Shown here: in pieces, positions 1 through 56,732 of the stretch
Position numbering within the stretch: position 1 is the first letter of the stretch
How the letters are laid out: each line of letters starts with the position of its first letter
Source of the DNA: Clostridiales bacterium
Lineage (GTDB): Bacteria > Bacillota > Clostridia > Oscillospirales > CAG-272
Assembly: GCA_016281775.1 (NCBI GenBank)
Contig: JAEEJH010000127.1
Location: 1 to 56,732 of the forward strand
Direction: 5' to 3'
Length of the DNA: 56,732 bases
Program-made: the position numbers and the translations under genes
Notes under the pieces: generated by a model
What the model saw: only the letters and a program-made list of their open reading frames with translations
Told to the model about the DNA's origin: nothing
The model's database searches: none

Positions 1-131
1 ATCATTTTTCCGTGTTCCGTACTGTAATAATGCACCCCGTTCGAGCACTGCCTTTCGCACACGCGGCAGGTTATGCAGCGGTCGTAATTGCGAACGACCT
101 CGAATTCCGGATATATGAATTCGATTCCCAT
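1..131 (-). CDS. Partial (N-terminus only) glutamate synthase FMN-binding subunit with N-terminal 4Fe-4S ferredoxin motif
   Basis: Hand translation from ATG at 131: MGIEFIYPEFEVVRNYDRCITCRVCERQCSNGVHYY..., CxxCxxCxxxC motif; TGATG overlap with the upstream amidotransferase; runs off the window edge; not in the ORF track. Confidence 0.75.
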   Translation of the reverse strand, partial: MGIEFIYPEFEVVRNYDRCITCRVCERQCSNGVHYYSTEHGKM

Positions 132-1225
132 CAATATTCACCGTCCTTTACCTTAACGATAACCGGCTCGCCGCCGGAAGGAGCCCATATATTCTCCGCG
201 CACGGCTCCATTGCCCGTATCGCCGCTTCTTCGCTTGCTATGAAAACTCTGTCGTCCTTTTCGCCGACGACCATAGAGCGGAGCTTCAGCCTGTCGTTGA
301 GCGCCATAAGACCGCCGTCGAAGCCGAGAACGATCGAAAACGGTCCCGTTATCAGAAGATTCTGAAAAACCGTTCGCAGATAAGTCAGTTTTTTCTTTTC
401 ATATTCGTCTTTTATACCGTCGATCGTGCTCCAGAACGGCGCGGCGATCACGTTCGCCGCTTCGGTCATGGAGAGGCCCTGACGGCGTATGAGGTAATCG
501 AGGATATACGTTATGACCTCGGTATCCGTCTGAAGCGTGCATTTGTAACCGAACATTTCCATAAAGCGCCGGTTTGCGTCGTACGACGATATCTCTCCGT
601 TGTGTACCACCGAAAAGTCAAGCAGCGTGAACGGATGAGCGCCGCCCCACCAGCCGGGCGTGTTGGTCGGATATCTGCCGTGCGCTATCCAGCTGTAGCC
701 TTCGTACTCGTCGAGGCGGTAGAAGACTCCCACGTCTTCGGGAAAACCGACGGCTTTGAACGTACCCATGTTTTTGCCGCTCGAAAAGACGTACGCGCCG
801 TCCGTTTCCGTATTTATCTTCATGACCGTTCGCGCGACGAGTTCTTTTTCGTCTATCTGCAGATCCGACAGTACCGAACGCAGCGGCGCGGCGAAATAGC
901 GGTAAACTATCGGTTCGTTCGTTATCTCGGGGATCTTTCTCGTCGGGATCAGCTCGCCTTTAACTATTTCAAAGCGTTCTTTCAGAAACGCCTCGCACGC
1001 CTTGCGCGTATCGCGGCAGTCGTAAAACATATGAAAAGCGTAAAGATCTTTATATTCCGGATATATTCCGTATCCGGCAAAGCCGCCGCCGAGACCGTTC
1101 GATCTGTCGTGCATCGGTTTCATCGCTTCCGCTATGCCCTGCCCGGTCATCCGCTTTCCCTCGCGCGATATGACCGCGGCTACGGCGCAGCCTGACGGTA
1201 TTCTGATATTTCCTTCTTTTTTCAT
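131..1225 (-). CDS. Class II glutamine amidotransferase, stand-alone glutamate synthase (GltB-like) domain
   Basis: SG-C near the N-terminus, HDRSNGLGGG, HGRYPTNT, AHPF, VHNGEI, TDTE motifs; RBS GAGGAG. Confidence 0.85.
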   Translation of the reverse strand: MKKEGNIRIPSGCAVAAVISREGKRMTGQGIAEAMKPMHDRSNGLGGGFAGYGIYPEYKDLYAFHMFYDCRDTRKACEAFLKERFEIVKGELIPTRKIPEITNEPIVYRYFAAPLRSVLSDLQIDEKELVARTVMKINTETDGAYVFSSGKNMGTFKAVGFPEDVGVFYRLDEYEGYSWIAHGRYPTNTPGWWGGAHPFTLLDFSVVHNGEISSYDANRRFMEMFGYKCTLQTDTEVITYILDYLIRRQGLSMTEAANVIAAPFWSTIDGIKDEYEKKKLTYLRTVFQNLLITGPFSIVLGFDGGLMALNDRLKLRSMVVGEKDDRVFIASEEAAIRAMEPCAENIWAPSGGEPVIVKVKDGEY

Positions 1226-1237
1226 GATAAACTCCTC

Positions 1238-1298
1238 AAAAAAACAAAAAGGCGCCGTTGCCGCGCGAAAAAACGCGGCAATGAACGCCTTTGCTCAT
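1238..1298 (-). promoter_or_regulatory. ANTAR-like hairpin overlapping an intrinsic terminator (leader of the GOGAT operon)
   Basis: Minus strand ATGAGC-AAAGGC-GTTCAT (1298-1281); its 3' side is also the 5' arm of terminator GGCGTT..TTGCCGCG/CGCGGCAA..GGCGCC followed by TTTTTGTTTTTTT. Confidence 0.7.
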
Positions 1299-1305
1299 TG
1301 ACGGC

Positions 1306-1334
1306 ATTATAACCCATATCCTGCGTTTTGTCAA
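1306..1334 (-). promoter_or_regulatory. sigmaA promoter for the GOGAT operon
   Basis: TTGACA (1334-1329), 17 nt spacer, TATAAT (1311-1306). Confidence 0.85.
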
Positions 1335-1396
1335 TAGGTAAAATGAAAAAATAATAATATATGCAGGATTTTTTTGAAGAAATTGCAAAAAAGGGC

Positions 1397-1425
1397 TTGA
1401 CAAATCTGTTTTCGTGTAGTATAAT
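1397..1425 (+). promoter_or_regulatory. sigmaA promoter for glnA-amt-asnB
   Basis: TTGACA 1397-1402, 17 nt spacer, TATAAT 1420-1425. Confidence 0.85.
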
Positions 1426-1442
1426 GCCCCCATGATCAAATA

Positions 1443-1494
1443 AAAGGCAAGGGCGTCTTTCACAGATGTGGAAGGCGCCTCTTTATTTTTTATT
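1443..1494 (+). promoter_or_regulatory. ANTAR-like hairpin overlapping an intrinsic terminator (glnA leader)
   Basis: AAAGGC-AAGGGC-GTCTTT (1443-1460) overlaps the 12-bp terminator stem 1452-1463/1468-1479, followed by TCTTTATTTTTTATT. Confidence 0.7.
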
Positions 1495-1511
1495 CAAAAG
1501 GAGATAAGACA

Positions 1512-3608
1512 ATGAAAACGGTATCTGATTATTTCGGCGTAAACGTATTTGACGACAGAGTTATGAAGGCGACGCTTTCGGCTAAAGTATATAATTCGCT
1601 GAAGCAGACGATAGACGAAGGTAAAGCGCTCGACGTGAGCGTCGCAAACGCCGTAGCTTCGGCTATGAAAGACTGGGCGATATCGAAAGGCGCCACGCAT
1701 TTTACCCACTGGTTCCAGCCGCTGACCGGCATCACCGCCGAAAAGCACGACAGTTTTATCTCTCCGTCGCCGGACGGCGGCGTGATAATGGAATTCTCGG
1801 GCAAGGAGCTCATTCAGGGCGAACCGGACGCTTCGTCATTCCCTTCGGGAGGACTGCGGGCGACGTTTGAAGCGAGAGGCTATACCGCCTGGGATCCCAC
1901 CTCGTACGCGTTCATAAAGGGCAAAACGCTCTGCATACCGACGGCGTTCTGCTCGTACGGCGGTCACGCGCTCGACAAAAAGACGCCGCTTCTCCGCTCA
2001 ATGGAGGCTCTGAACAAACAGGCTCTGCGTATCCTCCGTCTGTTCGGCAACGATACGGCGAAATACGTCCGTTCGTCGGTAGGTCCCGAGCAGGAGTATT
2101 TTCTGATCTCGAAAGAAATGTACGACGCCCGTCCGGATCTGCGCTTCTGCGGCAGAACTCTGTTCGGCTCGAAGCCGCCGAAAGGGCAGGAGATGGACGA
2201 TCACTATTTCGGCGCGATAAAACCGAAGGTCGCCGAATTCATGGAAGAGCTCAACGAAGAGCTGTGGAAGCTCGGAATAACGGCGAAGACCGAGCATAAC
2301 GAGGTGGCGCCCGCTCAGCACGAGCTTGCGCCGATATATACGACGACGAACGTCGCGACCGACCACAACCAGCTCACAATGGAGATAATGCAGAAGGTCG
2401 CGCAGAAGCACGGTCTTGCGTGCCTGCTGCACGAAAAGCCTTTCGCCGGCGTAAACGGCTCAGGCAAGCACAACAACTGGTCGATAGCGACGAACGAAGG
2501 TCAGAACCTGCTCTCGCCCGGCGAAACGCCTTATGAAAACGCTCAGTTCCTGCTGTTCTTGTGCGCTGTGATCAAGGCCGTTGACGATTATCAGGATCTG
2601 CTCCGTATATCCGTGGCGACCGCCGGCAACGATCACCGTCTCGGCGCGAACGAAGCGCCGCCGGCCGTGATCTCGATGTTTCTCGGCGACGAGCTGAACG
2701 CGGTGCTCGAAGCGATAGAGACGGACGCGCCGTACAAGGGCGCGGAAAAAACGCAGATGAAGCTCGGAGTGGACGTTTTGCCGAAGTTCAACCGCGACAC
2801 GACGGACAGGAACAGAACGTCGCCTTTCGCTTTCACAGGCAACAAATTCGAATTCCGTATGCTCGGTTCGTCAAACTCAATAGCCTGCGCGAACATTATG
2901 CTTAACGCCTCCGTCGCCGAAAGCCTTAAAATATACGCCGACAGACTTGAAGGCGCCGGTGATTTCGAGGCCGCTCTCCACGATATGATAAAAAAGACGA
3001 TAAAAGATCACAGGCGCATCATATTCAACGGCAACGGTTACGACGACGCGTGGATCAAAGAGGCGACGGAAGTGCGCGGACTGCTCAATTACAGAACGAC
3101 CGCAGACTGTATGCCGCATCTGCTCGACAAAAAGAACGTTGATATGCTCACGTCGCATAAGGTCTTCACGGTCGACGAGCTTCAGTCCCGCTGTGAAATA
3201 ATGCTTGAAAACTACTGCAAGACGGTAACGATAGAAGCCAACACGATGATATCGATGGCAAAGACCGGCATACTGCCCGCGGTCGCCGCGTTCGCCGCCG
3301 TTACGGCAAAGAACGTGATTACGAAAAAAGCCGCGGATCCGTCGCTATCCTGCGTTTACGAGACGGGGCTTGTAAAAAAGCTGACAGCGCTCACCGACGA
3401 GATAGCCGAAAAGACGGAGCAGCTTCAGTCGGAGGTAATAAAGCTTGCCGACGCAGACGGCATAATCGCCGAATCGGAGTTGATCCGCGACCGCGTTCTG
3501 CCGAAGATGTGCGAGCTCAGGCTCGCCGCCGACGAGGCGGAAACGCTTACCGCGAAATCTTACTGGCCTTACCCGACGTACGCCGACATACTGTTCAGCG
3601 TGAGATAA
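1512..3608 (+). CDS. glnA: Glutamine synthetase type III
   Basis: 698 aa; [79 protein letters not shown]. Confidence 0.95.
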
Positions 3609-3621
3609 GGAGGAATGATTT

Positions 3622-5388
3622 ATGACTTCGGAAAATATTGCAAAGCTCATTGAAGAGACCGTTACGGGCGAGGTGTTCGCCGTATGGTTTCTTATCGGCG
3701 CGGCGCTCGTCGTCTTCATGCAGGCGGGTTTCGCGATGGTCGAAACGGGTTTTACCCGCGCCAAAAACGCCGGAAACATCATTATGAAAAACCTTATGGA
3801 TTTCTGCATCGGTACGGTCGTCTTCATCCTGCTCGGATTTTCGCTGATGATGGCGGAAGATTACGTTTTCGGCTTCATAGGCGTGCCGAATCTGAAGATA
3901 CTGACCGATTTCGGCGGATTTTTAAGAGACGGAAACGCTCCGTCGTTCGTATTCAACCTCGTTTTCTGCGCCACGGCGGCGACGATAGTTTCCGGTTCGA
4001 TGGCGGAGAGGACGAAATTCATATCATACTGCATTTATTCCGGCGTTATCTCGCTCTTCGTATATCCGATCGAGGCAGGTTGGGTATGGAATCCGAACGG
4101 CTGGCTCGTACAACTCGGTTTCCACGATTTCGCGGGCTCGGCGGCGATACACTCCGTCGGCGGGCTGACGGCGCTGATCGGCGCGATCATGGTAGGCCCG
4201 CGCCTCGGCAAATACATAAAGGATAACTCGGGCAAAATAAAGAAAGTCAACGCGATACAGGGGCATTCGATAACGCTCGGAGCGCTCGGCTGCTTTATCC
4301 TCTGGTTCGGCTGGTACGGTTTCAACGGCGCGGCGGCGTGGGACGGCAATTCTCTTTCGTCGATATTCCTTACGACTACCGTCGCTCCGGCGGTCGCTAC
4401 CTGCACGACGATGATATTCACGTGGATCAAAAATAAAAAGCCCGACGTTTCGATGTGTCTGAACGCTTCGCTCGCCGGCCTCGTCGGCATAACCGCGGGC
4501 TGCGACGCGCTTGACGCTCTCGGTTCGAGCGTGGTCGGTATAGTCTCCGGTCTGCTCGTTGTATTCGTGGTCGAATTTCTCGATCTGAAACTGCACATAG
4601 ACGATCCGGTCGGCGCTGTGGGCGTACACCTTGCAAACGGCGTATGGGGAACGATAGCGGTCGGACTTCTTGCAAATCCGTCCGCTCCGGCGGGACTCAA
4701 GGGTCTGTTCTATACCGGCGATTTCCGTCTGCTCGGCGTTCAGACGCTCGGCATCGCCGCGATACTTGCCTGGACAGCCGTTATGATGACGCTGACGTTC
4801 TTCGTACTCAGGAAAACGGTCGGTCTGCGCGTGTCGCAGGAAGAAGAGATAAAAGGCCTTGACAAGACCGAACACGGTCTGCCGAGCGCATACGCGGATT
4901 TCGTACCGGCGGTCGAAAGCCTTGATTACGGCTATGACGGCGCCGTCGCGGTAAGCGGCGACACGCCCGAGGCGGAGGCGATACCGGTAAGAAGAGTGCC
5001 GGCGTTCGACGACGGCTCGCCGAAATTCACGAAGGTCGAGATAATCTGTAAGGAACCGCGCTTCGAATCTCTCAAAAACGCCATGATGGACATAGGCATA
5101 ACGGGTATGACGGTCACTCACGTGCTCGGCTGCGGCGCGCAGAAGGGACAGCCCGAATATTACCGCGGCGTGCCTGTTGAAGTGAATCTTTTGCCGAAGA
5201 TACAGATAGATATAGTCGTGAGCAAGGTGCCGGTCCGCCGCGTCATAGAGACGGCGAAAAAGGTGCTTTACACCGGCCACATAGGCGACGGTAAGATATT
5301 CGTTTACGACGTAGAAAACGTCGTAAAAGTCCGTACCGGAGAAGAAGGTTACGACGCCCTTCAGGACGCCGAATGGGGAGATCTGTAA
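3622..5388 (+). CDS. amt: Ammonium transporter (Amt) fused to a C-terminal PII domain
   Basis: MQAGFAMVETG, DFAGS..H, GWYGFNG, DDPVGAVGVH Amt motifs; C-terminal GMTV..V.GCGAQKG...LLPK and TGHIGDGKIF..VRTGE PII motifs in the same frame. Confidence 0.92.
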   Translation: MTSENIAKLIEETVTGEVFAVWFLIGAALVVFMQAGFAMVETGFTRAKNAGNIIMKNLMDFCIGTVVFILLGFSLMMAEDYVFGFIGVPNLKILTDFGGFLRDGNAPSFVFNLVFCATAATIVSGSMAERTKFISYCIYSGVISLFVYPIEAGWVWNPNGWLVQLGFHDFAGSAAIHSVGGLTALIGAIMVGPRLGKYIKDNSGKIKKVNAIQGHSITLGALGCFILWFGWYGFNGAAAWDGNSLSSIFLTTTVAPAVATCTTMIFTWIKNKKPDVSMCLNASLAGLVGITAGCDALDALGSSVVGIVSGLLVVFVVEFLDLKLHIDDPVGAVGVHLANGVWGTIAVGLLANPSAPAGLKGLFYTGDFRLLGVQTLGIAAILAWTAVMMTLTFFVLRKTVGLRVSQEEEIKGLDKTEHGLPSAYADFVPAVESLDYGYDGAVAVSGDTPEAEAIPVRRVPAFDDGSPKFTKVEIICKEPRFESLKNAMMDIGITGMTVTHVLGCGAQKGQPEYYRGVPVEVNLLPKIQIDIVVSKVPVRRVIETAKKVLYTGHIGDGKIFVYDVENVVKVRTGEEGYDALQDAEWGDL

Positions 5389-6971
5389 TGTGTTCGATTT
5401 TCGGTTACTGCGGCGAGGTCGCCGACCGCGCCGCGTTTGACAAGGGTTTTTCAAGAACAAAGTCGCGCGGACCGGACGACAGCCGCGTTATAAACGCGGG
5501 TAAAGGTCTGCTCGGATTTCACCGTCTCTCGATAATGGGGCTCACTCCGTCGGGCATGCAGCCGTTTCGCTGCGGACAGTGCTTCGCGGTATGCAACGGC
5601 GAGCTTTACGGTTTTGAAAAAGAGCGCGAAAAACTCATAAACAAAGGTTATACGTTCAACAGCGACAGCGACTGCGAGATAATACTGCCGATGTATTTTG
5701 AATACGGGGCTGAAATGTTTTCGATGCTCGACGCCGAATTCGCCTGCGTCATATACGACGGAAGGACTGACGAATTCATCGCGGCGCGCGACCCGATCGG
5801 CATACGCCCGCTTTATTACGGGTACGATGAAAACGGCGTGATCATGTTCGCAAGCGAGGCGAAGAACCTCGTAGGACTTACGGACAGGATAACTCCTTTC
5901 CCTCCGGGTCACTATTATAAGGACGGCCGGTTCGTTTCGTACTGCGATATCGCGAAAGTCGACGCCGTGTGCCGCGACGGTCTGGAGACGGCGTGCGAAA
6001 ACATCCGTAAAAAGCTCATTTCCGGCGTTGAAAAACGTCTGGTTGCGGACGCGAAGGTCGGATTTCTGCTCTCCGGAGGTCTTGACTCTTCTCTCGTCTG
6101 CGCGATAGCGGCGAAAAAGAGCGAGCGCCCGATAAAGACGTTTGCCATAGGCATGACGGCGGACGCGATAGATTTAAAATACGCAAAACAGGTCGCGGAT
6201 TTTATCGGCGCGGATCATACAGAGGTTTATATGACGCCGGAAGACGTCATATCGAATCTTGAAACGGTCATAGAACTGCTCGGAACGTACGATATAACGA
6301 CGGTACGCGCAAGCATGGGAATGTATCTCGTATGTAAAGCGATACACGAGAAGACTGATATACGCGTGCTTCTGACGGGCGAGATCTCGGACGAATTATT
6401 CGGATACAAATACACTGATTTCGCACCTTCAGCCGCTGAATTTCAGGCCGAAGCCGAAAAGCGCGTGAGGGAACTGCATATGTACGACGTGCTCCGCGCC
6501 GACAGATGTATATCCGTAAACAGTCTTGAAGCGCGCGTGCCGTTCGGCGATCTCGATTTTGTCAGATACGTTATGTCGCTCGACCCCGAAATGAAGATGA
6601 ACAGGTACGGCAAGGGCAAATATCTGCTCCGCCGCGCGTTCGAGGGGCTCGGATACCTGCCGGACAGTATTCTTTGGCGTGAAAAAGCGGCGTTTTCCGA
6701 CGCTGTCGGCCACAGTATGGTCGATTACTTAAAGGAATACGCCGTGACGAAGTACACGGATGAAGAATTTGAGAAAGGACGTAAAAAATACACTCACAGC
6801 CAACCGTTTACAAAAGAGTCGCTGTTGTACCGCGATATATTTGAAAAATACTATCCCGGCCAGTCGGATATGGTAGCCGATTTCTGGATGCCGAATAAAT
6901 CGTGGGATGGCTGCAACGTAAACGACCCGTCCGCGAGGGTTTTGTCTAACTACGGAAACAGCGGAAAATAG
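5388..6971 (+). CDS. asnB: Asparagine synthetase B (glutamine-hydrolysing)
   Basis: Start revised to ATG 5388 (MCSIFG, nucleophile Cys2; TAATG overlap); RGPD, HRLSI, CNGE, ARDPIGIRPL, LSGGLDSS, LTGEISDE. Confidence 0.93.
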   Translation: MCSIFGYCGEVADRAAFDKGFSRTKSRGPDDSRVINAGKGLLGFHRLSIMGLTPSGMQPFRCGQCFAVCNGELYGFEKEREKLINKGYTFNSDSDCEIILPMYFEYGAEMFSMLDAEFACVIYDGRTDEFIAARDPIGIRPLYYGYDENGVIMFASEAKNLVGLTDRITPFPPGHYYKDGRFVSYCDIAKVDAVCRDGLETACENIRKKLISGVEKRLVADAKVGFLLSGGLDSSLVCAIAAKKSERPIKTFAIGMTADAIDLKYAKQVADFIGADHTEVYMTPEDVISNLETVIELLGTYDITTVRASMGMYLVCKAIHEKTDIRVLLTGEISDELFGYKYTDFAPSAAEFQAEAEKRVRELHMYDVLRADRCISVNSLEARVPFGDLDFVRYVMSLDPEMKMNRYGKGKYLLRRAFEGLGYLPDSILWREKAAFSDAVGHSMVDYLKEYAVTKYTDEEFEKGRKKYTHSQPFTKESLLYRDIFEKYYPGQSDMVADFWMPNKSWDGCNVNDPSARVLSNYGNSGK

Positions 6972-6994
6972 AAGCGCGCATATTATATTAACAA

Positions 6995-7033
6995 AAAGAC
7001 TGCCTTGTATCAGAACCGTACAGGGCAGTCTTT
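6995..7033. terminator. Bidirectional intrinsic terminator between asnB and the GH84 gene
   Basis: 15-bp stem AAAGACTGCCTTGTA/TACAGGGCAGTCTTT with A and T flanks. Confidence 0.85.
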
Positions 7034-7094
7034 GTTTACACCGAGATATTTACGTCACGGCAGAGCCGCATCACCTGACTCGAAGCGTAATACG

Positions 7095-9641
7095 TCACTT
7101 TACGACTATCTCAGCTATCGCGGCTTTGACCGAACCGAAAGTAATGCGGAGCCGGTCTGAGTCGGCGATCTTGTCTTTGATATCCAGGATCAGCCATTCG
7201 TGATCCGTATCGGGCATTGTAACGTCGTTTTGTTTGCCCGACTTGTCGATCAAAGAGACGCTTACGCCGTTAGTATGGAGCAGAAACAGCTTTATCTCCG
7301 ATCTGCCGGTCAGATCGATCTCGATCGTTTTGCCGCGCACGGAAGAAGCAGAGGGTGAAAACACCGTAAACAGACTCTTGTCAAACAGTGAACGCAGGTC
7401 TGCGCCGCCGTCAAAGCTGACACCTTCGGGCAGATCGAAGCTCGATCTGATCTCGAATTCCGTTATGATTATCCAGTAGACCTGGTGCTGCAGACAGCGT
7501 ACGCGGACGTAACGGGCGCTGAACGGCTCTTCGCTCTGCGTATCTCTGCCTGCCGTATCGCAGAGTCTGGTATAATTTTTGCCGTCGGCCGAATATTCGA
7601 TCACGCCCTTGGCTATATAGTCGGTTGCGTGATCGTCCGTACCCATTCTGAGTCGGACTGACGAAACGTCCGTAACATCGCCGAGATCGACCGTGAACGT
7701 ACTGTTAGCCGCCGGTTCGCCCGCCGACCAGAACCACGTCGAATCGTCGCCGTCTACGGCGTAAGAAGTATGATAATCGGCATACGTATTGAGAGTCGTG
7801 GACGCTTTCATATTCCTGATCGCTTCGGCTTTGCCGAACACGGAATTGATCTTCTGCCTCGCAGACGACAAAAACGGCGTGAGCACGTCGGGGCTGACGA
7901 CGCACTCGCTCTTTTCGATCTCGGCGTAAGCGTGCGCAAACGACATTGCATAGCTCTCTTTTTCGTCTTCGCCCGCGGTCGAGAACCGCACGTACGCCTT
8001 TGCGGCGTCGACGTAAAGCTCCGCTTTTTTCAGCCACGGCTTCACTTCTTTTATCAGTTTTTTATCGCCTTTTTCAAGCAGATCGGCAAGAGCTTTTGCG
8101 GTCTGATCGAGTTTTTCAAGCAGTTTTCCGGCGGCGCCGTCCTTGTTTTTATTGAAATCTTCTATTTCGGTTTTCAGGGTAAACGTCGACTTGCTGCCGT
8201 TTATCGCCGTGTTCCGCGTGAGGTCCGTAAGCGTGTAAAGCCCGTCGGAGCATTCCGGTGCGATGATCTTCACCGCTTTGTTCAAAGCCTCTTCGGGCTC
8301 GTAAGTTATCGGATCCCACAGATAATCGGCGACCGTTATGAGCGGCAGAAACGAGGCGTAGCCCTGATTCATCGGGTTCGAGACGAGACCGGATACAGCG
8401 GTATCGAGTTTACTGTCGAGGTTTTCGCACGGACCCATAAAGAGCTCGTTCACCGCGTAGTCGTTGACCGGGTAGTTCCACCAGATATACATCTTTCTTC
8501 CGAATTTGGAGTTTACGTTCGCCATCTCCGCCGCGCTTATCGACGGCGGGATCACGCCGTAACCGGTCCACATTATCATTATATCCGGATCTATCAGCGG
8601 CGCGATCTTGTTGGAATAACCCGTCATCGTCGCCGTGCAGAATTCGGGCGTGATCATGATAAGATCAGTGCATCCGTCGTGCGTTTTTACGAATTTGCTC
8701 TGAAAATCGTTCACAAGCTTTGCATGTCCCTGCGCGTCGAGCGTCGGTATATCGTCGAGCAGTATCGCAAAATCACGCACGCCGAGGCCGTACATCGACT
8801 CGCACTTTTCGACAAGCTTTGCAAAATCGGTATCATACCCCGCTCCGAGATCCATATCGAGACCGGGAGACAGAGCGTATACGAAATGCACGTTGTTTTC
8901 GGTCGCGCATTTTATGAGCTCGTTCATTTTTTCGAGCTCTCTGCCGGTATACAGACTTCGCCACTCCGAACGGTGTTTAGGATCGTCCTTCGGAGCGTAG
9001 ATATACGTATTGAGTTTATATTTGCCCATAAACGCGAACAGATCGAGGCGGTACTGATGAGTCCACGTTTCGCCGTAGAAGCCTTCGATGACGCCGCGGT
9101 ACGGCACGGCGGGCGTATCCGTTATCTCCGCGGCGGCAAGCCTGCCGTTCCACCGCAGCTGAGCGAGAGTGGATACGGCGTAAAACACGCCGCGCCTGCC
9201 TGAAGCGGTTATTTCGATACCGCTCTTTTTCACGTTAAGCTTATATTCCTCTTCGCCGAGCGCCGGATCGGCGGTTATCTTTGCGTGAAGGCCTCCGCCG
9301 CCTTCTTCACACGAGAAGCCGAACGAGGTGAAAACGCTTCCGTAATCGTTGAGATCGCTTTTATCGAGCGTTATAAGACCGCAGTCTGCCGTGTCCGATC
9401 CGTTTTCCGATATCTTCGCGTTCAACGGTTCGGGCATGAGGTCGAGGGTGAACGTTACGCCCTCGTAAGGATCGGTATATTCGGTCTCGGCGGGCTGAGT
9501 GACTTTTTCCGTCTGCGCCGGTTCGGTGCTCTTTCCGGTCCCGACCGTATCGGTCCCCGGAGCATCCGCCGGCGTACATGCGGCGAAGCTTAACAGCATC
9601 ACGGCGGTCAGTATCAGCGACGTTATTCTTCTGTATGACAT
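7095..9641 (-). CDS. Lipoprotein beta-N-acetylglucosaminidase (GH84) with F5/8-type C (CBM32-like) domain
   Basis: Start revised to 9641 (RBS GGAGG; the TTG at 9701 is the -35 box); lipobox LSFAAC; RGVIEGFYG, YIYAPKDDP, FAILLDDI, WWNYPVNDY; C-terminal AVDGDDSTWFWS..FTVDLG. Confidence 0.88.
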   Translation of the reverse strand: MSYRRITSLILTAVMLLSFAACTPADAPGTDTVGTGKSTEPAQTEKVTQPAETEYTDPYEGVTFTLDLMPEPLNAKISENGSDTADCGLITLDKSDLNDYGSVFTSFGFSCEEGGGGLHAKITADPALGEEEYKLNVKKSGIEITASGRRGVFYAVSTLAQLRWNGRLAAAEITDTPAVPYRGVIEGFYGETWTHQYRLDLFAFMGKYKLNTYIYAPKDDPKHRSEWRSLYTGRELEKMNELIKCATENNVHFVYALSPGLDMDLGAGYDTDFAKLVEKCESMYGLGVRDFAILLDDIPTLDAQGHAKLVNDFQSKFVKTHDGCTDLIMITPEFCTATMTGYSNKIAPLIDPDIMIMWTGYGVIPPSISAAEMANVNSKFGRKMYIWWNYPVNDYAVNELFMGPCENLDSKLDTAVSGLVSNPMNQGYASFLPLITVADYLWDPITYEPEEALNKAVKIIAPECSDGLYTLTDLTRNTAINGSKSTFTLKTEIEDFNKNKDGAAGKLLEKLDQTAKALADLLEKGDKKLIKEVKPWLKKAELYVDAAKAYVRFSTAGEDEKESYAMSFAHAYAEIEKSECVVSPDVLTPFLSSARQKINSVFGKAEAIRNMKASTTLNTYADYHTSYAVDGDDSTWFWSAGEPAANSTFTVDLGDVTDVSSVRLRMGTDDHATDYIAKGVIEYSADGKNYTRLCDTAGRDTQSEEPFSARYVRVRCLQHQVYWIIITEFEIRSSFDLPEGVSFDGGADLRSLFDKSLFTVFSPSASSVRGKTIEIDLTGRSEIKLFLLHTNGVSVSLIDKSGKQNDVTMPDTDHEWLILDIKDKIADSDRLRITFGSVKAAIAEIVVK

Positions 9642-9672
9642 TTTACGGCCTCCCGTCTTTTGGTTCTGCCTT

Positions 9673-9701
9673 ATTATACCATATATAATTTCGCCTGTCA
9701 A
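9673..9701 (-). promoter_or_regulatory. sigmaA promoter for the GH84 gene
   Basis: TTGACA (9701-9696), 17 nt spacer, TATAAT (9678-9673). Confidence 0.85.
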
Positions 9702-9739
9702 CAGATTCGGCCCATTTAAAAATAAATTGCAAAAATACC

Positions 9740-9768
9740 TTGATTTTTTAAGACGAATAGGTTATAAT
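9740..9768 (+). promoter_or_regulatory. sigmaA promoter for gltX-SGNH-glnS
   Basis: TTGATT 9740-9745, 17 nt spacer, TATAAT 9763-9768. Confidence 0.7.
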
Positions 9769-9801
9769 AAATTAATAATTTACTTTTTAAGGTGAAAAAT
9801 T

Positions 9802-11472
9802 ATGGATTATTTGAAATTAGCGGAATTACTGTTCCCTGACGTAAAAGAAACGCCCGAGGATCTCGAGGCGCGTTATCCCGAGAGAACTCTGCCGGAAGGC
9901 GCAAAGGTGACGAGGATCGCTCCCTCGCCGACCGGCTTCTTCCATTTCGGCGGGCTGTTCCCCGCTACCGTGTGCGAGCGTCTGGCTCACCAGTCGGGCG
10001 GCGTGTTCTATCTGAGAATTGAAGACACGGACTCGAAACGCGAGGTGGAAGGCGCGGCGGCGTTCATAACGAAAATACTCGACTACTACGGCATACGCTT
10101 CGACGAAGGCGTGACCGCAGACGGCGACAAAGGCGCCTACGGTCCGTATACGCAGAGTCAGCGCGTTGACATTTACCACGTTTTCGCAAAAAAACTCGTT
10201 CAGGACGGCAGAGCCTACCCGGTCTTTTCGACCGACGAAGAGCTTGACGAGCTGAAAGCTCTCGACAAAAAAGCCGAGATAAAGAGCGTCAACTGGGAAG
10301 AAGACGCGGCGGCGCGGCGCGAGGCGATGATAAAACGCCGCGAATTCACAATGGAGCAGGTCGAAGAAGAACTTGCCGCCGGGCATAAATTCGCGCTGTT
10401 CGCCATAGCCGACGGAGATCCCGAAAAGAAGTTCAAAATCACCGACCTCGTAAAAGGTCCGCTTGAGATACCCGAAAACGACGAGGACGTCGTGCTTCTC
10501 AAATCAGACGGGATACCGACTTATCACTTTGCTCACGCGGTGGACGATCATCTCATGCGCACGACTCACGTCATAAGAGGCGAAGAATGGCTGCCGAGCC
10601 TGCCGAAGCACGTAATGCTGTTCCGTTATCTCGGTTTTAAACTGCCGAAATACATGCACATCGCGCAGCTCATGCGGCTTGACGAGAACGGCAACAAAAA
10701 GAAACTGTCAAAGCGCGATATGGGCGCGAACCTCGACGATTACAGGCGCATGGGCTACTGCCCCGCCGCCGTAAACGAATACGTCATGACTCTGCTCAAT
10801 TCAAACTACGAGGAATGGCACGCCCAGAATCCCGACAAGACTTATCTCGATTTTCCGTTCTCGATAAAGAAAATGAGCGCTTCGGGCTGTCTTTTCGACA
10901 TTGAAAAACTCAACGACGTGTCTAAAAACGTGCTGTCTAAATTCACGGCGGCGGAGATGTTCGACGGCGTATGCGGTTTTGCCGCGACCGAAGACCCGGA
11001 CTTTTACGAAACGCTTACGTCGGACAGAGCGTACGCCGAGAGCATTCTCGCGATAGGCAGAGGCGGCGCGAAGCCGAGAAAAGACTTTGCGACATACGCA
11101 GACGTCAAGCCTTATATGAGCTTCTTCTACGACAAATATTTCAGCCGCGACGACCAGATGCCCGAAGACAAAGACAAAGCCGACGTCAAGGCGGCTCTTG
11201 CGGGATTCATTAAAACGTACGACGAAAACGACGATCAGACCGCGTGGTTTGAAAAACTCAAAGATATCGCAGAGCAGATCGGTTACGCGAGAGAGACGAA
11301 GCTATACAAAAAAGCGCCGGATCAGTATAAAGGCCACGTCGGCGAGGTCGCTTCGTTCATCCGCATCGCGGTGACGGGCAGACAGAATTCGCCCGACCTG
11401 TACGAAGTGATGAAGATCCTCGGCAAAGAAAGAGTGATAAACAGGATCAAAGAAGCCGCGGAGGCGCTTTGA
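9802..11472 (+). CDS. gltX: Glutamate-tRNA ligase
   Basis: TRIAPSPTG, HIGH-like HFGG, LRIEDTD, YGPYTQSQR, KSDGIPTYH, THVIRGEEW, KLSKR. Confidence 0.93.
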   Translation: MDYLKLAELLFPDVKETPEDLEARYPERTLPEGAKVTRIAPSPTGFFHFGGLFPATVCERLAHQSGGVFYLRIEDTDSKREVEGAAAFITKILDYYGIRFDEGVTADGDKGAYGPYTQSQRVDIYHVFAKKLVQDGRAYPVFSTDEELDELKALDKKAEIKSVNWEEDAAARREAMIKRREFTMEQVEEELAAGHKFALFAIADGDPEKKFKITDLVKGPLEIPENDEDVVLLKSDGIPTYHFAHAVDDHLMRTTHVIRGEEWLPSLPKHVMLFRYLGFKLPKYMHIAQLMRLDENGNKKKLSKRDMGANLDDYRRMGYCPAAVNEYVMTLLNSNYEEWHAQNPDKTYLDFPFSIKKMSASGCLFDIEKLNDVSKNVLSKFTAAEMFDGVCGFAATEDPDFYETLTSDRAYAESILAIGRGGAKPRKDFATYADVKPYMSFFYDKYFSRDDQMPEDKDKADVKAALAGFIKTYDENDDQTAWFEKLKDIAEQIGYARETKLYKKAPDQYKGHVGEVASFIRIAVTGRQNSPDLYEVMKILGKERVINRIKEAAEAL

Positions 11473-12092
11473 TGAAGACCGTCGTTCTGATAGGAGACTC
11501 GATACGTCTGTGTTATCAACAGCGCGTCTCCGAACTGCTCGGCGATAACGTCCGCGTGCTCGCTCCGGAAGAAAACTGCCGTTTCACGAAATACGCGCTG
11601 TGGGGCATGTTCAACTGGATGGAGTGCTGGGGCAGCCCAAAACCCGACGTTATTCACTGGAACACGGGTATATGGGACCTTCACCGATGCACCGCGGACG
11701 GCGGCGTGTTCACTCCTCTGCCCGAATATCTCGAATATAACAGACGGCTTGCCGAACAGATGGAAAGCTATTGCAAAAATCTGATCTGGGCGACGATAAC
11801 GCCGGGCGGCCGACAGCTTGACGGGCAGAAAAAGACGAATTACGTAATGAATCAAACCGCGCCGAAAGTGTTTTTATGCGACGAGCAGAGCAAGTGGAAC
11901 GCGGACGTCAAAAGATATAACGACGCGTGTTCGGCGCTGCTCTCGGAGCGCGGGATAAAGATAAACGATCTGTATTCGCTCGTGATCGGCAACACCGACG
12001 AATACATAAGCGAAGACGGAATACATCCGTCAGCGGCGGGAGTCGAGGCCATGGCCGCCCGGACCGCGGCGATCATCAAAACGATGTTATAA
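11469..12092 (+). CDS. SGNH/GDSL hydrolase family protein
   Basis: LIGDSI, NTGIWD, DGIHP; 4-nt overlap with gltX. Confidence 0.85.
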   Translation: MMKTVVLIGDSIRLCYQQRVSELLGDNVRVLAPEENCRFTKYALWGMFNWMECWGSPKPDVIHWNTGIWDLHRCTADGGVFTPLPEYLEYNRRLAEQMESYCKNLIWATITPGGRQLDGQKKTNYVMNQTAPKVFLCDEQSKWNADVKRYNDACSALLSERGIKINDLYSLVIGNTDEYISEDGIHPSAAGVEAMAARTAAIIKTML

Positions 12093-12120
12093 AGAATATA
12101 CTTGAAAGGAATCAAAATAA

Positions 12121-13761
<1,641 letters not shown>

Positions 13762-13763
13762 GG

Positions 13764-13792
13764 TTGACAAAACCGATTTTGCAATGTATAAT
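13764..13792 (+). promoter_or_regulatory. sigmaA promoter
   Basis: TTGACA 13764-13769, 17 nt spacer, TATAAT 13787-13792. Confidence 0.85.
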
Positions 13793-13840
13793 TATTTTGT
13801 AAGTATTCCACAAAAATATCCAGTTCAAAGGAGAAATTTT

Positions 13841-15478
13841 ATGAAAAAGGCTTTATCGGTCATACTTGCCGCGATACTCGCGCTGTCGCTCTTCGCTTTT
13901 ACCGCGTCGGCGGACGAAGAACTGACTGACTGCGCCACGGTCGAAGCTCTTCAGTTCGACAAGACGCCTGAGATAGACGGCACGGTCACGTTATCCGAAT
14001 GGGGCGAACCGTCGGTCGCTCATATCTCTTATCCGGATAACCCTTACGCCGACATCAAGGACGCGTCGATACCCACCGAATACACTCTTTGGTTCCGTTA
14101 TACGTTTGAAGGCCTGTATATCGCCTGCCAGACGCCGGACTCCAGCCCCTGCAATATGAACGTCACCACGAACCAGATCTGGAACGGCGACTGCTTCCAG
14201 CTCCGTCTCGACCCGTGGGGCTGCACGCTCGACCAGGGTCTTGAACCGGGCGCGGCGCGTGACGCGAACTATTCCGAAGATTATCAGGAATTCGCGGTCG
14301 CTTACAGCGACGATGACGGTCTGTGCTACGCTTACTGCTGGCACGGCGTTATGAGCGGTATGGCTCTTCAGAGCGAAGGCGGAGCGTATGCGGCGTCGAA
14401 CGACGGCGAAACTACGACTTACGAATTCTATATCCCCTGGGATGAACTCGTGGACAACGATCCGCACGTAGGCACGAAATACGGCATATCCACCGCGATG
14501 CTCACCGCCACCAAAGGCGAGAACGACAACAAATATCAGAACTGGCTACAGTGGGGCACGGGCGTTATCAACGGCGGCGCTTATGAATTCGGCACGAACC
14601 GTCTCGTACTCACAGACAAGACCGTTTTCGGCGGCGCTTCTCTCACCGACCCGAACCCGTCCGCAATAGTCACCAAAGCTCCGATAGTCGAAGCTGAAGG
14701 CGATTTTGTGCTCGTCGACCTGCACCGTTTCACGAGCCAGCACGAGATGTATATGGAAAAGAACGAAGACGGCAGCGTACTGTTCACGTTTACAGAAAGC
14801 GTCGACCCGTACATATCGCTCCCGATCTCCAGCCAGGTAAAACTGAACGCTGAGGATTATCCGTACTTCGCTTTATATCTGAAAACGAATTACTACGACG
14901 CGAGCGGCGAAATGTTCTTCGTAACGTCAGACAGCGGCATCTCCGGATTCACCGCCGGTTACAGTGTGATGTTCGATTACTGCGAGACCGAGGGCAACCA
15001 GGTCGCCGTGGTCGACTTCACGGATTCTTGGAACTATGCCGGCGCGGTACAGAATCTCCGCTTTGACGTATACGACGGCGGATGCGGCGATTCGGAAGAA
15101 GGCGAGATGACCGTTTATGCGGCGGCGTTCTTCAAAAACTACAACGACGCGCTGAACTTCAAGGTCGAAGGAGTCAACGTCGAACTCGATCCCGAGTATA
15201 TCGAATATGCGAAAGATCTCATGGAAGACGATCCCGGCGCGACCGAAGCGGCGACCGAACCGAAGCCCGCCGAGACAAACAAAGATACCGAAAAAGTGAC
15301 GGAAGCTCCGACTCAGCAGACCGAAGAACAGAAACCCGCCGACACGAACAAAACGACGGATAAGGTACCTTCCAAAAACAATAAGAACACTACGTGGATC
15401 ATATACGTTATAATAGGCGTTGCCGCGGCTGCAGCGGCGGCGGTCGTCATCATAATACTGACGAAGAAAAAGAAATAA
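13841..15478 (+). CDS. Secreted, C-terminally anchored protein with a CBM9/DOMON-like sugar-binding domain
   Basis: Start revised to 13841 (RBS AAGGAG); signal peptide ending ASA; PEIDG..EW, WNGDCFQL, TTYEFYIPW; second beta-rich domain; T/E/K/P linker, TM helix and KKKK tail. Confidence 0.7.
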   Translation: MKKALSVILAAILALSLFAFTASADEELTDCATVEALQFDKTPEIDGTVTLSEWGEPSVAHISYPDNPYADIKDASIPTEYTLWFRYTFEGLYIACQTPDSSPCNMNVTTNQIWNGDCFQLRLDPWGCTLDQGLEPGAARDANYSEDYQEFAVAYSDDDGLCYAYCWHGVMSGMALQSEGGAYAASNDGETTTYEFYIPWDELVDNDPHVGTKYGISTAMLTATKGENDNKYQNWLQWGTGVINGGAYEFGTNRLVLTDKTVFGGASLTDPNPSAIVTKAPIVEAEGDFVLVDLHRFTSQHEMYMEKNEDGSVLFTFTESVDPYISLPISSQVKLNAEDYPYFALYLKTNYYDASGEMFFVTSDSGISGFTAGYSVMFDYCETEGNQVAVVDFTDSWNYAGAVQNLRFDVYDGGCGDSEEGEMTVYAAAFFKNYNDALNFKVEGVNVELDPEYIEYAKDLMEDDPGATEAATEPKPAETNKDTEKVTEAPTQQTEEQKPADTNKTTDKVPSKNNKNTTWIIYVIIGVAAAAAAAVVIIILTKKKK

Positions 15479-15487
15479 TCCAAACTG

Positions 15488-15525
15488 AAAGACCCGGGGC
15501 GGCTATGTGCCGACCCGGGCTTTTT
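15488..15525 (+). terminator. Intrinsic terminator
   Basis: CCCGGG-G-CGGC/GCCG-A-CCCGGG stem followed by CTTTTT. Confidence 0.75.
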
Positions 15526-15546
15526 GTTATGCTTACGTATAAACGC

Positions 15547-15575
15547 TTGACATTTCGCGATACGTATGATAAAAT
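15547..15575 (+). promoter_or_regulatory. sigmaA promoter with extended -10, pointing antisense into the XRE gene and toward the kinase
   Basis: TTGACA 15547-15552, 17 nt spacer, TG-A-TAAAAT 15567-15575. Confidence 0.7.
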
Positions 15576-15594
15576 GGGTTACACGGCCGCAAGC

Positions 15595-16023
15595 TTACTG
15601 AAATATCTCGATATTTCTGTCAAACAGCATACAGTTCAGTTCGATAACGGTCATTTTCTTCGTCATTGCGTATATTACGGCGTTATCTCTGACGTTTTTG
15701 GCGTAAAGAGGCCCGTATCCGGTTATCTTCAAAAGGTCGTTCGCTTCGTCAGGACTGAGTCCGATCGCGATGCACAGCATTATCATTTTATCGCGTGACG
15801 GAGTTTTTATACCCGAAAAGATCTGATATGCGTAATGCTCTTCAATACCGGAACGGGCGATGACTTCGGACTTTTTCAGGCCGGTTTCCGCTATCAGCGT
15901 ATTCAACGCCGTGTGCGGAGCTGCCGCGGCGGAAATATTCTCACCGTTCGCCCGCAGATACTCCTCATAGTCTTTACTGCTTTTCATCAGTTCGATAAGC
16001 TCTTTCGTCGTTTTTTTGCTCAT
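15595..16023 (-). CDS. XRE-family HTH transcriptional regulator
   Basis: KKSEVIARSGIEEHYAYQIFSGIKTPSRD HTH; RBS AAAGG. Confidence 0.8.
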   Translation of the reverse strand: MSKKTTKELIELMKSSKDYEEYLRANGENISAAAAPHTALNTLIAETGLKKSEVIARSGIEEHYAYQIFSGIKTPSRDKMIMLCIAIGLSPDEANDLLKITGYGPLYAKNVRDNAVIYAMTKKMTVIELNCMLFDRNIEIFQ

Positions 16024-16063
16024 AAACGTACCTTTCGTTCAAAGTTTTTCGGAGGTGTTTTAT

Positions 16064-17134
16064 TTGAATAATTCCGATTATCTGAAGATCTACGATTCTC
16101 TTGAAGTGATCAAGAATTTCAACGCCGCGACTCAGCTGTGCATCGATCCGTCGACCGACCGTTTATATACCGTCAAGCGATGCGATATTTCGATGCTGAA
16201 CGTGTTTGAGCCTCTTACGGGCAGGATACTGCCGAACATACCGCCGGTCCGCCACGTTTCGGAAAAGAACGGTTATATCGAGGTAATGTCGGATTACGTA
16301 TCAGGCACGCCTCTCTGCGACGTTTTAACGCAATACGGCAGCATACCCGAAAAGCAGGCGGTTTCGTACGCGTTAGATATCTGCACGGCGCTCGAGTCGC
16401 TGCACGGCATGAATATCATCCATCGCGACGTTAATCCGAACAACGTGGTGATAACGTACGACGGTCACGCGGTGCTCATAGATTACGGCATAGCGCGGGA
16501 ATTCAAAGACGGCAGACCGAAAGACACCGTGATCCTCGGCACTCCCGGTTACGCCGCCCCGGAGCAGTTCGGCTTTGCGCAAAGTGACGCAAAGACCGAT
16601 ATATACGCGCTGGGCGTTCTTTTGAACGTAATGATCACGGGCGCGGGACCTGATATAAAAGTGACGGAAGGATATTACGGACGCGTTGTTGAGCGCTGTA
16701 TATCCATAGACGCCGCGAAGCGGTACGGATCGGCGTCGGCGTTAAAAAAGGCTCTGAAAAAACACGGCGCCGATTTTAAAGAGAAAGCGGAACATTTCTT
16801 TTCACTCGTACCGGGCGTCAGAACGAAAAACCCGTTTCTGATATTCGTTTCGATCGTCGGTCACGCGTTTCTGATCCACTATTTTGCCACAGTTATGAAA
16901 AACAACTTTCAGACGGTCGGCCCGGGGGAACAGGACAACAGTCTGTTCGGTATGATCGGTTACAGCCTGTTTCAGCTTTTTCTTTACGCGTCGTTTTATA
17001 CGTTTGCGTTCAATCCCGCAAACGTCTGGCAATACCTGCCCTTGAAAAATTCCAAGCCGTGGGTACGCAGATTCGTCTTCACACTTATCGCGCTGACTTT
17101 TCTGAGCCTGTTATTCCGTTCCGTGAACGGTTGA
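16064..17134 (+). CDS. Hanks-type Ser/Thr protein kinase with C-terminal TM helices
   Basis: Start revised to TTG 16064 (RBS GGAGGTG); VKR, IIHRDVNPNN, LIDYG, GTPGYAAPEQ, DIYALG; three hydrophobic C-terminal segments. Confidence 0.9.
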   Translation: MNNSDYLKIYDSLEVIKNFNAATQLCIDPSTDRLYTVKRCDISMLNVFEPLTGRILPNIPPVRHVSEKNGYIEVMSDYVSGTPLCDVLTQYGSIPEKQAVSYALDICTALESLHGMNIIHRDVNPNNVVITYDGHAVLIDYGIAREFKDGRPKDTVILGTPGYAAPEQFGFAQSDAKTDIYALGVLLNVMITGAGPDIKVTEGYYGRVVERCISIDAAKRYGSASALKKALKKHGADFKEKAEHFFSLVPGVRTKNPFLIFVSIVGHAFLIHYFATVMKNNFQTVGPGEQDNSLFGMIGYSLFQLFLYASFYTFAFNPANVWQYLPLKNSKPWVRRFVFTLIALTFLSLLFRSVNG

Positions 17135-17173
17135 CGGCTTGCCGATCCGTTTATAATTTTACTCGGATCATAT

Positions 17174-17213
17174 CTTCGCGGTTATGCTGCCGGCATAACC
17201 GCGAAGTTTTTTT
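17174..17213 (+). terminator. Intrinsic terminator after the kinase
   Basis: Perfect 14-bp stem CTTCGCGGTTATGC/GCATAACCGCGAAG followed by T7. Confidence 0.9.
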
Positions 17214-17266
17214 AATCTGTTACGTATTATACCGCGGCCCGGATGAAAAATCAATACGTAATAATC

Positions 17267-17297
17267 AAAAAATTATGCCGTGAGCATAACACGGCAC
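17267..17297 (-). terminator. Probable terminator of the small XRE gene
   Basis: Minus strand GTGCCGTG/CACGGCAT stem followed by AATTTTTT. Confidence 0.55.
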
Positions 17298-17347
17298 GGT
17301 TTTTTTCATATACAATATCCGACAAAGAACGGACGTTGTCTTTCCCG

Positions 17348-17566
17348 TCAGTTTTTCGGATATCTTGTCCTGACGTCAGTCTCGCCGAGCAGGTAGTCGA
17401 CGCTTGTTTTATAGAAACGGGCGAGTTTGATAAGTATGGCGGTAGGTATATCGTTCTCTCCCGTCTCGTATTTTGAGTAACCCGTCTGCGACATATTGAG
17501 CATCTTTGCGACCTGCGTCTGATTTAGATCGCTGTCCACCCGCAGATCCCGTATTCTCTTATACAT
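17348..17566 (-). CDS. Small XRE (HTH_3) transcriptional regulator
   Basis: RIRDLR..LNQTQVAKMLNMSQTGYSKYETG..P..LIKLARFYKTSVDYLLG; RBS GAGGTG. Confidence 0.92.
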   Translation of the reverse strand: MYKRIRDLRVDSDLNQTQVAKMLNMSQTGYSKYETGENDIPTAILIKLARFYKTSVDYLLGETDVRTRYPKN

Positions 17567-17584
17567 TCAGCTCACCTCTTTCTT

Positions 17585-17646
17585 AACTTATAATTATAAG
17601 TTTTTTAAAGATAACTATTGACATTTAACCTGTAACAGGTTATAAT
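17585..17646 (+). promoter_or_regulatory. sigmaA promoter for the zinc-ribbon operon with two palindromic operator candidates
   Basis: TTGACA 17618-17623, 17 nt spacer, TATAAT 17641-17646; perfect palindrome AACTTATAATTATAAGTT 17585-17602; TAACCTG-TAA-CAGGTTA 17626-17642. Confidence 0.8.
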
Positions 17647-17691
17647 ATTGTCGTAAAACCGTTTTTCGGAGATTTCGAACGGAGGGAAGAA

Positions 17692-18441
17692 ATGAAACAT
17701 CATACGCTCTTTTGCTCGCAATGCGGTTCACCTTACACTACCGACGGCACGAGAGAACATGTTTACTGCCCGCAATGCGGTCATAAGAATCCCGGAAAAC
17801 CGCTTTTTGAGAGCGGCAATACCTCCGGAAAGATCCGCGTGATATCCTGCCCGTCGTGCGGCGCGGACGTACTGTTCAAAGACGACAGCGGTACTGCCGT
17901 CTGCGAATACTGCGGTTCGACGCTTATGGAGGACCGGACTGTCATAGTTAACAAATATATCGACGAAACGAAGATAAAAGAGGCCGAAGCGAAAGAGAGA
18001 TTGCGCCTGAAAGAACTTGAACATGAAAAGGAAATGGCGGACCGTATAGAAAAGCAGGATGAAGAAAACGCCCGCCGCTCAAAAAAGCTGGCAAAAGCGG
18101 CGTTATGGTTCGCGGGAGGGTTCGGCTATGCGGCTTTTATCGTATGGGCAATCGCTGAACATAACGGCGAAAGCTATTCTTTTGCAGAGACGATGCTGAT
18201 TTTCCTTGCAGTAATGTCTTTATTATTGGCGTTTTTGAGCGGTACCGCACCTGTCCGAAACAGCAGTCATTCACAAAACCGTTATTCGTTCGGCGAACCG
18301 GGCGAAAGAAAAGAAACGCCTGTTGAAACGCAAAGCGAAAATAAAGGCGGCAAAGATATCGCGGTTGCCGCCGGTAAGATCATCGGCGGAATAGCGGTGA
18401 CTGGGGCAATAGCAGGACTGATCAAAAAACTCCTCAAATGA
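17692..18441 (+). CDS. Double zinc-ribbon membrane protein
   Basis: CSQCG, CPQCG, CPSCG, CEYCG, then a charged coiled coil, two TM helices and a hydrophobic C-terminal helix; RBS GGAGG. Confidence 0.75.
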   Translation: MKHHTLFCSQCGSPYTTDGTREHVYCPQCGHKNPGKPLFESGNTSGKIRVISCPSCGADVLFKDDSGTAVCEYCGSTLMEDRTVIVNKYIDETKIKEAEAKERLRLKELEHEKEMADRIEKQDEENARRSKKLAKAALWFAGGFGYAAFIVWAIAEHNGESYSFAETMLIFLAVMSLLLAFLSGTAPVRNSSHSQNRYSFGEPGERKETPVETQSENKGGKDIAVAAGKIIGGIAVTGAIAGLIKKLLK

Positions 18442-18462
18442 TTTGATCCGGGTGATTTTAAT

Positions 18463-18972
18463 ATGAAATACTGTTCAAAATGCGGCGCCGCTGTCCATAC
18501 CGACAAAGACTCCTTTTTCTGCACCGAATGCGGAGCAAAAAACGGTCCCGGAGCAGCTGCCGAAAAGGCAGAAAAAAGCTCCGAAATGAAATCTGTGGTA
18601 TTCGCTTTTCTTTTGAAAAATCTGAAATACATCGTTCTCGGAGTTGCTCTTACGTTTACGACCGTTTTCTTTCTTATATATGCCAATACCGGACCCGGTA
18701 ATACTTTACAGCCCGACGAGGTAAGGATATCTTTCAGCAGCTATAACGTCATATCCGAAAACTTCGAGGACGTTGTTCTGAGGTTTAAATCCGAAGGATT
18801 CGAGAATATCGAAACGATACCTTTGGGAGATATGGCGAGAAACGAGACTTATTTTTTCGACGAGCACGACGTTGAAAAGGTTTCGGTGAACGGAAAAACG
18901 CGTTTTTCGGAAAAAGACGTTTTCAAAAAAACCGATCCCGTAAGGATATCGTATCATTCGTATAAAGAATAA
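18463..18972 (+). CDS. Zinc-ribbon, single-TM protein with a small extracellular domain
   Basis: CSKCG..CTECG, TM segment, then ENFEDVVLRFKSEGFENIET..VEKVSVNG..VRISYH. Confidence 0.75.
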   Translation: MKYCSKCGAAVHTDKDSFFCTECGAKNGPGAAAEKAEKSSEMKSVVFAFLLKNLKYIVLGVALTFTTVFFLIYANTGPGNTLQPDEVRISFSSYNVISENFEDVVLRFKSEGFENIETIPLGDMARNETYFFDEHDVEKVSVNGKTRFSEKDVFKKTDPVRISYHSYKE

Positions 18973-19004
18973 AATGATTTAAGAACATAATAAAGGAGAA
19001 AAAT

Positions 19005-19925
19005 ATGAAATTCTGTATGAAATGCGGAAAGCAATGCGACGACGGCGACGCTTTCTGCAGAAATTGCGGTCAGCTCTTTCCGAATAGTGAAGCCGAGCCG
19101 CAAGCGTCTCAGACGACATTCACGCCATCCCCGGAACCGGCGCCGGCTACGGTCGCCGCAGTTACACCGAAAAGCTCGTTTTTTTCAGCTGCGGGATCTT
19201 CGAGGTACCTTACGGGCGCTATATTCGCCTCGGTAAGCTTTTTGTTCGGCATACTCAGCATACTGAACGTAAATCGCGTTATCTCCGCGATAATTGACGG
19301 TACGACGTGGTGGGCAAAAGGTTTGAGCGAATGGTTAGGCGCTGGAGACGTATGGTCGTTTATCACGGACAGTCTGAAATCGTTCATTTTCATTATTTAT
19401 CTGATTCCGTACACCCCTATCATCATTCTTCTCGCGGGGATCTGGATAGTATACGGCGGCGGAAAAGCGAAAGCGTCAAAGACTGCCAAGACCGGCACAG
19501 TCATAGTTCTCGTCATAGCCTTCATTTACTACTTGATCAATGAGATCCTGCCCGTACTTCTTATCGTTTCTTCGTTTTTCATGAATTCGACCGAACAGGC
19601 CGACGTTGCGGCGTTATTCAGTATTTCGATCATATGGGCGGTTCTCGTCACCATGATATTCCTGCCGCTAATCATATTGGGATTCAAAATGATAAAAGCG
19701 CTGAGAGACGTCCCCGCCAAATCGTACGGGACAGGTTGGGCAACGGCTTCGCTTATAGTCGTCGGATGTATAGCCTGCCTTGCAGCACTGCCGTTGCTGT
19801 TTTTCGCATGGTTAATGATGTTCTCCGTCATATTCGGCGCTGTTGCGTGCTTTATCTTTGCCGGAGCCGTCAGCGATTACAACAAATCGGTTAAGAACAG
19901 CTCCGTTCTCAGTAACGGTTTATAA
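19005..19925 (+). CDS. Zinc-ribbon polytopic membrane protein
   Basis: CMKCG..CRNCG, P/T-rich linker, about 6 TM helices; RBS AAGGAG. Confidence 0.75.
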   Translation: MKFCMKCGKQCDDGDAFCRNCGQLFPNSEAEPQASQTTFTPSPEPAPATVAAVTPKSSFFSAAGSSRYLTGAIFASVSFLFGILSILNVNRVISAIIDGTTWWAKGLSEWLGAGDVWSFITDSLKSFIFIIYLIPYTPIIILLAGIWIVYGGGKAKASKTAKTGTVIVLVIAFIYYLINEILPVLLIVSSFFMNSTEQADVAALFSISIIWAVLVTMIFLPLIILGFKMIKALRDVPAKSYGTGWATASLIVVGCIACLAALPLLFFAWLMMFSVIFGAVACFIFAGAVSDYNKSVKNSSVLSNGL

Positions 19926-19956
19926 TCCGTTCCGTTATCGGGGACATTACAGAAAC

Positions 19957-20058
19957 AACGCCGGAACAGGTGAGCTCTGTTCCGGCGTTATCGATTGTTA
20001 TACAAATTTTGTTTTTTAGCCCGTTTTGCCGCCGCGACAGTTTTCGGCGGCGTTTTAT
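19957..20058. terminator. Two hairpins between convergent genes
   Basis: 13-bp perfect stem 19957-19969/19977-19989; GCCGCCG/CGGCGGC stem 20028-20051 with T-rich flanks. Confidence 0.65.
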
Positions 20059-20062
20059 TGTC

Positions 20063-22675
20063 TTATTTTTTGAAAATATCGAATATCGAGCGGCGTTTCG
20101 GGGTGGAGTTCATCATATCGTTGAACTTTTCGGCGAGCGTATAATCGTCGGCAAACGCTGTTTTTGCGTCTTCTTTGAGTTTATCGATACGCTTCTGGTT
20201 GAGTTTATGTACCTGATACGATATCTCCTGAGTCTCTTCAAGGCCGAGTCTGGTGAACGCGAAGCGCAGGAATTTGCAGAACTCGGCGTAGTCGCTGTCG
20301 TTCTTGCCGGCGCTTAACAGTTCGCGGCAGAATTCCTCCGTAAATTTGACCGACTGCGCCGTTGACAGACTGAACATATCGTAAACCGTCTTTATCTCGT
20401 CGGATCCGGTGTTTTCGGTAAATACGGGGAGCAGTCCGTCGAGGAACGGCAGAGCTTCGTCGTCGGAGAACTGCGTGAGATTCACTCTCTCATCGGCGGT
20501 GAGCTCCATGAGCTCGTCCCGCGCGGCGGCGTAGTCCTTACGGTTCTTTATAGCCCTGACTCTGACGCCGAATACGAGGCAGAGCAGTTTGCCGCTGATA
20601 CGTTTTTCCTGTATCTTCGTGACGTATCTCTGTACCTCTTTGATCTTGGCTTCGGTCTCTTTGCTTCGGTCGGAAAGCTTTATACCGGAAACGATGCCGG
20701 CGACGATCTCATCGGACGATGCGGTCGTAATGTCGTTGACAGAGAGGATATCGAAGAGCAGCTCTTCGGCTTCTCTTATATCGCCGGGTTTTTTCTTCTT
20801 GAATACCGCGTAATACGTCTCCATGGCCTCGCACATATAAGCCTCGTAATACGGAGGACACACGGCGAAATAACCGGAATAATGCTCGTTGAACAGATCC
20901 GTGAGTTTTTTCATATCGAACGTATTGAGCATACGCGAGAACACGTCCCACATGAGATCGTATTTCTCCGCAGCCGATAAAAAGTCGAACAGTTCTCTTC
21001 TCTTTTCGGCAAGCCCGTCGGCGGCCGTATCGGCGAACGCTTTGTTGAGGTTCACGAGTCTCGCGGTGTTGTCGGCGCCCGCGGTAATGCTTTCGAGCGT
21101 CTCTTCGACCGTGCAGAATCTCTTCACGTCGTCGGCGTAAGAAACGAGTATCGATTTCGAAGCTTCTTCATCGGCGCCGCAGGCGTATCTTTCAGCCGCG
21201 GCGTCGGCAAGGAATTTGCCAATGGGCTCGTTCGCCATGAGGTTTTCGTAACCGACGTTGTGTTTGTGAACGTATTCCGATATCAGATTGAGCACGAAAT
21301 TGGCTTTCCACTCGATATGCTGATATTTTATCACGAGCAGCAGCGCGCTGCTGCTCTTTGCCGATACGAGTTCGCCGCAAAGATCAATACCGCAGAAATC
21401 GCAGAGCTGGGTGACGTTCTTATAGTACGACGAGAACGAAGCGGACGTCGCGTCCTTGAAATACAGCATTATCGGCACCGAATCGACCGCGAGCGATCTG
21501 AAGCCGTTCTTTATGACGAGTGACGCGTCCTTATACACGCCGGCTATGAATACGAGCAGTTTTTCTACGTAATCCGCGCCCCAGCCGAGTACGGTCTCGC
21601 TTACGCGGATGATCGATTCGGCGAGCAGGAGCTTGCCGCTGTAACGGGCGTATTTGCCGGAAAAACCGGATATGACGGCGAACTGGCCCGCGCCGACGCT
21701 CTTGAAAGCCTCGGGCGAGAACGCGCCCGAAGCGCGGTACATCAGATACGCGCCTGCAAGCTCGGGGGCGATCTTTTCAAGATCCGTATATATATCGAGA
21801 TACGCGTGGAACGCTCTGATCTTATCGTAATCGTGCAGCATTGCGTCTTCGTAGAACGCCATAAGTTCGTTTTCAGCCGCGTTGGGTTCGGGCAGCTCGC
21901 AGAGCACGCCGGACGTTATGTCGAACACGGCGAAGCCTTCTTTTTCCGCATAGCTCTCGTTATAACCGGTGCATTTCGCGGTAACGCCGCAGACGTCGAC
22001 GTCAGCCGTTTCGGGATCGTAGGCGTACGTCGAGAACGATATGTTTTTCGCAAACGAACGCGGCATGGCGTAAGAAAGCGCCGTTATCCAGAGCACTATA
22101 TTCTCCTGTTCGTCGCAGATAACGAGCTTTTTGCCGTACTCATCCTTATGCATCAGCGCGCGGAACATCTTTTTGAAAACGCCGAAATTGCCGTCCGCCC
22201 CGAGGAATTTCATCACTTTGTTTACGCTCACCGCGCCGGACGGTTCTATCACCGGTTCGGGCAGATATGCCGCGCCGGTCTCGGTATAAACCATCATTCT
22301 CGGCGGCTGTGTGAAGAACATCGGCGAACCGATGAGATCGCACGGGTAAAGCGAAGTATCGCCGTCGCCGAAAAGCACGCTGTGGCTGATATGGTCGTCT
22401 CCGTCCCCGAACGGGTTTTTGCCTAAAAACGCCGATCTCGTGACAGCGTATTCGCCCTTGCCGCATCTGTAAGTATAAGAAACGGGGAGGTACGAGATGA
22501 TCCTCTCGGTCAGCTCTACGCCGTCGCCGAGTTCGGGCGCTTTGTAGGCGAAAAGCGAATCGCCGAACCCGTTGTTATATGGAAAGTTTCTGTCGGCGCT
22601 GACTACGCCGAAGCCGGCTTCACCGCCGAAAAGGCCGCATTTGCGGCAGCTGTGCAAAATCTGATGTAAACTCAT
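20063..22675 (-). CDS. GAP1-N2/GAP1-M-like domain protein (GTPase-associated protein 1 family) with a long helical C-terminus
   Basis: N-terminal HQILHSCRKCGLFGGEAGFGVVS..LPVSYTY..ISHS and KLVICD..LWITALSYAMP..ISFSTYAYDP resemble PF20013/PF20014 as recalled; not HMM-verified. Confidence 0.65.
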   Translation of the reverse strand: MSLHQILHSCRKCGLFGGEAGFGVVSADRNFPYNNGFGDSLFAYKAPELGDGVELTERIISYLPVSYTYRCGKGEYAVTRSAFLGKNPFGDGDDHISHSVLFGDGDTSLYPCDLIGSPMFFTQPPRMMVYTETGAAYLPEPVIEPSGAVSVNKVMKFLGADGNFGVFKKMFRALMHKDEYGKKLVICDEQENIVLWITALSYAMPRSFAKNISFSTYAYDPETADVDVCGVTAKCTGYNESYAEKEGFAVFDITSGVLCELPEPNAAENELMAFYEDAMLHDYDKIRAFHAYLDIYTDLEKIAPELAGAYLMYRASGAFSPEAFKSVGAGQFAVISGFSGKYARYSGKLLLAESIIRVSETVLGWGADYVEKLLVFIAGVYKDASLVIKNGFRSLAVDSVPIMLYFKDATSASFSSYYKNVTQLCDFCGIDLCGELVSAKSSSALLLVIKYQHIEWKANFVLNLISEYVHKHNVGYENLMANEPIGKFLADAAAERYACGADEEASKSILVSYADDVKRFCTVEETLESITAGADNTARLVNLNKAFADTAADGLAEKRRELFDFLSAAEKYDLMWDVFSRMLNTFDMKKLTDLFNEHYSGYFAVCPPYYEAYMCEAMETYYAVFKKKKPGDIREAEELLFDILSVNDITTASSDEIVAGIVSGIKLSDRSKETEAKIKEVQRYVTKIQEKRISGKLLCLVFGVRVRAIKNRKDYAAARDELMELTADERVNLTQFSDDEALPFLDGLLPVFTENTGSDEIKTVYDMFSLSTAQSVKFTEEFCRELLSAGKNDSDYAEFCKFLRFAFTRLGLEETQEISYQVHKLNQKRIDKLKEDAKTAFADDYTLAEKFNDMMNSTPKRRSIFDIFKK

Positions 22676-22700
22676 ATATTTTCACCTCATAAGAGTAATT

Positions 22701-23165
22701 TCATTGCATTCTGAGCAAAATCTCAAGCGTCTCGGCAGGGTCGGTCTTCGCCGCGACTTTTGTTCTCGCAGAGACGATCATGCCGTTTTCGTCGATGATA
22801 TACGTCGTTCTGACCGTGCCGTAACTTGTTTTGCCGTACAGTTTTTTCTCGCCCCATGCGCCGTACGCTTTGATCATGATAAGTTCCGGATCGGAAAGGA
22901 GCACGAACGGCAAAGCGTGTTTTTCTTCGAATTTCTTATGCGACTGCACCGTGTCGCGGCTCACGCCGACGACCTCCGCACCCGCCGCTTTGAACTTTTC
23001 GTAAAGTTCCGCATAGCCGAGCGCCTGAGCGGTACAGCCGGACGTATTGTCTTTTGAATAGAAATACAGGACGGTTTTTTTGCCCGCAAAGCCGTCGGAC
23101 GTACGTATTCTGCCGTTCTGATCCGGCAGAGCGAAGCCGGGGGCTTTTTTGTTTATTTCAAACAT
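22701..23165 (-). CDS. bcp: Peroxiredoxin, BCP/PrxQ family
   Basis: APGFALPDQNG, LYFYSKDNTSGCT, VVGVSRD, LLSDP, RTTYIIDENG. Confidence 0.9.
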   Translation of the reverse strand: MFEINKKAPGFALPDQNGRIRTSDGFAGKKTVLYFYSKDNTSGCTAQALGYAELYEKFKAAGAEVVGVSRDTVQSHKKFEEKHALPFVLLSDPELIMIKAYGAWGEKKLYGKTSYGTVRTTYIIDENGMIVSARTKVAAKTDPAETLEILLRMQ

Positions 23166-23695
23166 CTTCCGTAACCTCCTATACCGTCAAGAGAGACGTA
23201 AATGATCTTTTTGTCAAGTTTTTTAGCCATTTCGACGGTGTTTTTAGTACCGCCGGGCTGTATGCGGTCTTCACTGCAGACGGCTATGAGCCCGTCGCAT
23301 TTATTCACCATATAGCGGTTGCGCTCGTTATAGAGTTTCGGATAATCCGACGGGACGGCATTCCGGCACAGAATTATCCTCCCGTTTGCATTTTTAATGA
23401 CTTTGTCGTACAGACCGAGCTCTTCGCGCGGTACCGTCTGCCTCTGCCCGTCGAACGGGACGGCGCACCAGAGTTCGATACCGAGTTTGCCGCGCAGCGA
23501 CAGCACGGCGTCTGCGGCGATAAGGTCCGAGCCGCGGCACATACCGGTCAAAAAATATTTCACGCCGAGTTCCGCCTGCTCGGCGACGGTCTGCATTATA
23601 CGCGCTTTGAGGCGCGCGGCGTTGGTCCCGGTCAGCGGAAAAGGCAGTTTTTCCGTTCTGTAACCGGTGAACGCGAGTGAAATATATCTGCCCAT
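23153..23695 (-). CDS. SLOG-superfamily protein (YpsA/DUF1273-like)
   Basis: AFTGYR, FLTGMCRGSDLIAA, AVPF, RNRYMVNKCD, GGTKNTV. Confidence 0.85.
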   Translation of the reverse strand: MGRYISLAFTGYRTEKLPFPLTGTNAARLKARIMQTVAEQAELGVKYFLTGMCRGSDLIAADAVLSLRGKLGIELWCAVPFDGQRQTVPREELGLYDKVIKNANGRIILCRNAVPSDYPKLYNERNRYMVNKCDGLIAVCSEDRIQPGGTKNTVEMAKKLDKKIIYVSLDGIGGYGRCLK

Positions 23696-23785
23696 CGCTG
23701 CTCCGATCTTTCTTAGTAACTATATTATAAACTATAATTTCCCAAAAATCAATACCTAAATCACAATGAAAATAAACTTTTTTTC

Positions 23786-23814
23786 TTGACAAGCGTGATT
23801 TCACGTGATATAAT
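23786..23814 (+). promoter_or_regulatory. sigmaA promoter for rbfA-mnmG-transketolase
   Basis: TTGACA 23786-23791, 17 nt spacer, TATAAT 23809-23814. Confidence 0.85.
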
Positions 23815-23849
23815 ATTATGAATTATTATGGAATACGATCGGAGACGGT

Positions 23850-24260
23850 ATGGGTAAATACAGAATACAGAGAATAAACGATGAGATCGTGAAAGAGATG
23901 GTACGGATACTGCGCGATATAAAAGATCCGAGGGTGACCGGGAGCATGACGACCGTCACGGGATGCGACGTATCGCCGGATCTGAAATACGCGAAGATCT
24001 ATTTCTCTTTTCTCGATCCGGTTAAGTCGCCGGAAGAGGCGGAGCAAAGACGCGCGGAGATCAAAAAAGGTCTCGTCTCGGCTCACGGATTCATAAGACG
24101 CGAACTTGCCGCTTCGCTCAACCTGCGCGTAACGCCGGAGCTGACTTTCATAGCCGACACCTCCGCCGAATACGGCAGCGAGATAAACAGGATCCTTAAC
24201 GAGATCAAAACGGAAGACGAACAGCGCAAAAAAGAAAGCGGCGAAAACGGCGAAGAATGA
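23850..24260 (+). CDS. rbfA: 30S ribosome-binding factor RbfA
   Basis: RIQRIN..IKDPRV..VSPDLKYAKIY..GFIRRELA..LRVTPELTFIADTSAEYG. Confidence 0.95.
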   Translation: MGKYRIQRINDEIVKEMVRILRDIKDPRVTGSMTTVTGCDVSPDLKYAKIYFSFLDPVKSPEEAEQRRAEIKKGLVSAHGFIRRELAASLNLRVTPELTFIADTSAEYGSEINRILNEIKTEDEQRKKESGENGEE

Positions 24261-24319
24261 CGCGGCTCGCCCGCGTATCCCGACGCGGCAAGATCAAAAA
24301 CGGTTTAAAGGAATGATAG

Positions 24320-26200
24320 ATTACGAAAGACAATGACAGATATACGCTCGGGCGCTGCGACGTCGCGGTGGTAGGCGCCGGTCACGCCGGCATAGAAGCC
24401 GCGCTCGCCTCGGCAAGGCTCGGGCTCGATACGATATTATTCACGATGAATCTCGACTCGGTCGGGAATATGCCGTGCAATCCGTCGATAGGCGGTACGG
24501 GCAAAGGTCATCTCGTATTCGAGATCGACGCGCTCGGCGGTGAAATGGGCAGAGCGGCGGATCTCGTGACGCTCCAGAACAGGATGCTCAATTCGGGCAA
24601 GGGTCCCGCCGTACATTCGAAACGCGTACAGGCGGACCGCGCGGCTTATCACGTTCTGATGAAACATACGCTCGAAACGACGGATAATCTGCGGCTTTAT
24701 CAGACTGAAATAACCGACGTTCTGGTCGAAAACGGCGCCGTCTCAGGCGTCGTAACGGCGCTCGGAGCCGTATTTGAATGCAAAGCCGCGATAATCTGCG
24801 CCGGCACGTATCTGAACGGCAGGGTGATCGTGGGCGAACACGCGTACCCCTCCGGTCCGGACGGGCTTCTGCCGGCGAATTCGCTCACCGCTTCGCTCAT
24901 ATCGCTCGGTATCAAAACGATGCGGTTCAAGACCGGCACTCCGCCGAGAGTGCTCAAGTCGAGCGTGGATCTCGGCAAGCTTGAAATACAGCACGGCGAT
25001 ACGGATATACCGTTCTCCGCGCTGACGGACGAAGAAGAACTTGCGAAGCGGCCGGATATACCGTGTTATATCGTATATACTAATGAAAAAACGCATGAGA
25101 TCATAAGATCGAACCTTCACCGATCGCCGCTTTTCAGCGGGATGATAGAGGGCGTGGGACCGAGATACTGCCCGAGCATAGAAGACAAGGTCGTGAGATT
25201 TGCAGATAAGGAACGGCATCAGCTTTTCGTCGAACCGCTCGGAGAGAATACGGAAGAGTTATATATCCAGGGCTTCTCTTCTTCTCTGCCCGCTGACGTA
25301 CAGGTGCAGATGCTGCACACGCTGCCGGGCTTCGAGCACGCGCTGATAATGCGTCAGGCGTACGCGATAGAATACGACTGCATCGACCCGACGCAGTTAT
25401 ATCCGACGCTCGAATTCAAGGATATAAGCGGTCTGTACGGCGCCGGGCAGTTCAACGGCACGTCAGGCTACGAAGAGGCGGCGGCTCAGGGGCTGATCGC
25501 CGGCATAAACGCCGCGCTGAAAATCAAAGGCGAAGAGCCTCTGATACTGTCGAGGATGGACGCTTATATCGGCGTACTGATCGACGATCTCGTCATGAAA
25601 GGGACGAACGAGCCGTACCGCATAATGACGTCGCGCAGCGAATACCGGCTGATACTCCGTCAGGATAACGCGGACGAACGGCTCACGCCGGAAGGTTACC
25701 GCGTCGGGCTGATAAGCGAAGAAAGATACGAAAAATTCAAAGAGAAACAAAGACGCATCGAAGCGGAGATACAGCGTGCGGAGCTGACGACGGTCAAAGC
25801 GTCGGATGAGCTGAACCGCGTTCTCGAAGAAGCCGGAACGGCGCCGCTTTCGGCGGGCATAAGACTTGCCGAACTGCTCAGACGCCCTCAGGTGACGTAC
25901 GGTCTGATAACGGAATTCGATCCGACGCGCACAGAGAGCAAGCGGATACTGCAGTGCGCGCAGATACGGATAAAATACGAAGGTTACATCAAAAAACAGC
26001 TTGCCGCCGCCGAGCGGCAGAAGAAGCTCGAGAACAAAAAGATACCCGAGGGGCTCGATTATTCGAAAATACCGGGGCTCAGGCTCGAAGCTCAGGCTAA
26101 ACTGAACGCGATAAGACCGAAAAGCATAGGGCAGGCGGCGCGCATAAGCGGCGTATCGCCCGCGGACATCTCGGTTTTACTTATAAGATTAGGCGAATAG
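24320..26200 (+). CDS. mnmG: tRNA uridine 5-carboxymethylaminomethyl modification enzyme MnmG (start uncertain)
   Basis: [75 protein letters not shown]; frame open upstream of GTG 24368 back to the TAG at 24317-24319. Confidence 0.93.
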
Positions 26201-26211
26201 AGAGGTAAACT

Positions 26212-27054
26212 ATGAACACTGAAAAGAAAAAAGAACTGATGCGTCTCGCGGCGCATATACGCATGGATATACTGACGGAAGTTTATTCCGCCAATTCGGG
26301 CCATCCCGGCGGCTCGCTTTCGATAGCCGACACGCTCGCTTATCTTTACAGCGAGATACTCCGCGTCGATCCCGAAAATCCCGACTGGCCCGAACGCGAC
26401 AGATTCGTGCTGTCGAAAGGCCACACCGCGCCGGCGCTGTACGCGGTGCTTGCGGAATGCGGATTCATACCCAAAGAAGATCTCACGGGATTCAGAAACA
26501 TAAACAGCTATCTGCAGGGTCACCCCGATATGAAGCATACGCCGGGCTGCGATATGACGTCCGGTTCGCTCGGCCTCGGCATATCCGCCGCGGCCGGCAT
26601 GGCGCTCGGAGCGAAGGTACAGGGCAAGGATTTCCGCGTTTACGCGATGCTCGGCGACGGCGAGCTTGCCGAAGGGCAGGTATGGGAGGCGTCGATGTTC
26701 TCCGCCCACTACAAGCTCGACAACCTCTGCGCATTCGTAGATTGGAACGGTTTACAGATCGACGGCAGGATCGTCGACGTTATGAATTCAACGCCGATCG
26801 ACAAGAAGTTCAGAGCATTCGGCTGGTACGTACAGGTGATAAACGGCCACGATTTCGATCAGCTCGAAAAGGCCGTTGCGAACGCCAAAAAGACTAAAGG
26901 GCGTCCGTCCGTGATAATACTCAAAACGATAAAGGGCAAGGGCGTTTCGTATATGGAAGACAAGGCGAGCTGGCACGGAGCCGCGCCGAACGAAGAACAG
27001 TATAAACTCGGCATGGCGGAGCTTGACGCCGCGCTGCACGCTATAGACGCGTAA
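26212..27054 (+). CDS. Transketolase, N-terminal subunit
   Basis: SGHPGGSLS, DRFVLSKGH, LQGHP, GSLG.G, GDGELAEG..WEA TPP-binding motif. Confidence 0.93.
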   Translation: MNTEKKKELMRLAAHIRMDILTEVYSANSGHPGGSLSIADTLAYLYSEILRVDPENPDWPERDRFVLSKGHTAPALYAVLAECGFIPKEDLTGFRNINSYLQGHPDMKHTPGCDMTSGSLGLGISAAAGMALGAKVQGKDFRVYAMLGDGELAEGQVWEASMFSAHYKLDNLCAFVDWNGLQIDGRIVDVMNSTPIDKKFRAFGWYVQVINGHDFDQLEKAVANAKKTKGRPSVIILKTIKGKGVSYMEDKASWHGAAPNEEQYKLGMAELDAALHAIDA

Positions 27055-27069
27055 GGGAGGTACCGGAAA

Positions 27070-28014
27070 ATGGCAGACAAAAAAGCAACGAGAGAAGCCT
27101 ACGGAGAGGCTCTTGCCGAATTCGGCGCAAAATACGATAAATTAGTGGTGCTCGACGCGGACCTCGCGGGCGCGACCAAAACGGCGACGTTCAAAAAAGC
27201 GTTTCCGGACCGTCACTTCGACTGCGGCATAGCCGAAGGCAATATGGTGTCTGCGGCGGCGGGACTTGCGACTACGGGACTGATACCGTTCGCTTCCTCA
27301 TTTGCTATGTTTTTGGCGGGCAGAGCGTTTGAGCAGATCAGAAACTCCATCGGTTACCCGCATCTCAACGTAAAACTCGGCGCGACGCACGGCGGCATCA
27401 CGGTCGGCGAAGACGGCGCGACGCATCAGTGCCTTGAAGACTTTTCGGTAATGAGAACGATACCGGGCATGACGGTGATCTGCCCAGCCGACGCGACGGA
27501 AACGCGCGCGGCCGTAGAAGCGGCGATCAATTACGTCGGTCCCGTTTACCTGCGTTTCGGCCGCGCCGCGACGCCGGTACTCTTTGACAAAGAATCGTAT
27601 AAATTCGAGATCGGCAAGGGCGTCGTAATGGCGGACGGAGCCGACGTGACGATAGCGGCTAACGGCTATATGGTGGACATAGCGCTGCAGGCGAGAGAAC
27701 TTCTCAAAGCCGACGGCGTCGACGCGGCGGTATTGAACATCCACACGATAAAACCGCTCGACAGCGGTCTGATACTGTCGTACGCGGCGAAGACCGGCGC
27801 GATAGTCACCGCGGAAGAACACAACATCATCGGCGGCCTCGGTTCGGCGGTATGCGAAGCGGTATCCGCCGTGTACCCGGTACCTGTGCTTCGCGTAGGC
27901 GTGAACGATCAGTTCGGCAGAAGCGGCAAGGTGCCGCCGCTGCTCGAATACTACGGGCTGACCGCTCAGAACATAGCCGAAAACTGCAAAAAGGCGATAG
28001 GACTCAAGAGATAA
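27070..28014 (+). CDS. Transketolase, C-terminal subunit
   Basis: ATREAYG, LDADL, GIAE, RAFEQIR, GEDGATHQ, PVYLRFGR, TAEEH. Confidence 0.93.
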   Translation: MADKKATREAYGEALAEFGAKYDKLVVLDADLAGATKTATFKKAFPDRHFDCGIAEGNMVSAAAGLATTGLIPFASSFAMFLAGRAFEQIRNSIGYPHLNVKLGATHGGITVGEDGATHQCLEDFSVMRTIPGMTVICPADATETRAAVEAAINYVGPVYLRFGRAATPVLFDKESYKFEIGKGVVMADGADVTIAANGYMVDIALQARELLKADGVDAAVLNIHTIKPLDSGLILSYAAKTGAIVTAEEHNIIGGLGSAVCEAVSAVYPVPVLRVGVNDQFGRSGKVPPLLEYYGLTAQNIAENCKKAIGLKR

Positions 28015-28017
28015 ACT

Positions 28018-29136
28018 ATGAAGAAAAAGAGTAAGCGCAGAATAAAAGCCGGTAAAGTCGCCGCAAGGGTCTTACTGTGTGTTTTTACCGCGCTTATTCT
28101 GCTCTGCGCCTTCATCTTCGGCGGTGTGGCTGTGATAAACTACGGTCCGTCGAAGACGGCGAGAGACCTTTTCGTTGTCTCGATGCTCGAAACGTCGGCG
28201 GCTAAATTTCTCGCGACGTGGTATTTTTCACCCGAAGAGATAGATTCGATAGTAAACGAAAACGCCGTCATACCCGACGACGGTTTATCGGATCCGTCTC
28301 TGATAAAGATCAACCCGGAGAAAAACGATCAGAACAAAAAAGAAGACGGTTACTATTTCCCGTTCGACGAAAAGGGCGAGCCGATAGTGACCGAAGAATA
28401 TACGCCGTCCGATACGCAGGGCGAGGAGACCTCGCCGCACGAAAACACGGATCCTGACAGGGAGCCTATCGAGATAATCGAGGTAAGAGGCGGCTCGTAC
28501 GTCGGATTTCTGATGAAAGTGGCGGATCCGTCGCGGCTTTTCGTCGGCGTGTGCGGTGAATACGGCGGAGAAAACCAGGGCAAGACGATAATACAGCTTG
28601 CAAAATCGTATAACGCGACGGCGGCGATCAACGCCGGAGGCTTCGAAGACGAAAACGGCACGGGCAACGGCGGCATACCGCTCGGGCTCGTGATAAGTCA
28701 CGGGGAGCTTCTGTTCGGTTCGCCGAACAAGAAATACGACGTTATAGGTTTCAATAACGACAATATACTCATAGTCGGCAATATGACGGCTCAGGCGGCG
28801 CTCGACGCCGGTATAAGAGACGCGGTGAGCTTCGGTCCCGTACTCGTAATGAACGGCAAAGCTTCATCGGTCAAAGGCGCGGGCAGCGGAGTCAATCCGC
28901 GCACGGCGATAGGTCAGTGCGCCGACGGCACGGTGCTCCTGCTCGTCGTTGACGGGCGGCAGGCGTCGTCTCTCGGCTGTACTTACGCCGATCTTATAGA
29001 TATCATGCTCGGGCACGGCGCGGTCAACGCGGCTAATCTTGACGGAGGTACATCGTCCGGTATGTACTACGACGGTAAACTGGTCAACAAAGGTCTGTTT
29101 TACCGCGGTCTGCCGACGTGCTTTATCGTAAAATGA
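28018..29136 (+). CDS. Membrane-anchored phosphodiester glycosidase (NAGPA-like) protein
   Basis: N-terminal TM; AAINAGGF, AVSFGP.LV, NPRTAIGQ..G..LLVVDGRQ, AANLDGG.S. Confidence 0.85.
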   Translation: MKKKSKRRIKAGKVAARVLLCVFTALILLCAFIFGGVAVINYGPSKTARDLFVVSMLETSAAKFLATWYFSPEEIDSIVNENAVIPDDGLSDPSLIKINPEKNDQNKKEDGYYFPFDEKGEPIVTEEYTPSDTQGEETSPHENTDPDREPIEIIEVRGGSYVGFLMKVADPSRLFVGVCGEYGGENQGKTIIQLAKSYNATAAINAGGFEDENGTGNGGIPLGLVISHGELLFGSPNKKYDVIGFNNDNILIVGNMTAQAALDAGIRDAVSFGPVLVMNGKASSVKGAGSGVNPRTAIGQCADGTVLLLVVDGRQASSLGCTYADLIDIMLGHGAVNAANLDGGTSSGMYYDGKLVNKGLFYRGLPTCFIVK

Positions 29137-30425
29137 AGAAAAAGAAGAAACCTTCGTTCATTACCGTATATTTAGCCGCGGTATCGGCTTTCATTCTTAT
29201 CGGCATCGTGATTTACGTCGTTTTAGCGGTGACGCTCAATAACTACGAAGCCGGAGCCGAAGCGCGGCGCATAGCCGCGGCGGAAGAGTCCGAGGCGGCG
29301 GCAAAAGCCGCCGAAGAATCGCGAGCCGCCGAATCGGAGCGGATAAAGAACGAACTCGAAAACGAGCGGCTGCGGAACGAGACGGATTTCAGAAAACGGC
29401 AGTCGGCGGTATCGTCGGCAGCCGAGGCTGCGGTCGCCGCGATAAAAAACACCGCGACGGCGCTGCACGGTTCTGATACTGACTCTTATCTTTCCTCTCT
29501 GATATCAAAACTGAACGAAAGCGGCTCTTCTCCGCTGTGCGAAAAGATAACGGGGCTGTTGAGCGAATACGAAAAAGAAGGCGCGCTTACGTCATATATC
29601 GATTCTCTGCCCGGCGGCTACGGATATACGAAGCGATCCGACCTGACCGCTGAAATAACGAAGGGCAGCATGACCTTTGACGTAACGCTTAAGCAAACGC
29701 TGAAAGACGGATATATACCGGAATACGGTATCGATACCGTGACCTGTTCTCTGCCCCTGTCGTCCTACACGGTGACCGTACCGGAGGGAGCGGAGCTCAC
29801 GGTCAACGGCAATAAGGCGGCGGAGTCTCCGGCGGAAAAGGCGGCCGGATACGAAGACGTGCCGGACGTATTCGATCCCCCGAGAGTATCGAAGTACGTG
29901 CTTGACGGCTTTTTGCACGAGCCGAAGTTCGCCGCGTCGCTTGACGGTACGGAGCTTTCTTATACGAAGACAGACGGCGCGGTCGCTTTCACGGCGCCCG
30001 CCGACAAGGATAAAAATGAATTATATAAGGAAGAGCTGACCGGCAGGATATTCAAGCTGATATTCGATCACACCGATTTTGTCGCCGGTATATATAAGTT
30101 CTCACAGATAAAAGGCAATCTTTATCCAGGCACGAAGCTGTATACGGCGCTGTCGGGTTTCGACAACCGCTGGTATTACAACTACGATTACATACAGAAC
30201 GAAAACGCGAAGATGACCGGCTTCACGGTTTTGTCGGACAGGCTGGTCAAAGCGACCGTGTCTTACGATCAGGCGCTGTACGATGCGAACGGCAAGCGTC
30301 TGCGCAGGATCGGCATGAAGTTCGAAGTGCTGATCGGCGCACCGTCCGACCCGGTCGTACCGAACGGAGCCGATACCGAAAAGTCTTACGCCTCGTGGCT
30401 TCTGATCTCGGTCGAAAACAAATAA
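29133..30425 (+). CDS. Hypothetical membrane-anchored protein with an A/E-rich coiled coil
   Basis: Start revised to 29133 (ATGA overlap); KKKK then TM; operonic spacing. Confidence 0.75.
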   Translation: MKKKKKPSFITVYLAAVSAFILIGIVIYVVLAVTLNNYEAGAEARRIAAAEESEAAAKAAEESRAAESERIKNELENERLRNETDFRKRQSAVSSAAEAAVAAIKNTATALHGSDTDSYLSSLISKLNESGSSPLCEKITGLLSEYEKEGALTSYIDSLPGGYGYTKRSDLTAEITKGSMTFDVTLKQTLKDGYIPEYGIDTVTCSLPLSSYTVTVPEGAELTVNGNKAAESPAEKAAGYEDVPDVFDPPRVSKYVLDGFLHEPKFAASLDGTELSYTKTDGAVAFTAPADKDKNELYKEELTGRIFKLIFDHTDFVAGIYKFSQIKGNLYPGTKLYTALSGFDNRWYYNYDYIQNENAKMTGFTVLSDRLVKATVSYDQALYDANGKRLRRIGMKFEVLIGAPSDPVVPNGADTEKSYASWLLISVENK

Positions 30426-30482
30426 ACCGAACTGATACAGATCAAAATTTATAACATATACACCGAAAGGAAACGCTTTAAA

Positions 30483-31763
30483 ATGATCGACATCAAATTT
30501 TTAAGAGAAAACCCTGATACCGTAAAACAGAACATAAAAAACAAGTTTCAGTTTGAAAAGCTCCCTCTCGTGGACGAGGTCATAGAGCTCGACAGAAAGA
30601 ACAGATCTTATATCGCCGAGGGCGACAGGCTCCGCGCCGACAGAAACAGACTGTCGAAGCAGATAGGCGCTCTTATGGGACAGGGCAAACGCGAAGAAGC
30701 CGAAGCCGTCAAAGCGCAGGTCACCGCCAACGCCGAGAGGCTCGCGGAGCTTGAAACGCTCGAAGCCGAATGCGCCGAGCAGATCCGCGCGATAATGATG
30801 AAGATACCGAACATAATCGATCCGAGCGTGCCGATAGGCAAAGACGATTCCGAAAACGTCGAGATCGAAAGATTCGGCGAACCGAAGACGCCCGATTTCG
30901 ATATACCGTATCATACCGACATTCTCGAATCTCTTCACGGCATAGATCTCGACAGCGCGAGGCGCGTCGCCGGCAACGGATTTTACTACCTTACCGGAGA
31001 TATCGCAAGACTGCATTCAGCCGTTATAACGTATGCGCGCGACTTTATGATCGACCGCGGCTTCACTTACTGCGTGCCGCCTTTCATGATAAGATCGAAC
31101 GTAGTCACCGGCGTAATGAGCTTTGCCGAGATGGACGCGATGATGTATAAGATCGAAGGCGAAGACCTGTATCTTATCGGCACGAGCGAACATTCGATGA
31201 TAGGCAGATATATAGACCAGATGCTGCCCGAGGCTCAGCTTCCGCTGACGCTGACGAGCTATTCTCCGTGCTTCAGAAAAGAAAAAGGCGCGCACGGCAT
31301 AGAAGAACGCGGTATTTACAGGATACATCAGTTTGAAAAACAGGAAATGATCGTAATCTGCAAGCCCGAGGAAAGCCCGATGTGGTTCGACAGACTCTGG
31401 AAGAACACGGTCGACCTGTTCAGAACGCTCGACATTCCTGTAAGAACACTCGAATGCTGCTCCGGCGATTTAGCCGACCTCAAGGTCAAGAGCCTCGACG
31501 TCGAGGCGTGGTCGCCGCGTCAGCAGAAGTATTTCGAGGTCGGCTCATGCTCGAACCTCGGCGACGCCCAGGCGAGAAGACTCAGGATCAGAATAAAGGG
31601 CGAAAACGGCACTTATCTGCCGCATACGTTAAACAATACCGTCGTCGCTCCGCCGAGAATGCTCATAGCGTTCATCGAAAACAACCTCAACGAAGACGGC
31701 TCGGTCAATATACCGGCTGTCCTTCAGCCGTATATGGGCGGAAAGACGAAGATAGTTAAATAA
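30483..31763 (+). CDS. serS: Serine-tRNA ligase
   Basis: MIDIKFLREN, IPNI, LIGTSEH, SPCFRKEKG, RIHQFEKQE, EVGSCSN, HTLNNT. Confidence 0.96.
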   Translation: MIDIKFLRENPDTVKQNIKNKFQFEKLPLVDEVIELDRKNRSYIAEGDRLRADRNRLSKQIGALMGQGKREEAEAVKAQVTANAERLAELETLEAECAEQIRAIMMKIPNIIDPSVPIGKDDSENVEIERFGEPKTPDFDIPYHTDILESLHGIDLDSARRVAGNGFYYLTGDIARLHSAVITYARDFMIDRGFTYCVPPFMIRSNVVTGVMSFAEMDAMMYKIEGEDLYLIGTSEHSMIGRYIDQMLPEAQLPLTLTSYSPCFRKEKGAHGIEERGIYRIHQFEKQEMIVICKPEESPMWFDRLWKNTVDLFRTLDIPVRTLECCSGDLADLKVKSLDVEAWSPRQQKYFEVGSCSNLGDAQARRLRIRIKGENGTYLPHTLNNTVVAPPRMLIAFIENNLNEDGSVNIPAVLQPYMGGKTKIVK

Positions 31764-31770
31764 TATAAAG

Positions 31771-31841
31771 CGGCGGGAGCAAGCCCCCGCCGGATGATAT
31801 ACCAACTGATATCAAACGGCGGGAGCAAGCCCCCGCCCTAC
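31771..31841. repeat. Direct doublet of a 21-bp REP-like imperfect palindrome (GTAG type)
   Basis: CGGCGGGAGCAAGCCCCCGCC at 31771-31791 and 31817-31837; the second copy reads GTAG-GGCGGGGGCTTGCTCCCGCC on the minus strand. Confidence 0.75.
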
Positions 31842-31940
31842 TGTATTGAATGGTTCGAAAAAATTTCATTACTGCTGTAAGATTTCACGAAATCAAGCGA
31901 ATATATAACTGAAGACAGATCAACCGGCGGTGTAAATGAA

Positions 31941-32489
31941 ATGAAAGACGAAAAACTCGTAAAACTGATATTATCAGACCCCGACAGGGGCATGCGTATC
32001 CTGACCGACGAATATGCAGGCCTGATATTCGCCGTAATACGCAAATATTTATCGTCTTCTCTTTTCTCTTACGCCGACGTCGAGGACTGCGCCGCGGAAA
32101 CGCTTTCCGACGCATATTTCGGATTAAAGAACTTCGACGCATCGAAAAGCAGTCTCAAAACGTGGCTATGCACGGTCGCGGAGCGCAGAGCGAAAGACGC
32201 GCTGCGAAGGTATTACAGATCGTCGGGCACGGTACCGCTCGACGAAGCAGTAAACGTCGGCGACGTCAGCGTTGAAGACGAGGCGGCGAGCAAAGCCGAA
32301 AAGGAAGCGCTCGTCAAAGCTCTCGGGAAGCTGACCCGGACCGAACGTGAGATCGTAGTGAGAAAATTTTACCTCTCACAGTCTTCAAAACAGATCGCAG
32401 AAGAGATGCGTTTATCGGTATCGAACGTAGATACGAAAACGCACCGGGCGATAGAAAAACTTCGCAGATTTCTGGAGGATATGCAGTAA
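31941..32489 (+). CDS. ECF RNA polymerase sigma factor
   Basis: DVEDCAAET..FDASKSSLKTWLCTVAERRAKD (region 2); LTRTEREIVVRKFY..IAEEM..VDTKTHRA (region 4). Confidence 0.92.
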   Translation: MKDEKLVKLILSDPDRGMRILTDEYAGLIFAVIRKYLSSSLFSYADVEDCAAETLSDAYFGLKNFDASKSSLKTWLCTVAERRAKDALRRYYRSSGTVPLDEAVNVGDVSVEDEAASKAEKEALVKALGKLTRTEREIVVRKFYLSQSSKQIAEEMRLSVSNVDTKTHRAIEKLRRFLEDMQ

Positions 32490-34027
32490 TGAAAAAAGAC
32501 GTAACCGAAATACTGTATTCGCTTGAAGCGGAAGATCTCGGTCCTCTGCTCGATAAAAAATACGGAAAAGATTTAAATAATCAGAACAAGGCCGCGCTTT
32601 ATGAAAAAGCCGCGCTCAAAACCGGCGCCGAAACAAAGACAAGACGAAAGCCGCGGCTGATCGCGGCCGTGATCGCCGCCGTGTTCGTCATTTCTCTCGC
32701 GTTCGGGATATACGCTTACGCGCTCGATGTGAAAGAGTATAACGAAGCCGTTTCATACTTCTCATCGATCGATTACCCGACCGAGGGCATGTCACGCGGC
32801 GAAATAAAAAGACTGTACCGTACGATAATCACAGCGCCGGCGGATCTGTCTGACAAAGGCGAAAAAGACGCGTACGCAGTGATAACCGGTATCGACATAA
32901 ACAGCATATCGGTACAGTCGGACGAAAACACGGGAACATGGTACGAACTGTCGACCGTCGATAAATACGGCAAGCCGTGCCTGCAGTATCTGATAAAACA
33001 CGACGGCGAAGACGCCGTGTGGACGTTCGGCGGCGACGGGATCTCGGTAAACAATTACTGCCCTGCAGACGGCGGCGTTATCGTCTGCGGCGGTGTAACA
33101 AAAGACACTCCGAAAAAAAACCGCTCATATCAGTTCTTCGCGCTGCTCGACGATAACGGTCAGACCGTGTGGCAGACAGTCGACGAACCGGAGTCTGAAG
33201 CTTCCTATTATTCCGCATACGCGGTCGCGATGTTGAAACGCGAAGACGGTACTTTTCTCGCGCTCGGTGACTTTGTGACCGGAGAAGGAGAAAATATAAC
33301 TTCAGTCTTTACTCTGACCGGTATTGCTTCTGACGGTTCTGTCATCTCCCGAAAAGAGATACCGACAAACGATATGTTCGAAGGCGTACGTTTCGCGTTC
33401 GCAGGCGACTCCATGCCCTTCGGCGGCGGTTTCATTTCGCATCTTACCGCCGGTATAGATATCGGCTACGTAATGATAAGCGCGGACGGTACGTTAAGCG
33501 ACGTATTCGCATTTGCCGAAGACGGATATGATTACGAGATCGTCGATATGATCGCGCATGAGGGAAAACTGTATCTGTCGGTCGACGCCGTAAGAGAGCT
33601 TCAGGGGAGCAACAAGCCGTCAAACTACGATTCTCGGCGCGTGTTTTTACTGTCTACTCTGCTGAAAAAGCTCATAAGCCCGTCAAGTGCATTGTATCAC
33701 TCGTATTTCTGCACAGATATTTTAAAAGAAAACTGCGACGCTCTGCTCATAGTCTGCGATCCCGATTCGGATATGCCTTACACCTATTATAAAGAAAGCG
33801 GCGCGATGGCCGACGTGCTCGGCAGGGATGAAGAAGGCAGACTGATCTGGAAGACAAAGAGCATAGATTACGGGGTAACGTATTACAAAAGATACGATTC
33901 CAACCCGTCGGGCAAGATGCTTCAGGTCTACGGCGGATATACGGAATACAAATATACATTTGACAAAGACGGCAGATCTGCCGTTAAAGTGAACCTCGGC
34001 ACGCATACGGGCGGATATAAATACTGA
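32489..34027 (+). CDS. Putative anti-sigma factor with a large extracellular domain
   Basis: Coupled to the ECF gene (TAATG); short cytoplasmic N-terminus, single TM (LIAAVIAAVFVISLAFGIYA), beta-rich C-terminus. Confidence 0.7.
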   Translation: MKKDVTEILYSLEAEDLGPLLDKKYGKDLNNQNKAALYEKAALKTGAETKTRRKPRLIAAVIAAVFVISLAFGIYAYALDVKEYNEAVSYFSSIDYPTEGMSRGEIKRLYRTIITAPADLSDKGEKDAYAVITGIDINSISVQSDENTGTWYELSTVDKYGKPCLQYLIKHDGEDAVWTFGGDGISVNNYCPADGGVIVCGGVTKDTPKKNRSYQFFALLDDNGQTVWQTVDEPESEASYYSAYAVAMLKREDGTFLALGDFVTGEGENITSVFTLTGIASDGSVISRKEIPTNDMFEGVRFAFAGDSMPFGGGFISHLTAGIDIGYVMISADGTLSDVFAFAEDGYDYEIVDMIAHEGKLYLSVDAVRELQGSNKPSNYDSRRVFLLSTLLKKLISPSSALYHSYFCTDILKENCDALLIVCDPDSDMPYTYYKESGAMADVLGRDEEGRLIWKTKSIDYGVTYYKRYDSNPSGKMLQVYGGYTEYKYTFDKDGRSAVKVNLGTHTGGYKY

Positions 34028-34039
34028 CCTGTATTAAAT

Positions 34040-34080
34040 ACGGCGCGGCGTGTCGGGACGATATGCCGCGCCGTTTTTTT
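34040..34080 (+). terminator. Intrinsic terminator
   Basis: 16-bp stem 34040-34055/34059-34074 with two G-U pairs, followed by a T run. Confidence 0.8.
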
Positions 34081-34090
34081 GAGGTCGGAT

Positions 34091-35233
34091 ATGAAAAAAC
34101 TGATTATCGTCGTAATAATAACCTGCGCGGCGCTTCTGCGTTCGTGCCTCGGTTTGATCAACAGACCGGCACAGACCGAAACGGAGACGCACACGGAGAC
34201 GTTTTACACGCCGGAGCGGGCGGTCGACGTGCCGCTTTACGGCGATTACCGCTACGCTTACGAAACGCTTGATGAAAGTCAAAAGCCGCTTTACGATAAG
34301 ATCAGAGACGGTGCGCTCACATTCAAACAGTACGTCGAGATCGACGACGCGCTTGATGCGTCTTACGTCTATCAGGCGGTGTTTTTCGATCACCCCGAGC
34401 TGTTTTTCATAACCGAAAAACCGAAAATACTGGAAGGCAGACTGTATTACAGATACGTTTTCACGTCCGACCGGATCGAGCAGGCCTTCGCCGATCTTGA
34501 TCAGGCGTTTAACAAATTCGTTATAGAAAACATAACTGACGGCATGAGCGAGTTTGAAAAGTTCTTTACCGTCTACACTTATATCGTAAATATAACGAAA
34601 TACGCCGACGAAGAATACGATCTGTATGAAAAAGGCGCGTTCACGTATGAGGTTTACCGCAAAATGAGCGCGGCAGGTCCTCTGTGCGACGGCAGATCGA
34701 TCTGCACCGGCTACGCGAGAGCGACGCAGTATCTGTGTCAGCGGCTCGGTATAAAGTGCTTTACCGTAAACGGCTACGGCAACGAGGGCGACCATTATTT
34801 CAATATAGTAAATCTCGGCGGCGACTGGTATTATTCCGATACGACCTGGGGCGATCCCGTCGGTTCGGACCGGAGCATAGATTATCTCACCTATTACTAT
34901 TTCTGTACGACGACGGAAGAAACGCTGCGCACGAGAGAGGTCCGCTCAGTCATACCGATGCCCGAATGCACCGCGACAAAGTATAATTATTACGTCTATT
35001 TCGACCTGTACGCCGAAAATCTTGAAGAAGCCGACGCGAAGCTTTTGCGCGAATATCAAAAAGGTCTGCGCGATCTGTCGGTAAAGGTCCCTTACGGATC
35101 GGCCGGCGAATCGATATACGAAGCTCTGAAGGCAGGTTCGCTCTACTCCTTTGCTGACGACAACGGCGTCGGGATCGATTCTTACCGCATAGCGTACGGC
35201 AAAGACACGCAGATCATCATAATAAGGTTCTGA
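34091..35233 (+). CDS. Exported transglutaminase-like domain protein
   Basis: Start revised to 34091 (RBS GAGG); ICTGYARA, HYFN, YYSDTTWGD give a Cys-His-Asp triad; N-terminal hydrophobic leader. Confidence 0.82.
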   Translation: MKKLIIVVIITCAALLRSCLGLINRPAQTETETHTETFYTPERAVDVPLYGDYRYAYETLDESQKPLYDKIRDGALTFKQYVEIDDALDASYVYQAVFFDHPELFFITEKPKILEGRLYYRYVFTSDRIEQAFADLDQAFNKFVIENITDGMSEFEKFFTVYTYIVNITKYADEEYDLYEKGAFTYEVYRKMSAAGPLCDGRSICTGYARATQYLCQRLGIKCFTVNGYGNEGDHYFNIVNLGGDWYYSDTTWGDPVGSDRSIDYLTYYYFCTTTEETLRTREVRSVIPMPECTATKYNYYVYFDLYAENLEEADAKLLREYQKGLRDLSVKVPYGSAGESIYEALKAGSLYSFADDNGVGIDSYRIAYGKDTQIIIIRF

Positions 35234-35234
35234 T

Positions 35235-36461
35235 ATGAAGCTCGGTTATTCTCACACAAGAGCCGCGGCATACGCGGGCATAGTGGCGCAGTCGCTTTAT
35301 CTCGGGCTTATACCGGTGCTGTTCGCCGCGTTCAAAAACGAATTCGGGCTCACTTACGAACAGCTCGGAAGGATACCTCTGATCAACTTTACGCTCCAGA
35401 TAATACTCGATCTGTTAATGGTGAAATTCGGCGACAGGTTCAAACTCCGCGCGCTTGCGATAGTTTCAAATTCGCTCGGCGTTATCGGGCTCGTTCTGCT
35501 TTCGGTGCTGCCGCGCGTAATGACCGGCGCGCCTTACGCGGCGCTGATGATCTCGACCGCGTTTCTCGCGATCGGCTGCGGACTTATTGATTTAGCGATA
35601 AACCCCGTAATAAACGCGCTTCCGGCGGCTAAGCAGCGGGCGGAGCTGCCGCTTTTGCATTCGTTTTTCTGCTTCGGATCGGTATTCACTTTTCTTACGG
35701 CGACTCTGTTCGTACACTTCGCAGGGACCGAAAAGTGGTATCTTTTGCCGCTCGTAACGGCGTTGATACCGGCGCTCGATCTTATAGCTTTCATATTCGT
35801 GCCTATTATCGACAATAACCGAAGATCGGGTAAAGCCGGGGTAAAAAAGAAATTTATATCTGTTTTATTCATTCTTCTCATGCTTATGATGATCTGCGCG
35901 GGGTCTGCCGAACAGGCGGTCTCGTCGTGGATATCGCTTTTCGCTGAGCTCGGTCTGTCTATGCCGAAGCTGTGGGGCGACATTATCGGCTTATGCGGTT
36001 TTTCGCTCTGTATGGCGATCGGGCGTATGCTCTACGGGCTTTTCGGCGCGAAACTCGACATGAGAAAAACTCTGCTCTTCTCTGCTTTGTGTTGTGTTGT
36101 ATCGTATCTCGGCATTACGCTTATACCGAACAATACCGTTTCGCTCGTATTCTGTGCGTTGACCGGCTTTTCGGTCGCTGTGATGTGGCCGGGCGTACTG
36201 TCCATCGCATCGGATGAGATATCCGCCGACAGCGTGCCGATGTTCTCTATGCTCGCGGTGTGCGGGGATACCGGCTGCGCGGCGGGACCGTGGCTGATCG
36301 GTTTGATCTCCGACGCGGTCGACTCCGGCTCGATAACGTCCCCTCTCACGTATACCGGCGCGGAGGTCGCAACAAGGACCGGCATACTTGCCGCGATAGC
36401 CTTCCCCGCCGCCATGGTACTGTTCTGCGTACTGATCTTAAGAAAAAAGAAAAGCAAATAA
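35235..36461 (+). CDS. MFS transporter
   Basis: About 12 hydrophobic segments; LHSFFCFG, GSAEQAVSSW, IGRMLYG, DTGCAAGP. Confidence 0.88.
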   Translation: MKLGYSHTRAAAYAGIVAQSLYLGLIPVLFAAFKNEFGLTYEQLGRIPLINFTLQIILDLLMVKFGDRFKLRALAIVSNSLGVIGLVLLSVLPRVMTGAPYAALMISTAFLAIGCGLIDLAINPVINALPAAKQRAELPLLHSFFCFGSVFTFLTATLFVHFAGTEKWYLLPLVTALIPALDLIAFIFVPIIDNNRRSGKAGVKKKFISVLFILLMLMMICAGSAEQAVSSWISLFAELGLSMPKLWGDIIGLCGFSLCMAIGRMLYGLFGAKLDMRKTLLFSALCCVVSYLGITLIPNNTVSLVFCALTGFSVAVMWPGVLSIASDEISADSVPMFSMLAVCGDTGCAAGPWLIGLISDAVDSGSITSPLTYTGAEVATRTGILAAIAFPAAMVLFCVLILRKKKSK

Positions 36462-36465
36462 AACG

Positions 36466-36498
36466 CGCCCGGAGCCGATAACGGCTTCGGGCGTTTTT
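36466..36498 (+). terminator. Intrinsic terminator after the MFS gene
   Basis: CGCCCGGAGCCG/CGGCTTCGGGCG stem followed by T5. Confidence 0.85.
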
Positions 36499-36580
36499 AT
36501 CTGCAGTTACGCACTTTCTTTTTGAGGCAGTAAACTTATATAGATTTCGCCGCAGCCGGAATTATAACTTTAAACTGTCA

Positions 36581-36645
36581 GTTATGATTGCCTTCGGCAA
36601 GTTATGATCGGCTTCGCCGAGTTATGAGCGCTTCACACGTTATGG
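36581..36645. repeat. Tandem 18-20 nt units, GTTATGA plus mini-hairpin
   Basis: GTTATGA-TTGCC-TTC-GGCAA, GTTATGA-TCGGC-TTC-GCCGA, GTTATGA-GCGC-TTC-ACAC, GTTATGG. Confidence 0.8.
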
Positions 36646-36740
36646 ACCGCTGTGCTTCCTTAATTGCATTTCCCCGTTGTGCCGCGACCCCGACGGAATA
36701 TCGCGACCGGACCGAACCCGAGCGCTTTCCGTTCGCTTTT

Positions 36741-36937
36741 GGGGTTCCCCGCCCCCTTACGGGAACCCCCACCGCTCTCAAGTTCGCGGCGGGGAACCCC
36801 TTTACCACCCCAAACCCCGCCTTTTTTCCCCCCCCGATATCCTCGGGGCTTTTTCCGCCCGCCGCCGCACCCCCTCGATATAATCGAGGGCAGGGGGGAG
36901 GAAAGGGGTTTGGGGAACAGGAGGGCGGGGGTTCCCC
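36741..36937. other. G/C-homopolymer-rich nested inverted-repeat element (candidate structured RNA/ssDNA or non-autonomous repeat element)
   Basis: 36791-36800 pairs with 36928-36937; 36808-36818 pairs with 36905-36915; internal hairpins 36832-36848 and 36872-36890; alternative 13-bp pairing 36741-36753/36788-36800. Confidence 0.6.
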
Positions 36938-37036
36938 AAGGTAATTTAATGTCGCCTGTGGCGACTCCTCAGTTTTCAACTGTCAACCGATTCTTGATTA
37001 AAAAACACGCCCGATCGCAGATCAAGGCGTGTTTCT

Positions 37037-37065
37037 GTATATTTCTTATACTCCGCGGCGATAAT
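37037..37065 (+). promoter_or_regulatory. sigmaF-type (forespore) promoter
   Basis: GTATA, 15 nt spacer, GGCGATAAT; fits the B. subtilis sigmaF consensus GYATA-N15-GGnnAnAnT. Confidence 0.6.
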
Positions 37066-37091
37066 GATGAAAAACGAAAGGAGTTTTTATC

Positions 37092-37286
37092 ATGGCGCTT
37101 TTTGAAGACGAGAGAACGCCGAGAAACGGCAGACACATCAAAGGAGTATCGTGCGACGTGAAAAACTGCATTTATCACACCGAATACGATCAGTGCACCG
37201 CCGACAGAATAGCCGTCGGCCCGTCGTACGCGAGCTCATGCTCCGATACGGTATGCGCGACGTTTACGCCTAAGAGTACCGTCTGA
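37092..37286 (+). CDS. DUF1540-family small Cys-rich protein
   Basis: VSCDVKNCIYH..CTADRIAV..TVCATF; RBS AAAGGAG. Confidence 0.85.
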   Translation: MALFEDERTPRNGRHIKGVSCDVKNCIYHTEYDQCTADRIAVGPSYASSCSDTVCATFTPKSTV

Positions 37287-38645
37287 TCAGTTTTTCAGCG
37301 AGTGTATCGGCGCGGGGATCCTGCCGCCGCGGGCAATGAACTTTGCCGGGGACAGAGTGCTTATCTTCATAACGGGCGCTTCGCCGAGAAGGCCGCCGAA
37401 GGTAACGCTGTCGCCGGCTTTTTTGCCGTACGCTGGTATGACGCGGACGGCGGTGGTCTTCGTATTCGCCACGCCTATGGATATCTCGTCGGCGATCAAG
37501 CCGCATATTACGGATTCATCCGTATCGCCCGGTATGGCGATCATATCGAGACCTACCGAGCATACGGCGGTCATCGCTTCGAGCTTTTCTATCGTGAGCG
37601 CGCCTTTGCTTACGGCTTCGATCATGCCGGCGTCTTCCGAGACCGGTATGAACGCGCCGGAGAGACCTCCGACGTGTGAAGACGCCATGACGCCGCCCTT
37701 CTTCACCGCGTCGTTCAACAGCGCCAAAGCGGCGGTCGTGCCGCAGGCTCCGCAGATTTCAAGTCCCATTCCCTCGAGTATCCTCGCGACCGAGTCGCCG
37801 ACGGCGGGCGTGGGGGCGAGAGAGAGGTCGACTATGCCGAACGGCACCCCGAGACGTTTAGACGCCTCGCGCGCGACGAGCTGACCCATACGCGTTATCT
37901 TGAACGACGTGCGCTTGATCACTTCGGCAAGTTCGGAAAAGTCGCAGTCGCCGGCTCTCGCTATCGCGGAAGCTACGACGCCGGGGCCGGAAACGCCGAC
38001 GTTTATCACGCATTCGGCTTCGCCGGTACCGTGAAAAGCACCCGCCATAAAGGGGTTGTCCTCCGGTACGTTTGCGAACACCACGAGTTTGGCGCAGCCG
38101 ATACAGTCTTTATCGCGCGTAAGATAAGCGGTCTTTTTTATTATTTTACCCATGAGGGCGACCGCGTCCATATCTATTCCGGCTTTGGTCGAGGCGACGT
38201 TTACCGACGAGCAGACCTTGCCCGTCGTCGCGAGCGCCTCGGGGATTGAATTTATGAGTCTCTCGTCTGCGCCGGTAAAGCCCTTCTGCACGAGGGCTCC
38301 GTAACCGCCTATGAAGTTTATGCCGAGCGCGTCGGCGGCGCGGTCGAGGGTTTCGGCTATTTTAACGTAATCCTCTTCCGAATAATACCCTCCGAGAAGA
38401 GATATCGGGGTAAGCGATACACGTTTGTTTATTATCGGTATACCGTATTCCTTCTCTATCTGCTCGACCGTCTGTACGAGTTTGCCGGCTTTGCCGGTTA
38501 TTTTACCGTATATCTTATCGCAGGCGGTCTTCGGAGAATCCGAAGCACAGTCAAGAAGCGAAATGCCCATAGTGACCGTGCGTATGTCAAGGTTCTCTTC
38601 CTTGACCATATTTATAGTTTCGAGAATATCTTTTGTGTTTATCAT
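37287..38645 (-). CDS. PFL family protein (UPF0210/DUF711)
   Basis: [56 protein letters not shown]. Confidence 0.92.
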
Positions 38646-38648
38646 GGC

Positions 38649-38918
38649 TCAGATCCTGTGCATCGAATTGAACACGTCTTCATGCATGACTCTGCAGTCG
38701 AGCCCGCGCTCTTTGCCGAATCCGGCGAGCAGGTCGACAAATTCCGTGAACGGAATACTCAGCATATCGATATCCGCCACCATTATCATGGCGAAGTATT
38801 CTTTCATGACGCTTTGAGATATATCGACGATATTCGCGTTCTTTTCGGCGCAGATCGCGCTGACCTTTGCGATTATGCCGACGCTGTCGCGTCCGACGAC
38901 TGTTATAACGGCTTTCAT
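38649..38918 (-). CDS. ACT domain protein (UPF0237)
   Basis: AVITVVGRDSVGIIAKVS..NIVDISQ..FAMIM..HEDVFNSMHRI; typical partner of the UPF0210 gene. Confidence 0.92.
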   Translation of the reverse strand: MKAVITVVGRDSVGIIAKVSAICAEKNANIVDISQSVMKEYFAMIMVADIDMLSIPFTEFVDLLAGFGKERGLDCRVMHEDVFNSMHRI

Positions 38919-38949
38919 TTTTCATCCCCCGTTCGTGTTGTTACGGTAC

Positions 38950-38978
38950 ATTATATCATCATTAAATGAACATTTCAA
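38950..38978 (-). promoter_or_regulatory. sigmaA promoter for the ACT-PFL genes
   Basis: TTGAAA (38978-38973), 17 nt spacer, TATAAT (38955-38950). Confidence 0.7.
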
Positions 38979-39013
38979 GGCGCATAAAAAAATATATTAT
39001 TTTCGCAAAAATA

Positions 39014-39043
39014 ATTGAAAATTCGCTTTCAATATGTTATAAT
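39014..39043 (+). promoter_or_regulatory. sigmaA promoter with extended -10 and an overlapping palindrome
   Basis: TTGAAA 39015-39020, 17 nt spacer, TG-T-TATAAT 39035-39043; ATTGAAA-N6-TTTCAAT 39014-39033. Confidence 0.7.
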
Positions 39044-39071
39044 ATAAAAAATATCGGTTTTGGAGTTTAAA

Positions 39072-39623
39072 ATGGACGATCAGGCTACAAATTACGTTGA
39101 ATATTCGGTAGATAAAAAGGTCGAGGCGGCTGATAAACTCAAACGCGCTCTGTATTTCACGCTCATCGGCGTTATCATGATCGCGCTCGTACTGGTGCTC
39201 GTAAAATTCGGCGGCCCTTTCATTTACGTTACGCCGCTTATACTCATTATCGGCGTTCCGCTCGCAAAATTCTTTTTCAGATATCTGCAGTATGAATACA
39301 AATATACAGTCGACAGAAGCAGCTTCAAAATGGAACTGATACACGGCAAGGCGAAGCCGAAGCTGTTATACGAAACGGACGTGAAAGATATGGAATTCGC
39401 CGTGCCGTACGACGATATCAACCGCGACAAATATCCCGACCGCGATTTCGACACGGTCGTAAAATGCGCCGAGAGCATGACAACGCCTGACTTATACATA
39501 CTCGCCTTCAAAGACAAAAACGGCAAACGCGTACTGATGTACTTCAACGCCTGCCACAAGGCGCTCAAAATAATGAATTACTACAACAAAAAAATCATAA
39601 TTTCACCGTCGCTCAGGCATTAA
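39072..39623 (+). CDS. Two-TM membrane protein, DUF6106-like
   Basis: Start revised to 39072; two TM helices, then YEYKYT..F.MELI.GKAK.K. Confidence 0.7.
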   Translation: MDDQATNYVEYSVDKKVEAADKLKRALYFTLIGVIMIALVLVLVKFGGPFIYVTPLILIIGVPLAKFFFRYLQYEYKYTVDRSSFKMELIHGKAKPKLLYETDVKDMEFAVPYDDINRDKYPDRDFDTVVKCAESMTTPDLYILAFKDKNGKRVLMYFNACHKALKIMNYYNKKIIISPSLRH

Positions 39624-39675
39624 AACGTACCGTTATTCATACAGTATATCAAAAATACTGTATGGAGATACGACG

Positions 39676-40212
39676 ATGAAAAAACTGACTGCGGCCGTTA
39701 TCATTCTTTTTATTACTTTGCTCTTCTCTTCCTGCGGGTCGGCTTCTTATTACAGGGAAGCCGCCTCCGTATTCGATTCGCCTTACAGCGCCTGCGCACG
39801 CATAGCCGACGGCGGCGAGATATACGAAGCGAAGATTGATCGAGACGAAGACGGAGTCGTCACGATCGAATTTCTCGAGCCCTCGCTTTTATGCGGCATA
39901 AGTTACGGTTTCGACGGTGAAGAATACCGTCTGTCATACGGCGGCGTTTCGCTCAAGCTTGACGGCGGTGCCGAAGACAAGGTCTCGGACGGCGTTTACG
40001 TCTGGTACGGGATGCTCTCGCCCGACATAGCGTCGGTGACGGGGAGAAAAGTCAAAAACGCAGACAAGACGTATAACGTTCTGACGGACGGGCAGACCGA
40101 GTATACGCTCGACGCAAAGACCGGCGCACCGGTACTCGTCACACGGGGCGATACGGCGATATCATTTACGGAGTTTGAAAATCATGCCGAACTACCCGAA
40201 GGTACGGGCTGA
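39676..40212 (+). CDS. Hypothetical lipoprotein (LolA/GerS-like position upstream of alr)
   Basis: Lipobox LFSSC; IEFLEPSLLCG; the GerS resemblance rests on gene context only. Confidence 0.6.
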   Translation: MKKLTAAVIILFITLLFSSCGSASYYREAASVFDSPYSACARIADGGEIYEAKIDRDEDGVVTIEFLEPSLLCGISYGFDGEEYRLSYGGVSLKLDGGAEDKVSDGVYVWYGMLSPDIASVTGRKVKNADKTYNVLTDGQTEYTLDAKTGAPVLVTRGDTAISFTEFENHAELPEGTG

Positions 40213-41281
40213 GATCAAAAGATCGGCCCTCGAAAACAACTATGAACTGATAGGCCGTCTGACCGGTAAGCCTCAGATCGCCGTCGTAAAGGCGGACTGT
40301 TACGGTCACGGTATAGAATGCGCGGGAGTGTTTTACGATCGCGGCTGCCGCGTTTTCGCCGTTTCCGGCACGGGCGAGGCGATATCTCTGCGCGAATTCT
40401 TCAACGGCAGAGGCGAGGCGCCGGAAATACTGATACTCGGCTACGTGAACCCGAAAGACGTTCCGGCGCTGATCGATAACGACGTGATAACCGCGATGTT
40501 CAGCAGCGAATACGCAGAACTCTGCCGCGATAACGTTCCCGCGGGCAAAAAACTGCGCGTGCATATAAAGATCAATACCGGAATGAACCGCATCGGTTTC
40601 GACGAGAATGAAATAAAAGACGCGTTTCACGTCTGCCGTATGAAAGAATTTTCGGTCGAAGGCGCGTTCACGCATTTCGCTTGCGCGGATGAAGAGGCCG
40701 AGGCGCCGACGGTTTATCAGCGCGCGCGTTTCGACAAAGCGGTCGCGGAGCTGAAACAAAGCGGCGCGGAGCTGAAACTGATACACGCGTACAACAGCGC
40801 GGCGAGTCTGAGATTCAAGCCGGAATACGACGCGGTACGCTCGGGCGTCGTACTGTACGGCATGGCTCCGTCCGACGTCGTTTCGCACGGCGGCCTGCAG
40901 CCCGTAATGACGCTCAAGACCGAGGTCGCGCAGGTAAGGACGCTTCACAAAGGCGACCGCGTTTCTTACGGCTGGGAATTCGAAGCGCCCGGTACGATGC
41001 AGGCGGCGACGCTGCCTGTCGGCTATGCGGACGGCTATATAAGAGCGTACCGCGGCGGCTACGCTTTGATACACGGCAAAAAAGCGCCGATCATCGGACG
41101 TATATGTATGGATCAGCTCATGGTCGACGTTACAGATACAGCTAACGTAAAATGCGGAGACGAAGCCGTTATGCTCGGCGGTGGAGGGATCAGCGCGGAC
41201 GAGCTTGCGGCGCTTTCGAATACGATAAATTACGAGGTGACGTGTCTTATATCGAAGCGCGTCAGAAGGATACTTGTATGA
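40184..41281 (+). CDS. alr: Alanine racemase
   Basis: AVVKADCYGHG (PLP Lys), HIKINTGMNRIG, FTHFACAD, RSGVVLYG, VSYG, GYADG, GRICMDQ, TINYE. Confidence 0.95.
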   Translation: MPNYPKVRAEIKRSALENNYELIGRLTGKPQIAVVKADCYGHGIECAGVFYDRGCRVFAVSGTGEAISLREFFNGRGEAPEILILGYVNPKDVPALIDNDVITAMFSSEYAELCRDNVPAGKKLRVHIKINTGMNRIGFDENEIKDAFHVCRMKEFSVEGAFTHFACADEEAEAPTVYQRARFDKAVAELKQSGAELKLIHAYNSAASLRFKPEYDAVRSGVVLYGMAPSDVVSHGGLQPVMTLKTEVAQVRTLHKGDRVSYGWEFEAPGTMQAATLPVGYADGYIRAYRGGYALIHGKKAPIIGRICMDQLMVDVTDTANVKCGDEAVMLGGGGISADELAALSNTINYEVTCLISKRVRRILV

Positions 41282-41877
41282 AACGTCTGATCTGCCTTGT
41301 TTTGCCGCTTATTATCCTCTTCTGCTCGTGCGCGCAGAATGCTCCGCACACGGCAAAAACCGAAGAACCCGGCACGTCGGGCAAAATAACGGCCGCCGAA
41401 ACGTCAGCCGTAACGGAAGAACAGACGGACAAGCCTCTGCCGGATAACGTGACGGAAGAAGACGGAGTGCTCGTCTATCACGCGAAGGATTACGTCATCA
41501 GATATCCGAAAGGTTTTAACGCGGTCTACGACGGCGGTAAGCTGACTCTGTCGCCTGAATCCGGCAAGGGGCGGTACGTAACGGTCGAACCGACGGATAT
41601 ACCTTTTTCCGACAGGCTGTCGGCAAAAGAAACCGCCGAAGCCGTCGCCGTGTCGCTCTCGGCGACTCTTACGGACGGGCCCGAGACTATGGAACTCGGC
41701 GGAGCGTATTGCGTGCGTTTCGGAATGCTGTCCGGCGGTGCGTACGTGACCGGCTATATCTGCCGCGCCGGCGGCCCGGTGTATATAATGTGCGCCGGTA
41801 CCGAAGATAAAGAAGACGATCTGCCCGTGCGAATAGCGCAGACCGTAAAATTCAATATAAAGGAGAACGCGCAATGA
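41278..41877 (+). CDS. Hypothetical lipoprotein
   Basis: Start revised to 41278 (ATGA overlap); lipobox LFCSC, T/E-rich linker. Confidence 0.72.
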   Translation: MKRLICLVLPLIILFCSCAQNAPHTAKTEEPGTSGKITAAETSAVTEEQTDKPLPDNVTEEDGVLVYHAKDYVIRYPKGFNAVYDGGKLTLSPESGKGRYVTVEPTDIPFSDRLSAKETAEAVAVSLSATLTDGPETMELGGAYCVRFGMLSGGAYVTGYICRAGGPVYIMCAGTEDKEDDLPVRIAQTVKFNIKENAQ

Positions 41878-43307
41878 AACGATTCCCCGGTGAAGCAATA
41901 TCAGACAGACCCATGGAATGTCAGACCGACTGCGGCTGGTTCGACGACGTGCGCCGTATAAACGGCTTTATAGACCTGCGCAGATACGAAGACGACAAAA
42001 CGGTGCTGAAAAATCCCCACAAGGGGTGGTTCTGGCACTTTATCGACAACGGTCTCCGTTCGCCGATCTACCGCAACAGAACGAAAAAAGGCGATCACGC
42101 AGAGTATTTTCCCGGTATGAACCATCTTTACCTGCGTTTCGACTGGTCTGACGTTGAAAAAGAAGAAGACGTTTACGATTTCGGCTTTCTCGACGATATA
42201 ATGGACGAGTGGTCCGCGTACGGCTACCGTTTCCAGCTCCGCGTCGTCTGCTACGAATCGTCGCCCGGTATGGATTTCGCGACGCCCGAATACGTTTTCA
42301 AAAACGGCGCGCGCTGTTATAAGATACCCGACCGCAACTATCAGCCGGATTACGCCGACGAATACTTTTTGTCGCGCGTCGATAAATTCTTATCGAAGCT
42401 CGGCGAAAAATACAATAACGACGACAGAATAGAGCTGATCGATATCGGTACCTACGGCACGTGGGGCGAAGGCCACACGGTCGAGGGCGAAAACGCGGTT
42501 TACCCGGTCGAGACGATCAAGAAGCATATAGATATGCATATAAAACATTTCCCGGACAAGTTCGTCATTTGCAACGACGACCATATAGTCGGCAGGATCG
42601 CGCACGGCGGCTGTCAGGAGATACTCGATTACGCCTACGAGCGCGGGCTCGGACTTCAGGACGATTCGATCTGCTGCGACTATTATTCGGTCGTCAACGG
42701 CTACGATACGATGAGAGCGACGTGGGCTTTCAGAAAGCTCGCGGACAGAGCGCCGTCGGTCATAGAATTCGCGCATTACGGTTATATACACCCGCAGTTT
42801 GAAGATTTTTACCGCAACGGGCTGACGATAGTCGAGTGTCTTAAGAATTCGAAAGCGACCTTCGCCGGCTTCCACGGCTACCCGGATATATTTTATAAAA
42901 GCGATAAATGGCTCGCCGAATACTGCGCGAACAGGCTCGGCTACTGGTATTTCGTACCGTCGGCAGTCGTGCCGGAGCTTACCGCGTCAAATCACAACCG
43001 CGTGAGCGTTACCGTCAAAAACAAAGGCTGGAGCAAGGCTTACCACGAAAAAAGGATAGTTTTCGCCGTGACGGGCGAAGACGGAACGGTCTATAAGTCC
43101 GAGACCGGCGCGAAAATCGACGCGCTCGATACCGAAGAAGAAGCCGTTTACACGGTCAATCTCGATCTGCGCGGCGTACCGGGAGGCGAATATTCGGTCT
43201 GTATCGGCGTTTTCGAAGGCGATACTCCGATAAAACTCGCGCTCAAGGACGAGATCAAACGCGGCGATTTTTACGAGATCGCAAAGAGGACGGTAAGGGC
43301 TCTGTAA
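41874..43307 (+). CDS. Glycoside-hydrolase-like protein with a DUF4832-like C-terminus
   Basis: LKNPHKGW, YLRFDWSDVE, GTYGTWGEGH, NRLGYWY..NKGW; no signal peptide. Confidence 0.7.
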   Translation: MKRFPGEAISDRPMECQTDCGWFDDVRRINGFIDLRRYEDDKTVLKNPHKGWFWHFIDNGLRSPIYRNRTKKGDHAEYFPGMNHLYLRFDWSDVEKEEDVYDFGFLDDIMDEWSAYGYRFQLRVVCYESSPGMDFATPEYVFKNGARCYKIPDRNYQPDYADEYFLSRVDKFLSKLGEKYNNDDRIELIDIGTYGTWGEGHTVEGENAVYPVETIKKHIDMHIKHFPDKFVICNDDHIVGRIAHGGCQEILDYAYERGLGLQDDSICCDYYSVVNGYDTMRATWAFRKLADRAPSVIEFAHYGYIHPQFEDFYRNGLTIVECLKNSKATFAGFHGYPDIFYKSDKWLAEYCANRLGYWYFVPSAVVPELTASNHNRVSVTVKNKGWSKAYHEKRIVFAVTGEDGTVYKSETGAKIDALDTEEEAVYTVNLDLRGVPGGEYSVCIGVFEGDTPIKLALKDEIKRGDFYEIAKRTVRAL

Positions 43308-43325
43308 TACGTTTTCGGAGATAAT

Positions 43326-44024
43326 ATGGCTTTATTTTACATCGCCGACCTGCATCTTTCGTTGAACGACGAAAGCAAAAGCATGAGCGTTTTCGGCGGA
43401 AGATGGAAAGATTACGAACAAAAGATAGAACGCGAATGGAGAGCCGCCGTGAAAAACGAAGATACCGTCATTCTCGGCGGCGATCTGTCGTGGGCGATGA
43501 CTCTGCCGGCGGCGCTGCCCGATTTCGCGTTCATCGATTCCCTGCCCGGGCGCAAGATCGTGCTCGAGGGCAATCACGATTTTTACTGGAACAGTCTGAA
43601 GAAGATGAAACAGTTCTGCGCCGACAACGGCTTTTCGTTTGAGTTTTTGCGAAACAACGCGTTTTCCGTCGAAGGCGTAGCCGTCTGCGGCAGCCGCGGC
43701 TGGTACACCGACGACAAGGTGATACCCGAGACGAACGCCGACAGCAGGAAGATAATCGCCCGCGAAGCGGGAAGGCTCAGAGCTTCACTTAACGCCGGCA
43801 AAGAACTCGGCGAACCAGTCGTATTCATGCACTTTCCGCCCGTTTTCGGCAAGTACAAATGCGAAGAATTCATTGATATAATGCTGCAATACGGAGTGAA
43901 GGACTGTTATTTCGGTCACATCCACGGCAAATACGACGCGCCGCCGGTCGAGTATTACCGCGGTATAGCGTTTCACTTCGCCGCGGCGGATTTTCTGTTC
44001 TTCAAGCCGCTCAAGGTCAACTGA
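43326..44024 (+). CDS. Calcineurin-like metallophosphoesterase
   Basis: IADLHLS, GGDLSW, EGNHDFYW, MHFPP, FGHIH. Confidence 0.9.
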   Translation: MALFYIADLHLSLNDESKSMSVFGGRWKDYEQKIEREWRAAVKNEDTVILGGDLSWAMTLPAALPDFAFIDSLPGRKIVLEGNHDFYWNSLKKMKQFCADNGFSFEFLRNNAFSVEGVAVCGSRGWYTDDKVIPETNADSRKIIAREAGRLRASLNAGKELGEPVVFMHFPPVFGKYKCEEFIDIMLQYGVKDCYFGHIHGKYDAPPVEYYRGIAFHFAAADFLFFKPLKVN

Positions 44025-44027
44025 AAT

Positions 44028-44051
44028 TCGGCTCGCTTGAGCCGATTTTTT
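44028..44051 (+). terminator. Intrinsic terminator
   Basis: TCGGCTC-GCTT-GAGCCGA followed by T6. Confidence 0.8.
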
Positions 44052-44189
44052 ATTTTACGCGCGCCCCTCGACGAAGCCGTGGAAAGATTAATAAATTATA
44101 AATTTTTACAAATATAAGTTGACAAATAATTTATTGCGAGTAAAATAATAATGTTATAATATGTCTAAAGACGAAAGGAACATTTCAAA

Positions 44190-45482
44190 ATGAGTTTCAA
44201 ATCAGTATCAGAACCCGAAAAGAACGTAAGAGTTATCGAATTTAACTGCGACAGAGCGACTTTCGACGCCGCAGTTCACGAAGTATATCTTCGCAAAGTG
44301 AAAAAAATGTCCGTACCGGGTTTCCGTCCCGGCAAGGCTCCGCAGAGCTTCGTTGAGAAAATATACGGCAAGGGCGTATTCTATGAAGACGCGATAAACG
44401 ATCTTATACCGCAGCTCTGGCCCGACGCGCTCAAAGAATCGGGACTTGAACCGGTAAGCCGTCCCGAGTTCGACATGGTTGACCTGAACGAAGAAGGTCT
44501 TACCCTCTCGGCAAAATTCTACGTAAAACCCGAGGTCACCGTTGAAGGCTACAAGGGCATCGAAGCCGAAAAGAAGGTCGGCGAGATCACCGAAGAAGCG
44601 ATCAACTCCGAGATCGATTCCGTAAGAGAAAGAAACGCGAGATCGATCGAGATCACCGACCGCCCAGCCAAACTCGGCGACACGGTAACGCTCGATTACT
44701 CCGGCTCCGTCGACGGCGAGCTTTTCGACGGCGGCACGGCTGAAAAACAGCCGCTTGAGCTCGGCTCCGGTCACTTCATCCCCGGTTTCGAAGATCAGTG
44801 CGTAGGCAAGAGCATCGATGAAGATTTCGTCGTATCCGTAACGTTCCCCGAAGATTACGGCGCCGAGAATCTCGCCGGCAAAGCCGCCGAATTCAAATGC
44901 AAGATCCACGCGATCACCGAAAAACAGCTGCCCGATCTTGACGCGGACTTCGTAGCCGACGTATCCGATTTCGAGACCGTCGATGAATATAAAGCCGACG
45001 TTAAGGCAAAACTCGAAAAAAGAGAAGCAGAACGCGCCGAGAACGAATTCAAGGACGCCGTTACCGAAAAACTGATCGCTCTCATCGTCGCCGACATCCC
45101 CGCCGTGATGATCGACAACGAGGTCGCCATGGAGATACAGAGCTACGACAACAGACTCAGATCCCAGGGGCTCTCGCTCGATATGTACCTCAAATACACG
45201 GGCATGACGATAGAACAGATGGAAGAACAGTTCAGGCCGAACGCCGAAAAGCAGGTCAGACTGCGCCTCGGCCTTGAAAAGATCGCAGAACTCGAGAATA
45301 TCGAAGTAAGCGACGAAGAGATCGAAGAAGAATACGCAAACATAGCGAAAACATATAATATGGAAGCCGAAGAAGTCAAGGCGAGGATCCTTGCCGACGA
45401 CATCCGCGCCGACCTCAGAGTCAAAAAGGCGATAGAGCTCGTCGAGGCGGCGGCAGTACCGCCGGCTTCCGACGCTGAATGA
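44190..45482 (+). CDS. tig: Trigger factor
   Basis: [50 protein letters not shown]. Confidence 0.97.
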
Positions 45483-45495
45483 TCAAGGAGGCATC

Positions 45496-46107
45496 ATGAC
45501 AGAAAAATTTGACCGTAACACGACAGTACCGATAGTAGTCGAGCAGACCAACAGAGGCGAACGCAGCTACGATATCTTTTCGAGACTGCTTATCGACCGT
45601 ATCGTCTATCTCGGCGAAGAAGTAAACAGCGCGACCGCTTCGGTCATCATCGCGGAGCTTTTGTTCCTCGAAGCGCAGGACCCCGATAAAGACATATTCT
45701 TCTACATCAACAGCCCCGGCGGATCGGTCTCCGACGGTCTCGCGATATACGATACGATGAATTACATCAAATGCGACGTCAGCACGATCTGCGTAGGCAT
45801 GGCGGCGAGCATGGGCGCTTTTCTGCTCTCCTCCGGCGCCAAGGGCAAGCGCCTTGCGCTGCCGAACAGCACGATAATGATCCATCAGCCGTCCGCCGGC
45901 ACGCAGGGTCAGATAACCGATATGCAGCTTCATCTCGAATACTACAAGAAGAATAAAGAAAGGCTCAACAGAATACTTGCCGCGAACACCGGCAAGAGCT
46001 ACGAGCAGATCTGCGCCGACACGGAGCGCGATAACTTCATGTTTGCCGAAGAAGCTCTCGAATACGGGCTTTTCGACAAGATAGTTTCAAACAAAAAGGT
46101 GAACTGA
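45496..46107 (+). CDS. clpP: ATP-dependent Clp protease proteolytic subunit
   Basis: [25 protein letters not shown] (Ser), MIHQP (His), ERD (Asp). Confidence 0.97.
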
Positions 46108-47396
46108 TGGCAACATCAAAAAGAAATCAGGTACACTGCTCTTTCTGCGGCAGAAGCAGCGAAGACGTTTCGTTCATCATCCCGTCCCCTATCAGCACCG
46201 CTTATATATGCAATTACTGCATAGATACGTGCAGCGAACTGATAGAAAGCGATTACGATGAGATAAAGGGCGGCAAGGATGAGGGCGGCAAGCTGTCGTT
46301 TGATTCTCTGCCCACGCCTCACGAGCTTAAAAAGACGCTTGACGAATACGTAATCGGGCAGGATCAGGCTAAAAAAGTCCTCTCCGTCGCGGTCTACAAC
46401 CACTATAAGAGGATCCTTACGAAAGCCGATAAGCCGAAAGACGGCAAAAAAGGCAAAAAGCCTGCGTCAGCCGAAGACGCGGATAAAGAGCAGGTCGATA
46501 TTCAGAAAAGCAACGTGCTGCTGCTCGGTCCGACCGGCGTAGGCAAGACATATATCGCGCAGACTCTCGCAAGAACGATGAAAGTACCGTTCGCGATAGC
46601 CGACGCGACGACGCTGACCGAAGCCGGCTACGTCGGCGAGGACGTTGAGAATATACTGCTCCGTCTCATCCAGGCGGCGGATTACGACGTGTCTCTCGCC
46701 GAAAAGGGCATAATATATATCGACGAGATCGACAAGATATCGCGCAAGAGCGAAAACCGTTCGATCACGCGCGACGTATCGGGCGAAGGCGTTCAGCAGG
46801 CGCTTCTGAAGATCCTCGAAGGTACGGTCTCAAACGTTCCTCCGCAGGGCGGGCGCAAGCATCCTAACCAGGAATTCATTCAGATAAACACCGAAAACAT
46901 CCTCTTTATCTGCGGCGGCGCGTTCGACGGGCTGTCGGAGATAATCGAGAACCGTATGGGACGTCAGTCGGTAGGCTTCGGCGCAGAAAAGCGCACGAAG
47001 GCGGAGAGACTCCGCGAGGGCGTATTTTCAAACGTCGAATCGCAGGATATAGTCAAATACGGGCTGATACCCGAGCTCGTCGGCAGACTGCCGGTCATTA
47101 CGACGCTTGAAGCGCTCGACTCGGCCGCTCTGACACGCATACTGCGCGAACCGAAAAACTCGCTCGTCAAGCAGTATACGGAGCTTCTGCGCCTCGACGG
47201 CATCGAGCTGACCTTCGACGACTCCGCGTGCGAAGAGATCGCCGCGCTCGCGATAAAGCGCAACACCGGCGCGAGAGGTCTGCGTTCGATAGTCGAATCG
47301 CTGATGCTCGACATCATGTACGACGCACCGTCGGATCACGACAAAAAGAAGATCGTCATAACAGGCGAGCTTGTCAAGGCAAAATGCGATAAATGA
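46107..47396 (+). CDS. clpX: Clp protease ATP-binding subunit ClpX
   Basis: CSFCG..C..C zinc domain, [40 protein letters not shown]. Confidence 0.97.
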
Positions 47397-47399
47397 TCC

Positions 47400-47431
47400 A
47401 AAACGGACTGTTCTTATCGGCAGTCCGTTTT
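47400..47431 (+). terminator. Intrinsic terminator after clpX
   Basis: AAAACGGACTG/CAGTCCGTTTT stem. Confidence 0.8.
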
Positions 47432-47520
47432 GATATTTTTTAAAAAATCCGTTTTTTTGTGACGCACAGCGTTTTTTTGCATGTTATATAGGTGAAACGG
47501 CAATGCGTTCGGAGGACATT

Positions 47521-48072
47521 ATGGAAGATAAGGACATTGTAGAGCTGTTTTTGATGCGCAGCGAAGACGCTCTGCGTGAAGTATCCGAAAAATACGGAGC
47601 ATATCTGAAAAAAACCGCATACACGATAGTCGGCAACAATTCCGACGCCGAAGAATGCGTCAACGACACGTATTTAAGCGCCTGGAACAGCATACCGCCG
47701 CATCGACCGGAGGTGCTTTTGACCTATCTCTGCAAGCTCTGCCGCAATCACGCGCTTATGAAGCTGAGATACAACAGATCGGAAAAGCGCGGAGGCGGTA
47801 AAGCGATAAAAGCGCTTGACGAAATAGCGGAAGTCATACCGGGTCAGACCGACGATGAGGGCGAGAGCGAGGCGATCGGGCGCTGTGTACGCAATTTCGT
47901 ATATTCGCTCGATTCTGACGAGAAAAACGTGTTTTTACAGCGGTATTTCCGGTTTTACGATATAAGAACGATATCGAAAAACACCGGTTTTACGCAAAGT
48001 AAAGTCAAGATGATGCTCAAACGCAGCCGCGACAGACTGAAAATCAAGCTTGAAAGCGAGGGATTGATGTGA
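47521..48072 (+). CDS. ECF RNA polymerase sigma factor
   Basis: Start revised to 47521 (RBS GGAGGA); DAEECVNDTYLSAWNSIPP, YLCKLCRN; FLQRYF..KVKMMLKRSRDRLK. Confidence 0.92.
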   Translation: MEDKDIVELFLMRSEDALREVSEKYGAYLKKTAYTIVGNNSDAEECVNDTYLSAWNSIPPHRPEVLLTYLCKLCRNHALMKLRYNRSEKRGGGKAIKALDEIAEVIPGQTDDEGESEAIGRCVRNFVYSLDSDEKNVFLQRYFRFYDIRTISKNTGFTQSKVKMMLKRSRDRLKIKLESEGLM

Positions 48073-50399
48073 AAAAATCGGATATAATCGCCGACGCGCT
48101 CGGACAGCTCGACGAGAAGACTCTCACGATACCGGAACCGCCGACTAAAGACCCCGACCGGTATTTGCTGCCGCAGATAGTTGCATTTTTGGCAGCCGCG
48201 CTCGTATTCGTCATTTCTCTGCCCTATCTGCGTACGCTTCTGATCAGAGCTCCGGAGAGTCCCGTACCCGCCGCTTCCGGTACCGGTACCGGCGCTGACA
48301 CGGAAGAATATAAAGGTAATAACAAAACAAAATGGAAATTCATAACCGAAGGTCAGCCCGAATCCGACCCCGGCTGGAATTTCAGTACGGATAAAGTCAT
48401 AGACGCGGAGGCGCAGCCATATTTTCCGGATCTGACGATCGAAGAATGCGAAATAACCGGGCATAACGCGGCGATATTCCCCACCGTCGGCGTGCTCGAG
48501 GATTATTGGGATCGGCTTGACGGTCAGGGCTTTACAAGGCTGCAATGCGGAAACGAGAACCTGTTTTACAATAACGGCGTGCTCATACGCGAACAAAGGT
48601 GTGAAAACCCGAGAACACACACAGGCGACTGGTTTTGCGTAAACGTCTACGTTCATCGTCAGACCTCGGGCGGCGTTACCGCCGACGAAGCGATCGGGCT
48701 GATCAACGAAAACTGCCTTAAGGAAACGATAACGACGCGAGGCGGTGACAATCAGATCGTCGAAGCTGAATTCACCCATGACCCCGTTCATTTTGCCGTC
48801 GATATAACTCCTTCGGGATTTTTCGCACTTACGGGGATGCAGATATTCATATGCCCGTGGAATCTGCCGAATAATAAGTTCCCTTACGCTGTCGCGTTTT
48901 TTGTAAACGAAAACGGCGCCGTCAAAACGGATATGGGATGCGATCAGAAAATATTCGCCCAGATGTCAACCGCTTTTTACGATATCGAAACGTGTCTTTC
49001 GAAAGACGGATATTTCGGCGTGCCGGTTTTATGCGATACGGACGGTGACGGCAGCCGTGAGATGGTACTTCTTACTCCATATTCAACCTATAAGAAAAGT
49101 CAGGTTTATCTGACCGTATATGATACAGTTACGCCGGCAGTGCTTGCGAGAAGCAAAACGCTGACCTTCAAGGCAGAACATCAGAAACTTCTATACGCTG
49201 AAGGCGGTCACGCTGTGCTTCACAGCAGCTCAGACGACGGAGCTATAGACGAATATTTTGAAGTCAAAGTCACAGACGGTCAGATCGCGTTATACGACGA
49301 ATACGGCAAAGCGGTCGATCTCAATCTTCTGCCGGAGTCGCCGCTTGACACGGATATCAGCCCGAATGAGCCGTATAAATTCACCGTTATCGATAATGAC
49401 GACGAATTCGTCACCGAAGAGCTTGTTGACGAAAAAACGTCTCTTACACAGGATTATGATATTGACAGGGAGACCTTCACATGTCCTCTGGTATTCGACG
49501 TAGGCGGCAGAAAGTGGATCATCGAAAGCGAGTATTCTAAAAATATCGGGCTTTTTGAATACGCCGACGGTGAATTCAAAGACGCCGGAGGTTATAAATT
49601 CAGATATAACAGCCTTGCGATGCTGTATATGGCGAACAGATCGGACGGCAGAAACGTATACGCATCTTCGGGATTTACGCGTGACGGGATATACCGATAT
49701 GATTTACTGACGGGCGATGTATATACGTTTATCAAGACGAAAAATCTTTGCTCGAGCCCTTATTACGTAAACGGCGTGCTTCTTTACGTGTCGGTCAAAA
49801 ACAACGTTTACACGCTCAAAGCGGCGGTGCTGTCCGAGAAAAATATCTACCGTATATGTCAGATCAGCTCCGGCGATCATCCGTCGGTCATGCTTACCGA
49901 TAACGGAGCTTTCGCGGTGATCGGCAAAACGGTTTACTTTATGGGTCTTAACGGTAAAGTTGAAAAGATCGCCGAGCTGCCAGGCACGGGTATGATGCTT
50001 GAAACCGACGGTGAAAAACTCTATGCATACAACAGAAAAGATCATACGCTTGCGGTCGTCGACAGACGCGGAAACACGCTGACGCGTAACGTTGAGGGCG
50101 AATACGCGGAGAAAATCTGCAATTCTTCAAATGCGCCGAAATTAATAAACATATGCCGCGGCGCGCTCGTCAGCTGCTATAAGAAAGCCGACGGAAGCCT
50201 CGGTCTGTATCTGTATCACCCCGACGCCGACGCCTGGGAAGATTTAAGCTGCACGCCCGGCTTTTCGGTCAACTATTTCAGCTTCTGCGTTGAAAGCGGC
50301 AGTATATATGTTGCGGCGGCCGGAGGCGACAAGGCCTGTCTTATGATATATCCGCCCGAACAAAATACGCCGGTCATATTCACGGAACCGATACGGTAA
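48069..50399 (+). CDS. Putative anti-sigma factor with a very large extracellular, partly beta-propeller-like region
   Basis: Overlaps the ECF stop; N-terminal IADALGQLDE typical of clostridial anti-sigma factors, single TM, DTDGDG motif. Confidence 0.7.
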   Translation: MKKSDIIADALGQLDEKTLTIPEPPTKDPDRYLLPQIVAFLAAALVFVISLPYLRTLLIRAPESPVPAASGTGTGADTEEYKGNNKTKWKFITEGQPESDPGWNFSTDKVIDAEAQPYFPDLTIEECEITGHNAAIFPTVGVLEDYWDRLDGQGFTRLQCGNENLFYNNGVLIREQRCENPRTHTGDWFCVNVYVHRQTSGGVTADEAIGLINENCLKETITTRGGDNQIVEAEFTHDPVHFAVDITPSGFFALTGMQIFICPWNLPNNKFPYAVAFFVNENGAVKTDMGCDQKIFAQMSTAFYDIETCLSKDGYFGVPVLCDTDGDGSREMVLLTPYSTYKKSQVYLTVYDTVTPAVLARSKTLTFKAEHQKLLYAEGGHAVLHSSSDDGAIDEYFEVKVTDGQIALYDEYGKAVDLNLLPESPLDTDISPNEPYKFTVIDNDDEFVTEELVDEKTSLTQDYDIDRETFTCPLVFDVGGRKWIIESEYSKNIGLFEYADGEFKDAGGYKFRYNSLAMLYMANRSDGRNVYASSGFTRDGIYRYDLLTGDVYTFIKTKNLCSSPYYVNGVLLYVSVKNNVYTLKAAVLSEKNIYRICQISSGDHPSVMLTDNGAFAVIGKTVYFMGLNGKVEKIAELPGTGMMLETDGEKLYAYNRKDHTLAVVDRRGNTLTRNVEGEYAEKICNSSNAPKLINICRGALVSCYKKADGSLGLYLYHPDADAWEDLSCTPGFSVNYFSFCVESGSIYVAAAGGDKACLMIYPPEQNTPVIFTEPIR

Positions 50400-50404
50400 T
50401 GAAA

Positions 50405-50443
50405 AAAACAGGCCGAAAACGTAAAATTCGGTCTGTTTTGTTT
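50405..50443 (+). terminator. Intrinsic terminator
   Basis: AAAACAGGCCGAA/TTCGGTCTGTTTT stem with T-rich tail. Confidence 0.75.
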
Positions 50444-50552
50444 ATTTTCGTGCAAAATCACACGGAAAAATTTATTTAGAAAAAATTTACGACTAATTCA
50501 ATTAAATATTTTTTTATATGTTATAATGAAGAAAAAACCTACGGAGGCTATC

Positions 50553-50774
50553 ATGGCAGAGCTTAGATTTGAGATCAAAAAGAATTTCGGCTGTATATCG
50601 GATGAAAAGGGCGGCTGGGCAAAAGAGCTCAATCTCGTGAGCTGGAACGGCAACGATCCCAAATACGATCTTCGTTCGTGGGACGATTCGCATGAAAAAA
50701 TGGGCAAAGGCATAACTCTTTCGGAAGAAGAGATCAAAAAACTGCGCGATCTTCTCAATTCAATCGAGATCTGA
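50553..50774 (+). CDS. YdbC/PC4-like ssDNA-binding protein
   Basis: Start revised to 50553 (RBS GGAGG); GWAKELNLVSWNG..KYDLRSW..KMGKGITLS.EE. Confidence 0.9.
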   Translation: MAELRFEIKKNFGCISDEKGGWAKELNLVSWNGNDPKYDLRSWDDSHEKMGKGITLSEEEIKKLRDLLNSIEI

Positions 50775-50790
50775 TTACCGGCATTACTTA

Positions 50791-51633
50791 ATGAATAAAA
50801 AAAGCAAACGCTTCATATTCCACAGCAAAGAAGCGGAGATCAAAGACGGCAAGCTGAGAAAGAACATAGTTTGGACCGTCTTTATTTCCGCTGTTTTGTT
50901 GCCCCTTCTGACCGAGGGGGTACTGTCTGTCGTACTTCAGTATACCGACGGCGATATAACGCTCACCGCGCTCGATACGGTACTGCGCTATCTCGTCGTT
51001 ATATTGCGTTACGCGGCTTTGTTCACATCATACGCCGCGGCAGCGGTCGGACTCGTGAATTACGGCTACGCCGGATTCAAAGCGCCGGTACTGCTTCTTC
51101 TGCTCGGCAGTTTCGTTTATTATATGGTCGCTTCGTTCGGTTCTTATATATTCTGTTACGAAAACGGGCTGATCGTCACCGAATCGAGCGTTGACGTATA
51201 TGAAGCCGGATTCAGTTATTTTTTCCTGTTCATCTATTCGCTTATCAAAAATATCGCTCTTTCGGTGATCTGCCGCAGATTCGCGGTTCGCGCCGAAAAG
51301 AAAAATCTGCCGCTCAAGTCGCCGGACGAAAGCTGCCGCGAAAACTGCAAAGGTTTTCTGCCGTTCTTTAAAACGGCGCTCGGCAAAACGAATATTTTCC
51401 GTAAGATATGCGTATACGCCGCGCTGTTTGAGCTTTTGTTCTCGTTTACCGTACAGTTCTTCACCTACACACTGTTTCAGATACTCGCGGACGGCGCTCC
51501 AGAAAACGCCGAGCAGTTCTGGATACTCTTCTCCTCCTACTCGCTGATAATACCCGGATGTATACTCGGGTTCTTTGTGATGAGCGCGGTTTGCTTGCTT
51601 TTGTCGCTGCAAAAGCCGGAGAAGAAACTGTAA
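50791..51633 (+). CDS. Hypothetical polytopic membrane protein
   Basis: About 6 hydrophobic segments; no recognised family. Confidence 0.7.
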   Translation: MNKKSKRFIFHSKEAEIKDGKLRKNIVWTVFISAVLLPLLTEGVLSVVLQYTDGDITLTALDTVLRYLVVILRYAALFTSYAAAAVGLVNYGYAGFKAPVLLLLLGSFVYYMVASFGSYIFCYENGLIVTESSVDVYEAGFSYFFLFIYSLIKNIALSVICRRFAVRAEKKNLPLKSPDESCRENCKGFLPFFKTALGKTNIFRKICVYAALFELLFSFTVQFFTYTLFQILADGAPENAEQFWILFSSYSLIIPGCILGFFVMSAVCLLLSLQKPEKKL

Positions 51634-51680
51634 TAAAAAGGACAACCCTCGCATATGATCGTACAGATCGATATGCGAGG
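51633..51680 (+). promoter_or_regulatory. sigmaE-like promoter and RBS-occluding hairpin upstream of spoIIID
   Basis: ATA (51633), 16 nt spacer, CATATGAT (51652-51659); CCTCGCATAT 51647-51656 pairs with ATATGCGAGG 51671-51680. Confidence 0.55.
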
Positions 51681-51688
51681 TGATTTTT

Positions 51689-51961
51689 TTGTATAACGGA
51701 TTAAAAAGCAGATGCGTTGTACTCGGCCAGTACATAGTCGAACACGACGCTACCGTCAGAGAGGCCGCCGCGGTCTACGGCGTATCGAAATCGACGGTAC
51801 ACAAAGACGTGAGAGAAAAACTGAGATACGAAAACCTCTCGCTCTGGCGGCAGGTCTGTCTCGTGCTTGAAAAGAACAAGGCCGAGCGGCATCTGCGCGG
51901 AGGCGAGGCGACGCGGCTCAAATATGAGCGCTGCCGCTCATCTGCCGGCGTCGACGAGTGA
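51689..51961 (+). CDS. spoIIID: Sporulation transcriptional regulator SpoIIID
   Basis: Start revised to TTG 51689 (RBS GAGGTG); YIVE..ATVR..YGVSKSTVHKDV..NKAERHLRGGEAT..KY. Confidence 0.93.
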   Translation: MYNGLKSRCVVLGQYIVEHDATVREAAAVYGVSKSTVHKDVREKLRYENLSLWRQVCLVLEKNKAERHLRGGEATRLKYERCRSSAGVDE

Positions 51962-53212
51962 CGCGAGCATCAGCGCCGCGGCTGAACGCGTAAGCGGTTC
52001 GTTCTCCGCTTTCCCGTCTTTTCTGATCTTCGCTCCGAGCGCTTCGACGATCGCCTCGGCTTCGCCGACCGTGACGGTCGACGTCGGGCGCAGAAGCTTT
52101 ACGCCTTCGTACTCTTCGGCTTCGACAACGCCCGCCGACATCGCGGTGACGACGTAGCCCTTCTGCACCTGTGTGAGCTTGTCTTCGTCGTACAGTCCGG
52201 TATTCTGCGAGGCGAGCAGATTCGGAGAATAGCCGGCCGCCGTCATCGCCATAACGATGAAATCGGCGCGGCTGACCGTCTTATCCGGCTCGAACCGCAT
52301 CGTGCCGGCGACGTTTTCGCCGGTCAGTATGCCTTTTTCGGACAGGAGCAGCGCCGCGTATTCGTATTCGGTGCCTACGGCGTCGGCGTAGACGGTATCG
52401 TTATATCTCTTCTCTACCTTGACCGAGACGGTTGCCGGTTCGCTCTCGGCGCCGTAGCGGTCGTACGCGGCGTAAGAAAAACTGTCTTTGCCCCTGAAAC
52501 CGTCGTCGGGAACGTAGACGTACGACAGATCTGAATTGACGGTAAGTCTGCCGTGAGACGGCTGTTTGATCACGCGCACGCCGGGCGTGCCGCCGTCGGG
52601 ATCGGACGCGTCAAGGACGCCGCAGGAGCACGTATCAGTTTTCGTATAAGTCTTTGAAGACGCCGCGGTCGGAGCGGCGTTTTCTTCTCTTAAAAGATAA
52701 ATTTCGCACTCGACCCCGTCGCCGCCGTTGACAGAAAAGACGAATTTTGCGCCCTCTGATGAACCGCTCGATAAGAAACGGAGCTTGTCAGCCATCTGTG
52801 GCGGCAGTCTCTGCCCGGCGAATGCGTCGAGAGCGCCGGCTTTGAGCACGCCCGTCGAAACGTCCGGCACGCTTATAACGGTGAGCGTGCTGACGACGCC
52901 GTTTTCGGCGTATTGCTGAAAGTCAGAAAGGGAGAATTCCGCTTTGCCGGTCGAGGTGGTTTTTATGAGTTTTCTGTTGTGTCTGATGATGTCGATGCCG
53001 TATGATAAAGACGGCGTGCGTTTTATCGCCTCTTCCGCTTTATCTTCTTTCTGCGCCGTTTGAGTCTGCGCCGCCGGATAAACTATGCCGACCGACGCGT
53101 CGCCCGGCGCTCTGCCTGTCGGCACGTCGTCCGCGCTGACTGCCGTAACGCAGGATAACGTTAAAAAAACCGACAGAAATACCGTAAACGCTGTTTTTCT
53201 TCTGATTTGCAT
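51938..53212 (-). CDS. Secreted protein with an Ig/cadherin-like domain and SLH (S-layer homology) repeats
   Basis: Signal peptide; DASDPDG..QPSHG.L..YVYVPDDGFRGKDSFSY; GILTGE..FEPDKTVSRADF; LTRSAAA; start 53212 (alternative 53230). Confidence 0.8.
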   Translation of the reverse strand: MQIRRKTAFTVFLSVFLTLSCVTAVSADDVPTGRAPGDASVGIVYPAAQTQTAQKEDKAEEAIKRTPSLSYGIDIIRHNRKLIKTTSTGKAEFSLSDFQQYAENGVVSTLTVISVPDVSTGVLKAGALDAFAGQRLPPQMADKLRFLSSGSSEGAKFVFSVNGGDGVECEIYLLREENAAPTAASSKTYTKTDTCSCGVLDASDPDGGTPGVRVIKQPSHGRLTVNSDLSYVYVPDDGFRGKDSFSYAAYDRYGAESEPATVSVKVEKRYNDTVYADAVGTEYEYAALLLSEKGILTGENVAGTMRFEPDKTVSRADFIVMAMTAAGYSPNLLASQNTGLYDEDKLTQVQKGYVVTAMSAGVVEAEEYEGVKLLRPTSTVTVGEAEAIVEALGAKIRKDGKAENEPLTRSAAALMLASLVDAGR

Positions 53213-53300
53213 GATCACGCTTCCTTTCATTTGTTTGACGTGATTTTCGACGAAATTATATTAAAATAATCCGTTCGCATTGTTAATTTTCATTAAAACA

Positions 53301-53329
53301 TTGACAATTCTCCGCTTACCCGTTATAAT
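53301..53329 (+). promoter_or_regulatory. sigmaA promoter
   Basis: TTGACA 53301-53306, 17 nt spacer, TATAAT 53324-53329. Confidence 0.85.
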
Positions 53330-53360
53330 AGATATAACGATAAAAGAAAGGGATAATAAT

Positions 53361-55451
53361 ATGAGACCGGATGATCATATCAAAGAGAAAAACTGTTTCG
53401 TATTCAAAAACGTTTGCCTCGACGGGATACGCGGAGTAAAAGCGCGGTTCATGCACTCGCTCAACACCTCGAAGGGCGACGTATACGTCGACTCGCCCGA
53501 AAACGGACGTCATATCGGCGTGGTCATGTTCTCAAACGGCACGCCCGAAGACGAATGCCGTACCGAGATCGATGAAGTTTCAGGCGTTCACGACGTTTAT
53601 ATAAAGGTTTCCGGAACGGCTGTGATAACAGATCTGGAATTCACGGCGGATTCGCCGTTCGATACCGTTTCGTACGTACCCGTGCCGGAATCGAAGATCA
53701 TAGACAACGGCCACGACACCTGGGAAGCGACCGACATGCTCGGCAGAAAAGTGCCGTCGGTCGAAGACGTCGGCGCGAAAAAGCCGGAACGCAAGGTCGG
53801 CATATTCTACTGGACGTGGAGAGAGCACGCCGTGGGTCTGTACCCGGTGAACGTGTCGAAGCTGCTCGACGAATTTCCCGCCGCCGAATATAACAGAAAG
53901 CATCCCGGCTGGACGGACAAGCCGATTCAGCCGCACTGGGGCGAACCGAGATTCGGTTTCTACCGCAATTCCGACCCGTACGTGATACGCCACCACGCGG
54001 CTATGCTGTCGGACGCGGGAGTCGATTTTCTGCTCTTCGACTGCACGAACGGCGCGCTTCTGTGGCGCGACGCGTACGAGCCGCTGCTTCAGGGCTTCAG
54101 GGCGGCGCGGGAGGACGGCATAGACGTGCCGAAGATCGCGTTCATGCTCAATTTCGGTCCGTGTGAAACGACCGAATTCATGCTACGCGCGCTTTATCAG
54201 GACGTTTACAAGCCCGGCAAATATTCGGATATGTGGTTCATGCTCGACGGAAAACCGATGGTAATGGCTTATAAAGAATCGCTCAACGTCACGCCTAAAT
54301 CGGAATTCGAGGCAAAACAGCTTGAAGATATAAAGAATACGTTCGCTTTCCGCGCCGGTCAACCGCTTTACGGCAGAGAGCGCGGCGGTCCGCGCCGTCC
54401 CGATCACTGGGGCTGGCTCGAGATATTCCCTCAGAACAAATACGGCGTGCGTGAAGACGGATCGTGCGAGATGATGACCGTCGGCGTAGGGCAGAACGCG
54501 AACGATCAGATGATCTGCACGCATTTCAACAACCGCGCAACGTACGGCAGAAGCTATACGAAGAAATTCGGGCATAAGCTGCTCACGAAGGATTCGTATA
54601 AATACGGCTATAACGTTCAGGAGCAGTGGGAACGCGCGCTCGACGTAGGGCCCGACAACGTGTTCGTCACCGGCTGGAACGAATGGATGATGGGGCTTTT
54701 CAAAGAACCGTGGGTACAGGATCCCGATTCGACTCAGCTTGCGATGGTCGACCAGTACGACCGCGAGCACAGCCGCGATATAGAACCGGATAAAGACGGT
54801 TATCTCGATACGTATTATCTGCAGCTCGCCGCGAACATCCGCCGTTTCAAAGGCGCGAAGCAGAGGCAGAAGCCTTCCGAGCCGAAGACGGTCGGCTGTT
54901 TCGGCTGTTTTGATAACGTGTACCCGTATTACAGAGCCGACAAGGGCATGACGATACACCGCGACTGGCCCGGCTTCGGCGGCTGCTATTACAAAAACGA
55001 CAGCGGCAGAAACGACATAGTAGGCGCGAAGGTGGCGCGTAACGACGAATTCGTTTGGTTTTACGCTGAATGTTCGTCCGACATAACGCCGCCGGCAGAA
55101 CAAGGCTGGATGACGGTTTATATCGATACGGACAGAAGCAAAAAGACCGGATGGGAAGGCTACGATATCGCGATAAACCGCACGGCGCCCGTTGACGGAG
55201 TGACCGCGGTCGAAAGATACGCGCCCACCGCCGATCCCAAGTCTTTCACCTGGGAAAAGATCGGGCAAGCCGAGATTAAGGTCGAAGGCAATAAAATAAT
55301 GTATAAAGTGCCGCGCAAGCTGATATCCGGAGGCAAGCTCAACTTCGAATTCAAATGCAGCGACAATATGGTAAACGCCGACGCGATGGACTTTTACGAA
55401 AACGGCAGTTCCGCGCCGCTCGGCAGATTCAACTATTTATTCAAGGAGTAA
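53361..55451 (+). CDS. GH99/GH71-like glycoside hydrolase with an N-terminal CBM6-like domain
   Basis: Start revised to 53361 (the ORF-track start lies upstream of the promoter); VGIFYWTW, WGEPRFGFY, AGVDFLLFDCTN, VTGWNEW, SRDIEP; no signal peptide. Confidence 0.68.
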   Translation: MRPDDHIKEKNCFVFKNVCLDGIRGVKARFMHSLNTSKGDVYVDSPENGRHIGVVMFSNGTPEDECRTEIDEVSGVHDVYIKVSGTAVITDLEFTADSPFDTVSYVPVPESKIIDNGHDTWEATDMLGRKVPSVEDVGAKKPERKVGIFYWTWREHAVGLYPVNVSKLLDEFPAAEYNRKHPGWTDKPIQPHWGEPRFGFYRNSDPYVIRHHAAMLSDAGVDFLLFDCTNGALLWRDAYEPLLQGFRAAREDGIDVPKIAFMLNFGPCETTEFMLRALYQDVYKPGKYSDMWFMLDGKPMVMAYKESLNVTPKSEFEAKQLEDIKNTFAFRAGQPLYGRERGGPRRPDHWGWLEIFPQNKYGVREDGSCEMMTVGVGQNANDQMICTHFNNRATYGRSYTKKFGHKLLTKDSYKYGYNVQEQWERALDVGPDNVFVTGWNEWMMGLFKEPWVQDPDSTQLAMVDQYDREHSRDIEPDKDGYLDTYYLQLAANIRRFKGAKQRQKPSEPKTVGCFGCFDNVYPYYRADKGMTIHRDWPGFGGCYYKNDSGRNDIVGAKVARNDEFVWFYAECSSDITPPAEQGWMTVYIDTDRSKKTGWEGYDIAINRTAPVDGVTAVERYAPTADPKSFTWEKIGQAEIKVEGNKIMYKVPRKLISGGKLNFEFKCSDNMVNADAMDFYENGSSAPLGRFNYLFKE

Positions 55452-55455
55452 GACA

Positions 55456-56109
55456 ATGAAAAGGATAATATCTTTATTTCTCATAATTTTGACGGCGGTA
55501 TCTCTTCTCTCGTGCGGCGATACCGGCAAACCTGCGGATACGGCGGAACCGGTAAAGGCGCCCGAAACGCAGCAGACTTTCGACGTCACGACCAAAGAGA
55601 AGATCAATATACGCATTACTTTCGCCGACGGCAGGTTCATGGAAGCGGAGCTTTATCCGAATATAGCGCCGATCACGGTACAGAATTTCGTAGATCTCTG
55701 CACGTCGGGCTTCTACGACGGGCTGATCTTCCACCGCGTCATAGAGAACTTCATGATCCAGGGCGGCGACCCGAACGGCAACGGTACGGGCGGCTCGGGC
55801 AAGATGATAAAAGGCGAATTTTCGGCAAACGGCGTCAAAAACGATCTCAAGCACACTAAGGGCGTGCTCTCGATGGCGCGGCGCGGCAAAGATTCTTCGG
55901 GCAATATGAATTACGACAGCGCAACGTCGCAGTTCTTTATCGTTTCCGCTGAATCGTATCCGTCGCTCGACGGTCAGTACGCGGCTTTCGGCAAACTAAC
56001 CTCTGGCTATAAGCTTTTGGCGGAGCTTTCCAAAGTCCCGACAGACGAAAACGATAAACCGCTTACCGATATAGTCATAAGCAGTATCAGAATTATTGAA
56101 GGAGAATGA
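55456..56109 (+). CDS. Lipoprotein cyclophilin-type peptidyl-prolyl isomerase
   Basis: Lipobox LLSC; APITVQNF, FHRVIENFMIQGGDP, LSMAR, SQFFI, LDGQYAAFG. Confidence 0.92.
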   Translation: MKRIISLFLIILTAVSLLSCGDTGKPADTAEPVKAPETQQTFDVTTKEKINIRITFADGRFMEAELYPNIAPITVQNFVDLCTSGFYDGLIFHRVIENFMIQGGDPNGNGTGGSGKMIKGEFSANGVKNDLKHTKGVLSMARRGKDSSGNMNYDSATSQFFIVSAESYPSLDGQYAAFGKLTSGYKLLAELSKVPTDENDKPLTDIVISSIRIIEGE

Positions 56110-56582
56110 AAATGGTAGTCATCGAAATGGAAAACGGCGGCGTGATGGAGCTTGAGCTTTACCCCGAAAAAGCGCCTCTGACGGTAAAGAATTTTGAAAA
56201 ACTCGTATCGAGCGGATTTTACGACGGGCTCGGCTTTCACCGTATAATAAAAGGTTTTATGATACAGGGCGGCGACCCGAAGGGCAACGGTACGGGCGGT
56301 CCCGGCTGGACGATAAAGGGCGAATTCAAAGCGAACGGCGTAAATAACGATCTCAAACACACACGCGGCGTGATCTCTATGGCGAGATCCATGGCGCCCG
56401 ATTCGGCAGGTTCGCAGTTCTTCATCATGCACGCGGACGCACCGCATCTTGACGGTCAGTACGCGGCTTTCGGCAAGCTCGTATCGGGCTACGACGTGCT
56501 CGACGAAATAGCGGACGTCAAAACCGGCTGGAGAGACGAACCGTACGAACCTCAGATAATGAAAAAAGTTTACATAAAATAA
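56106..56582 (+). CDS. Cytoplasmic cyclophilin-type peptidyl-prolyl isomerase
   Basis: APLTVKNF, FHRIIKGFMIQGGDP, ISMARS, SAGSQFFI, HLDGQYAAFG. Confidence 0.95.
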   Translation: MKMVVIEMENGGVMELELYPEKAPLTVKNFEKLVSSGFYDGLGFHRIIKGFMIQGGDPKGNGTGGPGWTIKGEFKANGVNNDLKHTRGVISMARSMAPDSAGSQFFIMHADAPHLDGQYAAFGKLVSGYDVLDEIADVKTGWRDEPYEPQIMKKVYIK

Positions 56583-56591
56583 GGAGCGGTT

Positions 56592-56732
56592 ATGAAATAC
56601 GGAATTCAGCTTTACAGTATGAGAGATCTTGCCGAGCGCGATCTTGAAGCGGCAATAGCCGAAGCCTCTCACATCGGCTACAAAATGATAGAATTCGCCG
56701 GATTTTTCGGCAGAACGCCCGAGCAGATAACG
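56592..56732 (+). CDS. Partial sugar phosphate isomerase/epimerase (xylose isomerase-like TIM barrel)
   Basis: Hand translation MKYGIQLYSMRD..IGYKMIEFAGFFG; RBS AAGGAG; truncated by the window end. Confidence 0.8.
   Translation, partial: MKYGIQLYSMRDLAERDLEAAIAEASHIGYKMIEFAGFFGRTPEQIT

Follow-up and report, generated by a model that had tools for sequence, protein, structure and literature searches.

Two nitrogen operons run in opposite directions from one intergenic gap of 286 bp (1226-1511) in the window, the 56,732-nucleotide stretch of DNA analysed here from a metagenome-assembled Clostridiales genome of 2.58 Mb (183 contigs; of rumen or gut type, to judge by its nearest relatives), and this locus raises the question of how the two are controlled. 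On the minus strand the gap is bordered by a gene with a Pfam GATase_2 domain (131-1225), encoding a class-II glutamine amidotransferase of 364 aa that forms the first subunit in a glutamate synthase (GOGAT) of the split, archaeal type. Under this leader (1-1225) lie GATase_2 and the first part of a further gene that runs off the end of the contig. On the plus strand, the genes under the leader (1512-6971) are glnN, which encodes a type III glutamine synthetase, GSIII (1512-3608; 698 aa; Pfam GSIII_N, 271 bits), a gene for an AmtB-PII fusion (3622-5388; Pfam Ammonium_transp, 394 bits, and P-II, 85 bits) and asnB, which encodes a glutamine-dependent asparagine synthase (5373-6971; Pfam Asn_synthase, 243 bits). 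We conclude that the two leaders are probably members of a five-unit NitR/ANTAR nitrogen regulon that acts by transcription attenuation. A NitR/ANTAR nitrogen regulon is of a known kind; the single-hexaloop antiterminator lacking a P1 hairpin is new, conserved, and not described in the accessible literature.

The initial annotation had assigned perfect promoters to both divergent transcripts, and these are present on each strand with a full 12/12 match and a 17-nt spacer. The sigma-70 promoter of the glnN operon (1397-1425, plus strand) consists of TTGACA (1397-1402) and TATAAT (1420-1425), and that of the GOGAT operon (1306-1334, minus strand) of TTGACA (1334-1329) and TATAAT (1311-1306). Five promoter-like sites were observed in 551 nt, compared with 1.0 +/- 1.0 in shuffled sequences, and the promoter of a paralogous glnN leader on contig C149 is identical to that in the window. 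Transcription starts predicted from the promoters alone lie at about 1432 (plus) and about 1299-1300 (minus). Among public RNA runs (low-depth Logan contigs), one has even coverage over the promoter region and probably represents DNA. The glnN -35 box is abutted by an element, TGCAGGA-N13-ATTGCAAAAAA (1362-1392, plus strand), that is shared with other units: the pattern TGCAGG-N8-24-TTGCAAAA has three copies in the 2.58-Mb genome, all at unit promoters (glnN1, glnN2 and pyrG). The shared sequence is a candidate DNA operator or UP-like element. No GlnR/TnrA-type boxes (TGTNAN7TNACA) were seen by eye in the intergenic region.

Each leader contains a hairpin, H1, followed by an intrinsic terminator with which it shares sequence. 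H1(+) (1443-1460, plus strand) is made up of AAAGGC, the loop AAGGGC (1449-1454) and GTCTTT. H1(-) (1279-1300, minus strand) is made up of CAATGAGC, the loop AAAGGC (1292-1287) and GTTCATTG, and in its extended form reads (CA)ATGAGC-AAAGGC-GTTCAT(TG) from 1300 to 1279; the -10 box of the GOGAT promoter ends only 5 nt before the extended stem. Both six-nucleotide loops have A at position 1 and G at position 4 and are closed by a C-G pair. The terminator of the glnN leader (1451-1494, plus strand) has a 13-bp stem (1451-1480) and a U-tract (1481-1494, CTTTATTTTTTATT), with a folding energy of about -25 to -26.9 kcal/mol (z -3.6). That of the GOGAT leader (1238-1289, minus strand) has a composite stem (1289-1251) and a U-tract (1250-1238, TTTTTGTTTTTTT), with a folding energy of about -29 to -35 kcal/mol (z -4.3); the sequence of its inner stem differs from that of the C149 paralogue, with pairing retained. 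In both leaders the 5' arm of the terminator begins at loop nucleotide G4 of H1, and the hairpin and the terminator are therefore mutually exclusive. Folded alone, H1(+) and H1(-) reach -3.5 and -7.8 kcal/mol, respectively; since the terminators fold far more strongly, termination would be the default state. Sequence and folding thus confirm in both leaders what had been proposed for them, namely a C-G-closed hexaloop hairpin whose 3' side is also the 5' arm of a terminator. Apical loops of the terminators were considered as second ANTAR loops (e.g., GAG-AACGGA-CTC in locus L010) and rejected, as they lack conservation; in the window this loop is the tetraloop AGAT. A permissive Rfam scan of 1100-1650 returned no riboswitch, T-box or leader, with a best E-value of 0.8 and all matches far below the gathering score.

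The initial annotation had suggested a search of the genome for further copies of the motif and a covariance model of orthologous leaders, and both bear out the hairpin-terminator arrangement as a family. A first scanner for a hairpin plus a terminator was too loose, with 217 matches in the genome, and was replaced by a loop-restricted filter and a covariance model, R1, built from 34 aligned units from about 30 species. On this genome, R1 finds five units in all, including the window pair, which score 31-44 bits (plus leader, 1444-1488, 43.6 bits; minus leader, 1242-1297, 36.7 bits), with the next best match at 23.8 bits. The five precede two glnN-amtB/PII operons, two GOGAT operons and pyrG, so that all of them sit before nitrogen or glutamine-amide genes. 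The pyrG unit occurs alone, and a purF-like gene comes after pyrG. Two of the units form a paralogous divergent locus on contig C149, whose proteins share 86-89% identity with their counterparts in the window; because of this identity, the two loci could come from co-binned strains, and nitR (below) lies on that other contig.

Within the 34 aligned units, C7, A8, A9, G11, G12 and G14 are invariant; these correspond to the closing C, loop nucleotides A1, A2, G4 and G5, and the closing G. The conservation of A8 and A9 is not explained by the terminator, because both fall outside its helix. The closing pair is C-G in 34/34 units and the pair next to it is always purine-pyrimidine (G-U in 13, A-U in 12, G-C in 9), and the stems otherwise vary freely. 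The hairpin helix is 100% paired, a figure partly built in because the units were partly chosen by a hairpin filter, and shows double changes at 5/7 pairs. For the terminator helix, pairing is 90.8% and 9/13 pairs show double changes; both helices stand far above every slid register. A count of bare CAANGGCG in 80 orthologous loci, for which no stem was required, gave a stem of at least 4 bp in 33/45 occurrences near a T-run, compared with 24/156 elsewhere. Of 151 genomes sampled from the same order, 74 contain the unit according to the covariance model, and the divergent twin layout is present in at least 24 genomes of the order.

Across these 151 genomes, the motif and an ANTAR gene are found together in 64, the motif only in 10, an ANTAR gene only in 25 and neither in 52. 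Co-occurrence is strong (odds ratio 13.3; Fisher p = 9e-12, which overstates independence because the genomes are related). Physical linkage was also observed: at least 34 genomes have the motif 1.7-7 kb ahead of an ANTAR gene and on its strand, upstream of an operon whose last gene is the ANTAR gene. For the 10 of 74 motif-positive genomes in which no ANTAR domain was found even at E <= 10, about five of the matches are plain terminators, another four have the look of genuine units and come from metagenome-assembled genomes (MAGs) that are 85-95% complete, and one is ambiguous. Ordinary terminators occur among the R1 matches because the hairpin stem is not part of the model, and the motif counts per genome are therefore slight over-estimates.

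A search for PF03861 proteins, which had also been suggested, found no ANTAR gene in the window and a single ANTAR protein in the genome, encoded on contig C149 (12203-12355, 56.8 bits). This NitR-like protein of 194 aa consists of a receiver-like domain, a coiled coil and an ANTAR domain. Its gene (nitR, 11786-12370 in locus L002) directly follows a gene for a glutamine synthetase (GS)-like protein (L002:10531-11742) and is the last of an operon with the order GATase_2, Glu_synthase, Fer4, Pyr_redox_2, GXGXG, GS-like, nitR. The 34 or more related genomes with physical linkage have this pair of genes downstream of the motif. As one of the five units heads the C149 operon, nitR would itself be under the control of the switch, and in the proposed circuit its autoregulation would be positive. 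Position 59, in VIINSPLP, is Asn and aligns with the acceptor Asp of Rv1626. None of 30 homologues has the acceptor Asp (Asn in 29, His in 1), and none has the acidic pair after beta-1, where small residues are found instead. Judged by these residues, the receiver-like domain is a conserved pseudo-receiver predicted to be non-phosphorylatable, and the activity of NitR is therefore probably set by a protein partner. In the RNA-binding region, the invariant residues His168 and Met176 correspond in the alignment to EutV Tyr164 and Met172, of which Tyr164 stacks on G4 and Met172 is essential (PMC8934654). Basic residues R147, R151 and K153, at the end of the coiled coil, are also conserved. The GS-like protein is a shortened form (403 aa) that keeps all metal ligands and has Lys at the position of the flap Glu of Bacillus subtilis GS. 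This Lys-flap protein, always encoded just upstream, is the best candidate for the partner of NitR.

The initial annotation had recognised the ANTAR target geometry in these hairpins, and A1, G4 and the C-G pair are indeed invariant and the hairpin does overlap the terminator. Its premise that an ANTAR dimer needs two hairpins is outdated: in the EutV-RNA structure the dimer contacts a single hexaloop, and the minimal motif has been redefined accordingly (PMC8934654). The P1 hairpin is still seen as a recruitment hairpin needed for antitermination during transcription, and single hexaloops are expected mainly where transcription sets no time limit (PMC8934654). Both hexaloops are needed in vivo for EutV, NasR, AmiR and NasT, that is, for all characterised ANTAR antiterminators (PMC3369931, PMC10783516). 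The leaders in the window could be canonical dual-hairpin targets, with P1 supplied from an upstream start or with a weak P2 inside the terminator. The minus leader does hold GGC-AACGGC-GCC (1262-1251), which matches the P2 consensus of Desulfotomaculum/Pelobacter nitrogen leaders (PMC3369931 Fig. S2), the plus strand carries a weaker promoter-like sequence at 1328-1355 (10/12), and Ramesh's dual-hairpin model matched GS and amtB leaders in Clostridia (PMC3369931). However, this P2-like hairpin is found neither in the plus leader nor in either C149 paralogue, most orthologues lack it too, and it was rejected as a genuine P2; GGCGCC in the 3' arm of the terminator is forced by complementarity to the GGCG(T/C) of the 5' arm. 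Additional A..G.. hexaloop hairpins (stem of at least 3 bp) number 12 in 41 units, with scattered offsets, at the frequency given by chance (about 0.3 per unit), and tandem P1 and P2 hexaloops with a linker of about 5-12 nt were not found in the units. In the window, no hexaloop hairpin with a stem of at least 3 bp was found in 1362-1442 (about 1398-1442 by computation, the rest by eye). A strong promoter lies directly upstream in 33/41 units, the other 8 being mostly second copies in tandem arrays or between genes. In 31/33 of the promoter-proximal units, the -10 box ends 5-17 nt (median 10) before the hairpin, and only 0-10 nt of RNA are therefore left ahead of it. The earlier statement that there is room for one hairpin per mRNA is thus borne out, on predicted starts, here and in about 30 other species. 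A one-hairpin layout is supported by these spacings, and a dual-hairpin target appears quite improbable. The further suggestion, a coupling of GS and GOGAT expression through one NitR dimer that bridges the nascent RNAs of both divergent operons, seems hardly probable at all. It is in keeping with the divergent twin layout and with the EutV crystal, in which the dimer contacts hexaloops of two different RNA molecules (PMC8934654), and it is not supported because units that occur alone (pyrG; L032, L046 and others, including several orthologous glnN leaders) or in same-strand tandem arrays (L003, L004, L065, L082) are common, as are units between genes. Bridging in trans during transcription has moreover been judged unlikely on kinetic grounds (PMC8934654), and co-regulated genes that share one intergenic region are a simpler account of the divergent synteny.

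Two other explanations dispense with an ANTAR regulator. It is unlikely that the switch is real and operated by another RNA-binding factor, or without protein through a 5'-terminal hairpin that depends on the start site or on nucleoside triphosphates (NTPs). The hairpin begins at or within a few nucleotides of +1, and start-site choice could therefore lengthen or shorten its stem; the approximately four motif-positive genomes with no detectable ANTAR domain would also agree with this reading. One unit precedes pyrG, a gene that in Bacillus is controlled by a nucleotide-sensing leader. Against it stand the co-occurrence and co-transcription of the unit with ANTAR genes, the lack of an Rfam riboswitch or leader match, and the need of the hairpin for stabilisation, as it is 11-21 kcal/mol weaker than the terminator. 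In addition, an invariant loop A1, A2, G4 and C-G pair among freely varying stems points to a reader that recognises the loop sequence, which is the ANTAR signature (PMC3369931). It is very improbable that the leaders hold unregulated terminators, either constitutive attenuators or chance hairpins beside bidirectional terminators, even though some covariance-model matches in other genomes are plain terminators starting with CAAAGGCG. Only a conditional terminator makes sense at a site that separates a perfect promoter from the first gene it serves, the five units belong to one functional regulon, and the alternative hairpin is conserved and covaries across about 30 species.

We therefore return to attenuation controlled by NitR as the preferred reading, for which we infer NitR binding, antitermination, a direction of the response and a nitrogen signal. 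A strong promoter of the constitutive type would drive each operon, and within about the first 10 nt the RNA would begin to form one hairpin of 6-8 bp with a C-G-closed AANGGC loop. When no protein is bound, this weak hairpin would be displaced by the stronger terminator, and transcription would stop before the first gene. Under nitrogen limitation, a NitR-like dimer would bind the hexaloop and its closing pair and keep the GGCG segment off the 3' arm of the terminator, and RNA polymerase would then read through into the glnN-amtB/PII-asnB and GOGAT genes. There would be no P1 recruitment hairpin; the stem of the single hairpin exceeds that of a canonical P2 in length, and the hairpin is predicted to lie at the extreme 5' end of the RNA, and these two properties plausibly compensate for the missing P1. 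The regulator, with its pseudo-receiver, coiled coil and ANTAR domain, would be supplied by nitR, which closes the paralogous GOGAT operon on C149; the position of nitR behind one of the leaders may give positive autoregulation. Its activity would be set by a partner protein, presumably the Lys-flap GS-like protein. We tentatively extend this model, as a possibility that is itself rather doubtful, to the Oscillospirales-type Clostridia of gut and rumen: their main nitrogen circuit may be a P1-less switch in which one NitR dimer on one 5'-terminal hexaloop suffices, against the rule set by EutV, NasR and NasT, and in which a kinase-less NitR is gated by the adjacent Lys-flap GS-like protein, acting as a sensor of glutamine or 2-oxoglutarate and not as an enzyme.

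ANTAR proteins are among the most widespread RNA-binding regulators. The 2022 structure of EutV with RNA poses the puzzle of why two hexaloops are needed for antitermination if the dimer touches only one, and terminators guarded by single hexaloops, conserved in roughly half the genomes of an order of Clostridia from gut and rumen, offer a direct natural test. Should NitR bring about antitermination on these leaders in vitro, the recruitment hairpin would be dispensable under definable conditions, namely a long stem and a 5'-terminal position. The five units also outline what is likely to be the master nitrogen regulon of gut fermenters that are abundant and mostly uncultured, comprising GSIII, GOGAT, AmtB-PII, AsnB and PyrG, and point to a signal input that is independent of a kinase.

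The closest known systems are those of clostridial NitR. According to a summary in the literature, NitR controls GS and GOGAT in Clostridium saccharobutylicum (PMC6316151). In strain NCP262, as here, the ANTAR gene comes right after a glnA-type gene, and the targets are GS and GOGAT operons (glnA, gltAB) with leader terminators. The equivalent cluster of C. thermocellum, Clo1313_2030-2036 (PMC4676874), has seven genes, the last of which encodes an ANTAR response regulator; the C149 operon likewise has seven, five of GOGAT type followed by the GS-like gene and nitR. In contrast to both species, the main GS here is of type III (glnN), the regulon also includes AmtB-PII, AsnB and PyrG, and the glnA-type neighbour has Lys in place of the flap Glu. 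The RNA target of clostridial NitR is not described in the accessible literature. ANTAR-type matches before GS, GOGAT and amtB genes in Firmicutes were listed as early as 2012 (PMC3369931, Table S2).

As for its input, the NitR-like protein differs from phosphorylated ANTAR regulators of the EutV/Rv1626 type, which have both the phospho-acceptor Asp and the acidic pair that it lacks. It resembles AmiR of Pseudomonas aeruginosa, whose receiver-like domain also has no phospho-acceptor and whose partner is AmiC; AmiR shares with it the His at the position of EutV Tyr164. Because no kinase would be involved, this likeness leads one to expect control by a partner protein. The similarity to AmiR is nevertheless weak (20-30 bits), and the partner here would not have the periplasmic-binding-protein fold of AmiC, as the only conserved neighbour is the GS-like protein.

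At the RNA level, the units share the A1/G4 hexaloop and the C-G closing pair with the targets of EutV (eutP/G/S/A), NasR (nasF), AmiR (amiE) and NasT (nalA/nirB) and with the Desulfotomaculum/Pelobacter leaders (PMC3369931, PMC8934654, PMC10783516). In these dual-hexaloop systems, as in the units, the 3' half of a hairpin overlaps the 5' arm of a terminator, and a dimeric coiled-coil ANTAR regulator and a theme of nitrogen metabolism are likewise found. The Desulfotomaculum/Pelobacter nitrogen leaders are clear dual hairpins, with NNNAC.AAYGRY.GUNNN followed by GGC.AAYGAN.GCC (PMC3369931), and in the characterised dual-hexaloop systems the loss of either hairpin abolishes or strongly reduces antitermination. 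The leaders analysed here differ in that each terminator has only one hexaloop hairpin, no more than about 10 nt from the predicted +1, with a stem of 5-8 bp instead of the 3-bp GGC/GCC of a typical P2, and with a terminator arm that begins inside the loop.

Contig C149 of the same genome carries a complete second divergent glnN/GOGAT locus (stretch L002, positions 2950-6620), whose proteins are 86-89% identical to those of the window. The window, which spans contig C165 in full, begins within the second GOGAT gene (1-141). Either the two loci are genuine paralogues, which interrupted the assembly, or they come from two strains that were binned together. Between the divergent promoters of the C149 locus (L002 5196-5385), the intergenic region is approximately 170-190 bp longer than in the window, and a G-rich insert lies in it. 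A 30-70-nt core of this insert is scattered on at least 15 other contigs, resembling a small REP- or MITE-like repeat. Separately, the loose hairpin scan of the genome brought up another repeat of about 40 nt, ACCGTAGGGGAGCGGTCRCCGCTCCCGYTTCGAACGGTTACGT, present in many copies on contigs C175 (4697-11426), C147, C80, C158 and C69, among others. These copies lie several hundred bp apart, a spacing that is not CRISPR-like.

A whole-genome word search demonstrated that the motif TGCAGG-N8-24-TTGCAAAA occurs just three times in the 2.58-Mb genome, and that every copy belongs to the promoter of a hairpin/terminator unit: those of glnN1, glnN2 and pyrG. The copies are located in the window at 1362-1392 (forward strand), in C149 at about L002 5195-5160 (reverse strand) and in contig C24 at about positions 2602-2565 of stretch L116 (reverse strand), with the -35 box beginning 4-5 nt after the motif. 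This word may be a DNA operator, in which case control at the promoter would be added on top of attenuation.

The unit before pyrG comprises promoter, hairpin and terminator (L116 about 2450-2528, reverse strand; C24 15949-16027), and is followed by the CTP synthase gene (pyrG) and then a purF-like amidotransferase gene. Because pyrG carries such a unit, the nitrogen regulon extends to nucleotide synthesis that consumes the glutamine amide. The ammonium transporter encoded after glnN in the window bears a PII (GlnK-like) domain at its C-terminus, the fusion being a single protein of 588 aa (3622-5388). It is followed by an asparagine synthase (5373-6971) whose gene overlaps the end of the transporter-PII gene by 16 nt.

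Several orthologous glnN leaders of related genomes (L003, L004, L009, L012, L014, L065 and L082) each contain two full hairpin-plus-terminator units in series, an arrangement that would sharpen the on/off response.

Directly 5' of nitR, which encodes the sole ANTAR protein of the genome, lies a gene for a 403-aa GS-I-like protein (L002 10531-11742). All metal ligands are retained. The catalytic flap Glu (E304 in B. subtilis) is replaced by Lys and the preceding Tyr by Ser, an internal stretch of about 11 aa is deleted, and the C-terminus is short. The protein is a candidate for a partner or sensor of NitR with no enzymatic role.

Follow-up and report, generated by a model that had tools for sequence, protein, structure and literature searches.

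The "DYD" family of the Kannan-lab atlas (bioRxiv 10.1101/2025.01.12.632604; review PMC12599244) consists of bacterial Ser/Thr (pseudo)kinases and is partly annotated as pseudokinase (PMC12599244). Compared by description alone, the family of the kinase encoded in the window (the whole 56,732-nt stretch of DNA analysed here) is probably this same family. Both are membrane-associated Firmicutes kinases that keep the HRD and DFG aspartates. About 60% of DYD members have arginine in place of the beta3 lysine; our 70-sequence kinase alignment has 34 R and 29 K at this position. A catalytic-loop Asn specific to the family is also mentioned in the review (PMC12599244). DYD kinases have Asp or Asn at the third DFG position, whereas the window kinase has DYG rather than DYD and keeps the beta3 Lys. 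The DYD papers treat the kinase domain only; they report neither a function nor an operator, nor a partner of the HTH or zinc-ribbon type.

Listeria monocytogenes Lmo0618, a putative kinase of 380 aa, has a membrane region at its C-terminus (PMC4379056). Intracellular replication in Caco-2 cells is lowered when Lmo0618 is deleted (PMC3091722), and no mechanism has been published for it. Kinases of 371-383 aa from three Listeria loci (L080, L082 and L085) would be its orthologues, judging from length, species and genome position. These loci share the window layout: the kinase gene is divergent from a homologue of the regulator XRE1 (described below), and an operator lies at the kinase 3' end. 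In L082, the only Listeria locus checked downstream, the operator is followed by a DUF5067 lipoprotein gene, whereas zinc-ribbon membrane proteins are encoded there in the window. The Listeria kinases also keep the catalytic-loop lysine (HRDIKPSN) and carry DFD, while the window kinase has a catalytic-loop Asn and DYG.

Clostridioides difficile CD2148 is an atypical second Hanks kinase of uncertain activity, with autophosphorylation unseen in vitro (PMC9674922). Like the window kinase, it is membrane-anchored and lacks PASTA domains. Its catalytic Asp and Asn are replaced by S134 and S139 (PMC9674922), whereas both residues are invariant in the window kinase family, and an XRE1-type partner such as that of the window kinase is unreported for CD2148. 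PASTA-type Hanks kinases (PknB of M. tuberculosis, PrkC of B. subtilis) have a similar kinase fold and, like the window kinase, a presumed role in envelope signalling. The window kinase differs from them in lacking PASTA domains or any other outer domain, the glycine loop and the catalytic-loop lysine, and in being paired with a dedicated HTH protein that is encoded next to it and has an operator of its own.

RsgI-SigI of Clostridium thermocellum is a membrane anti-sigma/sigma pair present as several paralogous modules per genome. RsgI-type proteins cross the membrane once, carry a small N-terminal domain in the cytoplasm and a variable sensing domain outside, and are paired with a dedicated transcription regulator for nearby genes. 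The modules described here are likewise paralogous and include a dedicated regulator and a membrane protein that is single-pass and variable in its outer domain. However, their regulator is an XRE-type HTH protein rather than a sigma factor, a kinase is interposed and a C4 zinc ribbon forms the cytoplasmic domain.

The island, XRE1 and the kinase

The accessory island (15480..20062, no strand assigned; ~4.6 kb) contains xre1, the kinase gene, xre2 and three zinc-ribbon membrane protein genes (ZR1-3). It is flanked by a gene for a 564-aa surface protein on one side and a GAP1-like gene on the other; the GAP1-domain neighbour is a conflict-type gene. An ORF check of the window confirmed all six genes, at the coordinates given in an initial annotation of this DNA. 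In a genome of the same genus (G005, contig C27), the site is empty, with 138 bp linking the genes on either side. In a related contig (L093), the same site carries xre1, two palindromes and ZR3 only; the kinase gene and the xre2-ZR1-ZR2 cassette (~17318-19000) are extra in the window. These three related genomes show the parts of the island to be modular. GC3 is 0.47-0.63 in the module (lowest in ZR2, 0.47) and 0.64-0.69 in the flanking genes, so the AT-richness that had been judged by eye is real but modest.

XRE1 (15595..16023, minus strand; 142 aa) is a divergent HTH protein of the XRE type, extended by helices at both its N- and its C-terminus. It has only sub-threshold Pfam matches (HTH_26 and HTH_31), and no Pfam model exists for its family. 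Its AF2 model (pLDDT 92.9) has an HTH core that superposes on DdrO, ClgR and C.AhdI, and E62, Y64, Y66, Q67, I68 and F69 in the recognition-helix region are invariant in the family alignment. Related loci were recovered from other species (80 in all), and two xre1 paralogues elsewhere in the source genome bring the number of paralogous modules there to three. XRE1 is the family-defining core of the module, which the initial annotation did not recognise, and is the presumed binder of the operators O1 and O2.

The divergent xre1 and kinase genes have starts 40 bp apart. Beyond the xre1 3' end lies a TG-extended promoter-like site (15547..15575, plus strand; TTGACA-17-TAAAAT) that reads antisense through xre1 toward the kinase gene. 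Two other membrane-kinase loci have equivalent near-consensus TG-extended promoters in the same place (L094, 5490-5517; L097, 5471-5499).

The kinase gene (16064..17134, plus strand) encodes a membrane-anchored, atypical Hanks-type Ser/Thr kinase of 356 aa. The full ORF spans 16016-17134, but GGAGGTG precedes a TTG codon at 16064, which is the likely start. The protein has a kinase domain (approximately residues 1-235), a conserved juxtamembrane motif and hydrophobic C-terminal helices (residues 257-355). It matches Pkinase with 100 bits (cut-off 31.7), at profile positions 58-196 only. Its AF2 model (pLDDT 86) is most similar to PknB (2fum; Foldseek E-value: 8e-15). As first reported, the HRD (HRDVNPNN), DYG and APE (AAPEQ) motifs are intact and no GxGxxG glycine loop is found in the sequence. 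The replacement of the catalytic-loop lysine by Asn had been overlooked; this Asn agrees with the consensus HRDINPNN of a 62-member membrane-fused subfamily. Conserved residues are K38, D122, N127, D140 and APE. Because the HRD-Asp, Asn and DFG-Asp are invariant, phosphate transfer may be retained despite the missing glycine loop and catalytic-loop lysine. Without these two elements, the protein could alternatively be a pseudokinase scaffold.

Operators and the zinc-ribbon operon

The palindrome TAWGC-N5-GCWTA is enriched 137-fold at XRE1 modules (65 matches in 27.5 kb of module windows vs 16 in 929 kb elsewhere) and occurs at least once in 62 of the 80 XRE1 loci. The source genome has 11 such sites, two at the window locus and two at the paralogous module on C162. 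The exact form TATGC-N5-GCATA occurs five times in this 2.58-Mb genome, twice at the window locus. Here two copies lie directly after the kinase gene and before the ZR genes, starting at 17183 and 17274. O1 (TATGCTGCCGGCATA; 17183-17197) was identified by motif match, is kept in L093 and lies within a hairpin with a U-run (17174..17206, plus strand; terminator scan) that is likely the kinase terminator (fold energy -25.2 kcal/mol, z -6.2). As O1 doubles as a strong terminator hairpin, part of its conservation could reflect that role. O2 (TATGCCGTGAGCATA; 17274..17288, no strand assigned) is followed ~22 nt later by a TACAAT -10-like box on the plus strand. L093 retains O2 (at 1663) but not the hairpin around it.

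Between O1 and O2 is a promoter-like site (17226..17254, minus strand; 10/12 matches) directed toward the kinase gene and xre1. Region 17151-17317 is kept in L093 between xre1 and ZR3, and the site would be xre1's own promoter region in that kinase-less locus. With strong promoter-like sites past each other's far ends, the xre1 and kinase transcripts may overlap antisense and exclude one another.

In membrane-fused kinase loci, the window included, a palindrome lies right behind the kinase stop codon, ~22-27 nt before a -10 box facing the downstream membrane-protein genes. In operon-type loci it is also found upstream of xre1, touching the -35 box at a place that calls for no terminator. The sequence flanking the half-site covaries with residue 63 of XRE1 (GTTATGC with H, CCTATGC or ACTAAGC with I), although this covariation is confounded by subfamily ancestry. 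We infer that XRE1 binds O1 and O2 and controls transcription from this region.

The xre2 gene (17348-17566, minus strand) encodes a 72-aa classical HTH_3 repressor-type protein (E-value: 2.8e-14). Homologues with ~80-90% aa identity control other envelope-protein operons without a kinase. Small HTH_3 genes hold the same position in Lachnospiraceae loci, where the order of operator, antisense small HTH gene and zinc-ribbon-TM array recurs. The ZR operon has a consensus promoter (17618..17646, plus strand; TTGACA-17-TATAAT, 12/12 matches), the spacer of which is filled by a perfect 7-bp inverted repeat, AACCTGT-A-ACAGGTT (17627-17641), the presumed xre2 operator.

ZR1 (17692..18441; 249 aa) has two N-terminal zinc ribbons (four CxxC), a charged helical stretch and three hydrophobic segments. 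ZR2 (18463..18972; 169 aa) has a zinc ribbon, one TM segment and a ~100-aa outer domain. ZR3 (19005..19925; 306 aa) has one zinc ribbon, a P/Q/A/S/T-rich linker and six TM segments. All three are on the plus strand, with gaps (21 bp for ZR1-ZR2, 32 bp for ZR2-ZR3) that fit an operon. The TM numbers first proposed (about 1, 3 and 6) are right as values, but the gene order is 3, 1 and 6. Beyond the ribbon the three proteins are unrelated, as had been described. No homologues of ZR1-3 were found among the 80 related loci. ZR3 has a single homologue among 5.8 billion proteins (69% identity), encoded in L093 directly behind xre1 and the two operators; in L088, a ZR3-like 6-TM zinc-ribbon gene adjoins a 55%-identical xre1 orthologue. 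Of the genes downstream of the XRE1 operators here, ZR3 appears to be the ancestral one. Chance may have brought the xre2-ZR1-ZR2 cassette to this position; xre2-type cassettes exist elsewhere without a kinase.

Distribution of the module

Neighbourhoods were counted at 45 of the 80 XRE1 loci from other species, those with at least 4 kb on both sides. A kinase of this type is nearby in 40 of the 45, an N-terminal zinc-ribbon-TM gene in 38 and both in 33. Among 41 relatives, eight have both the kinase and XRE1, three the kinase only, one XRE1 only and 29 neither (Fisher p 1.4e-5). In the source genome, six of ten zinc-ribbon-TM ORFs lie within 3 kb of its three kinases of this type (binomial p about 6e-11). 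The association of XRE1, kinase and ZR genes is not due to chance, and the co-occurrence of kinase and zinc-ribbon membrane proteins in many genomes bears out the test proposed in the initial annotation.

The zinc-ribbon partnership holds in an obligate-like manner for soluble kinases, but with a different protein type. A single-pass partner with a C..C-C..CM ribbon accompanies 50 of 58 soluble kinases and none of five TM kinases like that of the window (p 1.8e-4). It is often encoded in the same operon, and its variable ectodomain faces outward (LRR_5 in 21/59). In most membrane-fused kinase loci the downstream gene encodes a 4-TM protein or a lipoprotein, not a zinc-ribbon protein, so the ZR link is lineage-specific within this subfamily. 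A literature search found no paper describing the layout, in keeping with its initial description as uncharacterised. The island is one local form of a signalling cassette that is widespread in gut Clostridia and Listeria and as yet uncharacterised.

Proposed model and alternatives

We propose, with a probability of about 0.6, that XRE1 and the glycine-loop-less Hanks-type kinase form the core of a switch with palindromic operators, of which ZR1-3 are regulated outputs. The two proteins travel together across Clostridia and Listeria, and the palindrome with both. The initial annotation instead read the ribbon as a shared docking tag and ZR1-3 as interchangeable sensors in the membrane, which would either recruit the kinase or serve as its substrates. 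Its observations hold and its interpretation is supported in part: the membrane bodies that follow the ribbon lack homology to one another and can be exchanged, zinc-ribbon-TM genes show strong enrichment beside these kinases, and the near-obligate partners of soluble kinases would suit such a tag. However, a conserved membrane domain is part of the window kinase itself, which belongs to a subfamily without the canonical partner (0/5; L094-L097), the ribbons of ZR1-3 are of the generic C..CG type rather than C..CM, and the outer domain is small or absent in ZR1 and ZR3. The ZR3 linker is S/T/P-rich as described, but its Ser/Thr residues are not kept in the 69%-identical orthologue, which leaves phosphorylation there unsupported. 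Because the ZR genes lie behind an XRE1-linked operator, and ZR3 keeps this place in L093 without a kinase, they look like outputs, the more likely role, rather than sensors. A docking tag seems unlikely here; it would be compatible with an output role, as ZR proteins, once induced, could in turn act on the kinase.

A role in anti-phage defence, or as a toxin-antitoxin-like island (with the kinase as toxin or sensor of infection, the XRE proteins as antitoxins or controllers and the ZR proteins as abortive-infection effectors), is improbable. The empty site in a congener, the somewhat AT-rich composition, the adjoining GAP1-domain gene, a probable type I restriction gene (judged from sequence alone) beside the C162 paralogue and recombinase-like and toxin-antitoxin-like genes (by eye) near some Lachnospiraceae copies would be in line with it. 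The kinase matches the PADLOC models PD-T4-6, mad6 and Stk2, but PADLOC gives generic kinase-domain and HTH matches only, with XRE1 and the ZR proteins unmatched, so the defence reading first offered has no positive evidence. A domain search found no nuclease, NADase or pore-type effector domain. The divergent xre1 and kinase genes are not a co-transcribed toxin-antitoxin pair, up to three paralogues occur per genome, the layout recurs in three Listeria species (with the lipoprotein gene in L082), and partner ectodomains face outward whereas most defence sensors are intracellular. It is more improbable still that the genes are unrelated neighbours and that O1 and O2 are merely terminators of the kinase and xre2 genes. 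In favour of this reading, O1 does form a strong hairpin followed by a U-run, and O2 coincides in part with a weaker two-way hairpin; L093 lacks both the kinase gene and the cassette, each independently, and xre2-type cassettes occur elsewhere without a kinase. Against this, the motif sequence, not just the hairpin, is conserved from Listeria to Oscillospiraceae, operon-type loci have it at the -35 box, O2 outlasts its hairpin in L093 and the co-occurrence statistics disagree.

Under the model of an XRE1-kinase switch, XRE1 would bind O1 and O2 and control transcription into ZR3. After insertion of the cassette, this transcription would also run through ZR1 and ZR2, which would additionally have their own xre2-controlled consensus promoter. 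The conserved helical domain would hold the kinase in the membrane, where it may sense a cue from the envelope or membrane. Anchored in this way, the kinase probably modulates XRE1, either by phosphorylation or by binding, with ZR1-3 as the output of the switch. In soluble-kinase sister loci, the single-pass zinc-ribbon protein, with its variable and often BspA-type LRR outer domain, would supply the membrane or sensor part. The source genome also encodes a separate PASTA kinase (contig C49).

XRE1 and the membrane-fused kinase

All six of the open reading frames proposed in the initial annotation are present in the island at approximately 15480-20062: xre1, a membrane-fused kinase gene, xre2 and the genes for three zinc-ribbon membrane proteins, ZR1, ZR2 and ZR3. 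The first of these, xre1 (15595-16023, minus strand), encodes a protein with below-threshold HTH matches only (best score: 17.1 bits, cut-off: 22; HTH_3, HTH_26 and HTH_31). XRE1 was not assigned to any Pfam family in a Pfam profile scan, and a weak HTH match of any sort is found in only 3 of 51 members of its family. The AF2 model (pLDDT: 92.9) has a five-helix XRE fold with additional helices flanking the core on both sides. In structural comparison this core aligns with the DdrO N-terminal domain, with ClgR and with C.AhdI (target TM-scores of 0.7-0.8 across ~65 residues), and an XRE1 profile search of solved structures gives a weak XRE match to 3op9 alone (E-value: 0.017). The recognition-helix region (E-x-Y-x-Y-Q-I-F) is invariant. 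A Thr in the N-terminus (MKKTTxEL) is also invariant. The model places this residue at the helix 1 N-cap, where its role may be purely structural, so it is no more than a candidate phosphosite.

Full-length XRE1 is found in approximately one eighth of the sampled Clostridia genomes, often in multiple copies, as well as in Listeria. In a class-level profile search, many Clostridia were found to encode ~340-aa proteins whose C-terminal portion matches residues 30-140 of XRE1. One weaker match to the XRE1 profile, a 341-aa protein (L098 of genome G321, 1696-2721), was rejected because it lies outside the module; its N-terminus appears Macro-like by eye and is followed by an XRE1-like C-terminal domain. 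Together, these ~340-aa proteins and the one inspected suggest that the XRE1-type HTH and its extension are a reusable module.

The kinase matches Pkinase (PF00069; 100.2 bits, cut-off: 31.7) in an alignment restricted to profile positions 58-196, the C-terminal two thirds. It is likely 356 aa in length, with a TTG start at 16064 preceded by a GGAGGTG box, which leaves 40 bp between the starts of the two divergent genes, xre1 and the kinase gene. The kinase domain is modeled as a two-lobed kinase fold (AF2 pLDDT: ~97) and its best Foldseek matches are to PknB (2fum, 1mru and 1o6y; E-values: ~1e-14). Conservation was assessed in an alignment of 70 relatives and in a second alignment of 62 close full-length subfamily members. 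The glycine-rich loop of subdomain I (GxGxxG) is absent from every sequence in both (70/70 and 62/62), the window kinase having IKNFNAAT. In the catalytic loop D122 and N127 are invariant, as are D140 of the DYG motif, G159, T160, A164, E167 and Q168 (DFG/APE) and the alphaF Asp. The alphaH-I Arg (R220) is nearly invariant, and the alphaC Glu (E49) is partially conserved among relatives.

These kinases form two subfamilies. Members of the first are soluble (~235 aa), with HRDIKPEN, DFD or DFN and either Lys or Arg at the beta3 position. Members of the second are membrane-fused (~350 aa) and share the consensus HRDINPNN, DYG, a near-invariant beta3 Lys (K38 in the window kinase, in YTVK), a juxtamembrane IPGLRS motif and a conserved helical membrane domain. 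The window kinase is a member of the membrane-fused subfamily. Its catalytic loop, HRDVNPNN, has Asn in place of the Lys of HRDxKxxN; because the subfamily consensus is HRDINPNN, this loss is a family trait and not a sign of decay. In the wider family, the beta3 position is Arg in 34 of 70 sequences and Lys in 29, and the third DFG position is Asp in 38 and Asn in 25. This pattern appears to fit the published description of the DYD family in the Kannan-lab kinase atlas (membrane-associated, Firmicutes and Actinobacteria, beta3 Lys to Arg in ~60%, DFG to DYD, HRD retained; bioRxiv 10.1101/2025.01.12.632604; PMC12599244), although the window kinase itself has K38 and DYG. The atlas covers the DYD kinase domain alone and leaves activity open, and literature searches found no published function, partner or DNA target for this kinase type. 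The family is catalogued yet unstudied, and it bears on the question of whether kinases that lack the glycine loop are active enzymes.

Two other assignments were rejected. The catalytic Asp and Asn, both invariant in this family, are missing from CD2148 of C. difficile, which is therefore not a member. A HipBA-type toxin-antitoxin pair was ruled out because the kinase is Hanks-type and its gene runs divergently from xre1 instead of being co-transcribed with it.

Distribution of the module

A scan with the XRE1 alignment, using one genome per species, identified 80 loci from Oscillospiraceae, Acutalibacteraceae, Lachnospiraceae, Eubacterium and Listeria. Flanks of 4 kb or more on either side are available for 45 of these loci; a kinase gene is present in 40 of the 45, a zinc-ribbon-TM gene in 38 and the two together in 33. 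The association of kinase and zinc-ribbon genes is real, and wider than the initial annotation had recognized. Kinase and XRE1 presence is concordant in 37 of 41 relatives. Gene clustering identifies four recurrent neighbor families: XRE1, the kinase, a single-pass zinc-ribbon protein and a small classical HTH_3 protein. The single-pass protein has a ribbon ending in C..CM and variable outer domains (BspA-type LRR in 21/59). It occurs alongside 50 of 58 soluble kinases, is missing from all five membrane-bearing kinases and was not found in four further membrane-kinase loci. These complementary distributions support the interpretation of the soluble type as part of a split receptor, and imply that no partner of this sort is required by the window kinase.

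In the window's own genome, six of ten zinc-ribbon-TM open reading frames adjoin the three kinases of this type. A second module (contig C162, 18875-27236) consists of an XRE1-like gene, a gene for a 490-aa zinc-ribbon single-pass protein and a soluble kinase gene (YRD, beta3 Arg), with two tandem TAAGC-N5-GCTTA sites upstream. It adjoins genes for a large BspA-type LRR-like protein and an apparent type I restriction R subunit, both identified by eye. The third module is split between contigs C42 and C92, which overlap at their ends (the beginning of C92 matches the reverse complement of the beginning of C42); when joined, these encode an XRE1-like protein, tandem 462- and 470-aa single-pass zinc-ribbon proteins and a soluble kinase.

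In membrane-fused kinase loci, the usual gene behind the operator encodes a small conserved 4-TM protein (MKTAKLVIGIISMVLF...) that is absent from the window (L094, 7313-7699; L095, 7146-7511; L096, 5449-5859; L097, 7128-7571). The one member scanned, from L094, has no Pfam match. A lipoprotein of ~300 aa is encoded downstream in two of these four loci (L094 and L097).

Putative operator, transcription and natural variants

A TAWGC-N5-GCWTA palindrome, often extended to GTCC...GGAC, accompanies XRE1 loci. There are 65 matches in 27.5 kb of module windows versus 16 in 929 kb elsewhere, and at least one is present at 62 of 80 XRE1 loci. At operon-type loci it lies immediately next to the -35 box that serves xre1. 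In divergent xre1/kinase loci it directly follows the kinase stop codon (membrane-fused: the window, L094, L095, L097 and Listeria; soluble: Lachnospiraceae), with a -10 box located ~22-27 nt beyond it and oriented toward the downstream genes. The window has two copies between the kinase gene and xre2, O1 (17183-17197) and O2 (17274-17288). Genome-wide there are 11 matches, four of which form pairs at two modules. O1 is also the loop-proximal portion of a strong terminator hairpin. The sequence of the palindrome is conserved far beyond the needs of a terminator, and O2 is kept in a relative whose O2 hairpin is not. XRE1 residue 63 covaries with the half-site (His with GTTATGC; Ile with CCTATGC or ACTAAGC), a correlation that is suggestive but confounded by ancestry. 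Both this covariation and the conservation of the palindrome at these loci provide indirect support for XRE1 binding. In four Lachnospiraceae loci (L036, L067, L068 and L025; ~7160-7210, minus strand), the post-operator -10 box lies in a hairpin loop followed by a T-run (ACTGCCTGTCATTATAATGATGATAGGCAGTTTTT), so that a promoter element is contained within a structure that resembles a terminator.

The ZR operon has a promoter of perfect consensus at 17618-17646, with a 7-bp inverted repeat filling the spacer. A TG-extended promoter-like site just past the 3' end of xre1 is directed through xre1 to the kinase gene, and an equivalent is found in two other membrane-kinase loci. A further promoter-like site lies between O1 and O2 on the minus strand. 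If these predicted sites are used, xre1 and the kinase would be made from long, mutually antisense transcripts.

Downstream of the operators, xre2 (17348-17566, minus strand) encodes a clear HTH_3 protein. The ZR proteins all contain CxxC-(n)-CxxC motifs: ZR1 carries two zinc ribbons, and ZR2 and ZR3 a single one each; there are three hydrophobic segments in ZR1, one TM in ZR2 and six in ZR3. ZR1 is above threshold on Zn_Ribbon_TF (31.6 versus 29), and ZR3 and ZR2 are marginally under threshold on zinc-ribbon profiles (24.9 and 23.2, respectively, versus 25; PF13240, PF13248 and PF08271). No homologues of the three proteins were found in related loci beyond the ribbon itself, and ZR3 has a single homologue in a large protein database. 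The AT-richness previously judged by eye is real, but it is only modest (GC3: 0.47-0.63 in the module versus 0.64-0.69 in neighboring genes).

Three states of this site occur naturally. A same-genus genome (G005) has an empty site, with 138 bp between the flanking surface-protein gene and a GAP1-like gene. L093, a locus from a relative, has xre1, O1, O2 and a ZR3 orthologue, and has neither the kinase gene nor xre2-ZR1-ZR2. Two separate segments thus distinguish the window from L093, the kinase gene (~16018-17150) and the xre2-ZR1-ZR2 cassette (~17318-19000), the latter just past the O2-associated -10 box. The O1 hairpin and U-run are retained in L093 with no upstream gene, which hints that the kinase may have been lost there rather than gained in the window. 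Close xre2 homologues control other envelope-protein operons that lack a kinase, indicating that the cassette is a unit of its own. One such homologue (L101, contig C180 of G008, 2000-3995) immediately follows apparent genes for ribosomal proteins L11 and L1 and is oriented divergently to a pair of genes for Cys-rich lipoproteins; cassettes of the xre2 type thus insert at unrelated sites.

The gene converging on ZR3 (20063-22675, minus strand) encodes an 870-aa GAP1-N2 and GAP1-M protein, with no GTPase nearby. These domains are known from GTPase-centered conflict systems. The gene adjoins bcp and SLOG/YpsA genes in L093 as well, and in G005, where the island is absent, its 3' end comes immediately after the gene for the surface protein. 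Because it keeps its neighbors in L093 and persists in G005, it is not part of the island.

Proposed model and alternatives

The best-supported model for this locus is as follows. XRE1 would bind O1 and O2 and so control transcription that enters ZR1-3, whose products would be the outputs of the circuit; the kinase, anchored in the membrane, would modulate XRE1. The model is grounded in the joint occurrence of the genes and the palindrome, in the placement of that palindrome, in the natural variants and in the conserved catalytic residues, which are all observed; binding of XRE1 to DNA, its link to the kinase, the input signal, the direction of control and the interplay between the antisense transcripts are inferred. 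In a more speculative reading, to which we assign a probability of 0.12, Gram-positive bacteria would have a split receptor-kinase pathway: the small cytoplasmic C4 zinc ribbon would be a universal plug that connects varied membrane proteins to one stripped-down kinase, XRE1 would induce new ribbon-tagged membrane proteins and antisense transcription would create a bistable switch. If so, the cell would rewire its own receptor repertoire.

Chance juxtaposition of these genes is contradicted by the palindrome enrichment, by the neighborhood counts (40, 38 and 33 of 45), by the adjacency and concordance within this genome and its relatives (6/10 and 37/41) and by the partitioning of the single-pass partner between kinase types (50/58 versus 0/5). 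The gene order also recurs: Dorea-type and other Lachnospiraceae have, in mirror image, xre1, the kinase gene, the operator, a small antisense HTH_3 gene and an array of zinc-ribbon membrane proteins unrelated to one another, making it unlikely that the window arrangement is a one-off accident. The initial annotation instead viewed the zinc ribbon as a shared tag on interchangeable sensors. This idea may hold as a feedback layer, but is weakened at this locus by L093, where ZR3 occurs with no kinase, by the absence of the single-pass partner from membrane-bearing kinases and by the ZR3 linker, which was rejected as a phospho-acceptor because the orthologue does not conserve the Ser/Thr residues found there. 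A defence island, also suggested there, would suit the accessory, island-like context, but has no positive support apart from it. PADLOC-DB 2.0 matches are to generic kinase (PD-T4-6, mad6 and Stk2) and HTH models only and form no described component set, with no match for XRE1, ZR2, ZR3 or GAP1; scans of all genes with PADLOC, NCBIfam and Pfam identified no defence system or named family past generic domains.

The regulatory circuit proposed here is testable, with a defined regulator family, a putative operator of 15-23 bp and defined output genes. The genomes compared at this one site form a natural series (empty site; regulator and output; regulator, kinase and added cassette); the window contributes this series together with the membrane-fused variant that has zinc-ribbon outputs. 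The module may show how bacteria assemble receptor kinases from separate polypeptides. The initial annotation knew of no characterized system with this layout, and literature searches likewise found no paper on the gene combination, nor on the XRE1 family, its operator or its zinc-ribbon partnership. The nearest named gene is that for Listeria Lmo0618, which has no published mechanism. Deletion of lmo0618, a probable orthologous kinase gene, reduced intracellular growth of L. monocytogenes (PMC3091722).

Follow-up and report, generated by a model that had tools for sequence, protein, structure and literature searches.

The window, a 56,732-nt stretch of clostridial DNA, contains an intergenic tract of some 400 bp that raises the question of whether it encodes an RNA or is a piece of mobile DNA. 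An earlier note on this DNA left the choice among an unannotated noncoding RNA (ncRNA) or switch, a nonautonomous element mobilized by an HUH enzyme, and a relic single-stranded DNA (ssDNA) origin. The placement given there was borne out: the tract is noncoding and sits between the terminator of an MFS transporter gene (35235-36461; Pfam MFS_1) and a small sporulation gene recognized by a DUF1540 domain match (37092-37286). The intrinsic terminator of the MFS gene, a 13-bp stem followed by a T run on the plus strand (36465-36504), was located by an inverted-repeat search, and the repeat tract begins ∼75 nt downstream from it. A DUF711 gene (37287-38645) is convergent to the DUF1540 gene and directly abuts it. 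A 165-aa open reading frame (ORF) across the repeat (36664-37161) was rejected as a false call, with a codon-usage score of -0.29 versus +0.19 to +0.33 in the neighboring real genes. The segment 47638-47702, flagged in a self-BLAST comparison, is coding sequence of an apparently paralogous gene family and not the repeat analyzed here.

The unusual composition of the tract was confirmed, as GC content reaches 0.61-0.66 and a C-rich half (GC skew, -0.27) is followed by a G-rich half (+0.15). The long stem with two internal hairpins is also present, and on either strand, the fold of the tract is more stable than those of its shuffled versions (z = -5.3 on the plus strand and -3.3 on the minus strand). 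An inverted-repeat search found no terminal inverted repeats at the tract, in agreement with the initial description. The impression of a single element unlike its surroundings did not hold. When positions 36480-37090 were compared by BLAST with the genome to which the window belongs (a 2.58-Mb MAG of 183 contigs), 57 matches were obtained; across 36730-36942, as many as 35 matches elsewhere in the genome cover a single 10-nt bin. The word GGGGAACCCC occurs 70 times and GGGGTTCCCC occurs 49 times, versus 3 expected, and the repeat family whose junction words these are has more than 100 occurrences in the genome.

Repeated DNA in the window spans ∼36580 to ∼36967. Read on the minus strand, it consists of a long hairpin (LH), a 45-nt unit (U), a P module, a decayed REP, and an array of small hairpins (the T module), and it is collinear from end to end with a canonical composite copy at C147:16520-16900 (z = 12 versus shuffles; the prefix C denotes contigs of this genome). 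In the LH module (36797-36940), the C-rich arm has CCCCAAACCCC at 36808-36818 and the G-rich arm has GGGGTTTGGGG at 36905-36915, with inner hairpins between them at 36832-36848 and 36870-36890. The U unit (36758-36803, minus strand) reads GAACCCCC, a hairpin, and then GGGGAACCCC; it occupies the position where other copies carry a different small hairpin, and its stem carries a compensatory change of its own, from A-T to C-G. The P module (36729-36760, minus strand) is a variant, GTAAGGGGGCGGGGAACCCCAAAAGCGAACGG, of the family form GTA(G/A)GGGTGGGnnnCCCCCAAGAACGAACG. The collinear alignment places a decayed member of the REP2 family at 36672-36696 (minus strand), where the window has CCGTCGGGGTCGCGGCACAACGGGG and the family CCGTAGGGGTCGGCGCCTCGACGACCC; along 36696-36672, the family's CCGTAGGGGTCGGCG is replaced by CCGTCGGGGTCGCGG, GTCG stands at the head in place of GTAG, and nothing remains of the 3′ arm.

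The T module (36580-36650, minus strand), absent from the earlier description, holds four units spaced by 20, 20, and 18 nt, each composed of a constant word (GTTATGA on the plus strand and TCATAAC on the minus strand) and a small GC hairpin. Two of the hairpins are intact (TTGCCTTCGGCAA and TCGGCTTCGCCGA) and two are decayed, and two paralogous AGTTATGA arrays are present on contigs C71 and C86. At the other end, a small terminal hairpin, GTCGCC-TGT-GGCGAC (36951-36965), belongs to the TGTCGC..GCGAC type (S module). Its match to C36:49-82, which lies at the same position after a P module, is weak (85% identity; E = 0.46), and it likely marks the right end of the repeated DNA at ∼36967. GTAG heads are lost throughout the window copy, with minus-strand GTAAA in place of GTAG in U, GTAA in P, and GTCG in the REP2 relic. 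From these substitutions, the copy looks decayed and is probably immobile.

To place the window copy in its family, the whole genome was analyzed. An iterated nhmmer search recovered at least 62 full LH copies plus many half copies, and the genome also holds ∼49 copies of the 45-nt unit and its relatives and 31 REP2, 32 REP1, and 20 REP4 hits, all of these copy numbers being lower bounds since the assembly breaks precisely at these repeats. The 45-nt unit occurs elsewhere in tandem runs of up to four and also inside REP2 loops. Genome self-comparison yielded ∼300 short-repeat blocks of up to 2.2 kb, amounting to ∼90 kb or ∼3% of the genome; many of them lie at contig ends, which explains much of the fragmentation of the assembly. 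Automatic module tagging identified the recurring orders LH-P-REP2-array and LH-P-REP4-inverted REP1. According to gene calls from a simple ORF and codon-usage caller, ∼95% of the module hits are extragenic in a genome that is ∼87% coding. The same calls indicate that modules tend to be rarer between divergent genes, most clearly for U (1/23), and that U units share the sense of flanking tandem genes by 11 to 2, with no orientation bias for REPs and arrays.

In several module classes, a GTAG head precedes a G-run and a palindrome. Of 130 GTAGGGG sites in the genome, ∼90 continue into one of a few recurring 8-mers (CGATTCAC, 23; TCGGCGCC, 20; TTCCCCGA, 13; AGCGGTC., ∼14). The flanks of the U unit are constant across its sub-families, but the stems that they enclose are quite different. 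In one sub-family, 92.8% of the stem cells are paired, compared to 35-48% in slid controls, and 8 cells show a double change, compared to 3.0 in shuffles (1/500 shuffles reaches 8). The hairpins are maintained by compensatory changes. A single copy lacking covariation in homologs, which would have told against the earlier note, is not what is seen: the element is multicopy, and its hairpins covary. Its suggestion that the G-runs could form a quadruplex is matched by a canonical G4 motif at 36888-36915, in the G arm of LH. In total, 212/232 (91%) of the G4 motifs of the genome fall in the repeat blocks, which cover ∼3% of its length, and G4 potential is a property of the whole repeat family.

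The family is confined to one genus in the genomes compared, with matches in 11/11 same-genus genomes (prefix G) and in 0/19 genomes drawn from elsewhere in the family or order. A scan of public genomes with a 39-nt degenerate U pattern gave no hits, in a collection that may not extend to the records near the window's genome. One member of the genus is a goat-rumen Clostridia MAG. Within the genus, the DUF1540 and DUF711 genes abut in G000 and G005, are separated by a mosaic in G003, and have ∼700-nt gaps between them in G010 and G007, a spacing that points to repeats there as well, those of G010 with family matches. In the closest relative, G005 (88% identity), no element is present upstream of DUF1540, where the sequence comprises a terminator and the conserved promoter region and nothing more. 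The MFS and DUF1540 genes of G005 are located on different contigs, with a different upstream neighbor for DUF1540, and this genome does not offer a clean empty site. The exact DUF1540 protein was found on two same-species contigs, both of which begin inside or just beyond the repeat tract, and the same kind of look-up returned no record of the MFS protein. Neither the G005 comparison nor the exact-protein look-ups thus provided a filled and an empty site within the species for the window copy, and the empty site with a single AACTGTCA that had been envisaged in relatives was not found. Judged from gene neighborhoods, the modules occupy different sites in different species of the genus.

A candidate mobilizing enzyme is encoded in the same genome. 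The RAYT-type HUH/Y1 gene RAYT-A (C178:65693-66268; 191 aa) carries the HUH motif PDHIHAII and the tyrosine motif RGYYEHIIR. Its score reaches 24.3 bits against the Pfam model Y1_Tnp (cutoff, 23) and 63.8 bits against NCBIfam REP_Tyr_transpos, short of the cutoff of 80 for the latter. A paralogue with 42% identity is located on C40 (C40:10616-11182). The 26-nt REP2 occurs twice, inverted and in frame, inside the RAYT ORF and ∼30 times in intergenic mosaics. No REPs flank the RAYT gene, whose flanks hold only a private 20-nt direct repeat. Genomes with an intact RAYT orthologue contain 11 (G000), 23 (G002), 47 (G004), and 16 (G010) REP2 copies, and G006, in which the gene is split, contains 33; genomes with a pseudogene or no orthologue contain 0 to 2, with the exception of G008, which has 9. 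This distribution supports a pairing of REP2 with RAYT. Genus members that lack a RAYT-A orthologue (G005, G007, G009, and G011) likewise have LH, U, and P in abundance, and the pairing is therefore not extended to these modules. From their GTAG-type heads and hairpin form, we infer that LH, U, and P may likewise be mobilized by an HUH-type enzyme.

We consider it probable that 36580-36967 is an old, partly decayed composite copy of a genus-specific, extragenic family of REP/BIME-like hairpin repeats. The family is of the REP/BIME kind in a lineage-specific form, since its location, GTAG heads, maintained hairpins, and differing positions match the properties of REP/BIME elements (PMC2817692, PMC3733652), and the window copy is an ordinary decayed member. 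The repeat mosaic probably spread as single-stranded DNA, the window copy being a fossil of that process. The modules would spread as ssDNA hairpins through HUH/Y1 (RAYT-type) enzymes that recognize the GTAG foot and the stem, and mosaics would grow through repeated insertion beside or into existing hairpins, as the 45-nt unit in REP2 loops may illustrate. Among the options raised earlier, the nonautonomous HUH-mobilized element comes closest, on grounds different from those first offered, given the multicopy GTAG-tagged hairpins, the RAYT gene, and its tracking by REP2. The bracketing AACTGTCA repeats lend it no support, because Y1 elements do not duplicate their target and the pair does not exceed what chance would give. 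The tract probably has no dedicated regulatory role at this locus. At most, it may sit as a passive stretch of stable hairpins that separates the MFS terminator from the DUF1540 promoter and that, if transcription reads through the terminator, could hold up either the read-through or 3′ exonucleases.

The array module requires separate consideration. In the genome, ∼78 such arrays lie outside genes. They contain three to six units, in which a constant 7- to 8-nt AT-rich word is followed by a GC mini-hairpin with a unit-specific stem; the words differ between array families, from locus to locus. Sister arrays match the Gut-1 RNA family (RF01706) at 56.4 and 50.6 bits (gathering score, 50), and paralogous arrays score 50-78 bits on the model. 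A genome-wide search gave 64 Gut-1 matches here, several of them above the gathering score, and 8-64 in every genus member. The window array, with its four GTTATGA-linked units and two intact hairpins, gave no Gut-1 hit at E≤10 in 36300-37300, and none was obtained at the gathering score in the whole window. For 41 of the 78 arrays, a REP or G/C-run module is no more than 200 nt away, which holds for 8-14% of random intergenic sites. Gut-1-type matches also number 25-35 in five other genera without a homologue of this RAYT, and RAYT therefore cannot explain the array module.

The Gut-1 motif, whose model was built on covariation, was described only from human-gut metagenomes and was presumed to be a noncoding RNA (Weinberg et al. 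2010, PMC2864571). We tentatively raise the possibility, to which we give less than even weight, that the motif is not an sRNA gene but a module of a composite, strand-polar ssDNA repeat system of gut Clostridia. The arrays, made of constant words and GNA-loop mini-hairpins, would then form the tail of mosaics ordered LH, P, GTAG-REP, and array, of which the window would hold a worn example. They would have been laid down by a hairpin-recognizing enzyme other than the RAYT found here, because arrays thrive in genera without RAYT. If so, the Rfam Gut-1 “genes,” which number dozens in each genome, would have to be counted as mobile DNA, with a further mobilizing activity behind them.

The opposite interpretation, which is the strongest of the alternatives to a REP/BIME-like repeat but one we regard as unlikely, is that the family functions as RNA. 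Arrays and G/C-run hairpins would be transcribed as 3′ untranslated regions or stand-alone RNAs, and the window copy would work downstream of the MFS gene; such RNAs could shield upstream mRNAs from 3′ exonucleases, serve as backup terminators, or titrate an RNA-binding protein. Sister arrays above the gathering score of a covariation-built ncRNA model (PMC2864571) are consistent with this proposal, as are the position of the array ∼75 nt after the terminator, its co-orientation with the MFS gene, and the 11-to-2 agreement in sense between U units and flanking tandem genes. The arrays themselves, however, show no clear orientation bias relative to neighboring genes (17 same and 10 opposite; 7 to 5 between convergent genes), and some stand back to back in opposite orientation. 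The window array is missed by the Gut-1 model and has 2/4 hairpins broken, and the element is absent at the orthologous promoter region in G005. The loops are compatible with either mode of action. In the Gut-1 sense, they are mostly UUC(G), UUAC, and UUGC, and c(UUCG)g is an extra-stable RNA tetraloop; on the other strand, they are GAA, GUAA, and GCAA (GNNA), and the GAA/GCA/GNNA loops also suit stable DNA, d(GCGAAGC)-type loops being extra-stable in DNA. The strong loop polarity leaves the choice between RNA and DNA action undecided because it fits stable RNA tetraloops and DNA GNA mini-hairpins equally.

A more specific proposal, a locus-specific RNA switch for the DUF1540 or MFS gene, invokes two mutually exclusive helices that share GGGGAACCCC. 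The complementarity reported for the word at 36791 is real, with 13 nt at 100% between 36741-36753 and 36788-36800 and 10 nt at 100% between 36791-36800 and 36928-36937, and the tract folds better than its shuffled versions. Neither helix is appreciably populated, however: their probabilities in the RNA ensemble are ≤0.001 and ≤0.023, and the Gs of 36791-36794 are locked in the local U hairpin with a pairing probability of ∼0.95-0.98 (LH core, 0.95). Alternative pairings on paper are unavoidable because the mosaic holds four copies of mutually complementary junction words. These are junction words of a repeat present >100 times, for which alternative pairings are expected by construction, and the pairings are no evidence of a switch. 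Rfam searches of the tract (E≤10) and of the whole window (gathering score) found nothing relevant, the best matches being terminator look-alikes, and G005 retains a conserved DUF1540 promoter region that lacks the element. With dozens of paralogous copies in addition, the idea of an ncRNA or switch specific to this locus is not supported; the switch reading is very improbable and close to refuted.

Equally improbable is the reading of the tract as a MITE-type element that a DDE transposase mobilized, AACTGTCA then being its 8-bp target-site duplication. The two plus-strand 8-mers were correctly located, the left one (36573-36580) abutting the first array word and the right one (36978-36985) lying ∼10 nt past the last repeated module. 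At these distances of 0 and ∼10 nt from the outermost modules, a flanking 8-mer pair around a 330- to 400-nt core has a chance of ∼2% at random loci with tight windows. With loose windows, which match the tolerance of the earlier note, such a pair appears at 16% of random loci, and among 101 internal family blocks, flanking direct repeats of ≥8 nt numbered 7 versus 4 in displaced controls, without excess. The paralogous C71 array reads TTTGTCAGTTATGA at the position of the left AACTGTCA and shares TGTCA ahead of its first word, and the tract lacks the terminal inverted repeats that a MITE would carry. We judge the AACTGTCA pair to be a chance match and not a target duplication, and its meaning as a bracket falls away. 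The idea that an integrated plasmid or phage left behind its single-strand replication origin as a relic, for which only the stable hairpins and iteron-like 20-nt repeats speak, has a negligible likelihood and is effectively refuted by copy number and genomic context: the flanks of the MFS/DUF1540 locus hold no replication or mobile-element genes, the same modules stand at dozens of chromosomal intergenic sites, and the array words vary from locus to locus.

With the tract assigned to repeat DNA, this locus no longer counts as a candidate riboswitch or ncRNA. More broadly, the orphan Gut-1 RNA family is now connected with a multicopy repeat that colocalizes with REPs. Annotation pipelines and searches for RNA motifs in gut metagenomes should treat hairpin mosaics as repeats before calling regulatory RNAs.

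Among known systems, IS200/IS605 elements have subterminal hairpins that are recognized by TnpA(Y1) on ssDNA, and they lack terminal inverted repeats and target duplications (PMC6006769). The system described here shares with them the family of the candidate enzyme, the proposed recognition of a hairpin and a short adjacent word, and the lack of terminal inverted repeats and of target duplications. It differs in having no transposase gene inside the element, far shorter modules, and a mosaic assembly. Like the Gut-1 model, the arrays have at least three small hairpins joined by a constant AU-rich linker (UGAAAU in the model and GUUAUGA in the window array, where two of the four hairpins are intact), but they are a multicopy repeat, about half of them near REP or G/C-run modules, with no clear gene orientation. 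The BOX elements of Streptococcus pneumoniae, composed of boxA, boxB repeated n times, and boxC, are likewise modular intergenic repeats of a Gram-positive bacterium with stable hairpins and a middle unit of ∼45 nt in variable tandem number. To our knowledge, BOX elements have no GTAG-tagged REPs and no Y1 enzyme; the likeness is one of architecture, and a sequence relationship is not expected.

The closest parallel is provided by the GTAG-tagged REP/BIME elements that accompany RAYT (TnpA-REP) in Escherichia coli, Pseudomonas, and Stenotrophomonas (PMC3733652, PMC2817692, PMC3116915). Both systems consist of short, extragenic, high-copy imperfect palindromes with a GTAG foot in several classes, clustered in mosaics and divided into lineage-specific sequence classes, and in both, the presence of a single-copy HUH/Y1 gene goes with one REP class, here REP2, with G008 as an exception. 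They differ in host, which here is an uncultured genus of ruminant-gut Clostridia. A 2013 survey of REPs does not mention Firmicutes or Clostridia, and RAYT group 1 has been noted in Clostridia with a weak REP association. The window copy differs further in lacking GTAG heads, and the mosaics here include a 145-nt C-arm/G-arm hairpin, 45-nt tandem units, and Gut-1-type arrays. The cognate REP pair, which classically flanks the gene, lies here inside the RAYT reading frame, adding a case of a RAYT gene that carries its own REP pair in frame. A dense REP/BIME-type system is thus documented in uncultured ruminant-gut Clostridia, a group apparently absent from published REP surveys.

The gene for the RAYT, an HUH/Y1 tyrosine transposase, lies at C178:65693-66268 of the window's own genome (positions 1255-1830 of the extracted locus L011), and a paralogue is found at C40:10616-11182. 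Each of these two RAYT-family genes contains two copies of a GTAG-headed palindrome, inverted relative to each other and in frame. The in-frame sites correspond to two fixed positions in the protein, one beginning V-G past the first strand and the other ending P-T past the HUH motif. When 10 homologues are aligned, V-G proves invariant, P-x-P-T is almost so, and the stretch that separates them is lineage specific. Across homologous ORFs from gut Clostridia metagenome-assembled genomes, 35/69 contain within the ORF a GTAG-headed inverted pair that is exact over 12 nt or more.

The RAYT gene at C178 is also bracketed by a 20-nt direct repeat, GGGTCGGCGTTATTGACGGC (C178:65667-65686 and 66269-66288; L011:1229-1248 and 1831-1850), which has no other copy in the genome and whose upstream copy could form a 7-bp hairpin. 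A variant of REP2, a GTAG-headed repeat class, occurs in G014, a member of another genus of the same family, as 17 copies of GTAGGGGACGGCGCCTTCGACGTCCC (e.g., G014:C1:3869-3894). Relative to REP2, the stem of this variant carries a compensatory T-A to A-T swap, and G014 encodes its own RAYT homologue (45% identical).

G-runs are strongly avoided in the window's own genome overall (GGGGGGGG, 5 observed versus 52 expected); despite this avoidance, 212 of its 232 G4 motifs fall inside repeat blocks. An unusually long hairpin array is located at C178:39225-39408, where a three-unit block of TGAATTG plus hairpin is repeated three times in tandem.

The species differ in the presence or absence of intervening DNA at the junction of the DUF1540 and DUF711 genes. 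These genes are convergent with no spacer in the window (37284-37289) and in G005, a same-genus relative. At the same junction, G003 (C22, L024) bears a repeat mosaic of approximately 310 nt, and gaps of approximately 700 nt are present in G010 (C41, L025) and G007 (C37, L026), with matches to the repeat family within that of G010. Upstream of DUF1540 and outside the repeat, window positions 37036-37091 contain GTATA, a 17-nt spacer, and CGATAATGA; the equivalent position in G005 has GAATA, a spacer, and CCGATAATAT. On our reading of the consensus, this arrangement matches a putative promoter of the forespore sigma-F/G type, in agreement with the sigmaF promoter named in the earlier note.

Matches to Gut-1 RNA (RF01706) are multicopy across the genus, with 8 to 64 per genome among the window's own genome, which has 64 (e.g., C113:67964-68037 and C32:6436-6513), and G001 to G011. 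Five other genera of the order (G013, G020, G021, G025, and G030) have 25 to 35 matches each and lack a homologue of the window genome's RAYT. In its description, this Rfam family was known from gut metagenomes only (PMC2864571).
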